Part shown: positions 1-64,000 of the stretch, one piece after another | Layout of the letters: each line of letters starts with the position of its first letter | How positions within the stretch are numbered: position 1 is the stretch's first letter | NCBI RefSeq assembly: GCF_021869535.1 | Contig: NW_026262679.1 | Span: 37,138,001 to 37,202,000 of the forward strand | Source: Mytilus californianus | Taxonomy: Eukaryota | Reading direction: 5' to 3' | DNA length: 64,000 nucleotides | The notes under the pieces: generated by a model | Database searches by the model: none | The model's input: the letters and a program-made list of their open reading frames with translations, nothing else | What the model was told of the DNA's origin: nothing | Translations under genes and position numbers: made by a program

Positions 1-1314
1 GGCCTTCAACGATGAGGAAAACACCCCGAAAAAGGCCCCGAAATGATAAATGTAAAACAATTCAAACGAAAAACTAACGGCCTGATTTATATGCAAAACA
101 AAACAATGAACGAAAAACGAATTTGATATACAGCAATAAAAGACTATATAAGCAAAATTACAATTTTATCATAAAATATCAAAAATTCTTTAATTGATCG
201 GTATTGTAAATGAAAAGAATTTTACAAATTTTATTCAATTGCATATATGCGAATTAAGACAATTTTGTGATATCTTATTAAGATTTTTCGGTCATATTGA
301 ACGTTTCAAAATTTTTCGTAGAGATTGCATTCATACAGACAATTTAATAGGTATCAAGTTTTCAGTTTGTCACTATCAGTATATATGGATAACATCTGTT
401 TGTTTTACGTGAAAGGATAAATATATGTCGTTTACCAACTAGAGCTGACGTTCAACTTAATTATGAACTAACTACAGAAAATTGTTCTATTTGGACAATA
501 ATGTGTGTGCGCTTATTTCGTCTATTATACTACCAAAACAAGGGAACCCTACCCTTCCACCAAAAAATAATAAACAAAAAGACGTTCTTTCATCAAATCT
601 GTAAAATAATTACAAAGTGTTGAAGGATTACTATCAATTGAAAGCGATAAATTAATTTTGATTCGACGTATATAAAATAAGAAAGTTTGATTTTTGCGAT
701 GTTTTCGCAATTGTTTGTATTGTTTTCTGGAGTTACAGTAATGAGCAGAATAAGTAAACTTTTGACTTACATATATGGTTTCATATAGTCCTATTGCAAA
801 CCGTCAACTTATTGTGATGTCAGAGCACTTTGATAATTCCCAATATTTAAATGTATATCAAACAGTATGACTGTGATATGCATCTTTTACATACGTAATG
901 ACATTTAAATCACATGAATAGAGTAAGTTAAATGTAAAGCCGAATTCTTCTTATTGGACAATTTCGATTAAATACAAGAAATGTATCATAGCTAATAATT
1001 GAAAAAAGGAAAAGTTGAGGATTCAAAAATTTTAATTTAGCTAAGCAGTTACATCTGTTTTATAGTTAAAGAAGCACACGGGAGTAAAGATTTATTACTA
1101 CAGTAATTTCTTCCATGTAGCATCAAAATCCTTGATCAGGGAGGTGTCGGTTTTTGTTCCGGATGTATAAAGACCGTACCCCCTCCAAAAGTGTCACAGT
1201 AAGTATTATGAGCGACCTGCAGATTACCTGATGTAAGGCCAAATTCCTTACCATACCTTGGTGAAAAGTTGCTGTTCAATTTGTGTGTCCTTACTCTCTT
1301 TCCATTAATAGGCC

Positions 1315-1606
1315 AAAACCTACCATTCTTTATGTTCCTGTCCCAAGTCAGGAGGGTGTAACTCAATGGTTGTCGTTTGTTGCTTTATATCATATTAGTT
1401 TTTCGTTTATTGTTTTGGTACATAAATCATGCCGTTAGTTTTCTCGTTTGAATTGTTTTATATTTGTCATTTCGGGGATTTGCTCATTGTGGAAGGCCAT
1501 ATAATGACCTTTAATAGTTACTAACGTCTATTTATATGCCATTTTGTTTCTGGTGAAGATTAATTTTGTCTCATTCGCAATCATACCACATCTTCTTATT
1601 TTTATA
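1315..1606 (+). mobile_element. PLE-derived 3'-region repeat, family A (5'-truncated)
   Basis: Reverse complement of the repeat at 11568-12410 and 38737-39715; ends in the shared terminus TCATACCACATCTTCTTATTTTT; keeps only the CCTG-TCCCAAGT-CAGG hairpin of the twister. Confidence 0.8.
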
Positions 1607-4331
1607 CTAAAATTAATATATTGATTGTTATTTATTGAAATATTGTCAACTGGACGTTCAGAAAATAACAACGAATTACATTTACATCAAGAAATAAAAT
1701 ATATAAAGATATATGTTCTATATCATTTTTCTGAATTAATTTACTCACGAATTGTTTGCCACTGGGAAATATAGAACTGTTATGATGTGTTGATGCCGAT
1801 ATTATGCTTTTATATGAGGACCTGTAAACCTGTCCTAATCACTATTAGATTAAAACGTAAAAACTGCCTAAGATATTAAATCGATGCATTTTAAATTGTT
1901 GCATGCATGACGTTCTTTTGCATCAAAAATAATAAACAACTTTTTAAAATATCATAGAAAAACACTTAAATATATCTATACAACGAAGTTACAGCATCAT
2001 TTCAAATATAAAGGCACGTATATATTGGTGATATTTGAGTATAGGGGATAATCAATGGATAACATATGCTACATGTAGCTCACCCTTATTCAACCCCAAT
2101 ATTGATAGTGTTGACGGCGAGAATGTCATTCGGTACAGATCGTCACGTTTACCCAAATAAACTTCCTCGTACTTTGAGCGTTCCAGAACGTCTTACCACA
2201 TACATGTATCATCTCAAGACAAAATTACGTGTAGCTTATTTGTTTTATCCCGAGAATTTCTTACATAATATAACACTAACTAAACTAACAGTTAGTGTGT
2301 TACTGTCGGTATAGCAGTGATATTTTTATCAAATCTGTGCCCAAATACATATCAATGCATAACTATTGAGGAAATTTTAAGGAAAGTTGCCTACGATTAA
2401 GACTTCATATATATAAGCATATGCATACAGTTTTTACAGATTACTATTACATATTAATAATAAGTTTCATTGATTGGGTGATTGTTGTTTGCTTAACGTT
2501 CAGTGGCAAATATTTTATTTACCTAGTAACTGATCACGGACCTCTCATGGAATCGTACCTTGGTAACACGGACTTCCGAAGAGATATCATTGTATTTTGT
2601 CAAGATGGGACATCCGTTTGAATATATGGGATGTATTAATACGCAACCACGTCCAGCCATTATCGCATCCGATTCTTTGTTTTTTTTTTTACCCGTTCTT
2701 TTTCGCAAAATCTATCAAGATTTTAAAAATAATTGCCAAATTGGAGTAGTCGTTTTGCTGAACACGATGTTTAAATACGCAGCCTAACGACGGAATGTGA
2801 TAGTTAAATAAGATGCCTCAAGTTAGCAAATTTCCATGGTCTTTAAACGTAAAATAACCCTTGTAATTTTTTTTATGAGGGGGGGGGGGGGGGGGGGGGG
2901 GGGCGGGGGGGTGGTAATAGGTTACCTATTGCAAAATTTCTACCACTACTTAACAAAACCTTTTTTCCAGTGGTAGTCCAAATTCCCAAATCTTCATCCA
3001 AGTCGACGATGTTTCCTACCAAATTGATTTTCGTTGATTCATTCTCAACCTGTATATGCTTGCAATCTTTGGAAAACAGAAATCAATCTTATACTGTATA
3101 TGTACTGTATAAATGAGCTACTTTAATACATTATATATATACAATGTTCATGTATGATCCGCAGGTTCGATTTTAATCACCCAAAATAAAATAAAAAAAA
3201 AAAACATTTATGTTGCCTGCATTTGGAAGGAAACAGAATCTATAAAGAACTTAATTTTTAAATCCAATAATCTTTTTAATATTCCGACATATGTCTGCCC
3301 AATGTAAACTTGGATTTTTCGTATATCGTATCTTACATTTTACGACGCTATTATTTGCCCCGCTAATTCTTCAATTGATGCAATTTGCTATAGTTCTTTC
3401 ATTTGTTTGTTTGGTGGTGCGAAAGTTATAGCGACAATGTTTTTTCGTAACGGATAGAAATGGCATGTTCTAAAGCTCTATACAAAGGCTATTTATATTT
3501 GCATGTGTTAACAGAAGACCATTAGTTACTTATTTTCACAATTATAAATCCCTAACCATTAGGTATGCTCACATTCTGTTACTACGATTATGTTACATTT
3601 TGCACTTTTAATCAGCATAAGCAATATATATGTACTGTAGATATGAATCGTGATTTTGTTTAGTTGTAATTAAGCCATTCCTCTCAAAATAAGACCACCG
3701 TGTTCAGTTAATATTATACCATTAAACGGATATATCATATATATCAAAGAAGATTTTTTTCAAAATCAAGACATTACTCATAAAAAAAAGAAAATGACCT
3801 TATATGTATGCAAACTTATATATAATTATAATATACATTTGATATCATTTTAGATAACGTCTCTTATTTTCAAGGCTCAAAAGGCACGAATATCTATATA
3901 CATTTAAAGTGATTGATGTGACGAGAAGATAAAATAATAGATTATACACAGAAAACTTCAGAGAAGCTGTTTATTTTTAAAATTTGTGTCAACATGAGTT
4001 ATATTATATAAAGAATTCGCCACTTTTTCCTTTTAGATACTCTCTCGGGGTTGAATCATTATTTGTTAATACCTATGATCAGAAAGTACGGACTCGTACA
4101 GTAGTGTCAAGTTAATAAATATCTGACAGTCTATCCTAAATAAAAACACAAATTCACAGATACTACAGAACCAGCAATAGAAGAAAACATAAGTTAGTAT
4201 CGTATTTTGATAAAACCGAATGTTTGGCATGGTAAGTGTTAGCTTCTCTGCACGTTTAAGGACAATACAAACATCTGTGACGGGTCCTAGGTTTGGTTTT
4301 GCATGGCTAAATTTCTTCCCGTGTCAACATA

Positions 4332-4601
4332 TCATTTTTCCAGTGACAGTCTCGTCCTTCTTCCCATTCGACCCACATTACAGAGCTTACTATTAGATTT
4401 ATCTCTAAATTGCCCTTGACTTGAAAATGCATAGAATATTTGCAACTTATTCTTTTTTAACCTTACTGCTCCAGCTAATACATACAAAAACATGTTTGCG
4501 TCTTTTCCTATGATTAAATCATATTTGGCAATGAGGTTTTGATCAGTAAACAACTTTTTTTTCAAACTGATAGAAAAATGTTTGCTCTTTATAAATGTCA
4601 A
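4332..4601 (-). pseudogene. Putative terminal coding segment (LKKKLFTDQNLIAKYDLIIGKDANMFLYVLAGAVRLKK...LSLEK*)
   Basis: 89-codon open frame in non-repeat sequence; an upstream frame-shifted piece (LICSKDIIVKALLTEILFARLSTIYIDD) extends to about 4745; candidate acceptor CTATCAG. Confidence 0.4.
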
Positions 4602-5460
4602 ATAGTAAAAAAGAAATGATGTTTTAACTTGTTAATGTTATCAGTATCATCAATATATATTGTACTTAATCTAGCAAACAAAATTTCCGTTAATAAAGCC
4701 TTAACGATGATATCTTTGGAACATATTAAAAGCTTAAATTAAAATTATACCAAGTAATATTAAAATAACGGTTTTCAAACTATCACAAATTTGCAATAAA
4801 AAGATCACAGAAAAATGCATAATGTAAAGGACATCGAACTATTGATAATATCTTAAGGGTATTTTCAATTTTTGTTTGTTATATTATCTCACATGATGAA
4901 CAAATTGAAGAAACCTAGGCACAGATGCATAAAGTAAATACACAATGTACCATACTCAGAATGAGTGAGTAAAACGAACAATAGTCGACAAATACACATA
5001 CATACAGAAATACAAAACAACCAACAAACAAACACAAACAATAGAAAAAGAAAAAAAAGAAAAAGAGTCTACATGTACGACACACTACACACACACACAC
5101 CAAATAAAGAAAATAAAAAAAAAAAAAAGAAAACGAATGTCGTCTTGCTAATCGCTTTCGGCGAAATTCATAATTTGAGTGCAAGTTAAAGATAACATAA
5201 AGATCAGATGGATTTGGAGGGAACATAAAATTATGCCTTGTTTACAATAGAATAACGACATTTGACTATCGAGAATGTATGAGTGTCGTAATTAATGGGT
5301 TTCCGTTCTCTTAAAATAAAAATAATAAAACCCCAAAGAATTTTAGATTCAAGTCATTTTACCTCACCACAACAACCCTTACATATGTAATGAAGAAGTT
5401 TAGTTTTCTTTCGGATGGTTATGATATCATATAAAATTATTCCCAATCGGACAAATATCC

Positions 5461-5763
5461 ACAAGAGACCAGATGAAATGGAAGTTAGCAACTATAGGTC
5501 ACCGTACGGCCTTCAACAATGAGCAAAACCCATACCGCATAGCAAGCTAAAAAAGGCCCCGATAAGAGACCAAATGAAATGGAAGTTAGCAACTATAGGT
5601 CACTGTACGGTTTTCAACAATGAGCAAAACCCATACCGCATAGCAGCTAAAAAAGGCCCCGACAAGAGACCAAATGAAATGGAAGTTAGCAACTATAGGT
5701 CACCGTACGGTCTTCAACAATGAGCATAACCAATACCGCATAGCAAGCTAAAAAAGGCCCCGA
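5461..5763 (-). repeat. Three tandem ~100-bp copies of a family A internal segment
   Basis: AAGAGACC starts at 5463, 5564 and 5664; near-identical units. Confidence 0.95.
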
Positions 5764-5867
5764 CATGAAAAACTGTAAAACAACTTATATGTATGCTATT
5801 GTCTATCAGTTGTAGCTAAGAGAAACAAAATGTCCAACAGTCGTTTTTAAAATGAAATAAACAAACA

Positions 5868-6162
5868 TCAAGCAAATGATGCAAAGTGGTTTGTTTTTTT
5901 AAAGATGAACGAGAAAATCTCATTTTCTTTGAAATATATACTCTTAAGAAGATTACGTAATGCAGCTGGTATCGTTGTATTCCCTTTCCTGAAATCGTTC
6001 AGACCTTTTCTTGAAATACTAAGTGCTATAGTCTGCTTCAAAGGATTTAAGAAATCTTTACTGCACATATTAATCATGAAACGGTTGTCTTTAATGGAAG
6101 AAAAATCAAAGAGGAAGAAGACATGATCTTACCCAACAGATGGATTGATGTAGATTTTAAAC
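5868..6162 (-). pseudogene. Exon remnant (FKIYINPSVG*DHVFFLFDFSSIKDNRFMINMCSKDFLNPLKQ...)
   Basis: AG acceptor at 6163-6164 in phase 2, matching the upstream exon; about 97 codons with one internal stop; 3' splice donor not determined. Confidence 0.4.
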
Positions 6163-6562
6163 CTTTTCATGTTTAAAATTGCATCTGCGTGCGCATTTCA
6201 TTTCATTTGAAAAGGTTAACATTTACACATTGTACGATCGCCACTGTTTTAAGTGGACGTAAGCCCAATATTTAATGTTTATTATGAACACAATATTTTG
6301 ACAAATCTAGTTAATATTTTATAAATACACATCTAAAATGCTACTGATAATGAATTGTCAACCATACTGTAAAGTTAACATTGCACTGCAAAGTCAATCA
6401 AAGTGACAATACCGAGTTCGCTGATGTTAACCTGAATTTTCGTAATGAACGCTATGATTTAAATAAAACTTTTGGAGAAGTATACTTAAAATCCCCCTTT
6501 GATTAAGAGAGTTCAAAGTTGGACCGGTAGTATTTTCTAGGCAATCGGCTTGATGTATGTAC

Positions 6563-6658
6563 CTTCGTAGCTCTCCTGGCTCTTTTACCCACTGCATTTT
6601 GTTTTCACCTGGCGGTACGTTCGCCGCAAATTTTAACGAAAAATCTCCTCTTCTTGCA
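6563..6658 (-). pseudogene. 96-nt phase 2-2 exon, copy 1 (ARRGDFSLKFAANVPPGENKMQWVKEPGELR)
   Basis: Acceptor TTACCCATAG, donor GAAG/GTACAT, open frame, GC-richer than its flanks. Confidence 0.6.
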
Positions 6659-7358
6659 CTATGGGTAATTGTTTTTCAATGACGATTTTGTTGTGCAAAG
6701 TTTAAAGGTTTTGGCTATTATATTGAAAACCACAGACGATAGACAGAAACTGTAAACAACAAATAATGATCAGTAATACAAGATCTACATAAATGATAGA
6801 TAATTGAAACCGTCAATAGACTCCATATATAGGAGTAATTGCCCCTTAATGACGATTTTGACATATTTTAACGTTTTGCCTAATATCTTGAAACTATTAT
6901 AGATACGACTGAAACTGTAAATACAACTTGAATTACGGAATTATAATAGTTTCTAACTGAAAACAGCAAATAAATTACCATTAAGGTGGTACATAACACT
7001 ACAGGGAGATAACTCTGCAAAAATCAGCTAAACGTTTTAATCACGTTCTATTGTTAAGAAAATATTAAGCTTCTCAATGATCACAATTAGTGTTTGTCAA
7101 ACTGCTATAATGTTTTTCAATGACGATTTTGTTGTGCTACCGATAATGAATTGTCAACCATACTGTAAAGTTAATATTGCACTGCAAAGTCAATCAAAGT
7201 GACAATACCGAGTTCGCTGAGGTTAACCTGAATTTTCGTAATGAACGCTCCGATGTAAATAAAACTTTTGGAGAAGTATACTTAAAATCCCCCTTTGATT
7301 AAGAGAGTTCAAAGTTGGACCGGTAGTATTTTCTAGGCAATCGGCTTGATGTATGTAC

Positions 7359-7454
7359 CTTCGTAGCTCTCCTGGCTCTTTGACCCACTGAATTTTGTTT
7401 TCACCTGGCGTTACGTTCGCCGCAAACTTTAACGAAAAATCTCCTCTTCTTGCA
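7359..7454 (-). pseudogene. 96-nt phase 2-2 exon, copy 2 (ARRGDFSLKFAANVTPGENKIQWVKEPGELR)
   Basis: Same splice sites as copy 1; four substitutions (two synonymous, P/T, M/I). Confidence 0.6.
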
Positions 7455-7780
7455 CTATGGGTAATTGTTTTTCAATGACGATTTTGTTGTACAAAGTTTA
7501 AAGGTTTTGGCTATTATATTGAAAACCACAGACGATAGACAGAAACTGTAAACAACAAATAATGATCAGCAATACAAGATCTACATAAATGATAGATAAT
7601 TGAAACCGTCAATAGACTCCATATATAGGAGTAATTGCCCCTTAATGACGATTTTGACATATTTTAACGTTTTGCCTAATATCTTGAAACTATTATAGAT
7701 ACGACTGAAACTGTAAATACAACTTGAATTACGGAATTATAATAGTTTCTAACTGAAAACAGCAAATAAATTACCATTAA

Positions 7781-8054
7781 GGTGGTACACAACACTACAG
7801 GGAGATAACTCTGCAAAAATCAGCTGAACGTTTTAATCACGTTCTATTGTTAAGAAAATATTAAGCTTCTCAATGATCACAATTAGTGTTTGCCAAACTG
7901 CTATATATCCAATGAAATGTTTCCAATAAAGTATGTGGTTCAAGTTTTTTGAAATTTTTATATTTTTTTCAAAGGGTCAAAGTTAATATTTTGTAAAAAT
8001 TTTATGAAAATTTAACGAGCCAAATTAATTTTAGATAAGGTGTTAGGTACCACC
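7781..8054. mobile_element. MITE with TTAA target duplication (Kolobok-like termini)
   Basis: TTAA at 7777-7780 and 8055-8058; TIR GGTGGTACACAACAC / GTGTTAGGTACCACC; truncated left end at 6989-7109; related degenerate copies at 43588 and 44316. Confidence 0.75.
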
Positions 8055-8249
8055 TTAAGACAAGTTATAAAAATAAATCACATGGACGAATCTTACAGAA
8101 GTTATTTTCCTTAAATGATGATTATTACGAACTATCAGATGTTAAGTGCTTACATAAAACACAGGACGATGAAATCTTAGCAATAAAGGTCTATTAATAT
8201 GTCAAACTCGACTATCACAGTAGAGTTTCTCTTGATAGGGAAAGAAATG

Positions 8250-8370
8250 TTGATTGCAACGGACCCCTCAAAGAGTTGTTGCAAGAGTTGTTAACGTGGA
8301 GAGAGCGTGGCACTCTCTTTACACGAGGCATCGGATTTAACGTCCCGATTCTGACTGGAAGTGGCTGCGT
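8250..8370. mobile_element. SINE-like interspersed repeat fragment
   Basis: Shares GTTGTTGCAAG...GAGCGTGGCACTCTCTTT...TTTAACGTCCC with 17850-18620, 44150-44280, 44870-44990 and (inverted) 52930-53230. Confidence 0.55.
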
Positions 8371-10145
8371 ATGTTTACAAATGACCAGGTGAGCTTATAA
8401 GAGATGTATTCAGAAAAGAAATCACTTATTGGCATTGTCTTCTCTTAAACGCACACGAAATGTCGTTAATATAAAAATAAATAATTTGTTCTCGGATAAT
8501 CGATTTACGCCAAAAAAAAGTGAAAATAATTTGAAAATGACGAGGTGAGCTATTCCGGTTCATAGGAGCCTCAAACAGTCAAAGTTTTCATAGCTTCCAA
8601 ACAAGGACTCAGAACCTATGTCCCGCATAGTCAACTGAACTACATGTACTTTCATTATAAAATGCAGAGTCATAAGTACATGTATGCTTATAAATACATT
8701 GTGAACGTTATCATATTCATCTATTATACTTCGTTAAACCTTTTGGTAAAAATACCGTCTTTTTTAACATTGCCTGTATGCAGTGAACACAAAATTAAAA
8801 AAAAAATCACAAAATTTCATTAAAAAATTATTTAATATTTTCATATATTTATGCATCAATCTACTCATAAAAGATGTATTCAGAAAATAATGCAACTATT
8901 GTTCTAGCGCAGTGTTCAGATCATGATCAAAGTTCCTTTACAAAAAAATATATATAATCAGAATATACATAATAAATCCGAACCTATGTGAAAGCTCTGA
9001 CAATTGTCAATGAAATTTGTTTTTTAATAATATTAAAGAGTCTTTTCAATGAAGGAAGAAAGGAAAAACTAAGTACAACTCGGATTGGTTATTTTTATTT
9101 CATTAATATTTACTTCAGAAATTGCTCTTCATGAACTATGGTCTACATGTATGTTGTAAGCACGGTTCATGTAAGAGATATCAATAAAGAATGAACAGTT
9201 GAGCAAATGTTCTCAACACAAACATAAACAATAGACTCAAGCTATCAGCTTCTTTCAGAACACATAACATACATGGCGACAAAATAAGGTATTAGTGTGT
9301 TAAGAAAATAAATTGTATACAATTAAAGTAATATCACACCAAAAAAATCTATTAAAAGTTAGGGAATAATCCTCTCATTGAAATACTAATATTTATTCAT
9401 GTATCATGTCAACCAAAGACTGACAAATTACTCTGAATCAAATATTATTATGCCAACGGGCTTATAATTAAATATTGTACCTATTTAACACAACATAATT
9501 TTGAATTCTTAAGACTTTTATATTAACTTTGTAGTTATTGAATGAATTTTCAGATACAAAGTTTCACTTTCAAACAAAGAAGCTGTCATTTATCAAATTT
9601 AAATGTTACAGATTACAATATATCGTCAAAGAAGTACAGGTCATGGGTCATGGAAGTCCTATACCCAGTAAAGTCAAGTGATACATGAACTTAGTCAAAC
9701 TTAATATGTATATGATTAAGTCTTTTTACTTTCGGTTGATAGTTTATTTGGAAATTAAATTTTTTATATGAGAATTTACATTTTCATAATTTTGAATGAA
9801 AACAGGTGTTATATAAATATAAAAAGGAATATTGAAGATATTTATAGGGTTTTTAAAGAGAAAAGATCCGTGAGTGCAATAAACATGAGAAAATGATTTA
9901 CTGTCCCTTTATCGTACTATAAATTTGCCTTGATATGTAAAACAGAACAAAACCATATAACAAAAAGACAGCACAAAACCAAGTGCATGTGAACAATAGG
10001 GTTAATTAAAAAATCTCAAGGTGAAAAAGAGAATTTTTCAACTTATAAGGAACTTGAAATGTATGTCAACAAACAAGAAAAGTTACAAACGAACAATGAG
10101 AACGTTAAACTTAGAAGTTTGATTTATTCATGTAACAGAACTTAC

Positions 10146-10647
10146 AGCACGGAGGAAAATACAAGTGACCCACTAACCCCATCGATGATATTTGACCAAT
10201 TAGTGCTAGCGATAACTTTTATAGTGCTGATATCAGAGTTGATTGTATAAGACCCGGACAGAACTGTAACAGTTTATGTGACAGAAAGTGCTGTCTTATG
10301 GAAGTCGCTGTAACTCGAGTTTCCCTTGAGAAATGAAGCAATTGTGATGCAATCTATATTTAAATCATCCGTAGTCAATGTCGTCTGTTGTTTTAAGTCA
10401 TCACTTTGCCAATAAATTTCTATATTCAAATTTCTGTTGGCGATTATTTCAAAGTCAAGGTATGAAGAAGACCCGGTTATTTCAGTACAGTCATTCAAAG
10501 TTAATGTATATTTCAATGGGATCAATATTATTTCAAGTGTATCTTTTTTGCTGGTTTATATTTTTTTCAAAGTGAGCTGTAAAATGTTTTTCTACATTCT
10601 GCTTAACTTGTTTAACTGCACGACCATTAGAACTCAGGCAAATTGAG
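10146..10647 (-). pseudogene. 502-nt exon remnant (...KYTLTLNDCTEITGSSSYLDFEII...DGVSGSLVFSSVL)
   Basis: GTGCT/GTAAGT donor in phase 2; length 501+1 fits a single frameshift; one internal TAA. Confidence 0.5.
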
Positions 10648-10762
10648 CTTAATGGTTATAGAAATCCAATAGGAAAATGATATATTCCAAGGTTATAAAG
10701 ATTTAAAATCTTACATAAAATACAGAAAATAGTTAGAAACATTGTGCAGCCCTTCTAGTATA

Positions 10763-11533
10763 AAAATTCGTAAGGGTTCCGTGGAACCCAGTGTCTCGCC
10801 TACTTTTGCTGTTAGTTGCAGGCTCAACAAAAATGGGGAAAAAATTATTAAAAATCTTCCTCTAGATACTATCTTTTGATTGTAAGAAGCTTCTATTTAT
10901 AAGTAATATACGGAAAAACAGGAAATAATTTTTTACAAAATTTCCTTCTATAGATACTAGCTTTTGATCATAAACAAGCTTATGTCCAAGTTTGGTACAA
11001 ATCCAGGATAGCTTTAGAAAGTGTTTAAAGTTCTAAAAACTTTAACCACAGAGTGAATGTAATGTTAGCTGGCAGAAAAACTTAGTCCATTTATAAGTAA
11101 AATACGGATAAACAGGATTATATTTTTACAAAATTAACTTCTGGATACTATCTTATGATCATAAACAAGCTTCTGTCCAAGTTTGGTAGAAATCCAGGAT
11201 AGTTTAAGAAAGTTATTAAAATTTTAAAAACTTTAACCACAGAGTGAATGTAATTTTAACTGGCAGAAAAACTAAGTCCATTTATAAGTAAAATACGGAT
11301 AAACAGGATTATTTTTTACAAAATTAACTTCTGAATACTATCTTATGATCATAAACAAGCTTCTATCCAAGTTTGGTAGAAATCCAGAACAGTTTAAGAA
11401 AGTTATTAAAATTTCAAAAACTTTAACCACAGAGTGAATATTTGTGGACGCCGCCGACGACGACGACGCCGACATCGGAATGTAGGATCGCTATGTCTCG
11501 CTTTTGCGAGAATAGTCGCAGGCTCGACAAAAA
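10763..11533. mobile_element. Helentron-associated (HINE-like) element with internal ~190-bp tandem repeats
   Basis: TGTCTCGC and GCAGGCTCRACAAAAA recur near both ends; CTTTAACCACAGAGTGAAT at 11040, 11231 and 11421; GCC/GAC microsatellite at 11450-11472. Confidence 0.65.
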
Positions 11534-11567
11534 GCAGTGAACAGTCTAACCTCGAAGTTCAGATATA

Positions 11568-12410
11568 TAAAAAAGGAGATGTGGTATGATTGCCAACGAA
11601 ACAACTATCCACCAAAGTTCAAATAAAGTGGATGTAAGCAATTATAGGCAACCGTACGGCCTTCGACAATGAGAAAAACCAAAACCGTATAGGCGGCTAT
11701 AAAAGGCCCAGACATGAAAAATATGAAGCAATTCAATTGAGAAAACTAACGGCCTAATTTATAAAAAAAAACAATTTACAAAAAACAATTATGACAGACG
11801 TCAACCAACGACAACCACTGAACTACAGGCTCCTGACTTGGGACAGGCAGATAAAGAATGTGGCGGGGTTAAACATGTTTGTGAGCGTTCAACCCTCCCC
11901 TAACCTGGGACAGTGGTGTAACAGCACAACATAAGAAACTATAAAAATCAGTTGAAAAAGGCTTAATTCATCAGATCGATACAAAGAAAAACATGAAACA
12001 AAAACACAGACAGGAAGTGGCAGGGTATATATCTACCCCTCATCCCTAACAACAAAAAAGACACTAAGTACAGATCTGAGAGTACTCACAGTTACTTACA
12101 GCTAGTTCAAAGCCAAGAACAACTAATAAAAAAAATCATGTGTCTATGACTAAAATATTAATCAGTACACACCCAACATGCAATGGATCTAGTGTAAAGA
12201 CGTCATCAGAGAAAAACATGACATGATATAGGTATCGACAGATTGTAGTACCGTGAAAGTACATATGTGTAATATTTAGTATGGTTTTAATTTACTGATA
12301 ACAAAACCAATATATGATTCCAATAAAAGCAATATTCATAGATTTAATTACAGTGTTGAATAGGTAACCTTTTAGAATAAGTTTGTTTAAAGGATTTATA
12401 AGTTTACACG
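11568..12410 (-). mobile_element. PLE 3' portion, family A (RT C-terminal remnant plus 3' region)
   Basis: Colinear with 38737-39600; 12250-12410 is homologous to the LNKLILKGYQFNTVI RT tail. Confidence 0.85.
11826..11907 (-). ncRNA. Candidate type-P5 twister ribozyme, family A (near intact)
   Basis: CAGGT-TA-GGG-GAGGG-...-T^AA-CCCC-GC-CACAT...ATCTG-CCTG-TCCCAAGT-CAGG-A-GCCTG; P5, T1, T2 and P4 pair, P3 has one mismatch; predicted cut between 11871 and 11870. Confidence 0.7.
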
Positions 12411-13800
12411 GATTTTCTGTACAGAAGTCACAAAACTATGCACGGTTAGATCCAAAATATTTACTAATTGATCTCTATAATATTTTTAAAAAGCTATACT
12501 ATTTAGAAATTCACATTCAGATTCTTTCTGATATGAATAAAATTGCTGATTTATTAGGTATTAAAATCTTCAAACTTGCAGATGATAGAAAGGTTTAATG
12601 AAGCAACTGCATTGTCTTTAAATAAACCAAAACAGCTTTTAATATTCTCAAAACAAAATTTAATACTTTGTATAAGTCACACAACGAGGTGACTGTGATG
12701 CAAGTAATTAATCAAATTAATATACTTGAAATATTATTTTTCTTCGAAAATGCCTAGAAAAAATCAGGACTGTAAGAGTGTTTGTCTAATTGTCTTATGC
12801 GATTATTGGTCACAGTTATACAGCTAGACTTGGACTTTGACTTTTGAAATGATCGTGTGAGTTTTGATACAATTGTTATTTGTAAATTTTCACAGATCTT
12901 CAGAACTATATTTTCGTATATATGTGGCTAAAAGAGACGAAAAAAGGTTTGTACTTAAATAAATCCTAATTCGTGTCCTTATCAAAATGCATAGAGACTC
13001 AATATCAGTTAAAGCAGAAGCGAGGTAGGCGCCAGGCGATACAAATTCAACGAAAAATAAATTGTACATTTCAACTTCAGTCTTTCCAAATATGTCAAGA
13101 GATAGACCTCTCTTAGTCTAGAAAGTAGTGAATTAATTTAAATATTTGACTTTGACACCAAATTTCCTAAAGGACATCATCAAGACACAACCAATATCAC
13201 CCATGACGAGATTTATTACGTAGGACAGGAACATGCACATATGGTTGGGTTAAATTTTTTTAATACTCAACCTTCACAATTTAAATCTCTCTCAGTGGTG
13301 ACGAATCTGTTGAGTAAAAGCCATAAACTCTATGATACCGATATGAAAGACAATGAAACACATATACAAGTAAAGCAAAACGAAATAAACCTTATCAAAG
13401 AATGCTTGCAGTTACTAAGAGCAGGCTCAAGTACTCACTTGGTGATATAGAAATCAATCACGTCGCCATACACTAAAATTACCCAATTCGCATTGATAAC
13501 GATGTGAATACTACGAATGAAGCATCTGATATGTTTATCAGAGAATCACAGAAATTTAAAATGTGGCACAGTAAAAATATGATCAAATTATTAACACAAC
13601 ACACTAGCCGAATAACAATGGTCAAAATAAGTTGGCTTGAAGCAGCGAACGACATAAAGGAATGAGAGGCACAAATAATCAAAATCAACTGAAAAGAACC
13701 ATGTATACAAATCAAATTCGAAGGAATATTTTTAGATACAAGATGAAGTAACCTGTGTACAAACCTTCCATCACAAAAAGAGAGTAACAGTTTCTCGGAT
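12410..13800 (+). pseudogene. Degraded intronless coding-like tract, family unknown
   Basis: Long stretches in one frame with sparse stops (YLLIDLYNIFKKLYYLEIHIQ...; LSKSHKLYDTDMKDNETHIQ...; NYPIRIDNDVNTTNEASDMFIRESQKFKMW...). Confidence 0.35.
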
Positions 13801-15744
13801 TAATTTGCACTTCTCATAAGTGCAAATTGGTACCACATTTTTTTAAACGTAGAATCATCAAACTTGGCAATAATAAACCTCTAGGGATAGGCAAAACGAT
13901 ACAATTTTTTTATATAGCTCGCCATGTATACAAATACAATATAAATTATTTATAGATACAAGATGAAGTAACCTGTGTCCACACCTTCCACCCAAAAAGA
14001 GTATTTCTAATAAAAAAAAGTGTGTAATGACTCTATATTAATCATACAAGTATATAAAAAATCATTTTAAGAATGACTCACCAGATGTCTCCTCATAAGT
14101 TCAGCAATTTTAAGTTTTTGTGATATATCCAGAAAAATAAACAAGGTTCGAATACGAATCAGTGACTGTTTCTTGTCATGTACTATGATAATACTTACTT
14201 TACTGGAGGATATACATAGGACAAATGACCCCACACTTTAAAAGTTGTTAAGATAATAATTTAAATGGTCAGATTTTAATGAACCGTGCATGTCATAGAA
14301 TTTTTACTAAATATATTTCTCAGCCGGAGATGATTGAATTTTGATTTTTATCATAAATATGACTTTTTAAATACCGAGAAGAATTTCAGATTTGTAAAAT
14401 TAAAAACGACGAAGAGGAACACAAAACAAAATTTAATTAAAAGACATACACGAATAAGCGGGTTAGTTGAATTACTCAAGGGCAAATTTGGTGAAACTAA
14501 AACACCATAAGCAGCAAAATATTTTTACTTAGAGAAGAGGCTTAAATATGGCTGAAAACTGCAAATTTGAAAGATTTCAATTATTTATTTTATATTAACG
14601 AAAACATGAATATTTTCCAATTGTGTTTTAAAAATGTTGGCAACAGCCATGTATCGCGTTGAATACGATTTTCATTTTATATATATATATGTATGAAATC
14701 GTTGAAATATCTTAAAATTATTTATTTAGACATTTTAATGTTCAAATTCTTTCAGTGATTCATTAACCTTCAGATTTGACCGCATTAGTGAAGCAAATTC
14801 AAAGGGAAAGGAAAGGAGAAGGGACAATAAGGTCCTTGTTTGGCCAAAATATTTGTGCATATTAAAAAGTTAGCATACATATCCGTAAATTTGTCTTAAC
14901 TACACCAAGGTTCAAGAGGTTCAGAAAATGAAAACAAATTTCGCATTAAACGATTAACAATGGCAACATTCCATTCCGAAATTTGTAGATTTTGCAAAAA
15001 AAAATATTTTGTTTGTTTTGCATCAATATTTAATATAAGTATATATTAGATGGGAAAAGTATGTGCGCACACAAGAAACAATTTTTATTTGGTGATATTA
15101 TGTAAATAGTTTTAATAAATCTTGAATTATTTTGTTGTTTCATGGCTCCGCACGATGTCTCAACAATGGAAATAACGATGGAAAACTGCATGAATTATGC
15201 AGCTTTTTTCGTTTTCATGAAAACGGTGAAGATTATGATGTAGTTGTGACGTCATAGTATAAAATAATCCTATGTTTTATCTATTTATATTTCTGAGTTT
15301 TATGCATTTCCAAACATTATGTGCAAATTTTAAAAAGTTTTCAAAAACTTATTTTTCGTGAGCAAAAACCTGGCCTTAAGGCCACTACTCCTTTGTCATT
15401 GGGAACAACAGTTTGTCAATGATATATCTTCTCATTGTTAGGATAGTATTTGTTAACGATGAAAATCTAACTGTTGATTGTTGGCAATGTAGTACAATAT
15501 CGAGGCTTATATTATATTTTTTACTACTTTTCAAAATATAAAGGGCTGTTTTTTCAAAGCAAGCTACGAATTATAACTACTGAGAAAAAGCATTACCATA
15601 GTGCGAACATTGCACTTGACCTGTCGTTTACGATCAACTATATATTTGATGAAGTAGACTATATTAGTCAAAGCTAACCCGTCCTATTTTCCTTGATTGT
15701 CACCATCGAATACGACTTATGAGCGAATTTTTACTTGCCGTGAG

Positions 15745-16260
15745 CAAGACGACTAGTGCCAGTAGAAGAAAAAGATGTGCTTACCCTTTCGGAGCACCTA
15801 AGATCATACTTTGCGACACTGTTGACAGTCTGATCGATGTTTTTCTTTCTTACCATATTATTGTCTGTTTTCCTCGACTTATACATGTATCTTGACTTAC
15901 ATCTAGAAAACTTTACGTCAAAATAGATGATTTCAGCTTTCCGATTATGAACTTTCCATTGTTATATTGCAACATTCAAGCAACGAATGCATATGGAGTA
16001 TACCATATATTTCCCTGGTGATTCGATATTCCAAAGCTTGTGTTTCCTATCATAATTTCCACGATAAAGGGTTTAGAAAGCTGCTGCTTACAAGGAGGCT
16101 ATTGAAACAAGAATTTTGAGAAGTAAAGTTGACGTTATCCATTCGAAAGATAAACGGGCACCATCAACTTTTCGACGTTTTTCCTTTCTTGCTATGATTT
16201 TGTCGATCTCTCTATGAATTATGAGTTTTGTTTCTCCCTTTGGTATCTTCCGCCTTTTTT
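15745..16260 (+). mobile_element. PLE RT C-terminal fragment with family D tail pieces
   Basis: Translates with shifts to YLDLHLE...DDFSFPIMNFPLLYCNIQATNAYGVY...LLLTRRLLKQEF. Confidence 0.8.
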
Positions 16261-16741
16261 AACCAAACCATTGCATTTAGAGTGTAGATATAAGGCGAAA
16301 ATTTTGAATGGCTGTTTTATGTCGTTTTTCCCGTTTTTAAGGATTTCTTAAATTTGAAAATTGATATATAATGTTGAAGAGAATATGTTCTTCGCTAATT
16401 GACAGAAACTGACATAATATAAAAACGTTTGAATTAAAAGATTGCTATAAAATACACCACTGACGAGAAGTATATTTTGATATTGTAAAATGGAAATATG
16501 GGGTACATGAGGCAGCGACCTGACAACAACATTTCCCCAAGGCATATTATACTTCTAAAGACCACCGTACGGTCTTGTATAAAGATAATCGTTCACGTCA
16601 TATAGTCCAACATCAATTATTTTGTAACCAGACAAAAATATGAGTATAAAGATTTTTAGCTATTTCATAAATCATATTTTTTTCTAATTAACTTTTGTAT
16701 ACATATTACATAATAACATTAATGGTACTATAATTTTACTG

Positions 16742-16783
16742 CACCAGATGTGCGTTTCGACAATTATTGTCTCTTCAGTGACA
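16742..16783 (-). ncRNA. Solo minimal type-I hammerhead (GACA/TGTC stem II type), degenerate
   Basis: TGTCA-CTGAAGA-GACA-ATAAT-TGTC-GAAA-CGCACA-TC-TGGTG; core intact, C-A mismatch in stem III. Confidence 0.7.
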
Positions 16784-17149
16784 TAACTTCGATAAATTCT
16801 TGCGTTATTTAGGTTTTAGATCACTTGACTGATAAAGATTGACAAAAGGAGATGTGCGGTTAAAGCCAATGAAACAGCCGAAGGCAAAGAAAAAAAAAAA
16901 CAAACAAAAAAAAACACAAAAAAAAAACTAAACAAGAAACACCTTGAGGTCGACACAGGCTCTTAAACAATAGACGAGTGTCTGTACATTATATCAAGCT
17001 CGTAATCGCCGTCAGTCTAAAAAGTTATGAATAATTTCACAGAGACTATCAAAGATCGGATATGAACTCCAATTCAAATTCCCGCGATCAACACCTAATT
17101 CCTTCTATGACAAAAAAAAAAAACCAACAAAAAACATTGACATATACCA

Positions 17150-17552
17150 ATAAATAAAGAGCTACGCAATGAGCGCATGATACGCCATTCGCTTTTACAA
17201 CAAATAAAGTTCCATCATTCCTCAATGTCATATCAGAAAAAACAAAAAAAATAAAAAAATAAAGGGAGCTTATTCGAATAAATATAAACCAGTCACCAAA
17301 ATTTCATGAAAACTGCTTAAAACATTTTTGAGTTATTGTTCGAATCTGGAAAACCCACCTTTTATGAATAAAATCCCATACCTGAAAAAACGTAAAATCT
17401 TAAATTTATAAAAAATGAAAGGGTCAATAGATATAAACAATTCACCAACTTTCTTGAAAATTGGTTAACGCGTTTTTGAGTTATTGTCCGACATGTTGAT
17501 GACGGACGGACAACGGTATACCATAATACATCCCGTAAACGGGCGTATAAAA
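17150..17552 (+). mobile_element. HINE-like non-autonomous element
   Basis: 5' GATACGCC is complementary to 3' GGCGTAT; GACG microsatellite; terminal hairpin CCCGT-AA-ACGGG followed by an A-run. Confidence 0.6.
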
Positions 17553-17849
17553 AGTGTAACAAAAATACCGAACCCCAAGGCAAATTCACCAGGGGTGAAT
17601 CCATAAAAACTGACAAATCAAACGCAATCAATCAACGGAACAAGTGAAAAATAATTGCCAAGTTCCTGACTTGGTACAGGCATTTTCTGAAGAAAACCGT
17701 TGACAAGATTCCTAACTTGTCGTAGTCACATGAACATGGCGGGGGAAAACATAATGTTTTAGATGTGAACCCTTCCTTTTTAAATGATTGACTGAATTTT
17801 GTTTGAGAAAAGTCCAGATGTCACTATTTCATACATATTCATGACGAGA

Positions 17850-18620
17850 ACAAATCAGCACTAAATACAATTAGAAGTTTTTTTAAAGGGGTCGACGGGA
17901 AATCTAGACTGCCACTCACTGGAAAATGAGGGTATGTGTGATAGGGCAGAAATGTTTCCCGTCAACTGGCCACCTAGGGACCACTTAGCAGTTCTGGAAA
18001 ATCAGTAGAGTAAAAGCAGTACTGGAAAGCAAATACATCTATAAAACTGCAATAAATTACAAAAATAATGGTACAACAAACGAAACAATATCGTATCAAA
18101 TAATGCTAGGAGCCATATGAAGCTCATAGTGCTTATCTATTGTATATAAAGTAACTGGTTAAGTAGTGGCGTAACTTGATTCTTATTTCTTGTGAGGCAA
18201 ACGATCTGAGTCTTGGCATTCAAAGCCTTAACACGACTCAAAAACCGCGAATAGAGAGTGGATGGTTGATGGCAAAACGTCGTCGCAAAATAGTTTTAAT
18301 ACATGTCTGATTGATTGATTGTTGTTGCCTGACATCAAGTGACTATTCAGGACAAGACAAATAACAATAACCCAATAGATAGGTTCTGCATAGTGGTTCG
18401 ACCAGGATGAGAGCAAGAATTTCGACTGCAAATGGAAAAGGAGAGCCTGTTAGACAGGGGCAGACATGATGTCTTGTAACAGGTCCCCTATTGACCCGTA
18501 TTTCATGGGTTCTGTAACCTGTAGAGCTGATGATTACCCTCTCCCTACATCATAGTTAACGTCCCCATCCGACTGGACGTGACTGTGTATTTATACATCC
18601 CTTACACCCAAACGGACTCT
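17850..18620. mobile_element. Cluster of SINE-like fragments
   Basis: (GATT)n tail at 18308-18325; motifs shared with 8250-8370 and 44150-44280. Confidence 0.5.
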
Positions 18621-19092
18621 CTCTCGCTTCTCTCTTTGGAGGAATTTTTATCATGAAATAATAGTATTTAAAAGTTTAATTATCGGTATTCAATTAAAAA
18701 CAGGCCTTGCATGATCAAACTGTGACAATAATAACTGACAGAATTATGGCCTACTCTAAAATAGCTTTTTACAAATTTGGTGATATTAAAGATCCAATAT
18801 GTCTGGAAATTTAAATGTGTATGAAAGGGGGTGTGGTTAACAAGATACATGGATATATTATAACTGGGTAAACAATGAAATCAGGGTTATGTGAATCAAC
18901 GTGTCGGTTCGAAGGGGAGCACAGTTGGTCTCATAGGAATGCTAAGTGTCTGTTGAAAACCACGACAACAAAACATAACAAGCTTTGTGTAAATAAAAAA
19001 ATCAAGCATTATGTCAATTTCTTAGATTTGATCTCTTGTTTGATTCGGTTATTTTTTATAAAGTATACTTATTCCGTTCCTAAAACAATATA

Positions 19093-19299
19093 CTGTAAAT
19101 TCAGAAATTATTGCGTGCATTTATTATTGCGAATTTTGAAAAATGGACTAAAATGCGAGATTAATTAATGCGATTTCAGGAAAATCTGCATACAGTTATA
19201 TGTATCAGATATCAGAATGCGAGTTTTTATTATTGCGATACTCATTCAGTCGCATTATTCGCATTAATAAAAACATCTCAATAATTTCTGAATTTACAG
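19093..19299. mobile_element. MITE with TA target duplication (Tc1/mariner-like)
   Basis: Perfect inverted repeat TACTGTAAATTCAGAAATTATTG (19091-19113) / CAATAATTTCTGAATTTACAGTA (19279-19301), TA included. Confidence 0.85.
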
Positions 19300-20400
19300 T
19301 AGTTGAATCTACATTGGTCATTTATATGAAACAAAGATTAGCTTATAAGTTTTTTAAAAGTTTTAAGTTAAAAATGAGTGGTAAAAGAGTAGAGAAGTCA
19401 AACGTTTGGAATCATCGGCACTACTAGTATCTACCTTTATACTATATAATACACGTTATATAACTTTATTTATCCTTATCTTATCTATTTTTCTATTGGT
19501 AAAAAATTTGGTGAGGCAGTTGCCTCATTGCCCAAAATAGAAGCTACGCCACTGCCGGTTTGTTGTATGAATGACTGTGGCAATATTACACTAGTTTGTG
19601 TTTTGTTGATTATTGCGGAACATTTCAGCAGGAGTTTTTTTGGTAAGCAACAGATAAATTATTACATATCAGTCTGATGATATTTTGTGCGTTCTTTATT
19701 TAAGAATAATACAAACAGACTAAAGACCATCAGCATGATCATTGTTTCTTCTAACCAAATGTACAAGACAAGAATAGCAGAAAATAAATCTCATAATTCA
19801 AAGTTATATTTGTCTTTGAACATTATCGTTTGAGACAACAACGCAAAAAAAAATCCAGACAAAAACTACTACATATGTATAATGTCTTCTTTAGATTTGT
19901 ATATATGAGTCGATAATAAAAGACGTTTAAAATAGAAAATTACAACGCACAAGATTATTTCAATTCCCTAAAGGTGGATTTATTTTTGTAGGAATGAATT
20001 TTCGTTGCCTGTAATTTAAGTTATCTTTTCACAATTTCGCTGATTAGCAGTGATCCTCAAACACTTACCTTTAATATTGCTAGAAAAGAAAAAAAGTTAG
20101 AAAGGGCTCTATGTTAAAAAAATACACGTCAAGTTAATTATGTCTCCATTATGGGTTCAGTGTCTCTGAATTCATGGGAGACATGATATCATACCTCGGG
20201 CAAAGATGATTAGACGATTATTTGCTACTCTTATTTTTTAGTACCTTTTTGCTTTATGCCATCATAACATGCTTTTTTCTTGCTTCCTAAGCTTTTCAAT
20301 ACTAATTTGAAAGCAATCATAACTATCAAGCCATTATTTTTTGTCAGATGATATTGTTTTCTTTTTGGTGATAAAATGTATCTTTGATGATTGAAGACAA

Positions 20401-21208
20401 ACTGTGTGACACATATAACAGATACTGTGTCACACATATAACAGATACTGTGTCACACATATAACAGATACTGTGTCACACATATAACAGATACTGTGTC
20501 ACACATATAACAGATACTGTGTCACACATATAACAGATACTGTGTCACACATATAACAGATACTGTGTCACACGTATCACATATAACAGATACTGTGTGA
20601 CACGTATAACAGATACTGTGTGACACGTATAACAGATACTGTGTGACACGTATAACAGATACTGTGTCACACGTATAACAGATACTATGTCACACGTATA
20701 ACAGATACTGTGTCACACGTATAACAGATACTGTGTCACACGTATAACAGATACTGTGTGACACGTATAACAGATACTGTGTGACACGTATAACAGATAC
20801 TGTGTGACACGTATAACAGATACTGTGTGACACGTATAACAGATACTGTGTGACACATATAACAGATACTGTGTGACACGTATAACAGATACTGTGTGAC
20901 ACGTATAACAGATACTGTGTGACACGTATAACAGATACTGTGTGACACGTATAACAGATACTGTGTGACACGTATAACAGATACTGTGTGACACATATAA
21001 CAGATACTGTGTGACACATATAACAGATACTGTGTGACACATATAACAGATACTGTGTGACACATATAACAGATACTGTGTGACACATATAACAGATACT
21101 GTGTGACACATATAACAGATACTGTGTGACACATATAACAGATACTGCGTGACACATATAACAGATACTGCGTGACACATATAACAGATACTGCGTCACA
21201 CATATAAC
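20401..21208. repeat. 23-bp minisatellite, about 35 copies (TAACAGATACTGTGTSACACRTA)
   Basis: Direct reading; explains the repetitive ORFs at 20690-21203. Confidence 0.98.
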
Positions 21209-24200
21209 ATATACTTCCCTATTGTGAACTTTCCTTTGATTTATTGCGGTTATCCATTCGCTCCCTTATATGAAGTATACATTTATATGTTTGCTGGAAA
21301 AACATCAGTTTTTAATTTTGATAAACGCAATATTTTACAACTGAAAGCTATTAAATCAAGGATTTCAACACAATAAATTGGTCATATATTTTTTTTCCAC
21401 CGACAACTATATGAGCTTGTTGTAGAAGTATTAACCATATGTAGAAATTCATTCAGAAGGTTTTCGCTTAATTTTTTTCAATGTAATATTACTTACACAT
21501 CATACAAGTTCAAAGTTGTCGTTAAAATCTTTCTATTTTGTTAAATAGATTTTTAGCACAGGGAATAATTACTTTATAATTGTTAAATCCTTATTCTTCG
21601 TATTTATGGCGATGAATATTGAATCCATATTTGAAACTTTAAAATTAGGAATTTGTCTTTTACATTGTTCTTTAAAAATTTGACTTTCTGATAACAATGT
21701 TTTACTTATAACATATTTTGTGTCGCCTTTTGTCATGTGTTACTTTTAAAGATTTTATTCAATCCCTAACCTTTAATACAACACAATAAAATCATAAAAG
21801 AACGCAGAAATATCGCTGAGCTGTTGCATTATCGTTTCTTGAACGATAGTGAGACAGATCAAAAACCGTTATACGCAGGAAATTCGAATTCTAAACAGTA
21901 TAACGACAGACGCTTCAGTTAGCTAATATCTCTGATCTGGCTTCCGTGGCACCATGACTCCACAGCAAGTTACATTGTTAACATTTGTTGCATGACGTAT
22001 TACGTCTTGATGCAGTTCTAATCAATAAGTTTGTGGTCACGAAATAATCTCAAAGATTCAATATAATGTCAAATTATTGCACAAGGGCTAGAGCAGGTGA
22101 GATTTTTTAAATTTGTATTTATTGTCTAAAAGAAATGGACTACGAAATAACTGTGTTCTCGGACCATCTCCATAAAAAGGGAACCTTTCCTTCAGAACTT
22201 CCCGTACAAATGCCAGCCATTTTTGCATTTTTATTGAGCACACGTCCAGTTGTGTTAAGTTATAACAATTATGGTACTGAAATGCTTTCAGTAAAATATG
22301 TGGTATTTTAAAATTGATTTTTTGAGATTTTGTAATAAAACTTTAATTGTCAAGAACACAATTTTATTGTAACATATATATGAAAAAGATGTGAATAGCA
22401 ACCAAAATAATAAATCTAAGGAATGTAGAGGTCAAAATGCAGTCTTAAATATGAAAGCAGTTCATACATATGTCAAGTACTGCATCGGCCGATTTCAGAC
22501 AAGTTGTCATGTACAGTGAACGAATTCAGTACCAAAATTCTGCCTTCATTACCATATTTCTAAATTCAATAAATATATGACCCTGAATTTGCAAACTTCA
22601 TGCGGACAGACTGCTTTTCGATGGAAATGCATGTATCACTCCAGAAAGGGACGACTCCCCTCTTTGGGTGGGTAAGTTAAAACAAATAATAGGATGACAA
22701 GAGGCTGTAAAAATCTTAATTTAAAGACAGAAAACACCTTGTACAATAGAAATAAAATCGACAAATCAAACAATAGTAAAGAAAACATACGAAGATTGAG
22801 GAACACGGACACTCCAAAAAGTTGGGATGAACTCGGTGCTGTGGGAGTAAAAAGGTTCCTGGTTCATTAGAAGTACTCGTTATGTGGCTGATGATGAATA
22901 GATTCCGATAAAAACTCGTATTGGAGATGTTTGAAGTCAAGCATGAAGAAAGAAGTGAGATTGAATCTACGAAAAATTAATCACGTCCGCAATTTGTAAC
23001 AAAAACCGTAAAGTTTAGCTATAAAGGGTATATCTATTTGAATTTTCTATTCATCCCCTGTCATTTTAAAGAAGAAACTCCCATTGTTTCAGAAATGTTC
23101 TGATCCACACGAACACAGCTGAAATTAAAAAGTCATATACTGACGTTTCACGCTAATACATGTAGGATTAGTGCTGCAGTTAAAAGCTCGTTTATTCTCC
23201 GATCGAATTAAATGTCACAAACTTTTGAAAAATAAGCTGATCTTATCCACAGTGTACGGTATTTAAACCAATACATTAATCTTCTCTTTCGATTTTTAAT
23301 GTGAGACAAAATCAATATAATCAGGATATCTCTAATCTTCATGAACTAGGCATGTTGAACAAATTGTAAAAAAAATAGTACGGTAAAGATAGGGAAAAAA
23401 AACTTTACTTGAAAGAAATTGATCTAAACAAGAGCTTGATAAAGTTTAGGACTATAATGACATCAATAGATAGTATATCATTTAACTAGTTCTTTCAAAT
23501 AACAGTCCATCAAATTTCAATAAGATTTGAAATATAATAAGTTATGTAATTTTAGTAACTATAGATTGTATACATGGAAAACTGTTCAGTGATTATGAAA
23601 CCACTAATGCATTTCAAAGTGATTTATATCTCATTGATCGTAATATGCTAGTCATTCTGTACATATAGGTTTCATTTACATTAATTTATTAAATTATATT
23701 ATTCAGATGTATTATATAGCAAATAGCTATAGGATGGCATTGCCCTACTTCTGGTTTATGAAACACTTTCTTAAAACCAGTTCACCTTTTAATTGCATTT
23801 CTATGAGTTATTTACACCTGATAACTGATGATTTCGTCGTTAATGTTGATGGTGTCTAAAATTCGATCATGTTGTTACTGTCCCTAACTTCCAGTTATAG
23901 TGCAGCGAAGCATACATCTAGACATTTCTGTTGTTTAATAACAAGGTTATATATCAAAATAATTTTGTAATTTGAAACCTGAAACTAAAATTAAAAAGAT
24001 GAATCAAAACCCCCCAAAAAATTTAAAGTAAAGTCAGCTGTCCCGCCTTAATCTTGATACGCAGGGCGGATAATGCATGCTTTGCACGAGACGCTTACTG
24101 TGTCAACGCACCCAGGGTCGCTATGTTTAGAGTCCTCTTCCGTGTTCTTTTGCGCGTGGCTTGAATATGGAAAATGGATTTACGAGAGAGATTTTAACAT

Positions 24201-24308
24201 CTGTAAACTACTGTTGCCTCATATAGAGGAAACAAAGCCATTAATGAAGAAGATGATTTTCATTTTCTATACAAAATTTTTCCATTTCGTTCTTCAAAAT
24301 TATTAAAA

Positions 24309-24856
24309 AAAATATCCATATTTTCAGGCTTTGTGATATTCCTAGAGAGTAAACAGCACACCTATAGGGCTATCGACCAAATAATGATACTTAGTGAAGA
24401 AAACTTCAAATAAATTGTTTTAAAAATTAAGCAAATGATTCGAATGATATAATGAAATCAAAGCAAATTATTTACGAAATACATTTCTCCGTTTTATTCT
24501 TTAAAATTGTAACAAAATATCCATATTTTCAGGCTTTGTGATAACTTCAGAGAGTAATAGCACACCTATAGGCCTATCGACCAAATACTAATACGTTGTG
24601 AAGTAAACATAAATAAAATGATTAAATTAAGCAAATGATCCGAATAATGCATTGAAATCAAAGCGAATTATTTTTTTTGAATTAAATTTCTCGGTTTCAT
24701 ACTTTAAAAATGTAACAAAATATCTGTATTTCAGTCTTTGTGATAACCCCAAAGAGTAACAGCACACCTATAGGGCTATCGACCAAATAATGATACTTTG
24801 TGAAGAATTGATAAAATTAAGCAAATGATTCGAATAATGAATTGAAATCAAAGTGA
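24309..24856. repeat. ~204-bp tandem repeat, about 2.7 copies
   Basis: AATATC at 24311, 24516 and 24719; conserved CAGCACACCTATAGGGCTATCGACCAAATA core. Confidence 0.9.
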
Positions 24857-25359
24857 AGATTGAAGTTGGTAAGTAGATTTGAAAGTATTATGTAACATCC
24901 CATTACCTTTATCTCTTTTAATTCTTTTAAATTAATCACAAAAAATAATATAAAATGATTATCAAAACATGAAGGCTATCAAGCGAAATGAAAAACGTTA
25001 ATGTCATTGAAAATCTTAAATGCCAAATGTTAAAGAATACATGCACTTAATATTAAATTCAAAATAAAAGAAAAAGAATTTAATTACTCTTATTCATTTG
25101 ATTAAAAAAGCAAAATCTGACCTTGAGAGGTGACCTCATCGAATCACTGTATCGAAAATTGAGCTTGCCACGAGGGACATTATAGTCACGTACTGCATAA
25201 ACCCATAATATAGTTTTGAAGGAAAGTTTGGTACATTGCACATCACATGGTTTGGTTTTCCATTGTTGCAGCATTTTAACAAACCAGTTAAATAGCATAA
25301 GATATTAGCTCTGAAACGTGGGGATTACAGATGCCTTCAAGCATAATTTCCTTGCAAAT

Positions 25360-27230
25360 TCTTAGTTAATTATTCATACAAAAACCCGAACAAAATATTC
25401 CATGCCCTTGGCACCTGTTTCTATTACCATTTTGTCACGCATGTTTTTACCTTAATGTTTGGAAGGCAAAATTAAACAACTCAAAAAGATATTTCGGGGA
25501 AAACCAGTTGTAAGCAATAAGGTCACCGAATTATAATTTTATAAGTGTTCAGATATAACATTTTGGTTTCATCAATTTTTTATTAAATGAACAATAGTCA
25601 TTTATTTTTAAGATTTCCGTTTTTTACTGTTATATTATATTTTCGGTTAAGAAATTAGTTCGAATTTCATTTGAAAATTTGTATGAAATAATAGGGAAGT
25701 ATTGAAATAGGAAAGACTTTCATCAAATTGCTAGAAGATTACAAAAACTACGAAACGAAGAAAATGATCACACAGAACTAGAAATCCTAAGTTTATCGGT
25801 GACAACTTCATTGAATTCGGATAAAAGATGAGCTCAGAATATTTTGTTGAAAATTTGTCTGAAATAATTCGGGAAATGTTGAAATAAGATGATGTTCAAA
25901 CCAACTGGTAAAAAGTTACTAATACAACAAACTTTGATAGAAACAAATCTAAATCCATACGAACATTATAAGACAATACCACATGAACTACTACACTATA
26001 CCTGAACAAATACACATTATTTTTTCATTGTCGAAAGCCATATATTTGTTTTTAAAAATAATGAATCACATATTCTTTGTTATCTTAACACTAAAAGTTA
26101 GTATACTACATTCATTTGGCTTTTAACAAACATTTTGCATCATTTTTTACGTGCAATATCTTGACCAAATTTTTCTAAATATTTATAGGAAACCGAATTA
26201 TCCGAGCCTCAGAATTCATATTAGAAAACAGATTATCCAATTCCACGAGTAAAGCTACTGCTGGTGTTCCCTTAGAAAAGACATCTGTTGAATAACGGAC
26301 ACTAAGTAAGTTAACCCATCTATTAATGTTACTTATGGCTAAGCTAATACAATTTATTTATCACATCTTTAAAGTCATAATAACCATTTGTCCTATTTGC
26401 ACCTATAGGTACATGACATACTAATAATAAAAAAAGTCCGTCTCCAGTGAGAGTATGCATTTAAATTTACTTTTTGGGGCCTGAATGTCATATTTAGATG
26501 TTGTTTTATTCTTATTGCGAAGCTTTGGATATAAATAAAATTGAGAATGGAAACAGGAAATGCATATATTACGATGTTAATTGCACCAATTTGCCGATAA
26601 TGTTCTACGTTCAAGCCATGGCACATTATTTATTATGCTAATGCTAATGCTAGTTAGTTATTCATACAAAAACGTATAGGTCATTCTCTGCCTTTGGCAC
26701 CTGTTTCTGTGTCAATTTTTTCACGTTTGTTTATTTGTAAATGTTTGAAAGCCAAACTTAAATAACATAAAAAAATGTAGGAAAAAACTACTTGTAACAA
26801 ATAAGCTCACATTAATACCGTTTTTAAAGTGTGCAGATACAGTGCAACAGTTTGGTTTCAACAATATGTTTAAATTGAACAAAAGTAAATTCTTTTAAAA
26901 TCCCGTATGGATTTAATAGTCAATAGTTTTTTTTAATATTTGAACTAATAACATTGTCCAATTTCCAGTTTACATTTAGAATGATTTAGTTTTTAAAATG
27001 AGTTTTGTCATATGATTTTCAATATTTGGACGAAAACATGTAAAAATGTATGCTTTAATGATGAATTTAATTTTGAAATCAACTATAATTATGTACAAAT
27101 AAAAAAATGTGATGAAAATAGCTAAAGTAAATGTTAAACTAGTGTTTAATTGAATTCTGTTGAGAAATGAGTTCAAATTTTGTTCAAAAATTTGTATGAA
27201 GTAATAGGGTGATATTGAAATAAGAATTAA
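25360..27230. repeat. Old diverged direct duplication (about 25360-25720 vs 26650-27230)
   Basis: Shared anchors TTATTCATACAAAAAC, TTGGCACCTGTTTCT and AAAATTTGTATGAA. Confidence 0.6.
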
Positions 27231-27309
27231 TTTCATTCAGTTGCTTGAAGGTTTGAATATTTCTTGTTGTTCCCGCAGACTATGCCCCAAACAACATCGT
27301 TTTGTGTGT

Positions 27310-28640
27310 AAATCACATTACATAGACTGCTTGATAAAGGAATTAGGTATTGACAATTCACATGGAAAGTCCGAAACTCAACATTCAACCCATGAAACTT
27401 AACAAAGAAGAAATCCTGAATAGTCATAGGTCTATTCTATGTTCCCTTTGAATTTCAACCAAAGACGAAAAACTGGGTCTTCTTTCATTTTATTGAAACC
27501 ATGAATTACTTAAATGTCTTTATAACAACGTTATATTGGTGGGTCTTCCAAGTGTTCCACGAAACCTCTATCTAATCTTTCAATTTTATCAGCAACCAAA
27601 GCCGTGCTTCAGAGTTATTCTGAAAATACCTACTCTAAGGGAGGTGTGAATCAGACGTGGATACTAACATATTCCAAAGGTAAGAGTACATACAATCTAA
27701 GTCTTCTTCCTCTTGCCATAGTATACACACATGACTTTTCTACCCTTTACACAAGTATTCCAAACGTAAAGACACATTGAAAGAATCAGTTCTACTTTTA
27801 ACAAATTCTCTGACACTGACATCACCAAGATGCTTGATTTCTTGATTGACAACATATTCGTTTCATTTGGAGGACGTATTTTTCACAAAGAGTCGGAATT
27901 CACAATGGAACTAACTGTGCTCCTATTTTTACCAACTTGTTCCTTTATTCATATGAAGCAGACTTCCTACAGGAAGAACGAAAAGAATCTAGCATTATTA
28001 TTTTTTTGCACGTTTCGCTATAAAAATGATGATATCTTCTCTTTAAATAATTCAAAATTTAGTGACTATGTTAAACGCATCTTTCCCATCGGACTTGAAA
28101 TACAGGATACAACAGATACAGTTGAGTCTAATATCTTGATTTACAGCTAGATATTGGCAATGATAATTGGTTGAGAACAAAACTTTACGACAAAAGAGAT
28201 GATTTAACCTTCACAATAGTGAACTTTCCTTTTCTATGTAGCAATATTCAAGCAGCGCCTGTATCTCTGGAGTATATGTCTCCAAGATGATACGATATTC
28301 CACAGCTTGCGTTTCCTTTCACGATTTCCTTGATAGAGGATTGCTGCTTACAAGGAAGCTTTTAAACCAAGGTTCCAAATGATAAAGTTGAGACCATCCC
28401 TTTGAAAATTTTACGGACGCCATCTCGAGTTTGATGACCATTAAGGACTATCACAGATATGATATGTTCCATTGGGTTCGTGTTGCTCAGTCTTTAGTTT
28501 TCTATGTTGTGTTTTGTAGACTGTTGTATGTCATTTGGTCGTGTCTCGTTATTTTTCCGTCATGGCGTTGTCAGTTTGTCTTTGACTTATGAGTTTGATT
28601 ATCCCTTTGGTATATCCCCTTCCTCTTTTAATTTATCAAT
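27310..28640 (+). mobile_element. Largest PLE reverse transcriptase remnant, followed by a family D tail
   Basis: Frameshifted RT motifs: LIKELGID, DFSTLYTSIP, MLDFLIDNIFVSFGGRIF, TFRY.DD, KLYDKRDD, IVNFPFLCSNI, KFYGRH; no GIY-YIG follows the RT. Confidence 0.9.
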
Positions 28641-28839
28641 GAAGTTAAAGAAAGAATCTTATAATTCATGTCAGTACAGAAGCAATAACTACTGAGCCGG
28701 TAATATCCTCGCGGACTAATAGTCCACCAGCAGTGGATCGACCTAGTTCTAGTAAATGGAAATTACTCTTTATAAATATCCCATTTGGCCGTATAGTTTA
28801 GTTTAGTTAAGTTAAGATAAATAGTTGAGGGGAACTTAC

Positions 28840-31800
28840 AAGAATTCACTACAGGTTCAACATTTTGTGTTATAAATATATTGTCACAGTAATTATGAAG
28901 ATTAAATTTGACAAATATTAGATTAGACGTTTGTAATCTGGACAGAGTTTCTTCTAACTAGTTGGTAGATTCATAGCTTCACAGCACTAACCAATTCTAA
29001 AATGTCGCGTTTGTCGAATATAGTTAAAGAAAAAGGTCGTTCTTCTTTCACTGGTATTGAAGTTTCAAGTTTTCCTGTTTCTGTGCCTCTATTTCTTTTT
29101 ATTGTACTTTGTATTTTTTTCAATCCTCAGCCTTTGATAGCTTACTTATCGATATAGGTTTTGGTAATTGTTGAAGGCGGTACAGTAGCATATGCATATA
29201 GTTGCTTACATCTACGATCATGGATCTCTTGAGGATACTAGTAGATGTTTCATTGGCAATCAAACCACATCTCTTTTTTTATAAAGTAAGAAAAAATTAT
29301 GATAAATATCCATAGATGGGATAGTACTGTCAAACTTGCATGTATTGACACATTTCTCAGTTGATTTTCAATCTCAGAAACTGATTTTGATAAACACTTC
29401 GGCCGATCTCTAATCATACTAAAACATTTTTAGCAGTTTTTATATTAATTTTTTTTGTAAATACTATGCAAAATGGCTTACGCTTTAGATTTTAGATTGT
29501 GCTTCGTAACACAGTAAACCTCAATGATAACTACGGTGTAGAAATTATGGTTACCCAGACTTCTTCTGGCCAACAGTGTGGAGGAAACATTTGGTTTTGT
29601 GCGGCATGTATTTATATGCAGACACGTCTTGTCATAATGAAACCGTTCGAGTATTTGTTCTTGTATAATTTTCCTTCAAAATCCAAAAGTACATGTAAAT
29701 GACTTAAAAAATAACATTTTCAATTAATCGACCAACATGATCAGGTGCTGCATGTATTTATGTGCTTTACGTACTGACCACACTGAATCTCAGTATGCTA
29801 ATTGAAAAAAATAAGGTTGACGTTATAAACTTATATTTGACGTATTGTTTATTTTGCGATGGAAGAATTGAAATTAAAAAAATAGCTATGAAACCAAAGA
29901 ACAAAGGCAAGCAGAATATAATAATTTGCATTATTCCTAATAATTGAAAGGCATTACACGATAAGATAGTAAATCAAATTTCTTCAAAGATAACTTTCTC
30001 AGAAGAAAATGCCTATTAGTACCACAATACAGAGATTTATTGGTTTATTGCAAAACAGTAATGAAATACTAAAGTAGTACATGATATACATCAACGGTCG
30101 TATACGTAGCTTAAAAAACGCCAACAGTCCCCGTTTATTTTTGTGTCCTTGCAAAGACGTAGAAAAAAAATTGAGTGGGTTTGTGAATGGGAAGGGAAGT
30201 TAGGGACAACACCATAGTTGATAATTTAATGAACGTTCAATTCTTCTAATAATATGCAGAAAAACATTATTGCAGTGTTGAAACACTGGTGTCTTTTCAT
30301 TGACAGAATAGTAGGGAAAGTGAGAAGAATGAACAACTGTTTTCTCACCTCTGAAATTGGTAGATTACACTCCGTCCGCTTATCGAATTTTGATTAATTG
30401 ATGAACAAAAATAATGGCGTTTCACTTATGACAATTGATTATTTCCAAATCTTCACCCATTCATATTCACCTTAAATCCTTGTTTCTCAAAAATTTGTTT
30501 TAAACTTTATTCATAATTTTCATTTCAAAAGATTACAAAAAGTCAGAATAGGACATATGTTGCGTATTAATTCTGCCATTTTATTTAATGATTAACTTAC
30601 TGATGTTTTAAAAGGTTTGGATAAATTTTAATTTGTTATTCTTTGATCTTTTCATCTAAGCTTTGAACGAAACGACTGCAGTATATCCATAATCTCAATT
30701 TATATTCGAATGACAGTTTTAACTTTAAAAGATTTATATAGGTTTTTATTATAATAAAGATTGGAATGAAAAATACGTTTATACTTTAAACTTATTTAGC
30801 AAATATCCTTAAATGTCAGATTAGGTAAAATAAGACATTACTTGGAAGAAGCAGAAGGGTCAAATACACTTTAAAACCTTATCAATGTTTCAGTTTTGCG
30901 AAATAACACAAACAAAATTTGAATTTCGATTGCTATGGTTTAATGTAACTTGTTTCACTCTTTACTCAATCTATGGATTTTTTCCTCTTGTTTAATACAT
31001 AAAATAACACCATTACAAACTTAATCCCAATTTTATTTTCTACTTTTAGAAATTTACTTATGACGTCACGTTTTGTGGCGTTGATACATTCGTGTGATGC
31101 ACAGTTCATAATTCATTGTGATGTACATGGGAGGTGTCCGTTGTTATTCTGTGGTTTACATGTTTTAATGTACTATTATATATTATTCATTTATGCATTT
31201 CTCTGTCCTGAGTGTTCTTGTGTTTAATGGTACTGTATTCCTGTCACATAATGTTGTCATTTTAGCATTATGTTTTACATTGCCATATAAGCGGGAGGTT
31301 TGGCAAGCCATAAAACCAGGTTCAACCCACCAAGTCAGGAATATGGCAGTTGTTGTCAAATTGTCCGTTTCTATGTATGTTGGCGTTTGTATTTGTAGCA
31401 GTTCAGTGTTTAGGTTGTTCCGTTGTTTTCCTCTTTTAGTTGATGTGTTTTCCTCGGTTTAGGTTTGTGACCCGGTTTGTTTCAGTTAAATCGATTTATG
31501 ACTATTGAACAGCGGTATACTACTATTGCCTTTATTTGTAACAGTACGAGACAAATATTCTGATTTGAGAAATAAGAGAAACATGAAAAGTTGAGGGGAA
31601 ATAGGAAAATAAGAAATACAGATCAGTATCAGTTAAAAAATAAGAAGAAATACTAAACTATTACAAAAATACTATATATTTAACAACCTAACCGGCAATT
31701 CCACAACAAAGTCAGAAGGTTAAGCATTAACTGTTCCTACTCAACTACGTAGTGAAACCGGTTGTGTTTTCCTGTTTGAATACAGTGGTAAATCAAATTT

Positions 31801-32141
31801 AGTCAATTAAGGTGAATATCGATCAACCAATCCCTCAGACACTACCCAGCTATTTAAACGATTAGTACATGCAAAGTTTCTAACGCTATAACATGAAAGA
31901 ATGTGATATTTCGAAATGAATAACGAATTTGTATGTTGAATACTAAGTATAATCAAATGGCTTTTTAATTATTTTATCTAAACGATAATGAGGCTACTTT
32001 TATGGAGTTTTCAAAAGTCTCTATTATTTGACTTTTACTCAAGCAGTTCGGTCGAATATTGCAATATGTTTATACTCTCCAAATTTAAAGATGATAAACA
32101 AGACGGAAGAGGTACTTGAATTACAAAAGTCGCATAAGCAT
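28840..32141 (-). pseudogene. Possible decayed exon chain, family unknown
   Basis: AG/GT-bounded segments 32141-32039, 31849-31749, 30470-30349, 29702-29555 and 29125-28840 join in consistent phase, with five stops and one frameshift; splice sites were chosen by eye. Confidence 0.3.
31000..31540 (+). mobile_element. PLE-derived family C repeat, twister broken by an internal deletion
   Basis: Reverse complement of 41890-42400; P3 and the 5' strand of P4 are deleted at ACCA microhomology (about 31330). Confidence 0.8.
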
Positions 32142-32399
32142 CTGGTGGGGTTAAATAGTTTTGTTTTGATATTCAACCCCCCCTTTCTCTCTTTTCATCT
32201 CGAACGATCAGCTGAACAACAGAATGTAAATATAAGAAAGGACAAGAAAAACAGCCAAGAAAATGTATTAACAGCTAGCTGAAAGTACATTTAATAAATC
32301 TGCTGATATGGAATACACGCCTTCTTAAACTTAAAAGCGATATTTGAACTTCCGAGTAAATAAAATACAGCCAGATAGGCAAAGGGGAGGTTTGTCCTC

Positions 32400-34110
32400 A
32401 CTTAAACTGCCAGATCACTTAATTTCACATTCAAATATATTAATGATGTTCTTTCCATTAAACAATCCAAACATCTCTGATTGGGTTACATTAATATATC
32501 CTCCAGAACTAGAAATTAAAGAAAGAATAGACACGGCTGCCTCATTTTAGCGATATGTTTTAACATTGTCATAAAGCGGGAGGTTTGGCTAGCAATTACA
32601 CCATGTTTCATGAAATTATTCTTAAAATGTCCTGTACCAAGTCAGGAATATGGCAGTTGTTATCAAATAGTTCGTTTCAATGTATGATGGAGTTGATTTT
32701 TGTTGCACTTCAGTCCTTTGTTTTCCTCTTATAGTTGATGTGTTTCCCTCGGTTTTAGTTTGTAACCGGGATTTGTTTTCTATTAATCGATTTATGACTT
32801 TTGAACACCGGTATACTGCTGTTGCCTTTTTTTATACCTCGAATATGACATAAGCGGCCATTTCAATACCAGAATCTATATGACAAACGAGATGATTTTA
32901 ATTTTGAAATTATGAATTCCCCCCACCTTAGCGACAATATACAAACTTCACCTCCATATGGGATATACATTTCCCAACTCATTCGGTAATCAAGAGCTTA
33001 CAGCTGCTACTTAAACTTTATAAAACGTCACCAGTGTCTGAGCAGAAACCAGGGTTATGTCAAAGAACGCCTCGTCCGTTTTCTAAAAAAAGATCATCGG
33101 AAGATACAAAATGTACCGAACTCTAGAAAAATTCAAACCGGAAAGTCCTTTATAATATGGCAAAATCAATAGCTCAAATCCATCAAACAAATGGAAAAAA
33201 ATCCTGACTTGGTACAGACATTTCCTTATGTAGAAAATGGTGGATTAAACCTGGTTTTATAGCTAGCTAAACCTCTCACTTGTATGACAGTTGCATAAAA
33301 TTCAATTATATTGACAACAATGTGTGAGCAAAATAAACAGACATACATGTTATAGGTAAAATGTCAAAATCGGGGTACAGCAGTCAATATTGTGTTATAA
33401 TCTTAATCACTATAAAAACAAAGAATTATTTCAACAAAGAAAAACAAAATAAATGAGATTTAGACACTCTATAGACAAAGCACAATGAAAGACCTTGTTG
33501 ATAAGCATTCCGTATCAACTTCACAAATAATACATGATGGTCTTGAAGTATAGATTCTAGGTACTGACGTTGTTAATCATCTTAATTACGTGTTATAGTG
33601 TTCTTTTTTATTTGTCTTGGTATATTTTTAACCTTACTGTTTAGTCTATTTTTGGTAATATCCTTTTGGCATGCCTCGGTATCTATTCTTCCCGCCATTG
33701 TGTTATTGTTCTATGGTCATTTTAGTATTCATGTCTTTCATTTTTGTTAATGTGCTTTGTCTATGTGTCATTTTGTTTTTCTTTGTTGAAATAGTTGTTT
33801 GTCTTTTTATAGTGATTAAGATTATAACACAAAGTTGACTTATGTTCCCCAATTTTTGACATTTTTACTTATTATGTCTGTTTGTTTTGCTCACACGTTG
33901 TCATTGTAATGGAATTCTATGCGATTGTCATGCAAGTGCGAGGTTTAGCTAGCTTTAAAATACTGTCATATTCCTAACTTGGTACAGGCATATGACAGTT
34001 GTTTTCCATGCGTTTGATGTGTTTGAGCTTTTGATTTTACCATTGATAAATGACTCTCCGTTTTGAATTTCCCTTGGAGTTCGGTATTTTTGTTATTTTA
34101 CTTTTTACCA
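32400..34110 (+). mobile_element. PLE family B: RT C-terminal half plus 3' region, with two nested insertions
   Basis: SLNNPNISDWVTLIYPPELEIKE...YDKRDDFNFEI...GIYISQLIR...NQGYVKERLV...QDLVDKHSVSTSQIIHDGLEV* (stop near 33555); family C insert about 32551-32831; inverted family B insert 33108-33488. Confidence 0.9.
33202..33288 (-). ncRNA. Candidate twister, family B (core intact, P5 3' strand deleted)
   Basis: GTCATA-CAA-GTGA-GAGGT...T^AA-TCC-AC-CATTT...AAATG-TCTG-TACCAAGT-CAGG-A. Confidence 0.55.
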
Positions 34111-34624
34111 ATACCCCATTTAGTGCCTTTACCATTTCAGGTAATGCACTGTCCAATGTGTTTGATGATTCCTGTTATTCTTTTTATGTTACGTCATGAA
34201 CAAGGAAACAGATTGACGACTTCAAACTATGATCTATGACAAACGTGATGATTTAAGTTTGCACTTGTAAACTTCCCATTTCTCTGTATTATTATACCCT
34301 ATCGTTGTAATTTCAAAAAGGATGTGCTTCTAACACATATTATTCTCCGATCGGCTTATGAGGAAGAACGATTGATTCTACAGTACACGAATTTCACAGT
34401 CACAATCACTGATTATGTCAATTACTTTCACAACAATGCCTTATTTTGTATATAATTTAGTAAAAATTTAATAGAAAGTCATCAAAAAATAAGCGGAAAA
34501 TGCCAAGTCGAAGAGAAACTGACAACGCCATTGCAAAAACAAAAGACAAACAAGTCTACAAAACACCAGATAGAAAACTAAAGATTGAGCAACACAAACC
34601 CTACAAAAAAACCAACTGATTTTG

Positions 34625-35080
34625 TGTGCTCCAAATGGTAAAAACTCATCAAAGATACCAGGCATATCATTTAATGATAATCTAGACGTTCGTTACGTCT
34701 ACACAAAACTCGCCAGTGGCAATCAAATCAAAAATAGTTGGCCAAATTAAGTACGAAGTGAAAGACCATTAAACACACACAATTCCGAAAAGATGTACAA
34801 AATAGGCTAAGGAAATCGATGACTGAGGGTAGAAAATTCTTAATGTATAATTGTTATTTTATTACGGAAAACATTACAGAAAATTATCATATTAATGATA
34901 ATTGATGTCAAAACAAAAGTGGCGACTACTTGGCTGGTGATACCCTCGAGGACGAAAGATCCACCAGCAGTGGTGGCATCGCCCCAGTGGTTGTAAAACT
35001 CACCAAAGATACGAGGCACATAATTTGGTACCCCAAACGCACGTTTCGTCTAATCAAGACTCATCAGTGACAATCCGAAA
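34625..35080 (-). mobile_element. Retrozyme-like repeat, about 1.3 units of 351 bp, with two hammerhead motifs
   Basis: Hammerhead at 35031-35072 (TGTCA-CTGATGA-GTCT-TGATT-AGAC-GAAA-CGTGCG-TT-TGGGG); decayed copy 351 bp away at about 34682-34721. Confidence 0.75.
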
Positions 35081-35084
35081 CATA

Positions 35085-35400
35085 AAATAAAGAAAGACAA
35101 AATGGCAGAAAGAAAAAGAGGAAAACAAGCAAACATAAAAACACAAAAAACAACATAGAAAACTAAAGTTTGGCAAATACGAACCCAAATAAAAACCTGG
35201 GTTATCCCAAGGTCTCCAGAATGATAAAGGAACAATCAAAAACCATAAATCAAAGAAAGACAAAATGGCAAAAAAACAACACGAGGATAATACCAACAAA
35301 AATACAAAGCAAACTTCACATAAAAAACTAAAGTTTGGGAAACACGAACCCAAGAAAAAACCTGGGTTATCTCAAGGTGCTCCGAAATCGTAAAGGGACG
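35085..35400 (-). repeat. Family D tail, tandemly duplicated (~160 bp x 2)
   Basis: AAAGAAAGACAAAATGGCA...AAAACTAAAGTTTGG...CCTGGGTTAT occurs twice. Confidence 0.75.
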
Positions 35401-36199
35401 ATTGTAAGGACCTCTAGACAGTTGACAAAAATGTTTGGTGAACCTTTATTGGACACAGACATAAATTTATCCTTGTAAGGATTCCTGGGTTATTTTTGAA
35501 ACAAATACATTGTGAAAATTATCAGATTTAAGGTCAGTCGCTGTTGAGAGGTGTTCAACGATCTTTTCTTAAACAGACTTAGTAGAAATACTAATGTTTG
35601 AGTGTTTCAAATCAGTTCATGCGCCAGCCAACGACAACATATTAAAGGTTGCATGTATAACTGGTATAAAATAGAATGCTTTCTGAAAGTACTACCGAAA
35701 TGTTTCATAATTCTTGATATGATTCACAGTATACCTATTTGGTGCAAAGTCAGACAAGCCGAATGGGTAAAAAGGTCAGAGGAGAGCTAAGGAATACTTT
35801 CATATTTGAGAAAATGTGTGAACAAAATTATAGAATATTGCCAGACAACTGCGTACGTCATATAATCGGTAGACATCTACACACAACATTGAGTATAACT
35901 GGCCGTATTACATTCAATATAGTGTCAATATTATTATGCTTAGTCATGAATATTTAATCTTATTTTTAACTTTCGCGGTTTTTTTATAAAATAAAAACAA
36001 ACAAAAGATAGTTATTTAGACATTTTATGTCCTAAAATAGAATGCTTGCTTTGATGTTTTGGTGTGAAAGTTTGTAAAGAAAGTTCATGTGATGATTTGA
36101 AATAGGATGATTATGCATCGTAAACCAATAACGATAACTTTGTTATTGAAGTACTGAACCGTCTATAATAACATATGATTAAGATGCTGTCGATATTAT

Positions 36200-36440
36200 A
36201 AATGTCAGGGAAATCTGTTGTGGCAAACATCAATATCTCACAAAAACTAAGGCATAATCTGATAGAAAATCAAATCACTCGTCAAATACCTTCAGAACAT
36301 GAAGATATGTATATGTGCAGCAAAAATTCATCTCTGTAATGAAGATATTACAGTACATTAAAAGTCAAACAAGCAGAATGATAGACAGTTACTGCTGATG
36401 AAGGACAGATACAAATGAAATATTTCATTAGATGTGGGTA
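36200..36440 (+). pseudogene. Possible immunoglobulin-like exon remnant
   Basis: One frame reads ...NLIENQITRQIPSEHEDMYMCSKNSSL**RYYSTLKVKQAE**TVTADEGQ..., loosely like a D-x-G-x-Y-x-C strand; ends at GG/GTAATT. Confidence 0.25.
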
Positions 36441-36753
36441 ATTCAAATTTATACAAACAATATTTGTTGATCTTATATCTACGTCACAGTATAAATGTCA
36501 CTATTTGGAAATCTATCGAACCATTATTTGAATTTCCTAATTAACTACTCTGGTTATATATGCTCAGTATATGCTCTCACTGAATTATTTTCCTGTAGCT
36601 TTATAAATTGTAAAGTATTCATTATCTGTCCTCTGACCTTTGTACCCATTTGGCCTGTCTGAATTGGCACTAAATTGGTATTCTGGAATTTTGGGTCCTC
36701 AGTGCTTTTCAAATACGTGCTTTATTTTGCCCTTTTAATTTTTTTGATTCGAG

Positions 36754-36795
36754 CGTCACTGATGAGTCTTTTGTATACTAAACGCGCGTCTAGCG
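36754..36795 (+). ncRNA. Inactivated hammerhead (GTCT/AGAC type)
   Basis: CGTCA-CTGATGA-GTCT-TTTGT-ATAC-TAAA-CGCGCG-TC-TAGCG; GAAA is mutated to TAAA. Confidence 0.75.
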
Positions 36796-37569
36796 TACAA
36801 AATTTGAATCCTGGTATCTTTGATTATTTATTGTTTCAAATTTAACAATAAGTGAATGCATAAGATTATTGGACGAGAAAGTACTATTTTAAATGTTTAT
36901 TTTGAGGGGAAAACTACAAATCATTTGATTGGATTTTTGAGAGCTCAATAGAAATTTTATCCTGAAATTTAACACTATTATGTCCATAATTCTGACGATT
37001 CAGCGGATATGTTGTCACTTATTCACGGTTGAAATGAATTAAATAATACCAATGTTTTAAAATACTCGTATTCAACAAAACACGAAGCACATTTTGTAAA
37101 ACTTTTGGTTGGTTATTACATAGAAGACACCCAAGGGGAAAATAAGTCTATAAATAGACGAAAGACTGACAATAATCAAAGGAAAACCCATATAAACAGA
37201 AACATCAATCGATAAAACACTACACAAAAACTAAAGATTGAGCGACACGAACCCTTTCTTTAACCGGGGTACACTCATGTTCTCCACAAATGACAGGAGT
37301 TCCTACTCAACCAGTGATAACTGTCGTGTTTCTCATGACATGTAAAATTAGGTGATGAGTTACATACGGTTAAAAAATTAGAGGAAGGAAGGACGGGATT
37401 GTGGCTCCGACAAATGAAAAATAACCGTCGTCATCTGTGAAATAAAAAGATATTCCATACCGGTCATGATACTGTCCGTAAAATTTTCGAAGAAATAGCA
37501 TCAACATTTACAACAGGAAGATATATATGCGGGAGCTGCTGATAATAAACAAAATTGAAATTCACAATG

Positions 37570-38610
37570 TGTAAGTAGAAATTATCTATTTGTTTAGTTT
37601 TCAACCGACCTTCAATGTCAGTTTATAGACGTAAGTCAAGATATTAAGCAGACCTTACTGTGTATCTTGCATCTTCTATTTCAAGTTTAGTGGGATATAT
37701 GTGAAAAACATAGTTACTTAAGTTCAAACTTATTTTTACTTAAATAAAGGCAACAGTAGTATACCGCTGATCGAAACTCATAAATCGATAGAGATAAAAA
37801 CAAATCTGGGTTACAAACTAAAACTGAGGGAAACGCATCAAATATAAGAGGAGAACAACGACACAACAAAAACACAACATTAAAATGTAACACACACAGA
37901 AACGAACAATAATATAACAATGGCCATTTTCCTGACTTGGTACAGGACATTTTAAGAAAAAAATGGTGTGTTGAACCTGGTTTTGTGGCATGCCAAACCT
38001 CCCGCTTGTATGGCAACGTCAAACACAACACCAAAACGACAACATCACATGACAGCTTATTACTGATGAGATTTGTTAAAGTAACTATATATTGTGTACG
38101 AAATGTAAGTTTTTTTTTCTTATTGTCATTAACTCAGAAGCAGATTAGGGTAAACACATTATGTCACCTTGACCTTTCCCATCCGGCAGTCAAACGCCTG
38201 CTATGTTCGGGATGTATAAATATCTGTGTGGAATGTATAATTTCTGAATGTGCAAGTAGAAATTATCTTTTTGTTTAGTTTTCAACCGACCTTCAATGTC
38301 AGTTTATAGATGTAAGTCAAGATATTAAGCAGACCTTACTGTGTATCTTGTATCTTCTATTTCAAGTTTAGTGGGATATATGTGATCAACATAGTTACTA
38401 AAGTTCAAACTTATTTTTACTTAAGCTTATAACTGATGAGATTTGTTAAAGTAACTATATATTGTGTAAGATATGTAAGTTTTTTGTCTCATTGTCATTA
38501 ACTCAGAAGCAGACTAGGGTAAAACATAATGTCATCTTGACCTTTCCCATCCGGCAGTCAAACGCCTGCTATGTTCGGGATGTATAAATACCTGCGCGGA
38601 ATGTATAAAC
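37570..38610. repeat. ~365-bp tandem duplication, first copy interrupted by a family C insertion (about 37741-38048)
   Basis: 37570-37740 matches 38250-38424, and 38050-38230 matches 38425-38608. Confidence 0.9.
37923..38014 (-). ncRNA. Candidate twister, family C
   Basis: GCCAT-ACAA-GCGG-GAGGT-...-C^AA-CAC-AC-CATTTT...AAAATG-T-CCTG-TACCAAGT-CAGG-AAA-ATGGC; one P2 mismatch. Confidence 0.6.
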
Positions 38611-38736
38611 TCAGTCGGAATGTGGGCGTTAAATCCAAAGCTTCGTGTAAATAGAGCGCGACGTAATTCTTTTATGAAATTATCCCAGGCAAAAAAAAAC
38701 GCAAAAGTAGGTAAACTTTTTTCAAAAACAAAAGTC

Positions 38737-39715
38737 ATATATAAAAAAGAAGATGTGGTATGATTGCCAATGAGACAACTCTCCACAAGAGACCAAAATG
38801 ACACAGAAATTAACAACTATAGGTCACCGTACGGCCTTCAACAATGAGCAAAGCCCATACCGCACAGTCAGCTATAAAAGGCCCCGAAATGACAATGTAA
38901 AATAATTCAAACGAGAAACTAACGGCCTAATTTATGTACAAAAATGAACGAATAACAAATATGTAACACATAAAAAAAAACGACAACCACTGAATTACAG
39001 GCTCTTGACATGGGACAGGCACATATATACAGAATGTGGCGGGGTTAAACATGTTAGCGGGATCCCAACCCTCCTCCTAACCTGGGACAGTGGTGTAACA
39101 GTACAACATAAGAACGAACTATAACAATCAGTTGAAAGAGGCTTAACTCATCAGATGGATAAAAATACAAATACTACAAATACAAGTGGACGTGGCCGGG
39201 TACTTGTACATCCAAACAACAAAAAGACACTAAGTACAAATCTAAGAGTACTCGCAGTTACTGACAGCTAGTTCAAAGCCACTAACAACTAATAAAAAAA
39301 TCATGCATCTAAGACTAAATTATCAATCCGTACACATCCAACATCCAATGGATTTAGTGTAAAGACGTCATAAACAGATAGAGAAAAACATGACCCTGTG
39401 CAATGCCAAGATACAGGTATCGACAGATTGTAGATCCATGAATGTGTATATGTATATAACAATAATATTTAGTTTGCTTTTAATTTACTGATAACAAAAT
39501 CAATATTAGTACCAATAAAAACAATATTTAATGATCTAATTACAGTGTTGAATTGGTAACCTTTTAGAATAAGTTTATTTAAAAGAACGATAAGTTTACC
39601 AGGATCGTGTCTAAATTTCCAGGCCCGGTAAACAATATTGCCGTAAAAATGAGGATATGCAATCCCGTTTGAAATAAGTTTTCTACAGGTACAACCAAAC
39701 TTCAAAACCAAATCT
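38737..39715 (-). mobile_element. PLE family A: RT C-terminus (ORF 39469-39711) plus ~730-bp 3' region with a decayed twister at 38998-39084
   Basis: LVLKFGCTCRKLISNGIAYPHFYGNIVY...LNKLILKGYQFNTVIRSL is a PLE-type RT tail. Confidence 0.85.
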
Positions 39716-40069
39716 TTATATCTGTGGAAGAATTAAGTAAAGGTTTTAAGTAATTTGTGGTAACGAAATCCCTGGCTTAATAACTTACCAGTAATACATA
39801 GATAACGTTCGTTAGTTGTAACTATTTATTACACAATGATAAAAATCAGCTTAATATTTACATGGAACGCCATTTACATTTGTATATATTTCAAACTAGA
39901 TACATGAAGAAACTCTGGTTCCAATTGTTCTATGGTATAAAGGGAGAAATAATTTTATTTCTTTATCACATACGGAAAGGCAACGGACACCAACGTCAAA
40001 ATGATAAAATATTGATTCGTCCTCTTAAGGTAAGAGAGAGGGAAGGAACATGTTATTTAAAAATCTAAG

Positions 40070-40310
40070 ATACGGTAAAACATGTCGCTTGTGAGTTGAG
40101 ACACCGAGATCGTATCGAGCAATCAATTCGTGATGGTGTCCGTAAAACTTGTGAAGTGTCGATTTCAGCCGATCTCCCCAATAACTGATTTGGAGTTGTT
40201 TTGGAGTTAGCAGCATACACCAGTTACTAAAGTCCGTATAGGTTGAACATGCACGAGCGTAAAGTATTAATTGCGACATGTAAACGCCATGAATCAGATA
40301 TAAAAGGTGA
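40070..40310 (-). mobile_element. PLE RT C-terminal fragment
   Basis: HGVYMSQLILYARACSTYTDF...RLKSTLHKFYGHHHELIARYD. Confidence 0.9.
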
Positions 40311-41499
40311 GAGGGAAAAAGTTTGGTTACTAAACCGATACTTATGCAAATAATCTTTAGAGGTAGTGACAGTTTAGCAGATTGTAGCATGTGTGTTTTA
40401 ATTTCATTTTCCTAAAACGATATCCGTCAAAATTACAATTAAAATATCAACACCATATGTGGCTCTGACAACTAAAGCTAGCGCTGCAGGTGTTTACAAA
40501 GCTTCCCAGAAGACAATACGCAAATGCTACAATGATCTTTCGTGTAATTATTCACATGAAATACTTTGCACAACAGATGCGTGGTAGGAATAAGGATAGA
40601 CATTTGGTGGAAAGAATGGGTAACGGTAGAATTAGAGGCAAACACGCAGACTTAATAAGATACTAATTAAGATGTTCACGCTTTATAAAAAACATATCCA
40701 AATGACTCATACTTGAAGAACAAAATGAACCGCCAGAAATATATATTTATTTTCAGTTTGAGGTTATCAAAGAATAGCGATCGTCATCCCACTTTCAAAG
40801 ACTAAGATGGTCAGTCACTGAAAATAGATTTGACTGGTGCAATAAAATGTCTCAAAATCAACAGAACAAGGTATATATTTGTGAAGCATTTTCAATGATG
40901 AAAAAATTGCACAATCAATTTATTTCTTTCTAAAACTTGATATACTGATATTTTCAAAACAAAACCCTGTCACAATAATTTACATTTACAACAGAATAAT
41001 TACCTTTATCAAAAAGCCTAGAAAGTCAAAATTTGAAAGACAATTCCTAGGTTCACTATCTTTATTGGCAGATTGTGAAATATCCACTGTCTTATTCCTG
41101 TAAGTAGACACTTCTGTAATAAAAGTGTATATCAATTTATGATATCTGTATCCCTGTTGTAGAAGTGTTTTGTTAGATAAATATTGCTTTTATTGATATC
41201 TGAGATATCCCTTCAAAGATGCATATCGAATGAACTGAAAAATGAATGCTCCGTAAGAAGTAGCAAATGAATCATTCCTACTAAGTAAACGAAAATAAAC
41301 AAAATAAAATGAAAAGTAAGTCCTGTTTGAAGATTGGTATGAAGATTATTGCGATATATTGTTAGATCAAGGTCGAAAAAGACAATTACTTTAAACGTTG
41401 GTCTTATTGCGAGTAATTTCAAGGGGAGAAAATAAAATGATGTCACAAGTATTGATTTTATAAAAATCTTGATTATTTCAAGAACACATGTTATGTTAA

Positions 41500-41760
41500 T
41501 ATCTTCAGATATTTCAAAATTCGTTTTTTTTTTATTTGGTCTTTATAAAGGTTAACCGTAAACGACTGCGATTCATAACAGAAAAGGACATATGTGGCAA
41601 GTGTGGCAGAACTAGTCCCAATTGGAACATCAATCAGTTGACGACATACAATATTAACAGGCAAACTGTCGTTTCTACGAACTAAAATTAAACAAGTATT
41701 CTGAGAGTATTGCATGGCAATACATTTGTCCCTACCAGTTAAAAATCCATTGTACTGGAA
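41500..41760 (-). mobile_element. PLE RT core fragment
   Basis: NIVCRQLIDVPIGTSSATLATYVLFCYESQ matches the decayed Q-x-x-G-I-P-M-G-T-N-C-A-P...L-Y-x-Y-E motif. Confidence 0.75.
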
Positions 41761-41889
41761 CAAAATGACCAAAAAAGTGCGAAAAACTGATTACTTGCAT
41801 GAATTTTCTAAGTTCAAAAAAAGGACAATAACGATGCACAAAATCATCAGACCGGAACAAAATTCAAAATTCATCTGTAACTAGTCATG

Positions 41890-43245
41890 ATAAATAAAGG
41901 CAACAGTAGTATACCGCTGTTCAAAAGTCATAATTTGAGCAAAAACAAATCCGGGTAACAAACTGACACCGAGGGAAACACATCAACTATAAGAGGAAAA
42001 CAACGGAACAACAGAAGCAAACGCCAACATACATAGAAACGCACTGTCTTATAACAACTGTCATATTCCTGACTTGGTACAGGACAATTTAAGAAAAAAT
42101 GATAGGTTGAGCATAGTTTTATGGCTAGCCAAACCTCCCGCTTATATGGCAATGTTAAAAATACCGCTAAAATGACAACACTGCGTGACAGGAATACAGT
42201 ACAAACAATCTCAAGAACACTCAGCACAGAGAAATACATAAATAAATAATATAATAGTACATTACAACATGTAAACCGCAGAATAACAACGGACACATCC
42301 CATGAATTTACGACAGCGCATCAGGACACCACAAACGAAATATAAACTGCACGTCACAAAAAGTGACATACTTCATGTCACGTTTATATTATCACAGGTA
42401 AATTTCTAAAAATAAAATAGATGTGGTTTATTTAAAAACAGTTACATGAATATTTAATTGGGATTGATGACTAGAATATTAAAATGGAATTGTGATTGTA
42501 ATGGTGTTACTATTTGTATTTTCTAACCATGTCGGTTTTTCTTCTTAATCACAACTGTGTATAAACAAAAGAATCCTGTGCATGTAGTTGCTTTAAACTT
42601 AAAATCATATAAATGAAGTAGCTGATTTTTTATCTTAACTTTTACATACATATAGAAAATGAAAATAAAATAACTGTTATATAAGGCAAGATCGTGTAAA
42701 ACCAAACAGTAAACACACATGAAAACAAACAACATAAAACAAAAACCCTGTAGACGAACCACGAGTAACTCGATTATACTGACAAATAAGACGTAGGTGA
42801 AATGTACCGAAAATACAGACTTCAAACAATAAACGAAATAAACCGACAACTCAGCAGAAAATGACCTACCGTACCCACACGTATAAGAACGTAACAACAA
42901 AATGCCCGAAAGCGGGATATATACATACCGAACCACGTTGTCTCCAACAGCGAACATAAGACATAACAAAATCTCTAACAGGACTTACAAAAGAAACATC
43001 ATAACTAAATACATGAATGTTGGATATATAAATACCGAGACACGTCGTATAGCAATGCGAATTCACACTCAGCAAAACAGTCATATTCGGGAATAGGTCA
43101 CGTTCGGTACTAAGCAGACCTGACGACGTAGATGGTAAAACACAATCTAAGACGTGGTAAAAATGTCGTTAGTTAATTTAGACACAGACATATCGTATAG
43201 ATCAACCAATTCGTGATGGTGTCCATAAAATTTACGGAGTGTCAC
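41890..43245 (-). mobile_element. PLE family C: RT C-terminus plus ~1.2-kb 3' region with a twister at about 42060-42150
   Basis: LRKFYGHHHELVDLYDMSVSKLTNDIFTTS* at about 43245-43155, then a unique 3' region ending in the family C repeat. Confidence 0.8.
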
Positions 43246-43261
43246 TTTTTATCTGCATACT

Positions 43262-43565
43262 CAATAGCAAATCAAAATCTTCAACATGACGAGAAAAGGT
43301 GAGAAAAACTGATTACTTGCGTGAATTTTCTAAGTCCAAGGACCATTACTCTTAACAAAATCATCAGACCGGAACAAAATTCAATCTTCTTCTGTAACTT
43401 GTCATGATAAAACTATTAATAAAATATCAAATCAAAATCTTCAAGCACAAAGAAAAAAGTGTGGAAAACTGATGTGCCGGACTGACGACGGACGGACAGA
43501 CATACGGACGGATAGAGTGCAAACTTAAGGTCCCCCTTCGACTTTACCGTTAGGGGACTAAGAAA
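43262..43565 (+). mobile_element. HINE-like element, 3' part
   Basis: GACG microsatellite, terminal hairpin GTCCCC...GGGGAC, A-run; partial copy at 41770-41890. Confidence 0.6.
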
Positions 43566-43587
43566 AAGAGACCATCGTTCAAATTAA

Positions 43588-45030
43588 GGGGCACTCTACA
43601 CTTTGACTAAAATAGATTTGGCTCGTTTAATTTTCACTAAATTTTGAAAAAATATTAACTTTGACCTAGTGACCAAGATATAAAAATTTCAAGAAATTTG
43701 AACAACACTACTTACAGGAATTATTTCGTTGGATGTATAGCAGGTTGAAACACATTAATTTTGATCACTAAGAAGCTTGATTTCTCTTTATTCATAGTAT
43801 GTGATTACAACGTTCAGCTGATTTTTTAAAGAGTTAATTCCCTTAGGTGCTCTGTAAAAAATTACGAAATTTATATGAAAAACGAAATTCATATCAAAAA
43901 TAAAATTACCCAGTTGATTTTCCTCAAGTGCTAACGAAACCGTCAGTATTTTATAGGGTGGCTATTTTTTCGGATATAAATGTATCAATGGAGGCAAAAC
44001 GCATACAAAACATTCACAAGAAATCGACGAAATCATTGATACTAGACTGTATGATTTGTATGTTCTACTACAACAGAGATCTATTCACATGCACGGACAG
44101 GTTTTGGCTATTGACCCCTCTTTGTTCTGCAGTGCTTGTCGATCCGTTTCGAGGGCGTGAAATTAAGACTTTAGGTCACTGGAAAATGAGGGCACATTGA
44201 AGAGGGCAAAACATTTGCCTTGCAACAGGACACCAAACAGTTGTTGCAAGGCTCTTTAGTGTGCAGAGAACGAGGTACAATTCATAAAGAGTCAATAGAA
44301 ATAATAGAGCCACATACACTTTGACTAAAATAGATTTGGCTCGTTTAATTTTCATAAAATTTTGAAAAAATATTTACTTTGACCTAGTGACCAAGATATC
44401 AAAATTTCAAGAAATTTGAACAACAAACTACTTACAGGAATTATTTCGTTGGATGTATAGCAGGTTGACACACATTAATTTTGATCATTGAGAAGCTTGA
44501 TTTCTCTCTATTAATAGTATGTGATTACAACGTTCAGCTGATTTTTGAAAGAGTTAATTCCCTTAAGTGCTCTGTATAAAATTACGAAATTTATATAAAA
44601 AACGAAATTTATATAAAAAATAAAATCACCCAATTGATTTTCCTCAAGTGCACACGAAACCGTCAGTATGTCATAGGGTGGTTATTTTTTGGGATATAAA
44701 TGTATCAATGGAGGCAAAACGCATACAAAACATTCACAAGCAATCGACGAAATCATTGATACTAGACTGTATGATTCGTATGTTCTACTACAACAGAGAT
44801 CCATTCACATGCAGGTTTTGGCTATGGACCCCCCTTTTTTCTGCAGTGCTTGTCGATCCGTTTCGAGGGCGTGAAATGTAGACTTTAGTTCACTGGAAAA
44901 TGAGGGCACATTGAAGAGGGCAAAACATTTGCCTTGCAACAGGACACCAAACAGTTGTTGCAAGGGTCTTTAGTTTGCAGAGAACGAGGTACAATTCATA
45001 AAGAGTCAATAGAAATAATTGAGCCAAATA
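43588..45030. repeat. 719-bp tandem duplication (MITE remnant plus SINE-like fragment)
   Basis: TACACTTTGACTAAAATAG at 43597 and 44316; colinear throughout. Confidence 0.95.
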
Positions 45031-45593
45031 CAATTTAATTATGTATTAGTTTGTTATAATAAGCCTGGAAATTGACGATGTTGAATATTTCTTTGTTGCA
45101 ATTGTCCATCCAATGAATTGTTTCATAGTAAACAGACAATGAAGGCGGTTATTATTTATTAAATTACAGTTTAAGGAACAGGACAAGAGATAGCAACAAA
45201 TACTTGACAAATGATTATATCAGTAAGAATTAATTTCATCTATTTAACATATTTTTTAATATAAATGAAATTATTTATTGCTTCGTTTTAGATGAGTGTA
45301 TTGACACTGGTCTGGTAAAACTCAAATCTTGTCTTTATTGGAAATATTTACCAACGTCCTTCAACTGTTCTGTTGATTGCAACACAAGGTTAGCTTTAAT
45401 AGTTAAATTCGAGCTAAATCAATTATGTGTAAGTAACTTTGTTTCATTTAATACCTACATCGTGATTAACATATAGATATCTGCATCAGTTTAAAAGCAT
45501 GTAATTCTACTTAAAGAGCATAACATTTTCATATTTTAGCTCCCTCCTCCTTTACTCCGTACTTTATTTGGCCTCTTAAACTTTTGATTCGAG

Positions 45594-45635
45594 CGTCATT
45601 GATGAGTCTTTTGTAGAAGAGACACCCGTCTGACA
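45594..45635 (+). ncRNA. Heavily decayed hammerhead (GTCT/AGAC type)
   Basis: CGTCA-TTGATGA-GTCT-TTTGT-AGAA-GAGA-CACCCG-TC-TGACA; same flanks as 36754. Confidence 0.6.
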
Positions 45636-46689
45636 TACAGAATTATAATCCTGGTATTTTTGATGAGTACTTTTGACAGTCGACTGTATTTAAGTATTTT
45701 CATTATTGTGTATTTCCTTAAATTATTTTTTAAAGATTATTTTAATTATTGATAGTGTTATGGAATGCACTTTTTATTGCTCTGTAGAGTTGGGACGGAC
45801 TTGCACATTCAAAGATTTACGCTTCAGGAATGAAATAAAGATTTCATTTTTTTTGTAATAGCTGATATTTGAAAAAATCTGACTTCTCATTGGATAATAT
45901 AATTAATTTCACGATTCTTACATGACATACAGCTAACATATTTAATAGAAACTGGATTCTCTAAACGACGAAACACTAAATCAATATATATTGTTTTATT
46001 ATCAGACAGACAGATAGATTATACAAATGATACATGTACAGACTGTCTGTCTGTAACGCCAATCACTTTTAAGGGGAAAATACAACCGAGAAGAGTTCCA
46101 ATCCAAATGTTAAGTAACACTGGCAAGGTTTAAAAAATTGATGTATAATACATCCACGTAAGGCGATATTGATTTATAAAAAAAAATAATTGTTGCCTAG
46201 AGAAATATCAATATATCTATAAGTATTTCTAATTGGGACAATTGGATTACTGGTTTTATACTTTTCGTGATTCACATTAACATAATTGGATGTCAAAATA
46301 ATAAACCGATAATAATAATAATGATGACGATGATCATGTATAAATAAACGTCTCGCTAAACAAAATGAATAAAAAATTGCTGTGATAGATTTTTTGTCAT
46401 AACAAGAAAAATGACAATGGATAAGACATAAGTTTTTAAATTACAAAGTCTTTTCCAATACAGCATAATCATTACCTTCAACAATATAAGGCAAAGTACA
46501 ACTGACACAGAAATAAATTATATTTGAAAAGAACAAAAGATTAAAAACTTATTCAAGGCAAATATGAAGGGTATGAGGAATGAGAATTCCTATACACGGC
46601 TGTTATGAGTATTCATATTTTTAAGATACGTTTTATTTCTAATCTATCCAAAAATTTGATTTCACAAGTGATGGCAAAAAAAATACCAA

Positions 46690-46960
46690 AGTGACATTCA
46701 AACTTATAAGTCGAAAATAAACTGACAACGCCATGGCAAAAAACGAAAATGATCACCAAAAGACAAACAACAGTATACAAAACACAACATACAAAACTAA
46801 ATACTGAGCTTCACGAACTACACCAAAAACTGGTTGTGATCTCAGGGGCTCTTAAAGGGTAAGCAGATTCTGCTTCCCATGTGGCATCCGTCGTGTTGCT
46901 CATATAAGTACAAACCCGGTGATAAGTATAATTCGGTAGGTCACATTCGAAGAAAAGAGG
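46690..46960 (-). repeat. Family D repeat (further copies at 34480-34640, 37200-37340 and, on the plus strand, 47470-47710)
   Basis: Shared CTGCTTACCCTT...CACCTGAGATCA...GTGTTGCTCAGT...TATGAGTTTGA core; follows PLE RT at 28470. Confidence 0.75.
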
Positions 46961-48038
46961 ACGGTATATTTTGATATTTTATATTGTGTAAAAGAATGTG
47001 GTGCATTCATTAATGGCACATAACACCGTAATTGAAATTAACACCCCCTCCCAACCCCCCGAAAAAAAGAAAAAAAAAGGAACAATTTTCCAGTTGAGAT
47101 TTGATTTGACTGATGTCTAGGTTAATCGGTCTGCAATCATCCTTGATTGATAACGTGACCTTTCAGTATATAATTCCCTATAAAAACTTACATCCGGACT
47201 AACGATAAATCCACAGCTAAATTAATAACAAAGTTTCTGTCTATTATCTTAAAGTCGCACCTAGACCTTCAATACCGACCAAAGCTTACGAATCACTGCA
47301 AGTTCAAGAAAGCCTCTAGCATCAGTTTGGTAGATGTCGACCATGCTTCATAGAATATGTACATGACCGACGGTTTATGAATTTGGTGATACATAATGAT
47401 TAGATAAAGAGTCAATTACGAATCCACTATTGTGTGATGCATAATCACTTGATATAAAGTATCAACGTTTTTTATAGGAGTTACACGACAGGTGTCACAT
47501 GTGTAGAAGGATCTGCTTACCCTTCCGGATCACCTGAGATCATCCCCAGTTTTTGGTGGGATTTGTGTTGCTCAGTCTTTAGTTTTCTTTGTTGTGTTTT
47601 ATGCACTTTTGTTTGTCTATTGGTCTTTTTTTTGCCATGTCGCCGTCAGTTTATTTTCGACTTATGAGTTTGAATGTCCCTTTGGTATATGTCGCCTCTC
47701 TTATCAATTTAACACCGTAGCTAAATCTTTGAATTTTGTTTCTTATCGGTTTTAACAGTGATTGGTTTCTTTTTGAAAAATTAAATCATGATAAATAACT
47801 GTAATGTTATATATGTACATTCAAGAGTACTCATGATCCTACATTCTGTTGATACCGTTTACTTATATTTTGGCATTGCACAAGGCCATGCGTTTCTGAA
47901 ACTGTTCATGACGTCTTTCCTAAATCCACTGGATGTGTGTTAATTGATACTTAAGACTGGGAGAACATGATTTATTTATAAGTTGTAATTGTTTTTGAAC
48001 TAGCTTTTAGTAACTGCGAGTACTCTTAGATCGGTGCT

Positions 48039-49904
48039 CAGGAGCGGATCCAGGATTTTGGAAAGGGGGGGCGTAGTATTAAAGTTCGGCGAGCGGACCT
48101 TTTTTTGGCTAAAAAACATAAAATAAGTGTAAAATGCATTTTATAGTTAAAGTGTAGGGGTTGGAAATTTTTGGTGCCGTATTCTCTCCATCAATTGTCT
48201 ATTATGAAATGATTGGATGGATCCAAAGCTATGAACTAATTAATATATTTGATGTGGGATTAAGTTGTCAGTAAAAAAAGGACATGGAAAATTCTCGTTT
48301 GTTGTATGGTTAGTTAGCATAACCTCACAGATTTCTTGTTGTAAACAAGATTTACGGCTATTCAATGAAATTTACAATACGACCGACACGAAGAAAGACA
48401 AACAAGCAATTTTCATCCAAATGTTTGGTTGAAATGTTTTACCCAACAAGAGAAGTGAGGGGTTCCAAATCAACCAAAGGCTACGAATTAGTCGGAAATG
48501 ACAATGAAGTTGTGAATGACGGTCGACACATGGAGACATATAGGCCACACCCAGCAGGCAGGTTGCAGTCGGGCCTTGAAAAAAGTATTCAGTATATCAG
48601 TTCGGCGAAACAGACATTCCGGTCAGATATGGGATTCACATGCAACCCCCAAAACAAAAACAATTACGCCCGTTTTTTATTCATCATGTTCATTTAATGC
48701 TAAATAATTCTGTTGAAAATATTTTTTTCTATTAGCAAAAAAGTGGACAAGATTATTGTTTTCAATCCAGATTCGGCCAGAATTTTTGTTTAAGGCAAAA
48801 ATCAGGGTCAAAATTTTTTCTCTAAAATATCTCAGACTGCCCCCTCAGATCAAATGGTCCGTACCTTAGACTTTAAATCTATATCTAGAGCTTACTGACT
48901 GGGGATCACTATTCAGCAATGTTATTAATAGGCTGGGGCGTGTGGGGTTAAACATGTTTTCGTAGGTAAACAATATTGCTGTGGAACTTTTTTTCATGAG
49001 AGTGTAATAGAGTATTACTTTCTGTTGGGTGGGATTGTGAAGTAGAAGTCAATACGTTCTTGCTCAATACTTTGTCGCTTTGAAGGCGTCATCCTCAGCC
49101 TAAGCAATGTGTTAATGTAATTTGAATTTCAAAATGACTGAGTGACGTGACTGAGTGACGTTTTTTTCGACGAACTGGTCAACTCCACCGTAGAGAATCA
49201 CATGACTTTGACATAATCAATAATATATTACAGTAAATACGAGCGAAAAATATCTTTATAAGGGGTCATCCATAATTGTCAACCATTTTCCAAAGTGTAC
49301 AAAACGTACACTTGGGGGCAGGGGGTTAAAAAATCAATATTTTTACCGTACGCTTTTTTTTTATTTCCGGAATGCTTGATTGCTTGCTTTCAGTGTAATT
49401 TCTTGGTATATAATCTGCGTGTAAATGCATCTATCCCATTCATTAAAACCAACAAAACAACAAAATGGTATCTTTATACTCTTTATTCTGACAAAACACA
49501 AGCATCACAGATGATGTCATCAAATAAAACAGTCAAATATGTTTCAGTTTATTTTCAATGCAAATTTCTATAGTAAACTAAACTATATTAGACAGGATCT
49601 TCTTATTATTAAGAAAAATAGTGATTCTTGTCTTGAAATCTGAAAATGGTTGATGTACACTTTTGGAGGGAGGGTGGGGGGTCTGAAAAAGTGTATCATG
49701 TGTTTTGTACACTTTGGAAAATTGTTGACAATTATGGATGACCCCTAAGTAAAGAATTTTCGCATGAAAATTAAATACACGGGAAATGGCAAAGTTTACG
49801 AAGTCTAGTCTGATTAATCATTTTACAAAAAAAAAGTGCAAGCAAAGGGGGGGGGGGGGGGGGGGGGCGTACGCCCTCTACGCCCCCCTCTGGATCCGCC
49901 ACTG
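48039..49904. mobile_element. 1.87-kb TIR element with a 5-bp target duplication, inserted into a family A copy
   Basis: TIR CAGGAGCGGATCCAG / CTGGATCCGCCACTG; GTGCT at 48034-48038 and 49905-49909; family A sequence (47830-48038) resumes after 49905 and runs to about 50372. Confidence 0.8.
49262..49745. mobile_element. PIF/Harbinger-like MITE
   Basis: 44-bp TIR GGGGTCATCCATAATTGTCAAC... with one mismatch; TAA at 49259-49261 and 49746-49748. Confidence 0.9.
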
Positions 49905-50864
49905 GTGCTTTATGTCTTAATGTTATTTTTTTGTGTGCATCGTACCGATTTATTGAGTTCAGCCATTTGCAAGTGATTTTAACAGAAGGTGTAACAGTTT
50001 GTTCTTGTGTTGTGCTGTTACACTTCTGTCCATGGTTAGAGAGGGTTGAACGCTCACAAACATGTTTAAACCCTCTACATTCCTTATGTGCATGTCCCAA
50101 GTGTGGAGCCTGGTAATTAAGTTATTGTTGGTCCATATCTGTCATATACGTCTTTCGTAAATTGTATTGTTATAAATAAGGCCGTTAGTTTTCTCGTTTG
50201 CTTTGTTTCACATACCTAATGTCGGGGCCTTTTAAAGGTGACTATACGATATGTTTTTTTTTTCTCGTTATGAAGTCTGAACGGTAATCTATAATTGCTT
50301 ATATCTACGTCCTTTGAAATCTGGCAGATAATTGTATAATTGACAATCATACATCATTTCCTTATTTTTAAATAAAGAGCAAAGAAATCTAACAAATACT
50401 TTCATATCTTTCCCGACAATCTCATTGTAAAAACACAGAAACAAAAAAAATCTTAAAATAATCACACGGCACATCAAAATATTTATTAGAAAATAATGTA
50501 TGATTAGGGCAAATAATTAGGATCCGGTCGAAATAGATAAAAAAAGGGAGTAGTTCGAATTGCGAAGTTATCTCAAAAATAAAATTACAACTTTTATCGA
50601 TAAATGTTAACACTTTTATGTAAGAAATTATCTGTTTCCTACATGATTTTATCCTTTGTACAAAATTATGTCCATATTCAATCGTAGGTAAAAGATAAAA
50701 TTGTGAATTTTGTTTTCTCTACAGAAATTCTTATAAGCATAATAAAGACTGCAGACAATCATACTAAAGTGCAATAAATTCATCATTAATGTCACAAATA
50801 AAACACGAAAAAAAAATCTTTGAAAAATATTCGAGTTAATGAAAAAAATGAAAACAGCACGTTA

Positions 50865-51212
50865 CAAATTTCATGCGTCCGAAGCGCTTTTCTGGATTAA
50901 CCTTCATCAAGAACGGTAAAAGCTGAAACAGTTGAAGAGCTATATGACCAAAAAGGACCTAAAAATAGCAAAATCTATCTAAGGTCAACTTTGCCAGAGG
51001 CAGTTGAAACCTTAGTTTCTTATAATTTCAAAATTTATTAACGGACAATTTTAGAAAGGTTTGTTGTAAATCATGTCAGTACCGAAGTACTGACTACTGA
51101 GATGATGATACTCTCGGGAACTTATAGTCCACCAGCAGAGGTATCGACCCAGTGCTGTAAAAAATGAAAACAACAGATCATAAATTTTATGCGTCCGAAG
51201 CGCTTTTCTGGA
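50865..51212 (-). mobile_element. Retrozyme-like repeat, 316-bp unit, with a variant hammerhead at 50876-50915
   Basis: CGTTC-TTGATGA-AGGTTAATCCA-GAAA-AGCGCT-TC-GGACG; the 3' half of the motif recurs 316 bp away (51189-51212). Confidence 0.7.
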
Positions 51213-51794
51213 AAATAGTAAGTGCCTTTTGAATAAAAACAGAAGGAAAACTAGAAAAGAAAGAAACACGTAATCAGATTTACGTAGTAAAACATTTGTC
51301 ACTTAAAAGTAATCAGTATCATCATGATCATAATTATTGCAATTTATCATTAGTAGTCTTTATGATGTTTGAATATCGTATAGACGTATTTTTCTACGAA
51401 AATCTGTGTAAAATGGAACGGTCTACCGATTCGTTTTGAAACGAATTTCAAGAAAGTATAAAAAAAAATATACATGTATTATAATTTGTAATACATTAAT
51501 GTACATTTCAAAGAAAATCCTCGCATTCATTTCCACTTTTGCAAATTTACACGAGGAAAGTATTAACATTGCAAGAAATGGTACAGTTAGTCTCCTTTAT
51601 TTAGCAAATATATTTTCAGTCTAAGGTATTTTTACGAAAACATAAAAACTATTGTAACGTTGAATGAGGGATCACTCACCAAATAAAATTTTACCCCCCC
51701 CCCCCCCCCCCCCCCCTCCATGTAAATATACTTATCCCAAATCTGTAATTTTTTTGATGCCCTTTCGGCATTTTCTGTTTTGGTTTGCTAAAAA

Positions 51795-52520
51795 AGTAAA
51801 ACAACAAAAATACCGAACTCCAAGGAAAATTCAAAGCGGAGAGTCCCTTAACAATTGGCAAAATCTCTAACACATTAAACGAATGAAAAACAACTGTCAT
51901 ATTCCTGACTTGGTACAGGCATTTCCTTATGTAGAAATGGTGGATTAAACATGGTTTTAAAGCTGGCATAATCTCTCACTTGTATGACAGTCGCATAAAA
52001 TTCCATTATATTAACACCAATGTGAGAACAAAACAAACAGACATAATAGGTAAAAATGTCAAAAATAAGTTACAGCAGTCAACATTGTGTTATAATCTTA
52101 ATCACTATAAAAACAAACAAATATGTCAACAAAGAAAAACAAAATGGCATATAGACAAAGCACATACGCAAAAATTAAATAAAAGAATACAAAAAATTAT
52201 CATAGCACAATAACGCAATGGCGGGATGTATAAGTACCGAGCCTTGCCAAAATGATATTACCAAAAAAGGACCGAACCGTAAAGGTTAATAATTTACAAA
52301 AACAAATAAAAGAACACTATAACACGTAATTAAGATGATAAACAACGGCAGTACCTAGAATCTATACATCAAGACCATCATGTATTATGTGTGAAGTTGA
52401 TACGGAATATTTATTAACAAGGTCTTGGTATCTTCTGATGAACTTATTTAGAAAAAGGACGAGACGTTCTTGACATAACCCTGGTTCATCAACTTTCTCA
52501 GACAGCTCATTGACGTATAC
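51795..52520 (-). mobile_element. PLE family B: RT tail plus 3' region with a mutated twister (51896-51988)
   Basis: PGLCQERLVLFLNKFIRRYQDLVNKYSVSTSHIIHDGLDV*; twister GAGGT is mutated to GAGAT. Confidence 0.85.
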
Positions 52521-53700
52521 ACAACATCTCTTTTCATTTATGAAATTCCTGCAGACTTCTTTAATCACAAAAGAATGATACTGATGAATTTTTCCTTAAC
52601 GTGTCAAAATATCACATACGTAAAAGTTAATCTTTCTCTAAAAAGACTGTAAATAAGGCACTACAACTTTAGTTAACTTAGTTAACGTCATAACCATATC
52701 CAATCAATTTCATTCCTTTCAGTAAGATGGCATAAGTTAAATGTTTAAAGTTGTCTTATTTTGTTGCAAGTTTAAGATAGTCAGTAGGATAAAATGATAA
52801 TATAGGCCGTCAATGACCAAATATGGTATGTACACGGTCTGAATTTTGATTTATGGGGACTCCATTGCAATTGTTGTGCTCTGCCAATTATAAAATTTGT
52901 CAGTCAATTCACGTAAATGAAAATAACCAAAGAGTGACTGGTATTTTGATATTTTAATATGGTTACCGGGATCTATCCTGTATTGGAGAAAGACTGAGGT
53001 CAATGTTTGGATGTGCTTGAAGTAGGAATGAACATCCTAGTCCGGTTGCAAATGGGACAATAAATCCCATATCTCCAGTTGAAAGAGTGTTACGCTCTTC
53101 GCACTTGTAGAAACTGTTGGTTCATTGGACGGCCTGCTGTAAAGCTAATTTTAGACGGTATCCAACTTTCACTCTTTTCCCAGTTGCAGTCAAAATTTCC
53201 CGTCCAGCATTCCGTTGATCCTTTTAACAGTGCCAACTAATTTGATGTTTTCTAACTTAATATAAGAATAAGGTGATGTTGTATGATTATCCTATTTGTT
53301 CTCTTTTGTTATGGCGATGAAGAGTTTGGATTTTGTTTTATATCATTGTCAATAGTAAATACTAGTAGTCAATTATACAGACAGCAAAATCAAATACGAA
53401 GTTGTAAAGTTTCCGGCTAAGGCAATTTATATCTGGGGGTAGAACAATCTTAAATGTTGAATAATTCAACTTTTCATATACAGTAAATTAAAAAAAAAAG
53501 AATGATATTTCACATCAACATAAAAGACTACTATGATGTTGATACTCTAGGGGATTAAACGTCCACCAGCAGTGGCATCGACCCAGTGGTCGTAACATCT
53601 CATCAAAGATACCGGGCTTATATAGTACTGTATATTTTAAAATATTACATGCTCATATAAACATAATACTACTATAAAATTTATATACTGTAATATGAAA

Positions 53701-53925
53701 ATGTCTACATAGATATGATTTAATCCACCATTTTCTACAATGTCTACATAGATATGGTTCAATCCACCATTTTCTACATTTGAAAATGCCTGTACCAAGT
53801 CAGGAATATGACAGTTGTTGTCCATTCGTTTGATGTGTTTTGTCATTTGATTTTGCCATGTGATTAGGGACTTTCCGATTGAATTTTCCTCGGAGTTCAG
53901 TATTTTTGTGATTTTACTTTTTACT
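53701..53925 (+). mobile_element. 5'-truncated family B copy with a 39-bp duplication across its junction
   Basis: 53701-53739 is repeated at 53740-53778; keeps the twister from the cleavage site through P5. Confidence 0.8.
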
Positions 53926-56477
53926 TTTGTTAATACATTTTACTTTGTGTTTTGCAAAAAATGACATTTGTAGTGTTTATGGCATGGTGAACTACTATTC
54001 TATCAGTTCAGTTAGATTTTATAAGTCCCGTTGCCGTCAATAATTTAGGATTAATAAGAATGATGTATTGGTTTTTTTTTTGTTGCTTAACATAATCTGT
54101 TCTAAGAAAGAGTTAGAATATGGTGAGTGAAAATAAAACATAAGCTAAAGGAAAACAAATATCACCATGATTATAAAACAAATGAGGAGATGTGGGATGC
54201 TTATCCACCAGCGTTGAAATGAAGTGGTAATAACCAATTATAGAACAACGTACGGCCTTCAACAATGAGAAAACCCCATACCGTATAGTAGGCTATGAAA
54301 GGCCCCGACATAAAAAATGTGAAATAGTTCATGATATTACACAATAATATGAATCAAAGAAAATATATGATATAATAACCAAATGATTAATTGAAATCCT
54401 GTTGGATAATAAAGATTTTGATATGATCTATACACAAATATACCTAAAATATTATCAAACAAAGACAGGAATCTTTGAATTATACGCCAACGGAGGTGGT
54501 GATAAATAGTGATCGCAGTGTCTGTTTGTCCGTCCGCACTTTGTATCCAAATTTCTTCCTAAACTTTAAAGAAGTTTTCAATAAAAATTTCAAAAATTCT
54601 ATTTTGAATAATAACAATTTTTACAGCCTTTTTATATTTTGATTCAAATGGTGTTTTTGCTTTTTTGCTATATTTAAAAAGTGTAAGACCACCAATTTAC
54701 CCACTTCAATTTAGAACATATGTTAAAGTAGCCCATCTTTGACAAAAATAGTACTTTTTGATGTCATTGTTTAAATTAAACTAACAAACAAATTTTCAGA
54801 AATGAAACTTTTGGTGAAAGAGAAATATCTGTAGACCATTTTGAGCCAAACTTTACTTGTCCATCATTTTGCATTAAAAATTGAGGATTAATGCGCTCTA
54901 TAGTATACTTATTTAAGATTTCCAGAAAACCGGGGGTTATGTTTAGTAGCATTTAACCTCCAAACGGTGCAAGACTTTAAACATTGGTTGAAAATAGGCA
55001 TATAGAAAGGTGATGCATGTACAATTCTGAATATACCTGGTTTCTATGAAGTTAAACTTAAGGTAAAATATTTAGAAAGCTGTGAAAATTGAAAACAATT
55101 GGTTGATTATCTTGCGGTTTTGAATTGGTGGTTTGAAACTTTTGATTAAGGAGGATTGCCAATGAGACAACTATACACCAGAATCAAATGACATGGAAGT
55201 AAGCAATTATAGGTCACATACGGCTTCCAACAATGAGAAAAACCCATACGGTATAGTCAGCTATAAAAATTACGACGAGAAACATGTGAAACAATTCAAA
55301 CGAGAAAACTAACAGCTTAATCTATAACAATGTTTAGTTTACATTTGAAGAAACAGAATAAGTTTCAACGCGCGTCTGGCGTATACAATTGCAATCCTGG
55401 TATTTATGACCACGAATATTATAAAAAGCTAAAGAAAAATATCTGCGCTGTCCTACCTTCCTCACTTGGATATTCCCGATTGCGCATTGCTTTTTATGAT
55501 TTTAAAAGAAACCACTTTATATGACTATGCAATTGCAATTAAAGAACATTGAAGTGTAGAAATTAGAGACTTATTTGTTTTAGGAAATTATAGTTTTATG
55601 AGCAGATTTGCCAAAACTAAATGTCAAATATGATTGTCTAATTAGATACCAAATCAGCATAGACATTGAATAAATGATGCAGAAATTTCTATAAAATAAG
55701 ATAATTTAGCCTTGGAAATATTAATCATCTTTCCGTTTGATGTTGATCGGAAGAATGGTTTAAAATATGTGGTAAGGATTGTTAAAGGGTCTAATATTGT
55801 TACTTCAGTGGGAAAAACGGAAGTTCCTTGTCAACTTCTTATCGCTAAACCATACAGAAATCTTTCTGATCATACAATATAAATACAGCCTGCATCATGA
55901 TATTGATTTATTTTTTCTTTTATGTAAAATCCATCTACATGTTTAAAACAATAACATTTAGTTCTGATTTAACCTTGTTTACGCTTGTTAAGTTCAAACC
56001 TACAAAGTCATTGTAATATGGTTTTTTATTATGCTTGTTTTGTTTTCTCTATGATAATCGAATAAATATGAATTAAAAAAATCTATCAATATATGAAAAA
56101 CAGAACCTAGGCAATAAATTGACAATAGATGGTGTAGGATTTATGAGTATGATTAAAATCATATGGTGTGCCGTTTTTTTATCGTTCAGTTTGTGTCTAA
56201 TTTATATATTTTCTTTTCTGAAAAGGCAGAACAAAAACAGGATATGGATCGCAAACATTATTGGGACAGCAGCCCAACATACCAGTTCACTTAAAAAAGT
56301 GGCGGGGTTTTTAAAAAGAGGGGGAAGATACCAACGGGATAATCAAAACTCAGAAGTGAAAGAAAGACCGACAAAACCACAGCAAAAACGTAAACAAACA
56401 ATGAATTATAGACAAAACAACTGTCTACAAAACACTACCTCTAGTTTAACTAGTTTTCTGAGTACTCGATCCTTTCA

Positions 56478-56990
56478 GAACCTGTATGATGACCAATGAG
56501 GAACGGAGTTGATCATTTGATTCTATTAGAAACCAGTTGAAAACGGAACAACTTTCATGGCTGAAAGTCTGAAATAAGTACATCAAAGTCAGTCCAATAC
56601 CATCTTACAAAGTCTATCCGAATCATTTTGCAAACAATTTCGCTCAAACAGGTGCTTGGGGTCGTCTTTAACTTGCAGTGAGGTTAGAGGTTTATTTGCT
56701 TCGTGCTGATGGCCTCACTGACTTTGAGATGAAGAACGGCAATAAAACGTTGTTCCTTTGCTATGTGTGTGGTGCGTATTTTGCTGTGCATGTACTGTTT
56801 TTGTATCATGGATGGATACCCTATATTCTATGTGTTTCTATCACATGTCCAGGTACAAATAGACAAATATGGAAAAGAGAAAAGTCAAAATTCAATGAAA
56901 GCCAGACGAGTGAGACCGTGTCTCTCAACATATTTATGAAAAGTATCGTATTAATCAAAACAGTTTCATTTTATACATCAAAATAAGAGC
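56478..56990. other. Coding-like island, strand unresolved
   Basis: Plus frame: about 137 codons with 3 stops between CTTTCAG and CCAG/GTAC. Minus frame: about 77 codons with 1 stop (KHIEYRVSIHDTKTV...) after a strong pyrimidine tract, ending at T/GTAAGA. Confidence 0.3.
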
Positions 56991-58794
56991 TGAATACCTC
57001 TATCGTAACTAGCTATATATAGTGAATAATGAAATTGGTACTTTGATAAAAATAAAACCCCAAAAAATCAGTTATAATTTCTTCAGTCATGCATGACCAG
57101 GGAAGATGATTCCTTGGTCCTAAAATATCTAAATGCTGTCAAACAAATTTATGTGAGTATCCCAATTATGATGAAATTTACACTCGGGAACTCGTTGTTA
57201 TCACAAACAAAAACATTCTGATATCGAAGAATCACAAGTATTTTATAGAGAACTATTTTAGTTCTAAATTGTTTTAACAGCTTACACTTAATAGTCTACA
57301 CATGGTAACAAAGATCAATTTCAATGTTTTGTCGACTTCTAAAGTGTTGAATTTAATAAAAATCTATAAAATAAACAGTTCAAATGCTACCTAAGACAAA
57401 TTCTACTGCACAGAAGTACATTATTTGTCTTTATAAATTTATACTTACTTTATATAGATGTTTCATTAGAATTTCATTATTTTGATTGCCAAGAACAATC
57501 ACTCGGTGTTCTAATATGATGTTTTATTTCGCAATAAGACGCAACATCCATGACTGCACGCTCTCTCCATGACAATGTTACAACAATATGTAGGAATATT
57601 TAAAACAAAACAAAATAAAAGCTTTTTTATTAATCTTTCTACATAAAAATGTAATTATACGAAATGAATGCTTCTTTTTTGTAGCTTTATAAGGTTTTAA
57701 AAGTGTTACAGTGCACACATTTTAAGTATGAATCTGTGCTTCACACAAAATGTGGTTAATAACGCTTTTATATCGCAATAAAACTACAACAAAAAGCATT
57801 CATTTGTTATAAAACATCTATTTTTTTTAAACAAAAACGATACTTGAACTTGAATAACTAGAAATAATAATTGCACTAAAAGAAAAATCAAATGTAGTCA
57901 TACAGCCATCGTTAGCCATGTTTTTAGTTCCTATATCCTATTATAGTACTACCATCTTAATATATAACATCGATCAATATACTTCATATGTACATGAATT
58001 CATATAACAGTCTTACGATTTTCTGTTTTATGGAGATTTGATGGTTGGAGGGAAAATTATTATCTTATTTCCAATACTTGCTCAAAGCATGTAGTGGACA
58101 TTTATTGCTTTCTTTTGTCCTCAAAACTACCGTTTCTAAGATACATTTTCAAAAGATAGAATCACAAAACAACAGGTACTAATTAAACCATCTCAAAGAA
58201 GAAATCAGCGGAAAACACGTGTCTGTCTTTATTTTGCTCTAAGCTTGTTAGTTGACAAATGTAACTGAACAAAGTGATAATTTAATGTGAAACGATCGAT
58301 GAAATAAATACAAAGAAATAAACGGTAATGTGGACACCATCGTAATTCCTTCACAATAACATCAGGTGGCGAGCTAATATGTAACCAAGCTCTTAAAGAA
58401 TATATTCTTAAGAAGTGGAAGAAAAAATAAAAGTATGGGAAAATATGAAAGATATTATATATGTGTATCATATATAACTTTTTTTGCTGATTGCTACTTC
58501 ACGGGAAAGATAATTATTTTGCCTTTCATTTCTTTTATTTGTTGTTTATATACCGTTTTTTGGTTTAATGTGCAATAATTGAAGCAGATGTGTACGAGAC
58601 ATACCCGACAGTTAGAACAATCTTGAGGTCAAGGTATTTGGTTTTGAATGAGAAGATGTATTTCCAATGGAATATGTCTAACTTGAATGTAAAGTTGTAT
58701 AGTAAGACGTTTTGTCTTCTTTAACAACGATTTTTGTAATAGATCCCATGAATCTCTGCTTCTTTGGATTTCAATAGTAAACTAGGTATCACTA

Positions 58795-58838
58795 ACATCA
58801 CTGAAGAGACATTAATTGTCGAAATTCGGATATGGTGT
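58795..58838 (+). ncRNA. Minimal type-I hammerhead ribozyme 1
   Basis: ACATCA-CTGAAGA-GACA-TTAAT-TGTC-GAAA-T-TCGG-A-TA^-TGGTGT; predicted cut after 58832. Confidence 0.85.
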
Positions 58839-59233
58839 ATACAAATCTTTGCACCTCATGTTTGCGGTATACCATCTTTCCCGCAAGTTTATTGTTTTCT
58901 GTTTGGTATTAAATTAATTATTAAGATTCATTTTGTTACATCTGGTGATCCGTTTATTTGGCAATCGCCATGGCAGTCAGCAGGGTTTAAGAACATCTGT
59001 TGTTCGACCTGCTAGTCAAATGCGTTTTGTTAAAATTTACTTTTTCACTTTTTTGGTCTTTTGGAAAGTGTTGTTTGTGCTGTATTTAGACCCCTCTACC
59101 AAGAAATTTGTTTTGTATGCACACGTATACAAATTACGGTTTTTATCCAACGCAATCATAGGTTTGAACGTTGTTTTCAATTTAGACTTGTATAGTATAT
59201 ATATATGGCCTTCCAAATACCGTTTCGATTCCT

Positions 59234-59279
59234 TACATCACTGAAGAGACAATAATTGTCGAAATCCGGATATGGTGTA
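59234..59279 (+). ncRNA. Minimal type-I hammerhead ribozyme 2
   Basis: TACATCA-CTGAAGA-GACA-ATAAT-TGTC-GAAA-T-CCGG-A-TA^-TGGTGTA; palindromic ATCCGGAT stem-loop III; cut after 59272. Confidence 0.88.
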
Positions 59280-59744
59280 CTAATTTTTGCACTTTTTGTT
59301 TGCGGTATACCATCTTTTCCGCAAGTTTATTGTTTTCTGTTTGATATTTAATTAATATTTAAGATTCATTTTGTTACATCTGGTGATCCGTTTATTTGGC
59401 AATCGCCAAAGGCAGTCCGCAAGGTTTAAGAGCATCCGTTGTTCGACCTGCTAGTCAAATGCGTTTTGTTAAAATATACTTTTCACTTTTTTTTTGTCTT
59501 TTGGAAAATGTTGTTTGTGCTGTATTTAGACCCCTCTACCAAGAAATTTGTTTTGCATGCACACGTATAAAAATTACGGTTTTTATCCAACGCAATCATA
59601 GGTTTGAACGTTGTTTTCAATTTAGACTTGTTTATATTTTTTCGTTTGGGCTTGTATTATATTTTCTTTCGGGTTTATATGATCCGTTCATCCTACTAAA
59701 TTGAGGTAAATTATATGGCCTTCTAAATACCGTTTCGGTTCCTA

Positions 59745-59788
59745 ACATCACTGAAGAGACATTAATTGTCGAAATGTGGATATGGTGT
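59745..59788 (+). ncRNA. Minimal type-I hammerhead ribozyme 3
   Basis: ACATCA-CTGAAGA-GACA-TTAAT-TGTC-GAAA-T-GTGG-A-TA^-TGGTGT; cut after 59782. Confidence 0.85.
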
Positions 59789-60602
59789 ACTAATTTTTAC
59801 ACTTTTTGTTTGCGGTATACCATCTTTTCCGCAAGTTTATTGTTTTCTGTTTGGTATTAAATTAATAGCTAAGATCCATTTTGTTACATCTGGTGATCCG
59901 TTTATTTGACAATCGCCAATGGCAGTCAGCAGGGTTTAAGAACATCCGTTGTTCGACCTGCTAGTCAAATGCGATTTGTTAAAATATACATTTTCACTTT
60001 TTTTGGTCTTTTGGAAAATGTTGTTTGTGCTGTATTTAGACCCCATTACCAAGAAATTTGTTTTGCATGCACACGTATAAAAAGTTTTTATCCAACGCAA
60101 TCATAGGTTTGAACGTTGTTTTCAATTTAGACTTGTATATATATATGTTTATGTACTTTTGATCCCCGGTGTATCATTAAACAAGTAATCAGTACACTCG
60201 CATTAACACTTGCATATATATTTATACAAAATTTTAAATACAATAGAACTCAAAGAACAATTAATGAAAATTAAAAATATTCCACCTGCGTTTTCACAAT
60301 AAATTGTTTACAGTCCAGTGTACTTCTTTTGGGACTAATTATATTAAAAATATAGAAAAGGCTACCAAATCGAACTCAAATAATGGACAATATTATGTTT
60401 ATGGGGTCTTTAATCAAGTTTGACAGCTTCAGACATATTAATTTTTTACCCTTTTCAACAGGACCAAATCACTACTTTACCTTGGAATTCATGACCCATT
60501 TTTTGTACATGTCATTTTATTCTCCTACTCACTATTCATTATGTAAGAAATAATGTTGGTTGGTGTATGAAATATTTTGCAAGTTCTACATTTTCCCCTC
60601 AA

Positions 60603-60872
60603 GGGACCATATTTATGAAAGGACATGCTAACTGTGTTCTCGGATCACGACACTATCCTTTACCAATAAGCCAAATAAAAAAGAAAGACAAACAACAACT
60701 CATAAACCATGCATCAACTCGAATAATCCCGTTAAAAATTGATGAGTGTTCCATGTCATGCCCAAACCAATGGTTACATTTTTTGATTTTCCGTAAAGGA
60801 GAAAAGGATATTTTTCCCATTGCCTTTTCTCCTAACTTTTCTTATGTTATTGAGAGATATGGGCATTCATAA
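60603..60872 (+). CDS. Possible terminal exon of an unknown gene (GTIFMKGHANCVLGSRHYPLP...ERYGHS*)
   Basis: Longest clean open frame outside recognised repeats (ORF track 60567-60872); pyrimidine-rich acceptor TTTTCCCCTCAAG; no recognisable domain. Confidence 0.25.
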   Translation, partial: GTIFMKGHANCVLGSRHYPLPISQIKKKDKQQLINHASTRIIPLKIDECSMSCPNQWLHFLIFRKGEKDIFPIAFSPNFSYVIERYGHS

Positions 60873-61377
60873 TATAAATAAGAAACAAACGCAAAATTGT
60901 TGAAAGTTTCTACGATTGCCGTTTAATTTCTGTGAAATCTTTTACATTGTGAATATACATAGTCTAAATTAGAAATGATAAATATTTTTCAGTGAAGTGC
61001 CTGCAAAAAAAGTATCACAGACGAACGTTGCCTTTAAAACGAAGTGATACGAAAACTACAACAAGAAAAACCTAAAGCCAGTTCATATTTTGGTCAACCA
61101 ATTTTACTTGGACTTCACACGTAAATAGACAGAAGAGTAAATGTCTAAATCTGTTCAAAGCTAAGATTTATAATTACGGTTCATCAGATCTTTCACAAAA
61201 TATTGTTTGAAAACTGTAGTAGTAAAAGATAATTCGGAAACCGCATTTCTCCAGTTTTTTTACTCTTTCACCAAAATTGTCGATAGCTTTAGCGTAATAT
61301 TCACTGTGGTTTATTTGATAGATTTGATACAACAGTAGTTGAACGATGTTCAAATCTCTTAAATTCATTTAGAAGTA

Positions 61378-61745
61378 CAATAACAAAAATACAAAACTCC
61401 AAGGAAAATTCAAAACGGAAAGTCCTTTATCAAATGGCAAAATCAAAAGCTCAAACACATCAAACGAATGGAAAACAACTGTCATATTCCTGACTTGGTA
61501 CAGGCATTTCCTTATGAAGAGATGGTGGATTAAACCTTCTTTTATAGCTAGCTAAACCTCCCACTTGTATGACAGTCGCATATAATTCCATTATATTGAC
61601 AACAATGTGTGAGCAAAACAAACAGACAAAATAGGTAAAAATGTCAAAAATTGGGGTACAGCAGTCAACATTGTGTTACTATCTCAATTAATATAAAAAC
61701 AAACAACTATGTCAACAAAGAAAAACAAAATGGCATATAAACACT
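61378..61745 (-). mobile_element. PLE-derived family B repeat
   Basis: Colinear with 51795-52160. Confidence 0.85.
61481..61573 (-). ncRNA. Candidate type-P5 twister ribozyme, family B (all core positions intact)
   Basis: GTCATA-CAA-GTGG-GAGGT-TTAGCTAGCTATAAAAGAAGGTT-T^AA-TCC-AC-CAT...ATG-CCTG-TACCAAGT-CAGG-AA-TATGAC; predicted cut between 61532 and 61531. Confidence 0.72.
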
Positions 61746-61959
61746 CTATAAAAGACACCAATCGAGGTAAAATAAAAACTGAGGAAATCGCATAAGTCGA
61801 GACCGGGTGAATCAATAGGATAACAGTCTCCTACTTGACATACAGCCCCCTTACGAATTCAGTAACAATAATGTCACAATTAGGAATAGGACACAATCGG
61901 TAAGTGTATAGAACAGACTTCTATACTAGTATCTAAAGATCAAAGACCGCAAAAACGCG

Positions 61960-62260
61960 TAGTTAGTAGGTTAAGATACAGACACATCGTATCGGTCAAT
62001 CAATTCGTGATGGTGACTACAAGAATTATCCAGTGTCGATTTCAGTCGTTCTTACTCATAAATCTGTTGGAGCGGTTTTTGTGTCAAAGGCATACCATTT
62101 TAAATGAATTCCGTGAAGTATGAACATGCACGAGCGTAATGTTAGTAGACGGCATACGATTTGGCGGATGGTACGTTACTGGTGAGAAATGGGAAGTTGA
62201 CAATTGGAAGTTGAAATTATTACTTGGTCACAGATACCAGTTTGAATCCCGCCATATGTA
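61960..62260 (-). mobile_element. PLE RT C-terminal fragment
   Basis: IVNFPFLTSNVPSAKSY...YARACSYF...RLKSTL...HHELIDRY. Confidence 0.8.
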
Positions 62261-64000
62261 TAATATGCGTGTAGAACGATTGACATTATGGTTGGATTTT
62301 CATGATTTAGGTCCTTATTTTTTCACATCGTGTTACAGGGTCATCAAATAGAAACATACTGTACTAGGAACGTAAACTTGTTGTTTTGAATAGAAGTCAT
62401 ATTGTTTCATAAATGCCAACTTAACTATGATAATTTTTAGTAACACGATTGATCCACAAAGATGTCGTTTTAAAGACTTTTACTTAACCTGAACTCAAAA
62501 GAACATCCTTCGGGAAAACAATCTTTCAATGATACATTTTAAATCGATTGAACAAATGTTGATTGTAAATCCTTGTAAGAAATAAAAAAATATACACCAA
62601 GAAGTACATCATCAAGTTATTAAATTCAACTTAATGTTTGATGAAGAAGTCTTTTTATGTAATGGCAATGTTTTCATTGGCTTATTCTGTCAATATGTAT
62701 TCAAAAGACATTTGTTATAGATTGACGTGCTATATTCAACATGCAAGATGTTCAGAACCAACAAATATTACCAAAACTTCAATGTCAATAACAATATGAA
62801 AATAAAAGAGTTGTAATCAACCAAAGCAAAATAAAACCTGAAGGAGATTTGTATTTTATCTTTAGATGATGGTTTTATTGGTAATGTAATATTCTAACTA
62901 ACATAAAAAAAAAGTTGTAATTTTTGTTGACCGCAAAAGCTCAATTTATAAAAACAAGGAATTATACTTTATCGATTGTCATAGTCATAGTAATAGAAAA
63001 CGACAGTTATATAAAAAAACAATGTGTAATCTAGTTATAACTATGTTAGGTGTATGTTTCATTAAGTCTCGGCAATTTGATTGGCTTCAAAGCAACCATA
63101 TGATTTTAAATCTACTCTTTCCAATTCAACGTAACACATATGCCTACTTTTTGACCGAAACATATTTTGTATGAAGCGCGGAAGAACTCCATACTAAAAA
63201 TGTTCACACGTTTAAGATTTTTACATCCCTATGAAATTACAGAAAGAAGCACTTAATTGTTCTAAATATATTTGTATGCTACAGCCATGAAACTACACTT
63301 TAAATCAATCCTTTCGATTGTTTTTCCCTCCATTGTTTTAACGTTGTCACGGAGATCTCGTGCAGTCAAAGATGTTGCGTTTTAAAGGAAATACAATATA
63401 AGAACGTCTCGGCCAATTAAAAATAAGGAATCGTAAGAAACTTCTTCGCATGTAGTTATTCAAAGATAAAGTGCATGCATCCATGCCAATGTCTTTTAAA
63501 GCAACAGTGTTGATTCCGATGTAGGAATTTGTCAAAACAATAAACGAAAAATAAATAGGTGTTAGTTTATTGATATTTTTTTCTTATTTTATCTGCAAAG
63601 TGTGATTTTAATAATTGAATACATGTTTTTTAATAGGTAAAAATCATTGACTTGAATACAGGTGTGTTTGACCAAACGTATAAATCTAGCATTAAGCGCA
63701 TTTATTAATTATATAAATTATGTTCCTTCAAAGGGTTCATGATATCCAATTAAAAAGACAAAGAAATAAAGTAAAAGAATATACTGCTAACTAGTACTAT
63801 TCTTCACGGCAATGACTGATGTGGGATTATAAAAATATTAGAAATGAGGCATAGAATCATGAAACTGTTAGATTATAGTGCTAAAATGCCATGCACATTT
63901 TAGCCTTTCTTTTTGCAAAATTACTTTTAGAAATGCCTTTCTGTACAAAGCTTGAGCCTTTTATTATCTTACGATATGGCATGGGTTTTTAACATTGTTG

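What the first reader, a model, noticed from the sequence alone, without database searches (positions are those of the whole stretch)
58792..60138. Retrozyme-like trimer with three intact minimal hammerheads
Each unit starts with a complete core (CTGAAGA / GACA-TGTC stem II / GAAA / AUA triplet / 6-7-bp stem I). Predicted cleavage releases monomers of 440 nt (58833-59272) and 510 nt (59273-59782; about 70-bp insertion near 59630-59710). The array begins at stem I of the first ribozyme. Metazoan retrozymes with minimal type-I hammerheads that give circular RNAs are established, including in mussels. I cannot tell whether this unit, with its CTGAAGA core and AUA triplet, is among the described families. 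Loop III differs between units (TCGG, CCGG, GTGG) and only unit 2 is fully palindromic.
Basis: partly seen in the sequence, partly recalled or inferred. Interest (0 to 1): 0.8.

Follow-up and report, generated by a model that had tools for sequence, protein, structure and literature searches.

The report
Composite mussel hammerhead retrozyme insertion
This is an old, two-piece insertion of a very abundant non-coding mussel jumping element whose repeats each carry a hammerhead (self-cutting RNA) motif; the class is already known, this family seems undescribed, and its insertion scars point to copying by a Penelope-type reverse transcriptase.

Summary
Window 58793-60146 (+) carries 2.9 head-to-tail units, each with a complete type-I hammerhead (HHR) whose predicted cuts fall after 58832, 59272 and 59782.

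It is one copy of a huge family in this 1.65-Gb Mytilus-type genome: 11,261 exact HHRs, against 4,245 of the published mussel retrozyme HHR. The true unit is about 537 nt, so neither window unit is typical. The 510-nt unit lacks 31 nt that RNA reads carry. The 440-nt "unit" is a chimeric joint: the (TA)n tail of one 5'-truncated copy abuts the truncated start of the next.

Genome-wide, copies share one 3' end (...TTTAGACTTGT + (TA)n; 3,753 exact junctions, against 2-5 at control sites). Their 5' ends are scattered, they sit in (TA)n, and they often have inverted partner copies. This matches target-primed reverse transcription with internal initiation, as in Penelope-like elements. Neither DNA ends nor RNA read ends pile up at the cleavage sites.

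RNA of the family exists, and one library is strand-biased towards the ribozyme strand. Cleavage, circles and transcription of this locus are not shown.

Verdict: a new family of a known kind (metazoan non-LTR retrozymes). This scan reached the same class for this family on other DNA of this genome.

The parts
58793..59201 (+). Segment A: a 5'-truncated copy running from family-unit position 497 through HHR 1 to the family's canonical 3' end (...TTTAGACTTGT) plus a short TA-rich tail. The joint with segment B lies somewhere in 59192-59206.
   Evidence: BLAST against a natural 537-nt unit. The junction differs from those of the other short-unit loci L002-L004.
59202..60146 (+). Segment B: 1.75 units running from about unit position 467 (TATATGGCC...) through HHR 2, a near-complete inter-unit region and HHR 3, to the canonical 3' end plus (TA)n.
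   Evidence: Units 2 and 3 share 5 derived states absent from unit 1.
58795..58838 (+). Hammerhead 1, loop III UCGG, predicted cut after 58832. The U in the loop creates a competing helix with the CUGAA core (MFE -12.9 against -2.8 kcal/mol for the active fold).
59235..59278 (+). Hammerhead 2, loop III CCGG (the family-typical form), predicted cut after 59272. It contains the palindrome AUCCGGAU. The homodimer MFE is a double hammerhead with an 8-bp stem III.
59745..59788 (+). Hammerhead 3, loop III GUGG, predicted cut after 59782. The core is intact but the stem III palindrome is broken.
59637..59740 (+). Inter-unit region, present only in copies longer than one unit. It lies downstream of the reverse-transcription start site and upstream of the next HHR. 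At 59695/59696 it lacks 31 nt that RNA reads and other genomic copies have.
   Evidence: joint 59695/59696 with 31 letters between, 18 reads in X24.
60124..60146 (+). Canonical family 3' end (TTCAATTTAGACTTGT) followed by (TA)n. This is the site where reverse transcription started.
   Evidence: 3,753 exact junctions of this form in the genome, against 5, 4 and 2 at control sites.

Best explanation
**What it is.** The stretch is an old, composite insertion of a non-autonomous, non-coding retroelement of the metazoan non-LTR retrozyme class. Its units are 5.5-6.6% diverged from the family majority.

**How the family works (steps 1-2 inferred by analogy, step 3 shown by genomic scars).**
1. Source arrays of 537-nt units are transcribed on the ribozyme strand.
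2. The type-I hammerhead has only a 2-bp stem III with a palindromic loop region. It most likely cuts as a double hammerhead in multimeric RNA. The monomers are then most likely ligated into circles, as shown for the published mussel retrozyme.
3. A Penelope-like element's reverse transcriptase/endonuclease nicks a (TA)n microsatellite. It starts cDNA synthesis at one fixed internal site of the RNA (after ...UUUAGACUUGU, 362 nt past the cleavage site). It runs across the intact or religated hammerhead junction for a variable distance, often more than one unit, and stops at random. Sometimes an inverted twin copy results.

**My commitments.** I take a circular template copied in rolling-circle fashion as somewhat more likely than an uncleaved linear multimer. 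The window locus looks like two such cDNA pieces joined through a (TA)n tail. They arose either by a second insertion into the tail of the first or by a template switch.
For: HHR anatomy is complete in all three units.

The family is large, and its copies sit 2-4% from the majority sequence:
- 11,261 exact HHRs, with arrays of 537-540-nt period;
- median divergence of sampled copies from the majority of 3.6%.

Insertion scars:
- 3,753 exact canonical 3' junctions, against 5 at the HHR cleavage site, 4 at another AUA site and 2 at the neighbouring CTTGTATTATAT repeat.
- In 40 loci picked by the HHR pattern alone, 28 of 51 segments end at unit positions 350-367, and 25 of those are followed by (TA)>=3. 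Their 5' ends are scattered over the whole unit. 28 have (TA) at the 5' joint. 13 of the 40 loci carry an adjacent inverted segment.

No ORF, tRNA or Rfam family was found.

RNA evidence:
- Reads cover the family while the flanks read zero.
- In X44 the first mate lies mostly on the minus strand, for example 568 against 18.
- Reads carry the inter-unit region, including the 31 nt missing here.

Literature:
- The published mussel retrozyme HHR has the same stem III design, cleaves in vitro and gives abundant circles (PMC7229834).
- Naiad and Neptune PLEs prefer (TA)n and leave inverted and partial-tandem copies (PMC8557442).
- A purified PLE starts reverse transcription at fixed internal sites and does not need HHR cleavage (PMC11167929).
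- Vertebrate non-LTR retrozymes have been linked to PLE pLTRs (bioRxiv 10.64898/2026.07.22.740005).
Against: - Self-cleavage and circular RNA were not tested. No read ends pile up at the three predicted cut sites.
- 5' ends of DNA copies are not enriched at the cleavage site: 83 against 53 at a control TGG site.
- X24 reads are not strand-biased. With 11,000 genomic copies, a trace of DNA could produce that depth.
- No autonomous partner was identified. The one PLE 3' end seen beside a copy (L012) shares no significant similarity.
- The predicted circular fold is no more stable than shuffles (z -1.6 to +0.1), unlike the 'highly self-paired' published retrozymes.
- In the BLAST-picked copies the HHR is not more conserved than the body (2.1% against 2.6%). 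The copies therefore decay neutrally.
- No Rfam hammerhead model matches.
Confidence: 0.8

Rival explanations
1. Same element class, different template. DNA copies are made from uncleaved linear multimeric transcripts of source arrays by internal initiation. Hammerhead cleavage and circles play no part in mobility, and the HHR is a passenger inherited from a PLE pLTR.
For: A purified PLE uses unprocessed RNA and does not need HHR cleavage, and its RNA-seq shows no ends at the HHR site (PMC11167929). The same holds here: no read ends at the cut sites and no excess of DNA 5' or 3' ends at the cleavage site. The three window units differ from one another by about 8-9%, which fits a heterogeneous multimer template as well as age.
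Against: The published mussel retrozyme RNA is mostly circular in vivo (PMC7229834). The same HHR module is kept on unrelated bodies, which suggests that it is needed. The consensus HHR keeps a perfect 8-nt palindrome suited to dimeric cleavage.
Confidence: 0.35
2. Ordinary satellite DNA that spreads only by DNA-level processes (unequal crossing-over, segmental duplication). Its hammerhead-like motif is a relic without activity.
For: Long arrays exist, for example more than 20 units at C1:4.54 Mb. Genomic copies decay neutrally. No cleavage data exist.
Against: Thousands of dispersed copies share one 3' end, have random 5' truncation, sit in (TA)n and have inverted twins. DNA-level satellite expansion does not produce this. 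Strand-biased RNA is present.
Confidence: 0.05
3. The units are the terminal repeats (pLTRs) of an autonomous Penelope-like element, not a separate non-autonomous family.
For: PLE pLTRs carry minimal type-I HHRs and form partial tandems (PMC4209133, PMC8557442). The genome holds at least 1,480 GIY-YIG candidates.
Against: No ORF of 130 aa or more lies within about 4.8 kb upstream (from window 54000) or 3.9 kb downstream (to the window end at 64000) of the array. Arrays repeat every 537-540 nt with nothing between the units.
Confidence: 0.05
4. The three motifs are chance matches to the hammerhead consensus.
For: The loose pattern alone occurs 15 times in the window against about 6 expected. 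Rfam models do not match.
Against: All three stems plus the core are present in each unit. There are 11,261 exact copies against 0 for the reversed control.
Confidence: 0.01

Closest known systems
Mytilus galloprovincialis non-LTR retrozyme (Mg353; HHR A/B) of Cervera & de la Pena 2020 (PMC7229834)
   Same: Same genus-level host: the published HHR occurs 4,245 times in this genome, and a published primer matches window 34921-34949. Both are tandem, AT-rich and non-coding. Both carry a type-I HHR with a 6-bp stem I ending ...UCA/UGG..., a 4-bp stem II, and a 2-bp stem III with a 4-nt palindromic loop region.
   Different: The HHR sequence differs: CUGAAGA/GACA..UGUC/AUCCGGAUA here, against CUGAUGA/GUCU..AGAC/ACGCGCGUC. 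The cleavage triplet is AUA, not GUC. The unit is 537 nt, not 350-390. The bodies share no detectable similarity. This family has about 2.7 times more HHR copies. Its predicted fold is not unusually stable.
Penelope-like elements (Naiad/Neptune/Poseidon), their pLTR hammerheads and insertion mode (PMC8557442, PMC4209133, PMC11167929)
   Same: Shared features: (TA)n target preference, 5' truncation, adjacent inverted copies, partial tandems, a fixed internal start of reverse transcription, and a minimal type-I HHR suited to dimeric cleavage.
   Different: No RT/EN ORF is present. Only one start site is used, so there is no optional 30-40-bp 'tail'. No PLE with a related terminal sequence was found.
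Amphibian satellite 2 and axolotl retrozymes, and vertebrate non-LTR retrozymes (PMC7229834; bioRxiv 10.64898/2026.07.22.740005)
   Same: Tandem HHR units that need dimeric hammerheads for efficient cutting. A PLE origin or PLE mobilisation has been proposed for them.
   Different: Different phylum and sequence. Here the PLE link rests on insertion scars, not on pLTR homology.

Membership tests
Hammerhead ribozyme, type I | Conserved core CUGANGA ... GAAA ... UH with an A15.1-U16.1 pair | tested here: met
   All three units show it: CUGAAGA, GAAA and the AUA triplet.
Hammerhead ribozyme, type I | Three helices around the core, with stem I open and stems II and III closed by loops | tested here: met
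   Stem I is 6-7 bp, stem II 4-5 bp and stem III 2 bp plus a 4-nt loop. The monomer's active fold is weak (-2 to -4 kcal/mol). The dimer fold of the consensus type is the MFE.
Hammerhead ribozyme, type I | Match to the curated Rfam hammerhead covariance models | tested here: not met
   No hit at the gathering threshold or at E<=10 on 58000-61000. Short-stem-III variants may be poorly covered by the models, but I did not check that here.
Hammerhead ribozyme, type I | Site-specific self-cleavage | not testable with these tools
   RNA reads show no pile-up of ends at the sites. That result is uninformative if the RNA is circular or uncleaved.
Metazoan non-LTR retrozymes | Short tandem repeats, each with a type-I HHR, low GC, and no ORF, LTR, PBS or PPT | tested here: met
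   (GC 0.33-0.35). The 537-nt unit exceeds the published 170-400 nt range.
Metazoan non-LTR retrozymes | [quoted passage not shown] | tested here: inconclusive
   Family RNA is present and strand-biased in X44. Circularity and unit length were not testable.
Metazoan non-LTR retrozymes | Highly self-paired predicted circular RNA | tested here: not met
   The circular MFE has z -1.6 to +0.1 against dinucleotide shuffles, with 58-66% of bases paired.
Published Mytilus retrozyme family (Mg353, HHR A/B) | Sequence similarity of the HHR and the body | tested here: not met
   The HHR sequence differs. BLAST of the family unit against the window finds nothing at the published-type copy near 34.9-35.1 kb.
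Autonomous Penelope-like element | An RT plus GIY-YIG ORF between the repeats | tested here: not met
   No ORF of 130 aa or more lies between window 54000 and 64000. Units follow each other directly.
PLE-mobilised non-autonomous element | (TA)n target, one fixed internal RT start, 5' truncation, inverted twin copies | tested here: met
   compared with PMC8557442 and PMC11167929.
PLE-mobilised non-autonomous element | Terminal sequence shared with an autonomous PLE of the same genome | tested here: inconclusive
   Only one neighbouring PLE 3' UTR (L012) could be compared. It showed no significant similarity.
SINE (pol III-derived) | A tRNA, 5S or 7SL-derived head | tested here: not met
   ARAGORN found none. 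Rfam found none.

The most novel reading that the evidence does not exclude
The 3,753 dispersed junctions are natural fossils of site-specific internal initiation by a PLE reverse transcriptase on a non-coding, probably circular, ribozyme RNA. The start site would be chosen by recognition of the RNA, not by (TA) microhomology: neighbouring UAUAU-type sites are used about 1,000-fold less. Rolling-circle copying would create the arrays in one step. If so, this family would be a tractable natural system for identifying the RNA signal and the partner PLE, and for settling whether animal retrozymes move through circles.
Probability: 0.35. Interest if true: 0.5.

Novelty: new member of a known kind. 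Interest (0 to 1): 0.3.

Why it matters
Animal retrozymes are known, and a link to Penelope-like elements has been proposed. That link rests mainly on co-occurrence and, in vertebrates, on pLTR similarity.

This family outnumbers the published mussel HHR motif about 2.7-fold by exact-pattern count in this genome. Its thousands of dispersed junctions give unusually clean insertion scars: one internal start of reverse transcription, (TA)n targets and inverted twins. These match the biochemistry reported for a purified PLE.

That makes two things testable: which PLE mobilises the family, and whether the template is a circle.

For this locus the practical message is narrower. The predicted 440- and 510-nt RNAs are locus-specific variants, not the family's 537-nt RNA.

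Tried and rejected
- **Rfam.** No hammerhead hit at the gathering threshold on the whole window or at E<=10 on 58000-61000.
- **tRNA or SINE head.** None found.
- **Fossils of in-vivo cleavage.** DNA 5' ends at the cut site joined to (TA) number 83, against 53 at a control site. DNA 3' ends at the cut site number 5, against 4 at a control. There is no enrichment.
- **A second PLE-like 'tail' start site** at the neighbouring 25-nt repeat. Only 2 junctions were found, so this is rejected.
- **Structure at the RT start site.** z = +0.55, so no unusual structure.
- **Viroid-like compact circular fold.** Not supported.
- **Extra conservation of the HHR among genomic copies.** Not seen in the BLAST-picked set. 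The apparent excess in L031-L070 is a selection artefact, because those loci were picked by the HHR pattern.
- **Autonomous partner, route 1.** I followed the same HHR core on other bodies. It has 159 dispersed copies, shares only 70-120 nt, and has no RT-sized ORF within 1.5 kb.
- **Autonomous partner, route 2.** I compared the 3' UTR of a PLE lying tail-to-tail with a copy in L012. The best local alignment is no better than shuffles.
- **GIY-YIG scan.** It listed PLE places, but the DNA could no longer be fetched.
- **Literature search for the HHR sequence strings.** It found only unrelated primers.
- **Locus-specific transcription.** It cannot be separated from the family signal.
Full report
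**1. Observation**

Window 58793-60146 (+) holds 2.9 head-to-tail units. Each unit opens with a complete type-I hammerhead (HHR):
- stem I, ACAUCA paired with UGGUGU;
- CUGAAGA;
- stem II, GACA/UGUC;
- GAAA;
- a 2-bp stem III with a 4-nt loop (UCGG, CCGG, GUGG);
- the triplet AUA.

The predicted cuts fall after 58832, 59272 and 59782.

Chance is excluded. The exact family HHR occurs 11,261 times in the genome and its reversed control 0 times. No Rfam hammerhead model matches, even at E<=10, so this is an atypical short-stem-III variant.

**2. The host and the published relatives**

The genome has 1.65 Gb in 175 contigs. It contains 4,245 exact copies of the HHR of the published Mytilus galloprovincialis retrozyme Mg353 (sequence from the supplement of PMC7229834). 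A published primer for that element matches window 34921-34949, next to such an HHR at 35035-35067 on the minus strand.

That paper reports about 5,000 HHRs in two nearly identical ribozyme families within 350-390-bp repeats. The family studied here is different:
- it has another HHR sequence;
- its unit is 537 nt;
- its body has no similarity to the published-type copy;
- it has about 2.7 times more HHR copies.

I found no paper in the held library that gives its sequence.

**3. The family unit and what the window units are**

Arrays elsewhere repeat every 537-540 nt.

Window unit 2 (510 nt) is close to full length, but it lacks 31 nt at 59695/59696. Other genomic copies and 18 RNA reads of X24 carry those 31 nt.

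The 440-nt interval is not a shortened unit but a joint. Upstream, the sequence runs to the family's standard insertion end (...TTTAGACTTGT) followed by a TA-rich tail. The next piece then begins at TATATGGCC.

The few other loci with short intervals have their own, different junctions:
- L002 has a long (TA)n plus extra letters;
- L003 has (TA)n;
- L004 has another start point.

These joints therefore arose independently.

Units 2 and 3 share five derived states that unit 1 lacks, against one and zero for the other two pairs. By a multinomial estimate worked by hand, not by a tool, this has p of about 0.05.

I read the locus as two cDNA pieces, 58793 to about 59201 and about 59202 to 60146. 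They were joined through a (TA)n tail, either by a second insertion into the first tail or by a template switch. All three units are 5.5-6.6% from the family majority, against a family median of 3.6%. This is therefore a rather old copy.

**4. How the family spreads (shown by scars)**

I fetched 40 loci chosen only by the HHR pattern along one contig, and compared them with a natural 537-nt unit. The results:
- 28 of 51 segments end at unit positions 350-367, where a random end would give 3%;
- 25 of these are followed by (TA)>=3;
- the 5' ends are spread over the whole unit;
- 28 have (TA) at the 5' joint;
- segment lengths run continuously from 215 to 2,749 nt;
- 13 of the 40 loci have an adjacent inverted segment, head-to-head or tail-to-tail across a (TA)n.

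Genome-wide, the exact junction TTCAATTTAGACTTGT[A/T]TATATATAT occurs 3,753 times. The control junctions are rare:

| Junction site | Exact count |
|---|---|
| Canonical 3' end | 3,753 |
| HHR cleavage site | 5 |
| Another AUA site | 4 |
| Neighbouring 25-nt repeat ending CTTGTATTATAT | 2 |

Reverse transcription therefore starts at one specific internal site, and (TA) microhomology alone does not explain the choice.

This set of features matches what is described for Penelope-like elements (PLEs):
- (TA)n targets, 5' truncation and inverted and partial-tandem copies (PMC8557442);
- initiation at fixed internal sites of the RNA by a purified PLE protein (PMC11167929).

A 2026 preprint links vertebrate non-LTR retrozymes to PLE pLTRs.

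**5. Ribozyme function (inferred)**

The monomeric active fold is weak, at -2 to -4 kcal/mol. For the family-typical unit 2, the minimum-energy homodimer is exactly a double hammerhead with an 8-bp stem III formed by AUCCGGAU. Its energy is -25.1 kcal/mol, against -16.6 for two monomers.

Unit 1's loop change creates a competing helix with the core. Unit 3 breaks the palindrome.

The published mussel HHR has the same stem III design and cleaves in vitro.

Genomic copies do not conserve the HHR more than the body (2.1% against 2.6% in the BLAST-picked set). This is expected of dead copies. However, the same HHR module sits on unrelated bodies:
- a 159-copy dispersed family, with one copy at window 16747-16778 on the minus strand;
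- reads with other flanks.

That argues the module matters.

**6. RNA**

Raw RNA reads of two runs cover the family at depths of 10-500, while both flanks read zero.

In X44 the first mates lie mostly on the minus strand. If this is a dUTP-type library, the RNA has the ribozyme's polarity. This is an inference, because the library type is recorded only as 'other'.

X24 shows no strand bias. With 11,000 genomic copies, a trace of DNA could explain its depth.

No read ends pile up at the cut sites, and DNA copies show no excess of 5' ends there (83 against 53 at a control site). The templates therefore had an intact or religated HHR junction, meaning either circles or uncleaved multimers. The data do not decide between them.

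I lean towards circles because the published mussel retrozyme RNA is mostly circular. Against this, the PLE biochemistry shows that cleavage is dispensable.

The predicted circular fold is not unusually stable.

**7. What was not found**

No ORF, tRNA or Rfam family lies in or beside the array.

No autonomous partner was found. One PLE 3' end lying tail-to-tail with a copy at the same (TA)n (L012) has no significant similarity. A GIY-YIG scan listed many PLE places, including arrays with open 755-aa frames. Their DNA could no longer be fetched.

**8. Verdict**

The retrozyme reading is right as to class, but the predicted 440- and 510-nt circles are locus-specific oddities of a composite, aged insertion.

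The family is a new member of a known kind. Earlier notes of this scan on other DNA of this genome reached the same class and the same Penelope-type insertion reading. I reached it independently and then tested it with counts.

Interest is modest. The cleanest new point is the single, highly specific internal start site of reverse transcription, documented by thousands of junctions.

Noticed in passing
window 16747-16778 (-), body to about 16300: A second hammerhead with the same core and stem II (CUGAAGA, GACAAUAAUUGUC) but another stem III, an AUC triplet and another body (UGGUGCAGUAAAAUU...). Its family has 159 exact, dispersed copies that share only about 70-120 nt around the HHR, with no RT-sized ORF within 1.5 kb (longest stop-to-stop frame 181 aa). 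RNA reads with this continuation exist.
   Followed up: partly
window 34921-35067 (-): A copy of the published Mytilus retrozyme type. Its HHR is CTGATGAGTCTTGATTAGACGAAACGTGCGTT. Published primer 110R matches at 34921-34949 with 3 mismatches.
   Followed up: partly
window 50865-51212: A repeat of about 317 nt, flagged by another first-stage note (s1-307277). By eye, 51060-51150 resembles the reverse complement of the 3' part of the published Mg353 body. I did not test this with a tool.
   Followed up: no
window 59202-59283, reads of run X44: In another, coded organism (D), a strongly expressed, strand-biased RNA shares only this 80-nt hammerhead module. It continues into unrelated sequence on both sides (350 and 222 reads with loose ends). 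The ribozyme module appears to move between bodies and species.
   Followed up: no
window 59614-59665: A 24-25-nt internal tandem duplication that repeats the RT-start motif (...CTTGT[T/A]T[T]ATAT). The second copy is almost never used as an insertion end: 2 junctions against 3,753.
   Followed up: yes
L012:316-960 (G000:C88:19117735-19118380): The 3' end of a Penelope-like element with a C-terminal GIY-YIG domain and a hammerhead-core-like CTGACGA stretch in its 3' UTR. It ends in the same (TA)n as a retrozyme copy on the opposite strand (tail-to-tail).
   Followed up: partly
G000:C110:55838761-55860851: GIY-YIG matches with open frames of 755 aa. The first five are spaced exactly 3,927 nt apart on one strand, and a sixth lies further on, on the other strand. 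This looks like a young tandem PLE array and is a candidate active PLE. Its DNA could not be fetched.
   Followed up: no
L032, L033, L041 (G000:C1:0.54, 0.98 and 3.49 Mb): Retrozyme segments on opposite strands facing each other across short spacers or (TA)n. This is the inverted-copy arrangement drawn for PLE insertions.
   Followed up: partly

Follow-up and report, generated by a model that had tools for sequence, protein, structure and literature searches.

The twister class of Roth et al. (2014), as summarised in PMC8501958 and PMC6154101, includes the type-P5 form (Rfam RF02684), which makes up about 1% of the annotated twisters (PMC6154101). The G of its G-A and the A after the cut correspond to G45 and A7 in rice ribozyme numbering, both of them catalytic positions, and stem P1 is reported to be dispensable for twister cleavage (PMC6154101). 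Twister variants are found at the 5′ end of the Perere-3/RTE non-LTR retrotransposons of Schistosoma mansoni, whose cleavage has been demonstrated both in vitro and with reporters and whose cut is adjoined by target-site duplications (PMC8501958); a review also mentions twister for the RTE superfamily (PMC7761336). Penelope-like elements, in turn, have been described as hammerhead carriers (PMC6765202), and the minimal hammerheads of their pseudo-LTRs are active as dimers (Cervera and de la Pena 2014; Lunse et al. 2017, both as reported in PMC6765202). It was thought that Penelope-like elements always carry hammerheads, the Naiad and Chlamys clades being a puzzling exception, and the argument for a dispensable or parasitic hammerhead has been built on the success of these two clades without a ribozyme (PMC8557442). 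The same paper reports Naiads without canonical hammerheads and is silent on twister. A full-text literature search, with most subscription journals outside it, gave no publication in which twister is connected with Penelope-like or Naiad elements.

The DNA analysed here is a 64-kb stretch of the Mytilus californianus genome (the window), for which an initial annotation had proposed that three families of Penelope-like elements share a P5-permuted twister fold downstream of their reverse transcriptase (RT) genes. The best explanation of the data, to which we assign a probability of about 0.7, is that the 3′ tails of Naiad elements carry a P5-open RNA of the twister class that would cut itself at N^AA and may do so with two copies paired. 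What appears to be new, judging by the sequences, is that a clade of retroelements believed to have no ribozyme carries a twister-class motif lacking a cis P1.

Copies of the motif in the window

The motif is about 95 bases long and lies on the minus strand at all seven copies listed first, in each of which the sequences attributed to families A, B, and C were found again. These are the complementary P5 segments CAGGT/GCCTG (A), GTCATA/TATGAC (B), and GCCAT/ATGGC (C); P3 with CACAT/ATGTG (A2), CATTT../..AAATG (B), and CATTTT/AAAATG (C); P4 with CCTG/CAGG around a TMCCAAGT loop; and the two pseudoknots, T1 being GGG:CCC in A versus GGT:ACC in B and C, and T2 being GC:GT in A versus AC:GT in B and C. 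Our own covariance model (R1) gives at least 12 copies in the window, some of them partial or rearranged. The 16-base core CCTGTNCCAAGTCAGG matches 16 times in the window when up to three mismatches are allowed, where shuffles predict 0.54, and about 49,800 times exactly in the 1.65-Gb genome, where the reversed control matches once.

Copy B1 of family B (61481..61573, minus strand; R1 29.5 bits) begins with P5b (61573-61568), P2b (61564-61561), a G at the catalytic position (61560), and an A (61559), followed by the 3′ strand of T1, GGT (61558-61556), palindrome 1, TAGCTAGCTA (61554-61545), and a decayed palindrome 2 (61543-61532). The predicted cut is at 61532/61531, immediately before AA (61531-61530); then come P2a, TCC (61529-61527), the T2 bases AC (61526-61525), the P3 hairpin (61524-61505), the P4 strands CCTG (61504-61501) and CAGG (61492-61489) enclosing the loop TACCAAGT (61500-61493), and finally P5a (61486-61481). 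B1 is an old, slightly decayed copy, with palindrome 2 broken and one mismatch in P3. The two other family-B copies listed first are B3 (51896..51988, minus strand), with the 3′ end of its element near 51791, and B2 (33202..33288, minus strand), intact as far as P4 and lacking the 3′ strand of P5.

Family A is represented by A1 (11826..11907, minus strand; R1 84.6 bits), with the predicted cut at 11871/11870 and a P5 extended outward by CCACTG/CAGTGG, reaching 11812-11923, and by A2 (38998..39084, minus strand; R1 83.2 bits), with GGGATCCC as palindrome 1 and with decay in the loop (CCCATG) and in P4 (CAAG). The family-C copies are C1 (37923..38014, minus strand), whose palindrome 1 is TGGCATGCCA, and C2 (42060..42150, minus strand), in which palindrome 2 and P2a are decayed. 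The earlier list lacked a family-A-like copy on the plus strand (50035..50108; R1 45.2 bits), and additional partial or rearranged copies lie at 1307-1354 (plus), 17663-17782 (minus), and 32553-32662 (plus).

A rearranged family-B copy at 33957-34066 (minus strand) has the 5′ strand of P5 fused to P4, with P2b through P3 deleted. A P3-less form (L003) of family D, a further family of this genome, resembles that deletion and is visible in RNA reads too, as a 52-nt skip. Finally, a 5′-truncated family-B tail on the plus strand (53711-53820, motif part 53751-53806) begins a few bases before the predicted cut; it contains a tandem duplication of about 37 nt that takes in the cut site and P2a as well as the beginning of P3.

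Layout, Rfam matches, and covariation

The sense strand of each Naiad tail would encode a twister-class RNA of the P5-open type, a rare permutation. The RNA would start with the 5′ strand of P5, an A, the 3′ strand of P2, and G-A, whose G occupies the position of the catalytic guanine; continue with the three T1 bases, which pair with the P4 loop, then palindrome 1, a short linker, palindrome 2, and N^AA; and end with the 5′ strand of P2, two T2 bases pairing with the end of the P4 loop, the P3 hairpin, the P4 hairpin, an A, and the 3′ strand of P5. The order of the motif and its conserved letters are those of the type-P5 twister (RF02684), with which it has in common G-A-GGG, U^AA, GC, and the loop GU-CCC-AAG, the stems P2, P3, and P4, both pseudoknots, and P5 as an open stem. 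It differs from that type in lacking a cis P1, with two palindromes of 6-12 nt in its place, in the last loop base, which is U or G instead of C with T2 changed to match, in T1, which is GGU:ACC or AGG:CCU in several families, and in the weak P2 of families B and C. The Naiad motif also differs in scoring below the Rfam threshold and in being present in tens of thousands of copies inside a retroelement; as a twister, it would enlarge the rarest permutation of the class by tens of thousands of examples.

In the alignment of family D with Rfam Twister-P5, which runs from end to end (23.1 bits, E 0.0035 in a 141-nt search; gathering threshold 37.6), the letters GAGGG, UAA, GC, and GUCCCAAG.C agree with the consensus. 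Local searches gave 18.5 bits (E 0.058) against Twister-P5 for family A, copy A1, and partial matches to twister-P1 for family B, copy B1 (12.9 bits, E 3.6), and for the foreign family E (20.2 bits, E 0.03), so that twister was the best or second-best Rfam match, always below threshold, in four separate families. The alignments put U^AA at both cuts predicted in the initial annotation, 61532/61531 and 11871/11870. The whole window yielded no Rfam match at the gathering threshold and no twister at E ≤10; it is the local searches that reveal it. Twister came out at or near the top in local searches, and no score attained the gathering threshold of the class; taken by themselves, none of the Rfam scores is significant genome-wide.

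These scores leave room for the notion that an abundant repeat with hairpins and a CCAAG loop looks like a twister by chance, as does the behaviour of a loose hand-made descriptor, which gave dozens of false matches in AT-rich DNA and whose match alone is no evidence. Given the sub-threshold scores and the false descriptor matches, weight was placed on covariation. MAFFT alignments turned out to be shifted by one column in P2b/T1 of family E and in P2a/T2 of families B and C; they were therefore not used for pair counts, and a covariance model was built instead from nine well-aligned copies, containing P2, P3, and P4 only. With it, 62 natural copies were aligned, from the window, 26 other places of the genome, and seven foreign contigs, and the T1 and T2 pseudoknots were counted though absent from the model.

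In this alignment 89.6% of the cells pair, compared with 74.8% in shuffles, and the covariation score is 0.392, compared with 0.160 in shuffles, none of the 500 shuffles reaching 0.392; since the copies share ancestry, these shuffle counts are not probabilities. A control that preserves relatedness, in which the partners were slid by one to three columns, scored at most 0.033, about ten-fold lower than observed. Both partners vary in all pairs of P2 and P3 and in three of the four P4 pairs, and 85-94% of the cells in these helices are paired. T1 pairs were counted as GC19/UA16/GU8 and GC36/AU3, giving the variants GGG:CCC, GGU:ACC, and AGG:CCU, and the first T2 pair as AU24/GU23/CG1/UG1. P4 is CCUG/CAGG in the M. 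californianus genome and AUCG/CGAU, ACCG/CGGU, or ACUG/CAGU elsewhere; the complementarity of P5 is seen in at least eight different sequences, and P3 and P5 differ wholly between families yet remain complementary. Exceptions are P2 of families B and C, the majority in the window, where it is weak (2 bp and a mismatch), and one U-U mismatch in T1 of family E.

Among 58 distinct aligned rows the letters at the catalytic positions are kept in most (the G of G-A in 43, the A+1 after the cut in 48), as are the A of G-A (47), A+2 (49), and the loop AAG (54-56) within the consensus U-NNN-AAG-K of the P4 hairpin. Departures from the conserved letters, namely the last loop base (U/G) and the outer bases of T1, are compensated by their partners. 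The P5-permuted twister fold of the initial annotation is thereby upheld, by the sub-threshold matches in four families together with covariation in every helix and both pseudoknots. The comparison indicates that the fold is maintained by selection across many element families and several assemblies, and we consider it highly probable that what selection keeps is an RNA of twister fold. Chance resemblance is already disfavoured, and indeed most improbable, in view of covariation in six paired regions, two of them pseudoknots outside the alignment model, of the twister match ranking first or second in four families, and of the same layout, built from different stems, past the RT stop in every foreign contig tested. 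Twister-sister was considered as another identity and ruled out, both twister pseudoknots being present and covarying.

Naiad-clade hosts and their relatives

The attribution of the hosts to Penelope-like elements proved correct and can be refined: by the motifs in the open reading frame (ORF) of family D, they are elements of the Naiad clade, with the motif in their 3′ untranslated tails. Family D is young, with copies 98-99% identical, and forms tandem units of 4,020 nt (L045, in the M. californianus genome itself, G000:C106), each with a single ORF of about 1,000 codons (L045:1047-4059). Its translation in L045, read directly, has an N-terminal GIY-YIG (IIYLLT*NKPGCGIQYVGETG), and the ORF further comprises a CxC motif (SCNCS), a DKA motif (PADKAANNIIIV*, with DKA instead of DKG), and a C-terminal RT (FRYLDDIL). 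Four in-frame TGA codons (L045 1213, 1306, 1339, and 2614) lie in the zinc-finger, GIY-YIG, and DKA regions, at positions that are conserved and cysteine-like, and a SECIS_1 match (31.7 bits, E 2.7e-4) lies 52 nt past the stop, at L045:4111-4175. The four TGA codons and the SECIS after the stop therefore make it probable that the family-D element encodes a selenoprotein with several selenocysteines, like the published Naiads of clams, which are selenoprotein-coding Penelope-like elements with in-frame UGA and SECIS, a description that family D matches (PMC8557442). A Pfam search of the RT and endonuclease pieces gave no relevant match; with Pfam blind to these pieces, the Naiad identity rests on the motifs, the architecture, and the description in PMC8557442. 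A partial tandem/pseudo-LTR arrangement and a high copy number are present, as expected for Naiad, and a first-look search gave 89,443 RT candidates.

In the family-D tail the stop is followed by the SECIS, the twister motif (predicted cut L045 4415/4416), and the 3′ end at about 4699, the distance from the motif to the 3′ end ranging from about 105 nt in family B to about 245 nt in family D. A position of the motif downstream of the RT stop, which the initial annotation had asserted for three stops, was found for those at 39469 and 52362, as copies A2 and B3 each follow about 375-385 nt after the end of an RT remnant on the same strand; around the third, at about 43155, no similarity to RT came up. 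The remnant upstream of A2 (39472..39813, minus strand) is a Naiad RT C-terminus that reaches the last residue of the homologue P0012, with the stop at about 39469-39471, and that upstream of B3 (52338..52568, minus strand), also C-terminal, has its ORF stop at 52362. Further RT remnants lie upstream of B1 (61902..62216, minus strand) and of A1 (12316..12423, minus strand, C-terminal). As in Perere-3/RTE, a twister-class motif resides within a retrotransposon of thousands of copies; here, however, the host is a Penelope-like element and the motif is located not at the 5′ end but in the 3′ UTR, 156-284 nt from the 3′ end.

An Rfam search of the family-D 3′ UTR gave no hammerhead match. The sole hammerhead-like match in the window, outside the listed copies of the motif, is at 35038-35086 (minus strand), with a full core (CUGAUGAG...CGAAAC) and an Rfam Hammerhead_3 score of 23.3 bits, below the threshold of 48.5. 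A conserved twister in Naiad tails would mean that the ribozyme requirement was kept in this clade and only the class exchanged, and with the class exchanged the role of the ribozyme in Penelope-like elements would become a question that can be tested by comparison.

The RT has thousands of homologues. Twelve foreign contigs, with an RT identity of 48-62%, were fetched from nine source samples (ENA, NCBI, Logan, JGI), and the motif was found 250-520 nt past the RT stop in all 11 that had enough downstream sequence, some copies being decayed; the layout past the stop is the same and the stem sequences are different. In one foreign contig (L052:4690-4720, ERZ25074796) a poly-C tract takes the place of P3, the remaining motif being kept. 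Sequence nearly identical to family D (L045:3700-4900; 74-94% of sampled 31-mers) occurs in runs of five organism labels, so that the family either is common to close relatives or has moved between them.

Two palindromes in place of P1 and the question of cleavage

The cis P1 hairpin, expected in a P5-type twister between G-A-GGG and the cut, is absent, and the 20-25 nt between T1 and the cut consist of two palindromes of 6-12 nt, a replacement that had escaped the initial annotation. On average a copy has 10.6 palindromic bases in this stretch, whereas shuffles have 2.3. Palindrome 1, 6-12 nt long and beginning one or two bases past T1, occurs in at least ten sequences, all self-complementary to the centre; examples besides those of B1, A2, and C1 are TGAGATCTCA, GGCGCC, AGGTACCT, ATGGCCAT, and CGGGCCCG. 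Palindrome 2 is AAACATGTTT, AAACCGGTTT, or AAACGTTT, ends exactly at N-1, and is interrupted in families B and C. Self-complementarity to the centre would not be required of a hairpin, and the predicted energy of the stretch is 0 to -3.9 kcal/mol alone and -14 to -19 kcal/mol as a homodimer.

Perfect inverted repeats of 6-12 bp are like many protein sites, and the palindromes could conceivably act on DNA or cDNA, as a site for a dimeric protein or as a fold-back primer, in a way unrelated to the ribozyme. Against this, the sequence of palindrome 1 varies freely between families and only its symmetry is kept, which fits self-pairing of nucleic acid better than recognition by a protein; moreover, the palindromes are located exactly where the P1 of a twister belongs, with palindrome 2 ending at N-1. 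An action at the DNA level is therefore considered improbable.

The simplest reading of the palindromes would be that two tail copies pair and thereby rebuild a P1-like junction at each active site, an idea whose basis is sequence symmetry and energy prediction. With two self-complementary stretches standing in for cis P1, the form that is active or regulated may consist of two paired copies, either two RNAs or two tails within one tandem transcript. As P1 is reported to be dispensable for cleavage (PMC6154101), its loss lowers the fit to the model but does not necessarily affect the mechanism, and the monomer might therefore also cut. That cleavage needs two paired copies is a tentative proposal, ranked well below self-cleavage as such, which we regard as somewhat favoured; the twister mechanism would place the cut at N^AA. 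The RNA might serve to process tandem transcripts or to pair two template RNAs. In any case, the motif would be a natural twister variant without cis P1 and with a built-in hint of dimer control.

Signs of cutting were sought in RNA reads and in the ends of genomic copies, two tests that are insensitive to partial or dimer-dependent cutting. Four RNA-seq runs were aligned to L045:3400-5400, and ends amounting to at least a fifth of the local depth were tabulated. The depth over the tail is 200-750, in both orientations, and is continuous across 4415/4416, where none of the four runs has a pile-up of read starts or ends of that size or a step in depth. Many of the reads continue into unrelated flanks, so most of them come from dispersed, decayed copies inside other transcripts. 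Exact matches in the genome, counted with a growing 5′ extension, number 9,975 from +7, 8,330 from +1, and 7,892 from -3; there is no step at the cut, the loss being 5.3% over 3 nt against 16.5% over the preceding 6 nt, and copies thus do not start there more often than elsewhere, unlike what is known of Perere-3/RTE.

Twenty copies of family D were mapped on the unit. All 20 share one 3′ terminus with the motif intact, and 16 are 5′-truncated at scattered points, while upstream of each of the four full-length copies there is a tail fragment from another copy, the junction falling exactly at unit position 1. These fragments start at unit 3787, 3874, 3926, and 2581, and the twister is at unit 3701-3773. 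Processing of the 5′ end by the twister of an upstream pseudo-LTR was considered as a general route and is unlikely, three of the four fragments being too short to contain the twister. Most new insertions retain an uncut twister 156-284 nt from the 3′ end.

Catalysis is compatible with the results for RNA reads and copy ends, which would suit a ribozyme inactive in single transcripts or else a structure serving another purpose. These results do argue against a ribozyme trimming every transcript, and neither the reads nor the copy ends support the suggestion that twister does the cutting job of the hammerhead in these families. Such results would also be expected of a twister-derived structured RNA whose cutting has been lost or is negligible and which persists because the 3′ tail uses it for recognition or dimerisation, for instance for RT binding in target-primed reverse transcription or for holding two templates for RT jumps; in the latter variant, RT jumping would make the partial tandems typical of Penelope-like elements. 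The reads that cross the site without a sign of cutting and the lack of an excess of copies starting there agree with such an RNA, as do the full-length copies preceded by a second tail joined at unit position 1 and the palindromes, which are variable in sequence yet self-complementary and resemble dimer linkage sites. Moreover, insertion needs an uncut tail, given that all 20 copies have an intact motif and one common 3′ terminus. However, the letters needed for catalysis only are kept in nearly all well-preserved copies (G in 43 and AA in 48/49 of the 58 rows), a pure binding element would not need the whole active-site layout together with both pseudoknots, and the RNA-seq test, which sees only ends of at least a fifth of the depth, reads mostly decayed copies in both orientations. 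A non-cutting RNA is on balance rather unlikely, though less so than the alternatives at the level of DNA or chance, and a self-cutting twister-class RNA in the Naiad tail is preferred.

Such a self-cutting RNA has a close parallel in the minimal hammerheads of Penelope-like elements, which are likewise small self-cleaving-ribozyme motifs in a terminal repeat or tail, with one helix too weak in cis and self-complementary sequence instead, pointing to pairs; like the elements that bear hammerheads, Naiads occur as partial tandems. The ribozyme class is different, and dimer action has been shown for the hammerheads, whereas for the Naiad motif it is proposed. Speculatively, Naiads may have swapped the hammerhead for a twister with a two-palindrome P1 that cuts only when tails pair, the pairing tethering a second template RNA. 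If this doubtful scheme were true, tail pairing would explain both the partial tandems and the uncut single transcripts, the motif would be the first natural dimer-gated twister, and two unrelated ribozyme classes would have converged on the same dimer logic within one order of retroelements.

At L045:4699-4702 RNA reads leave the 3′ end of the element into many different flanks. One downstream continuation, AATGCCAAGTTATGTAACAC..., is represented by 278-381 reads in three of the four runs and may be a preferred junction or a highly expressed locus.
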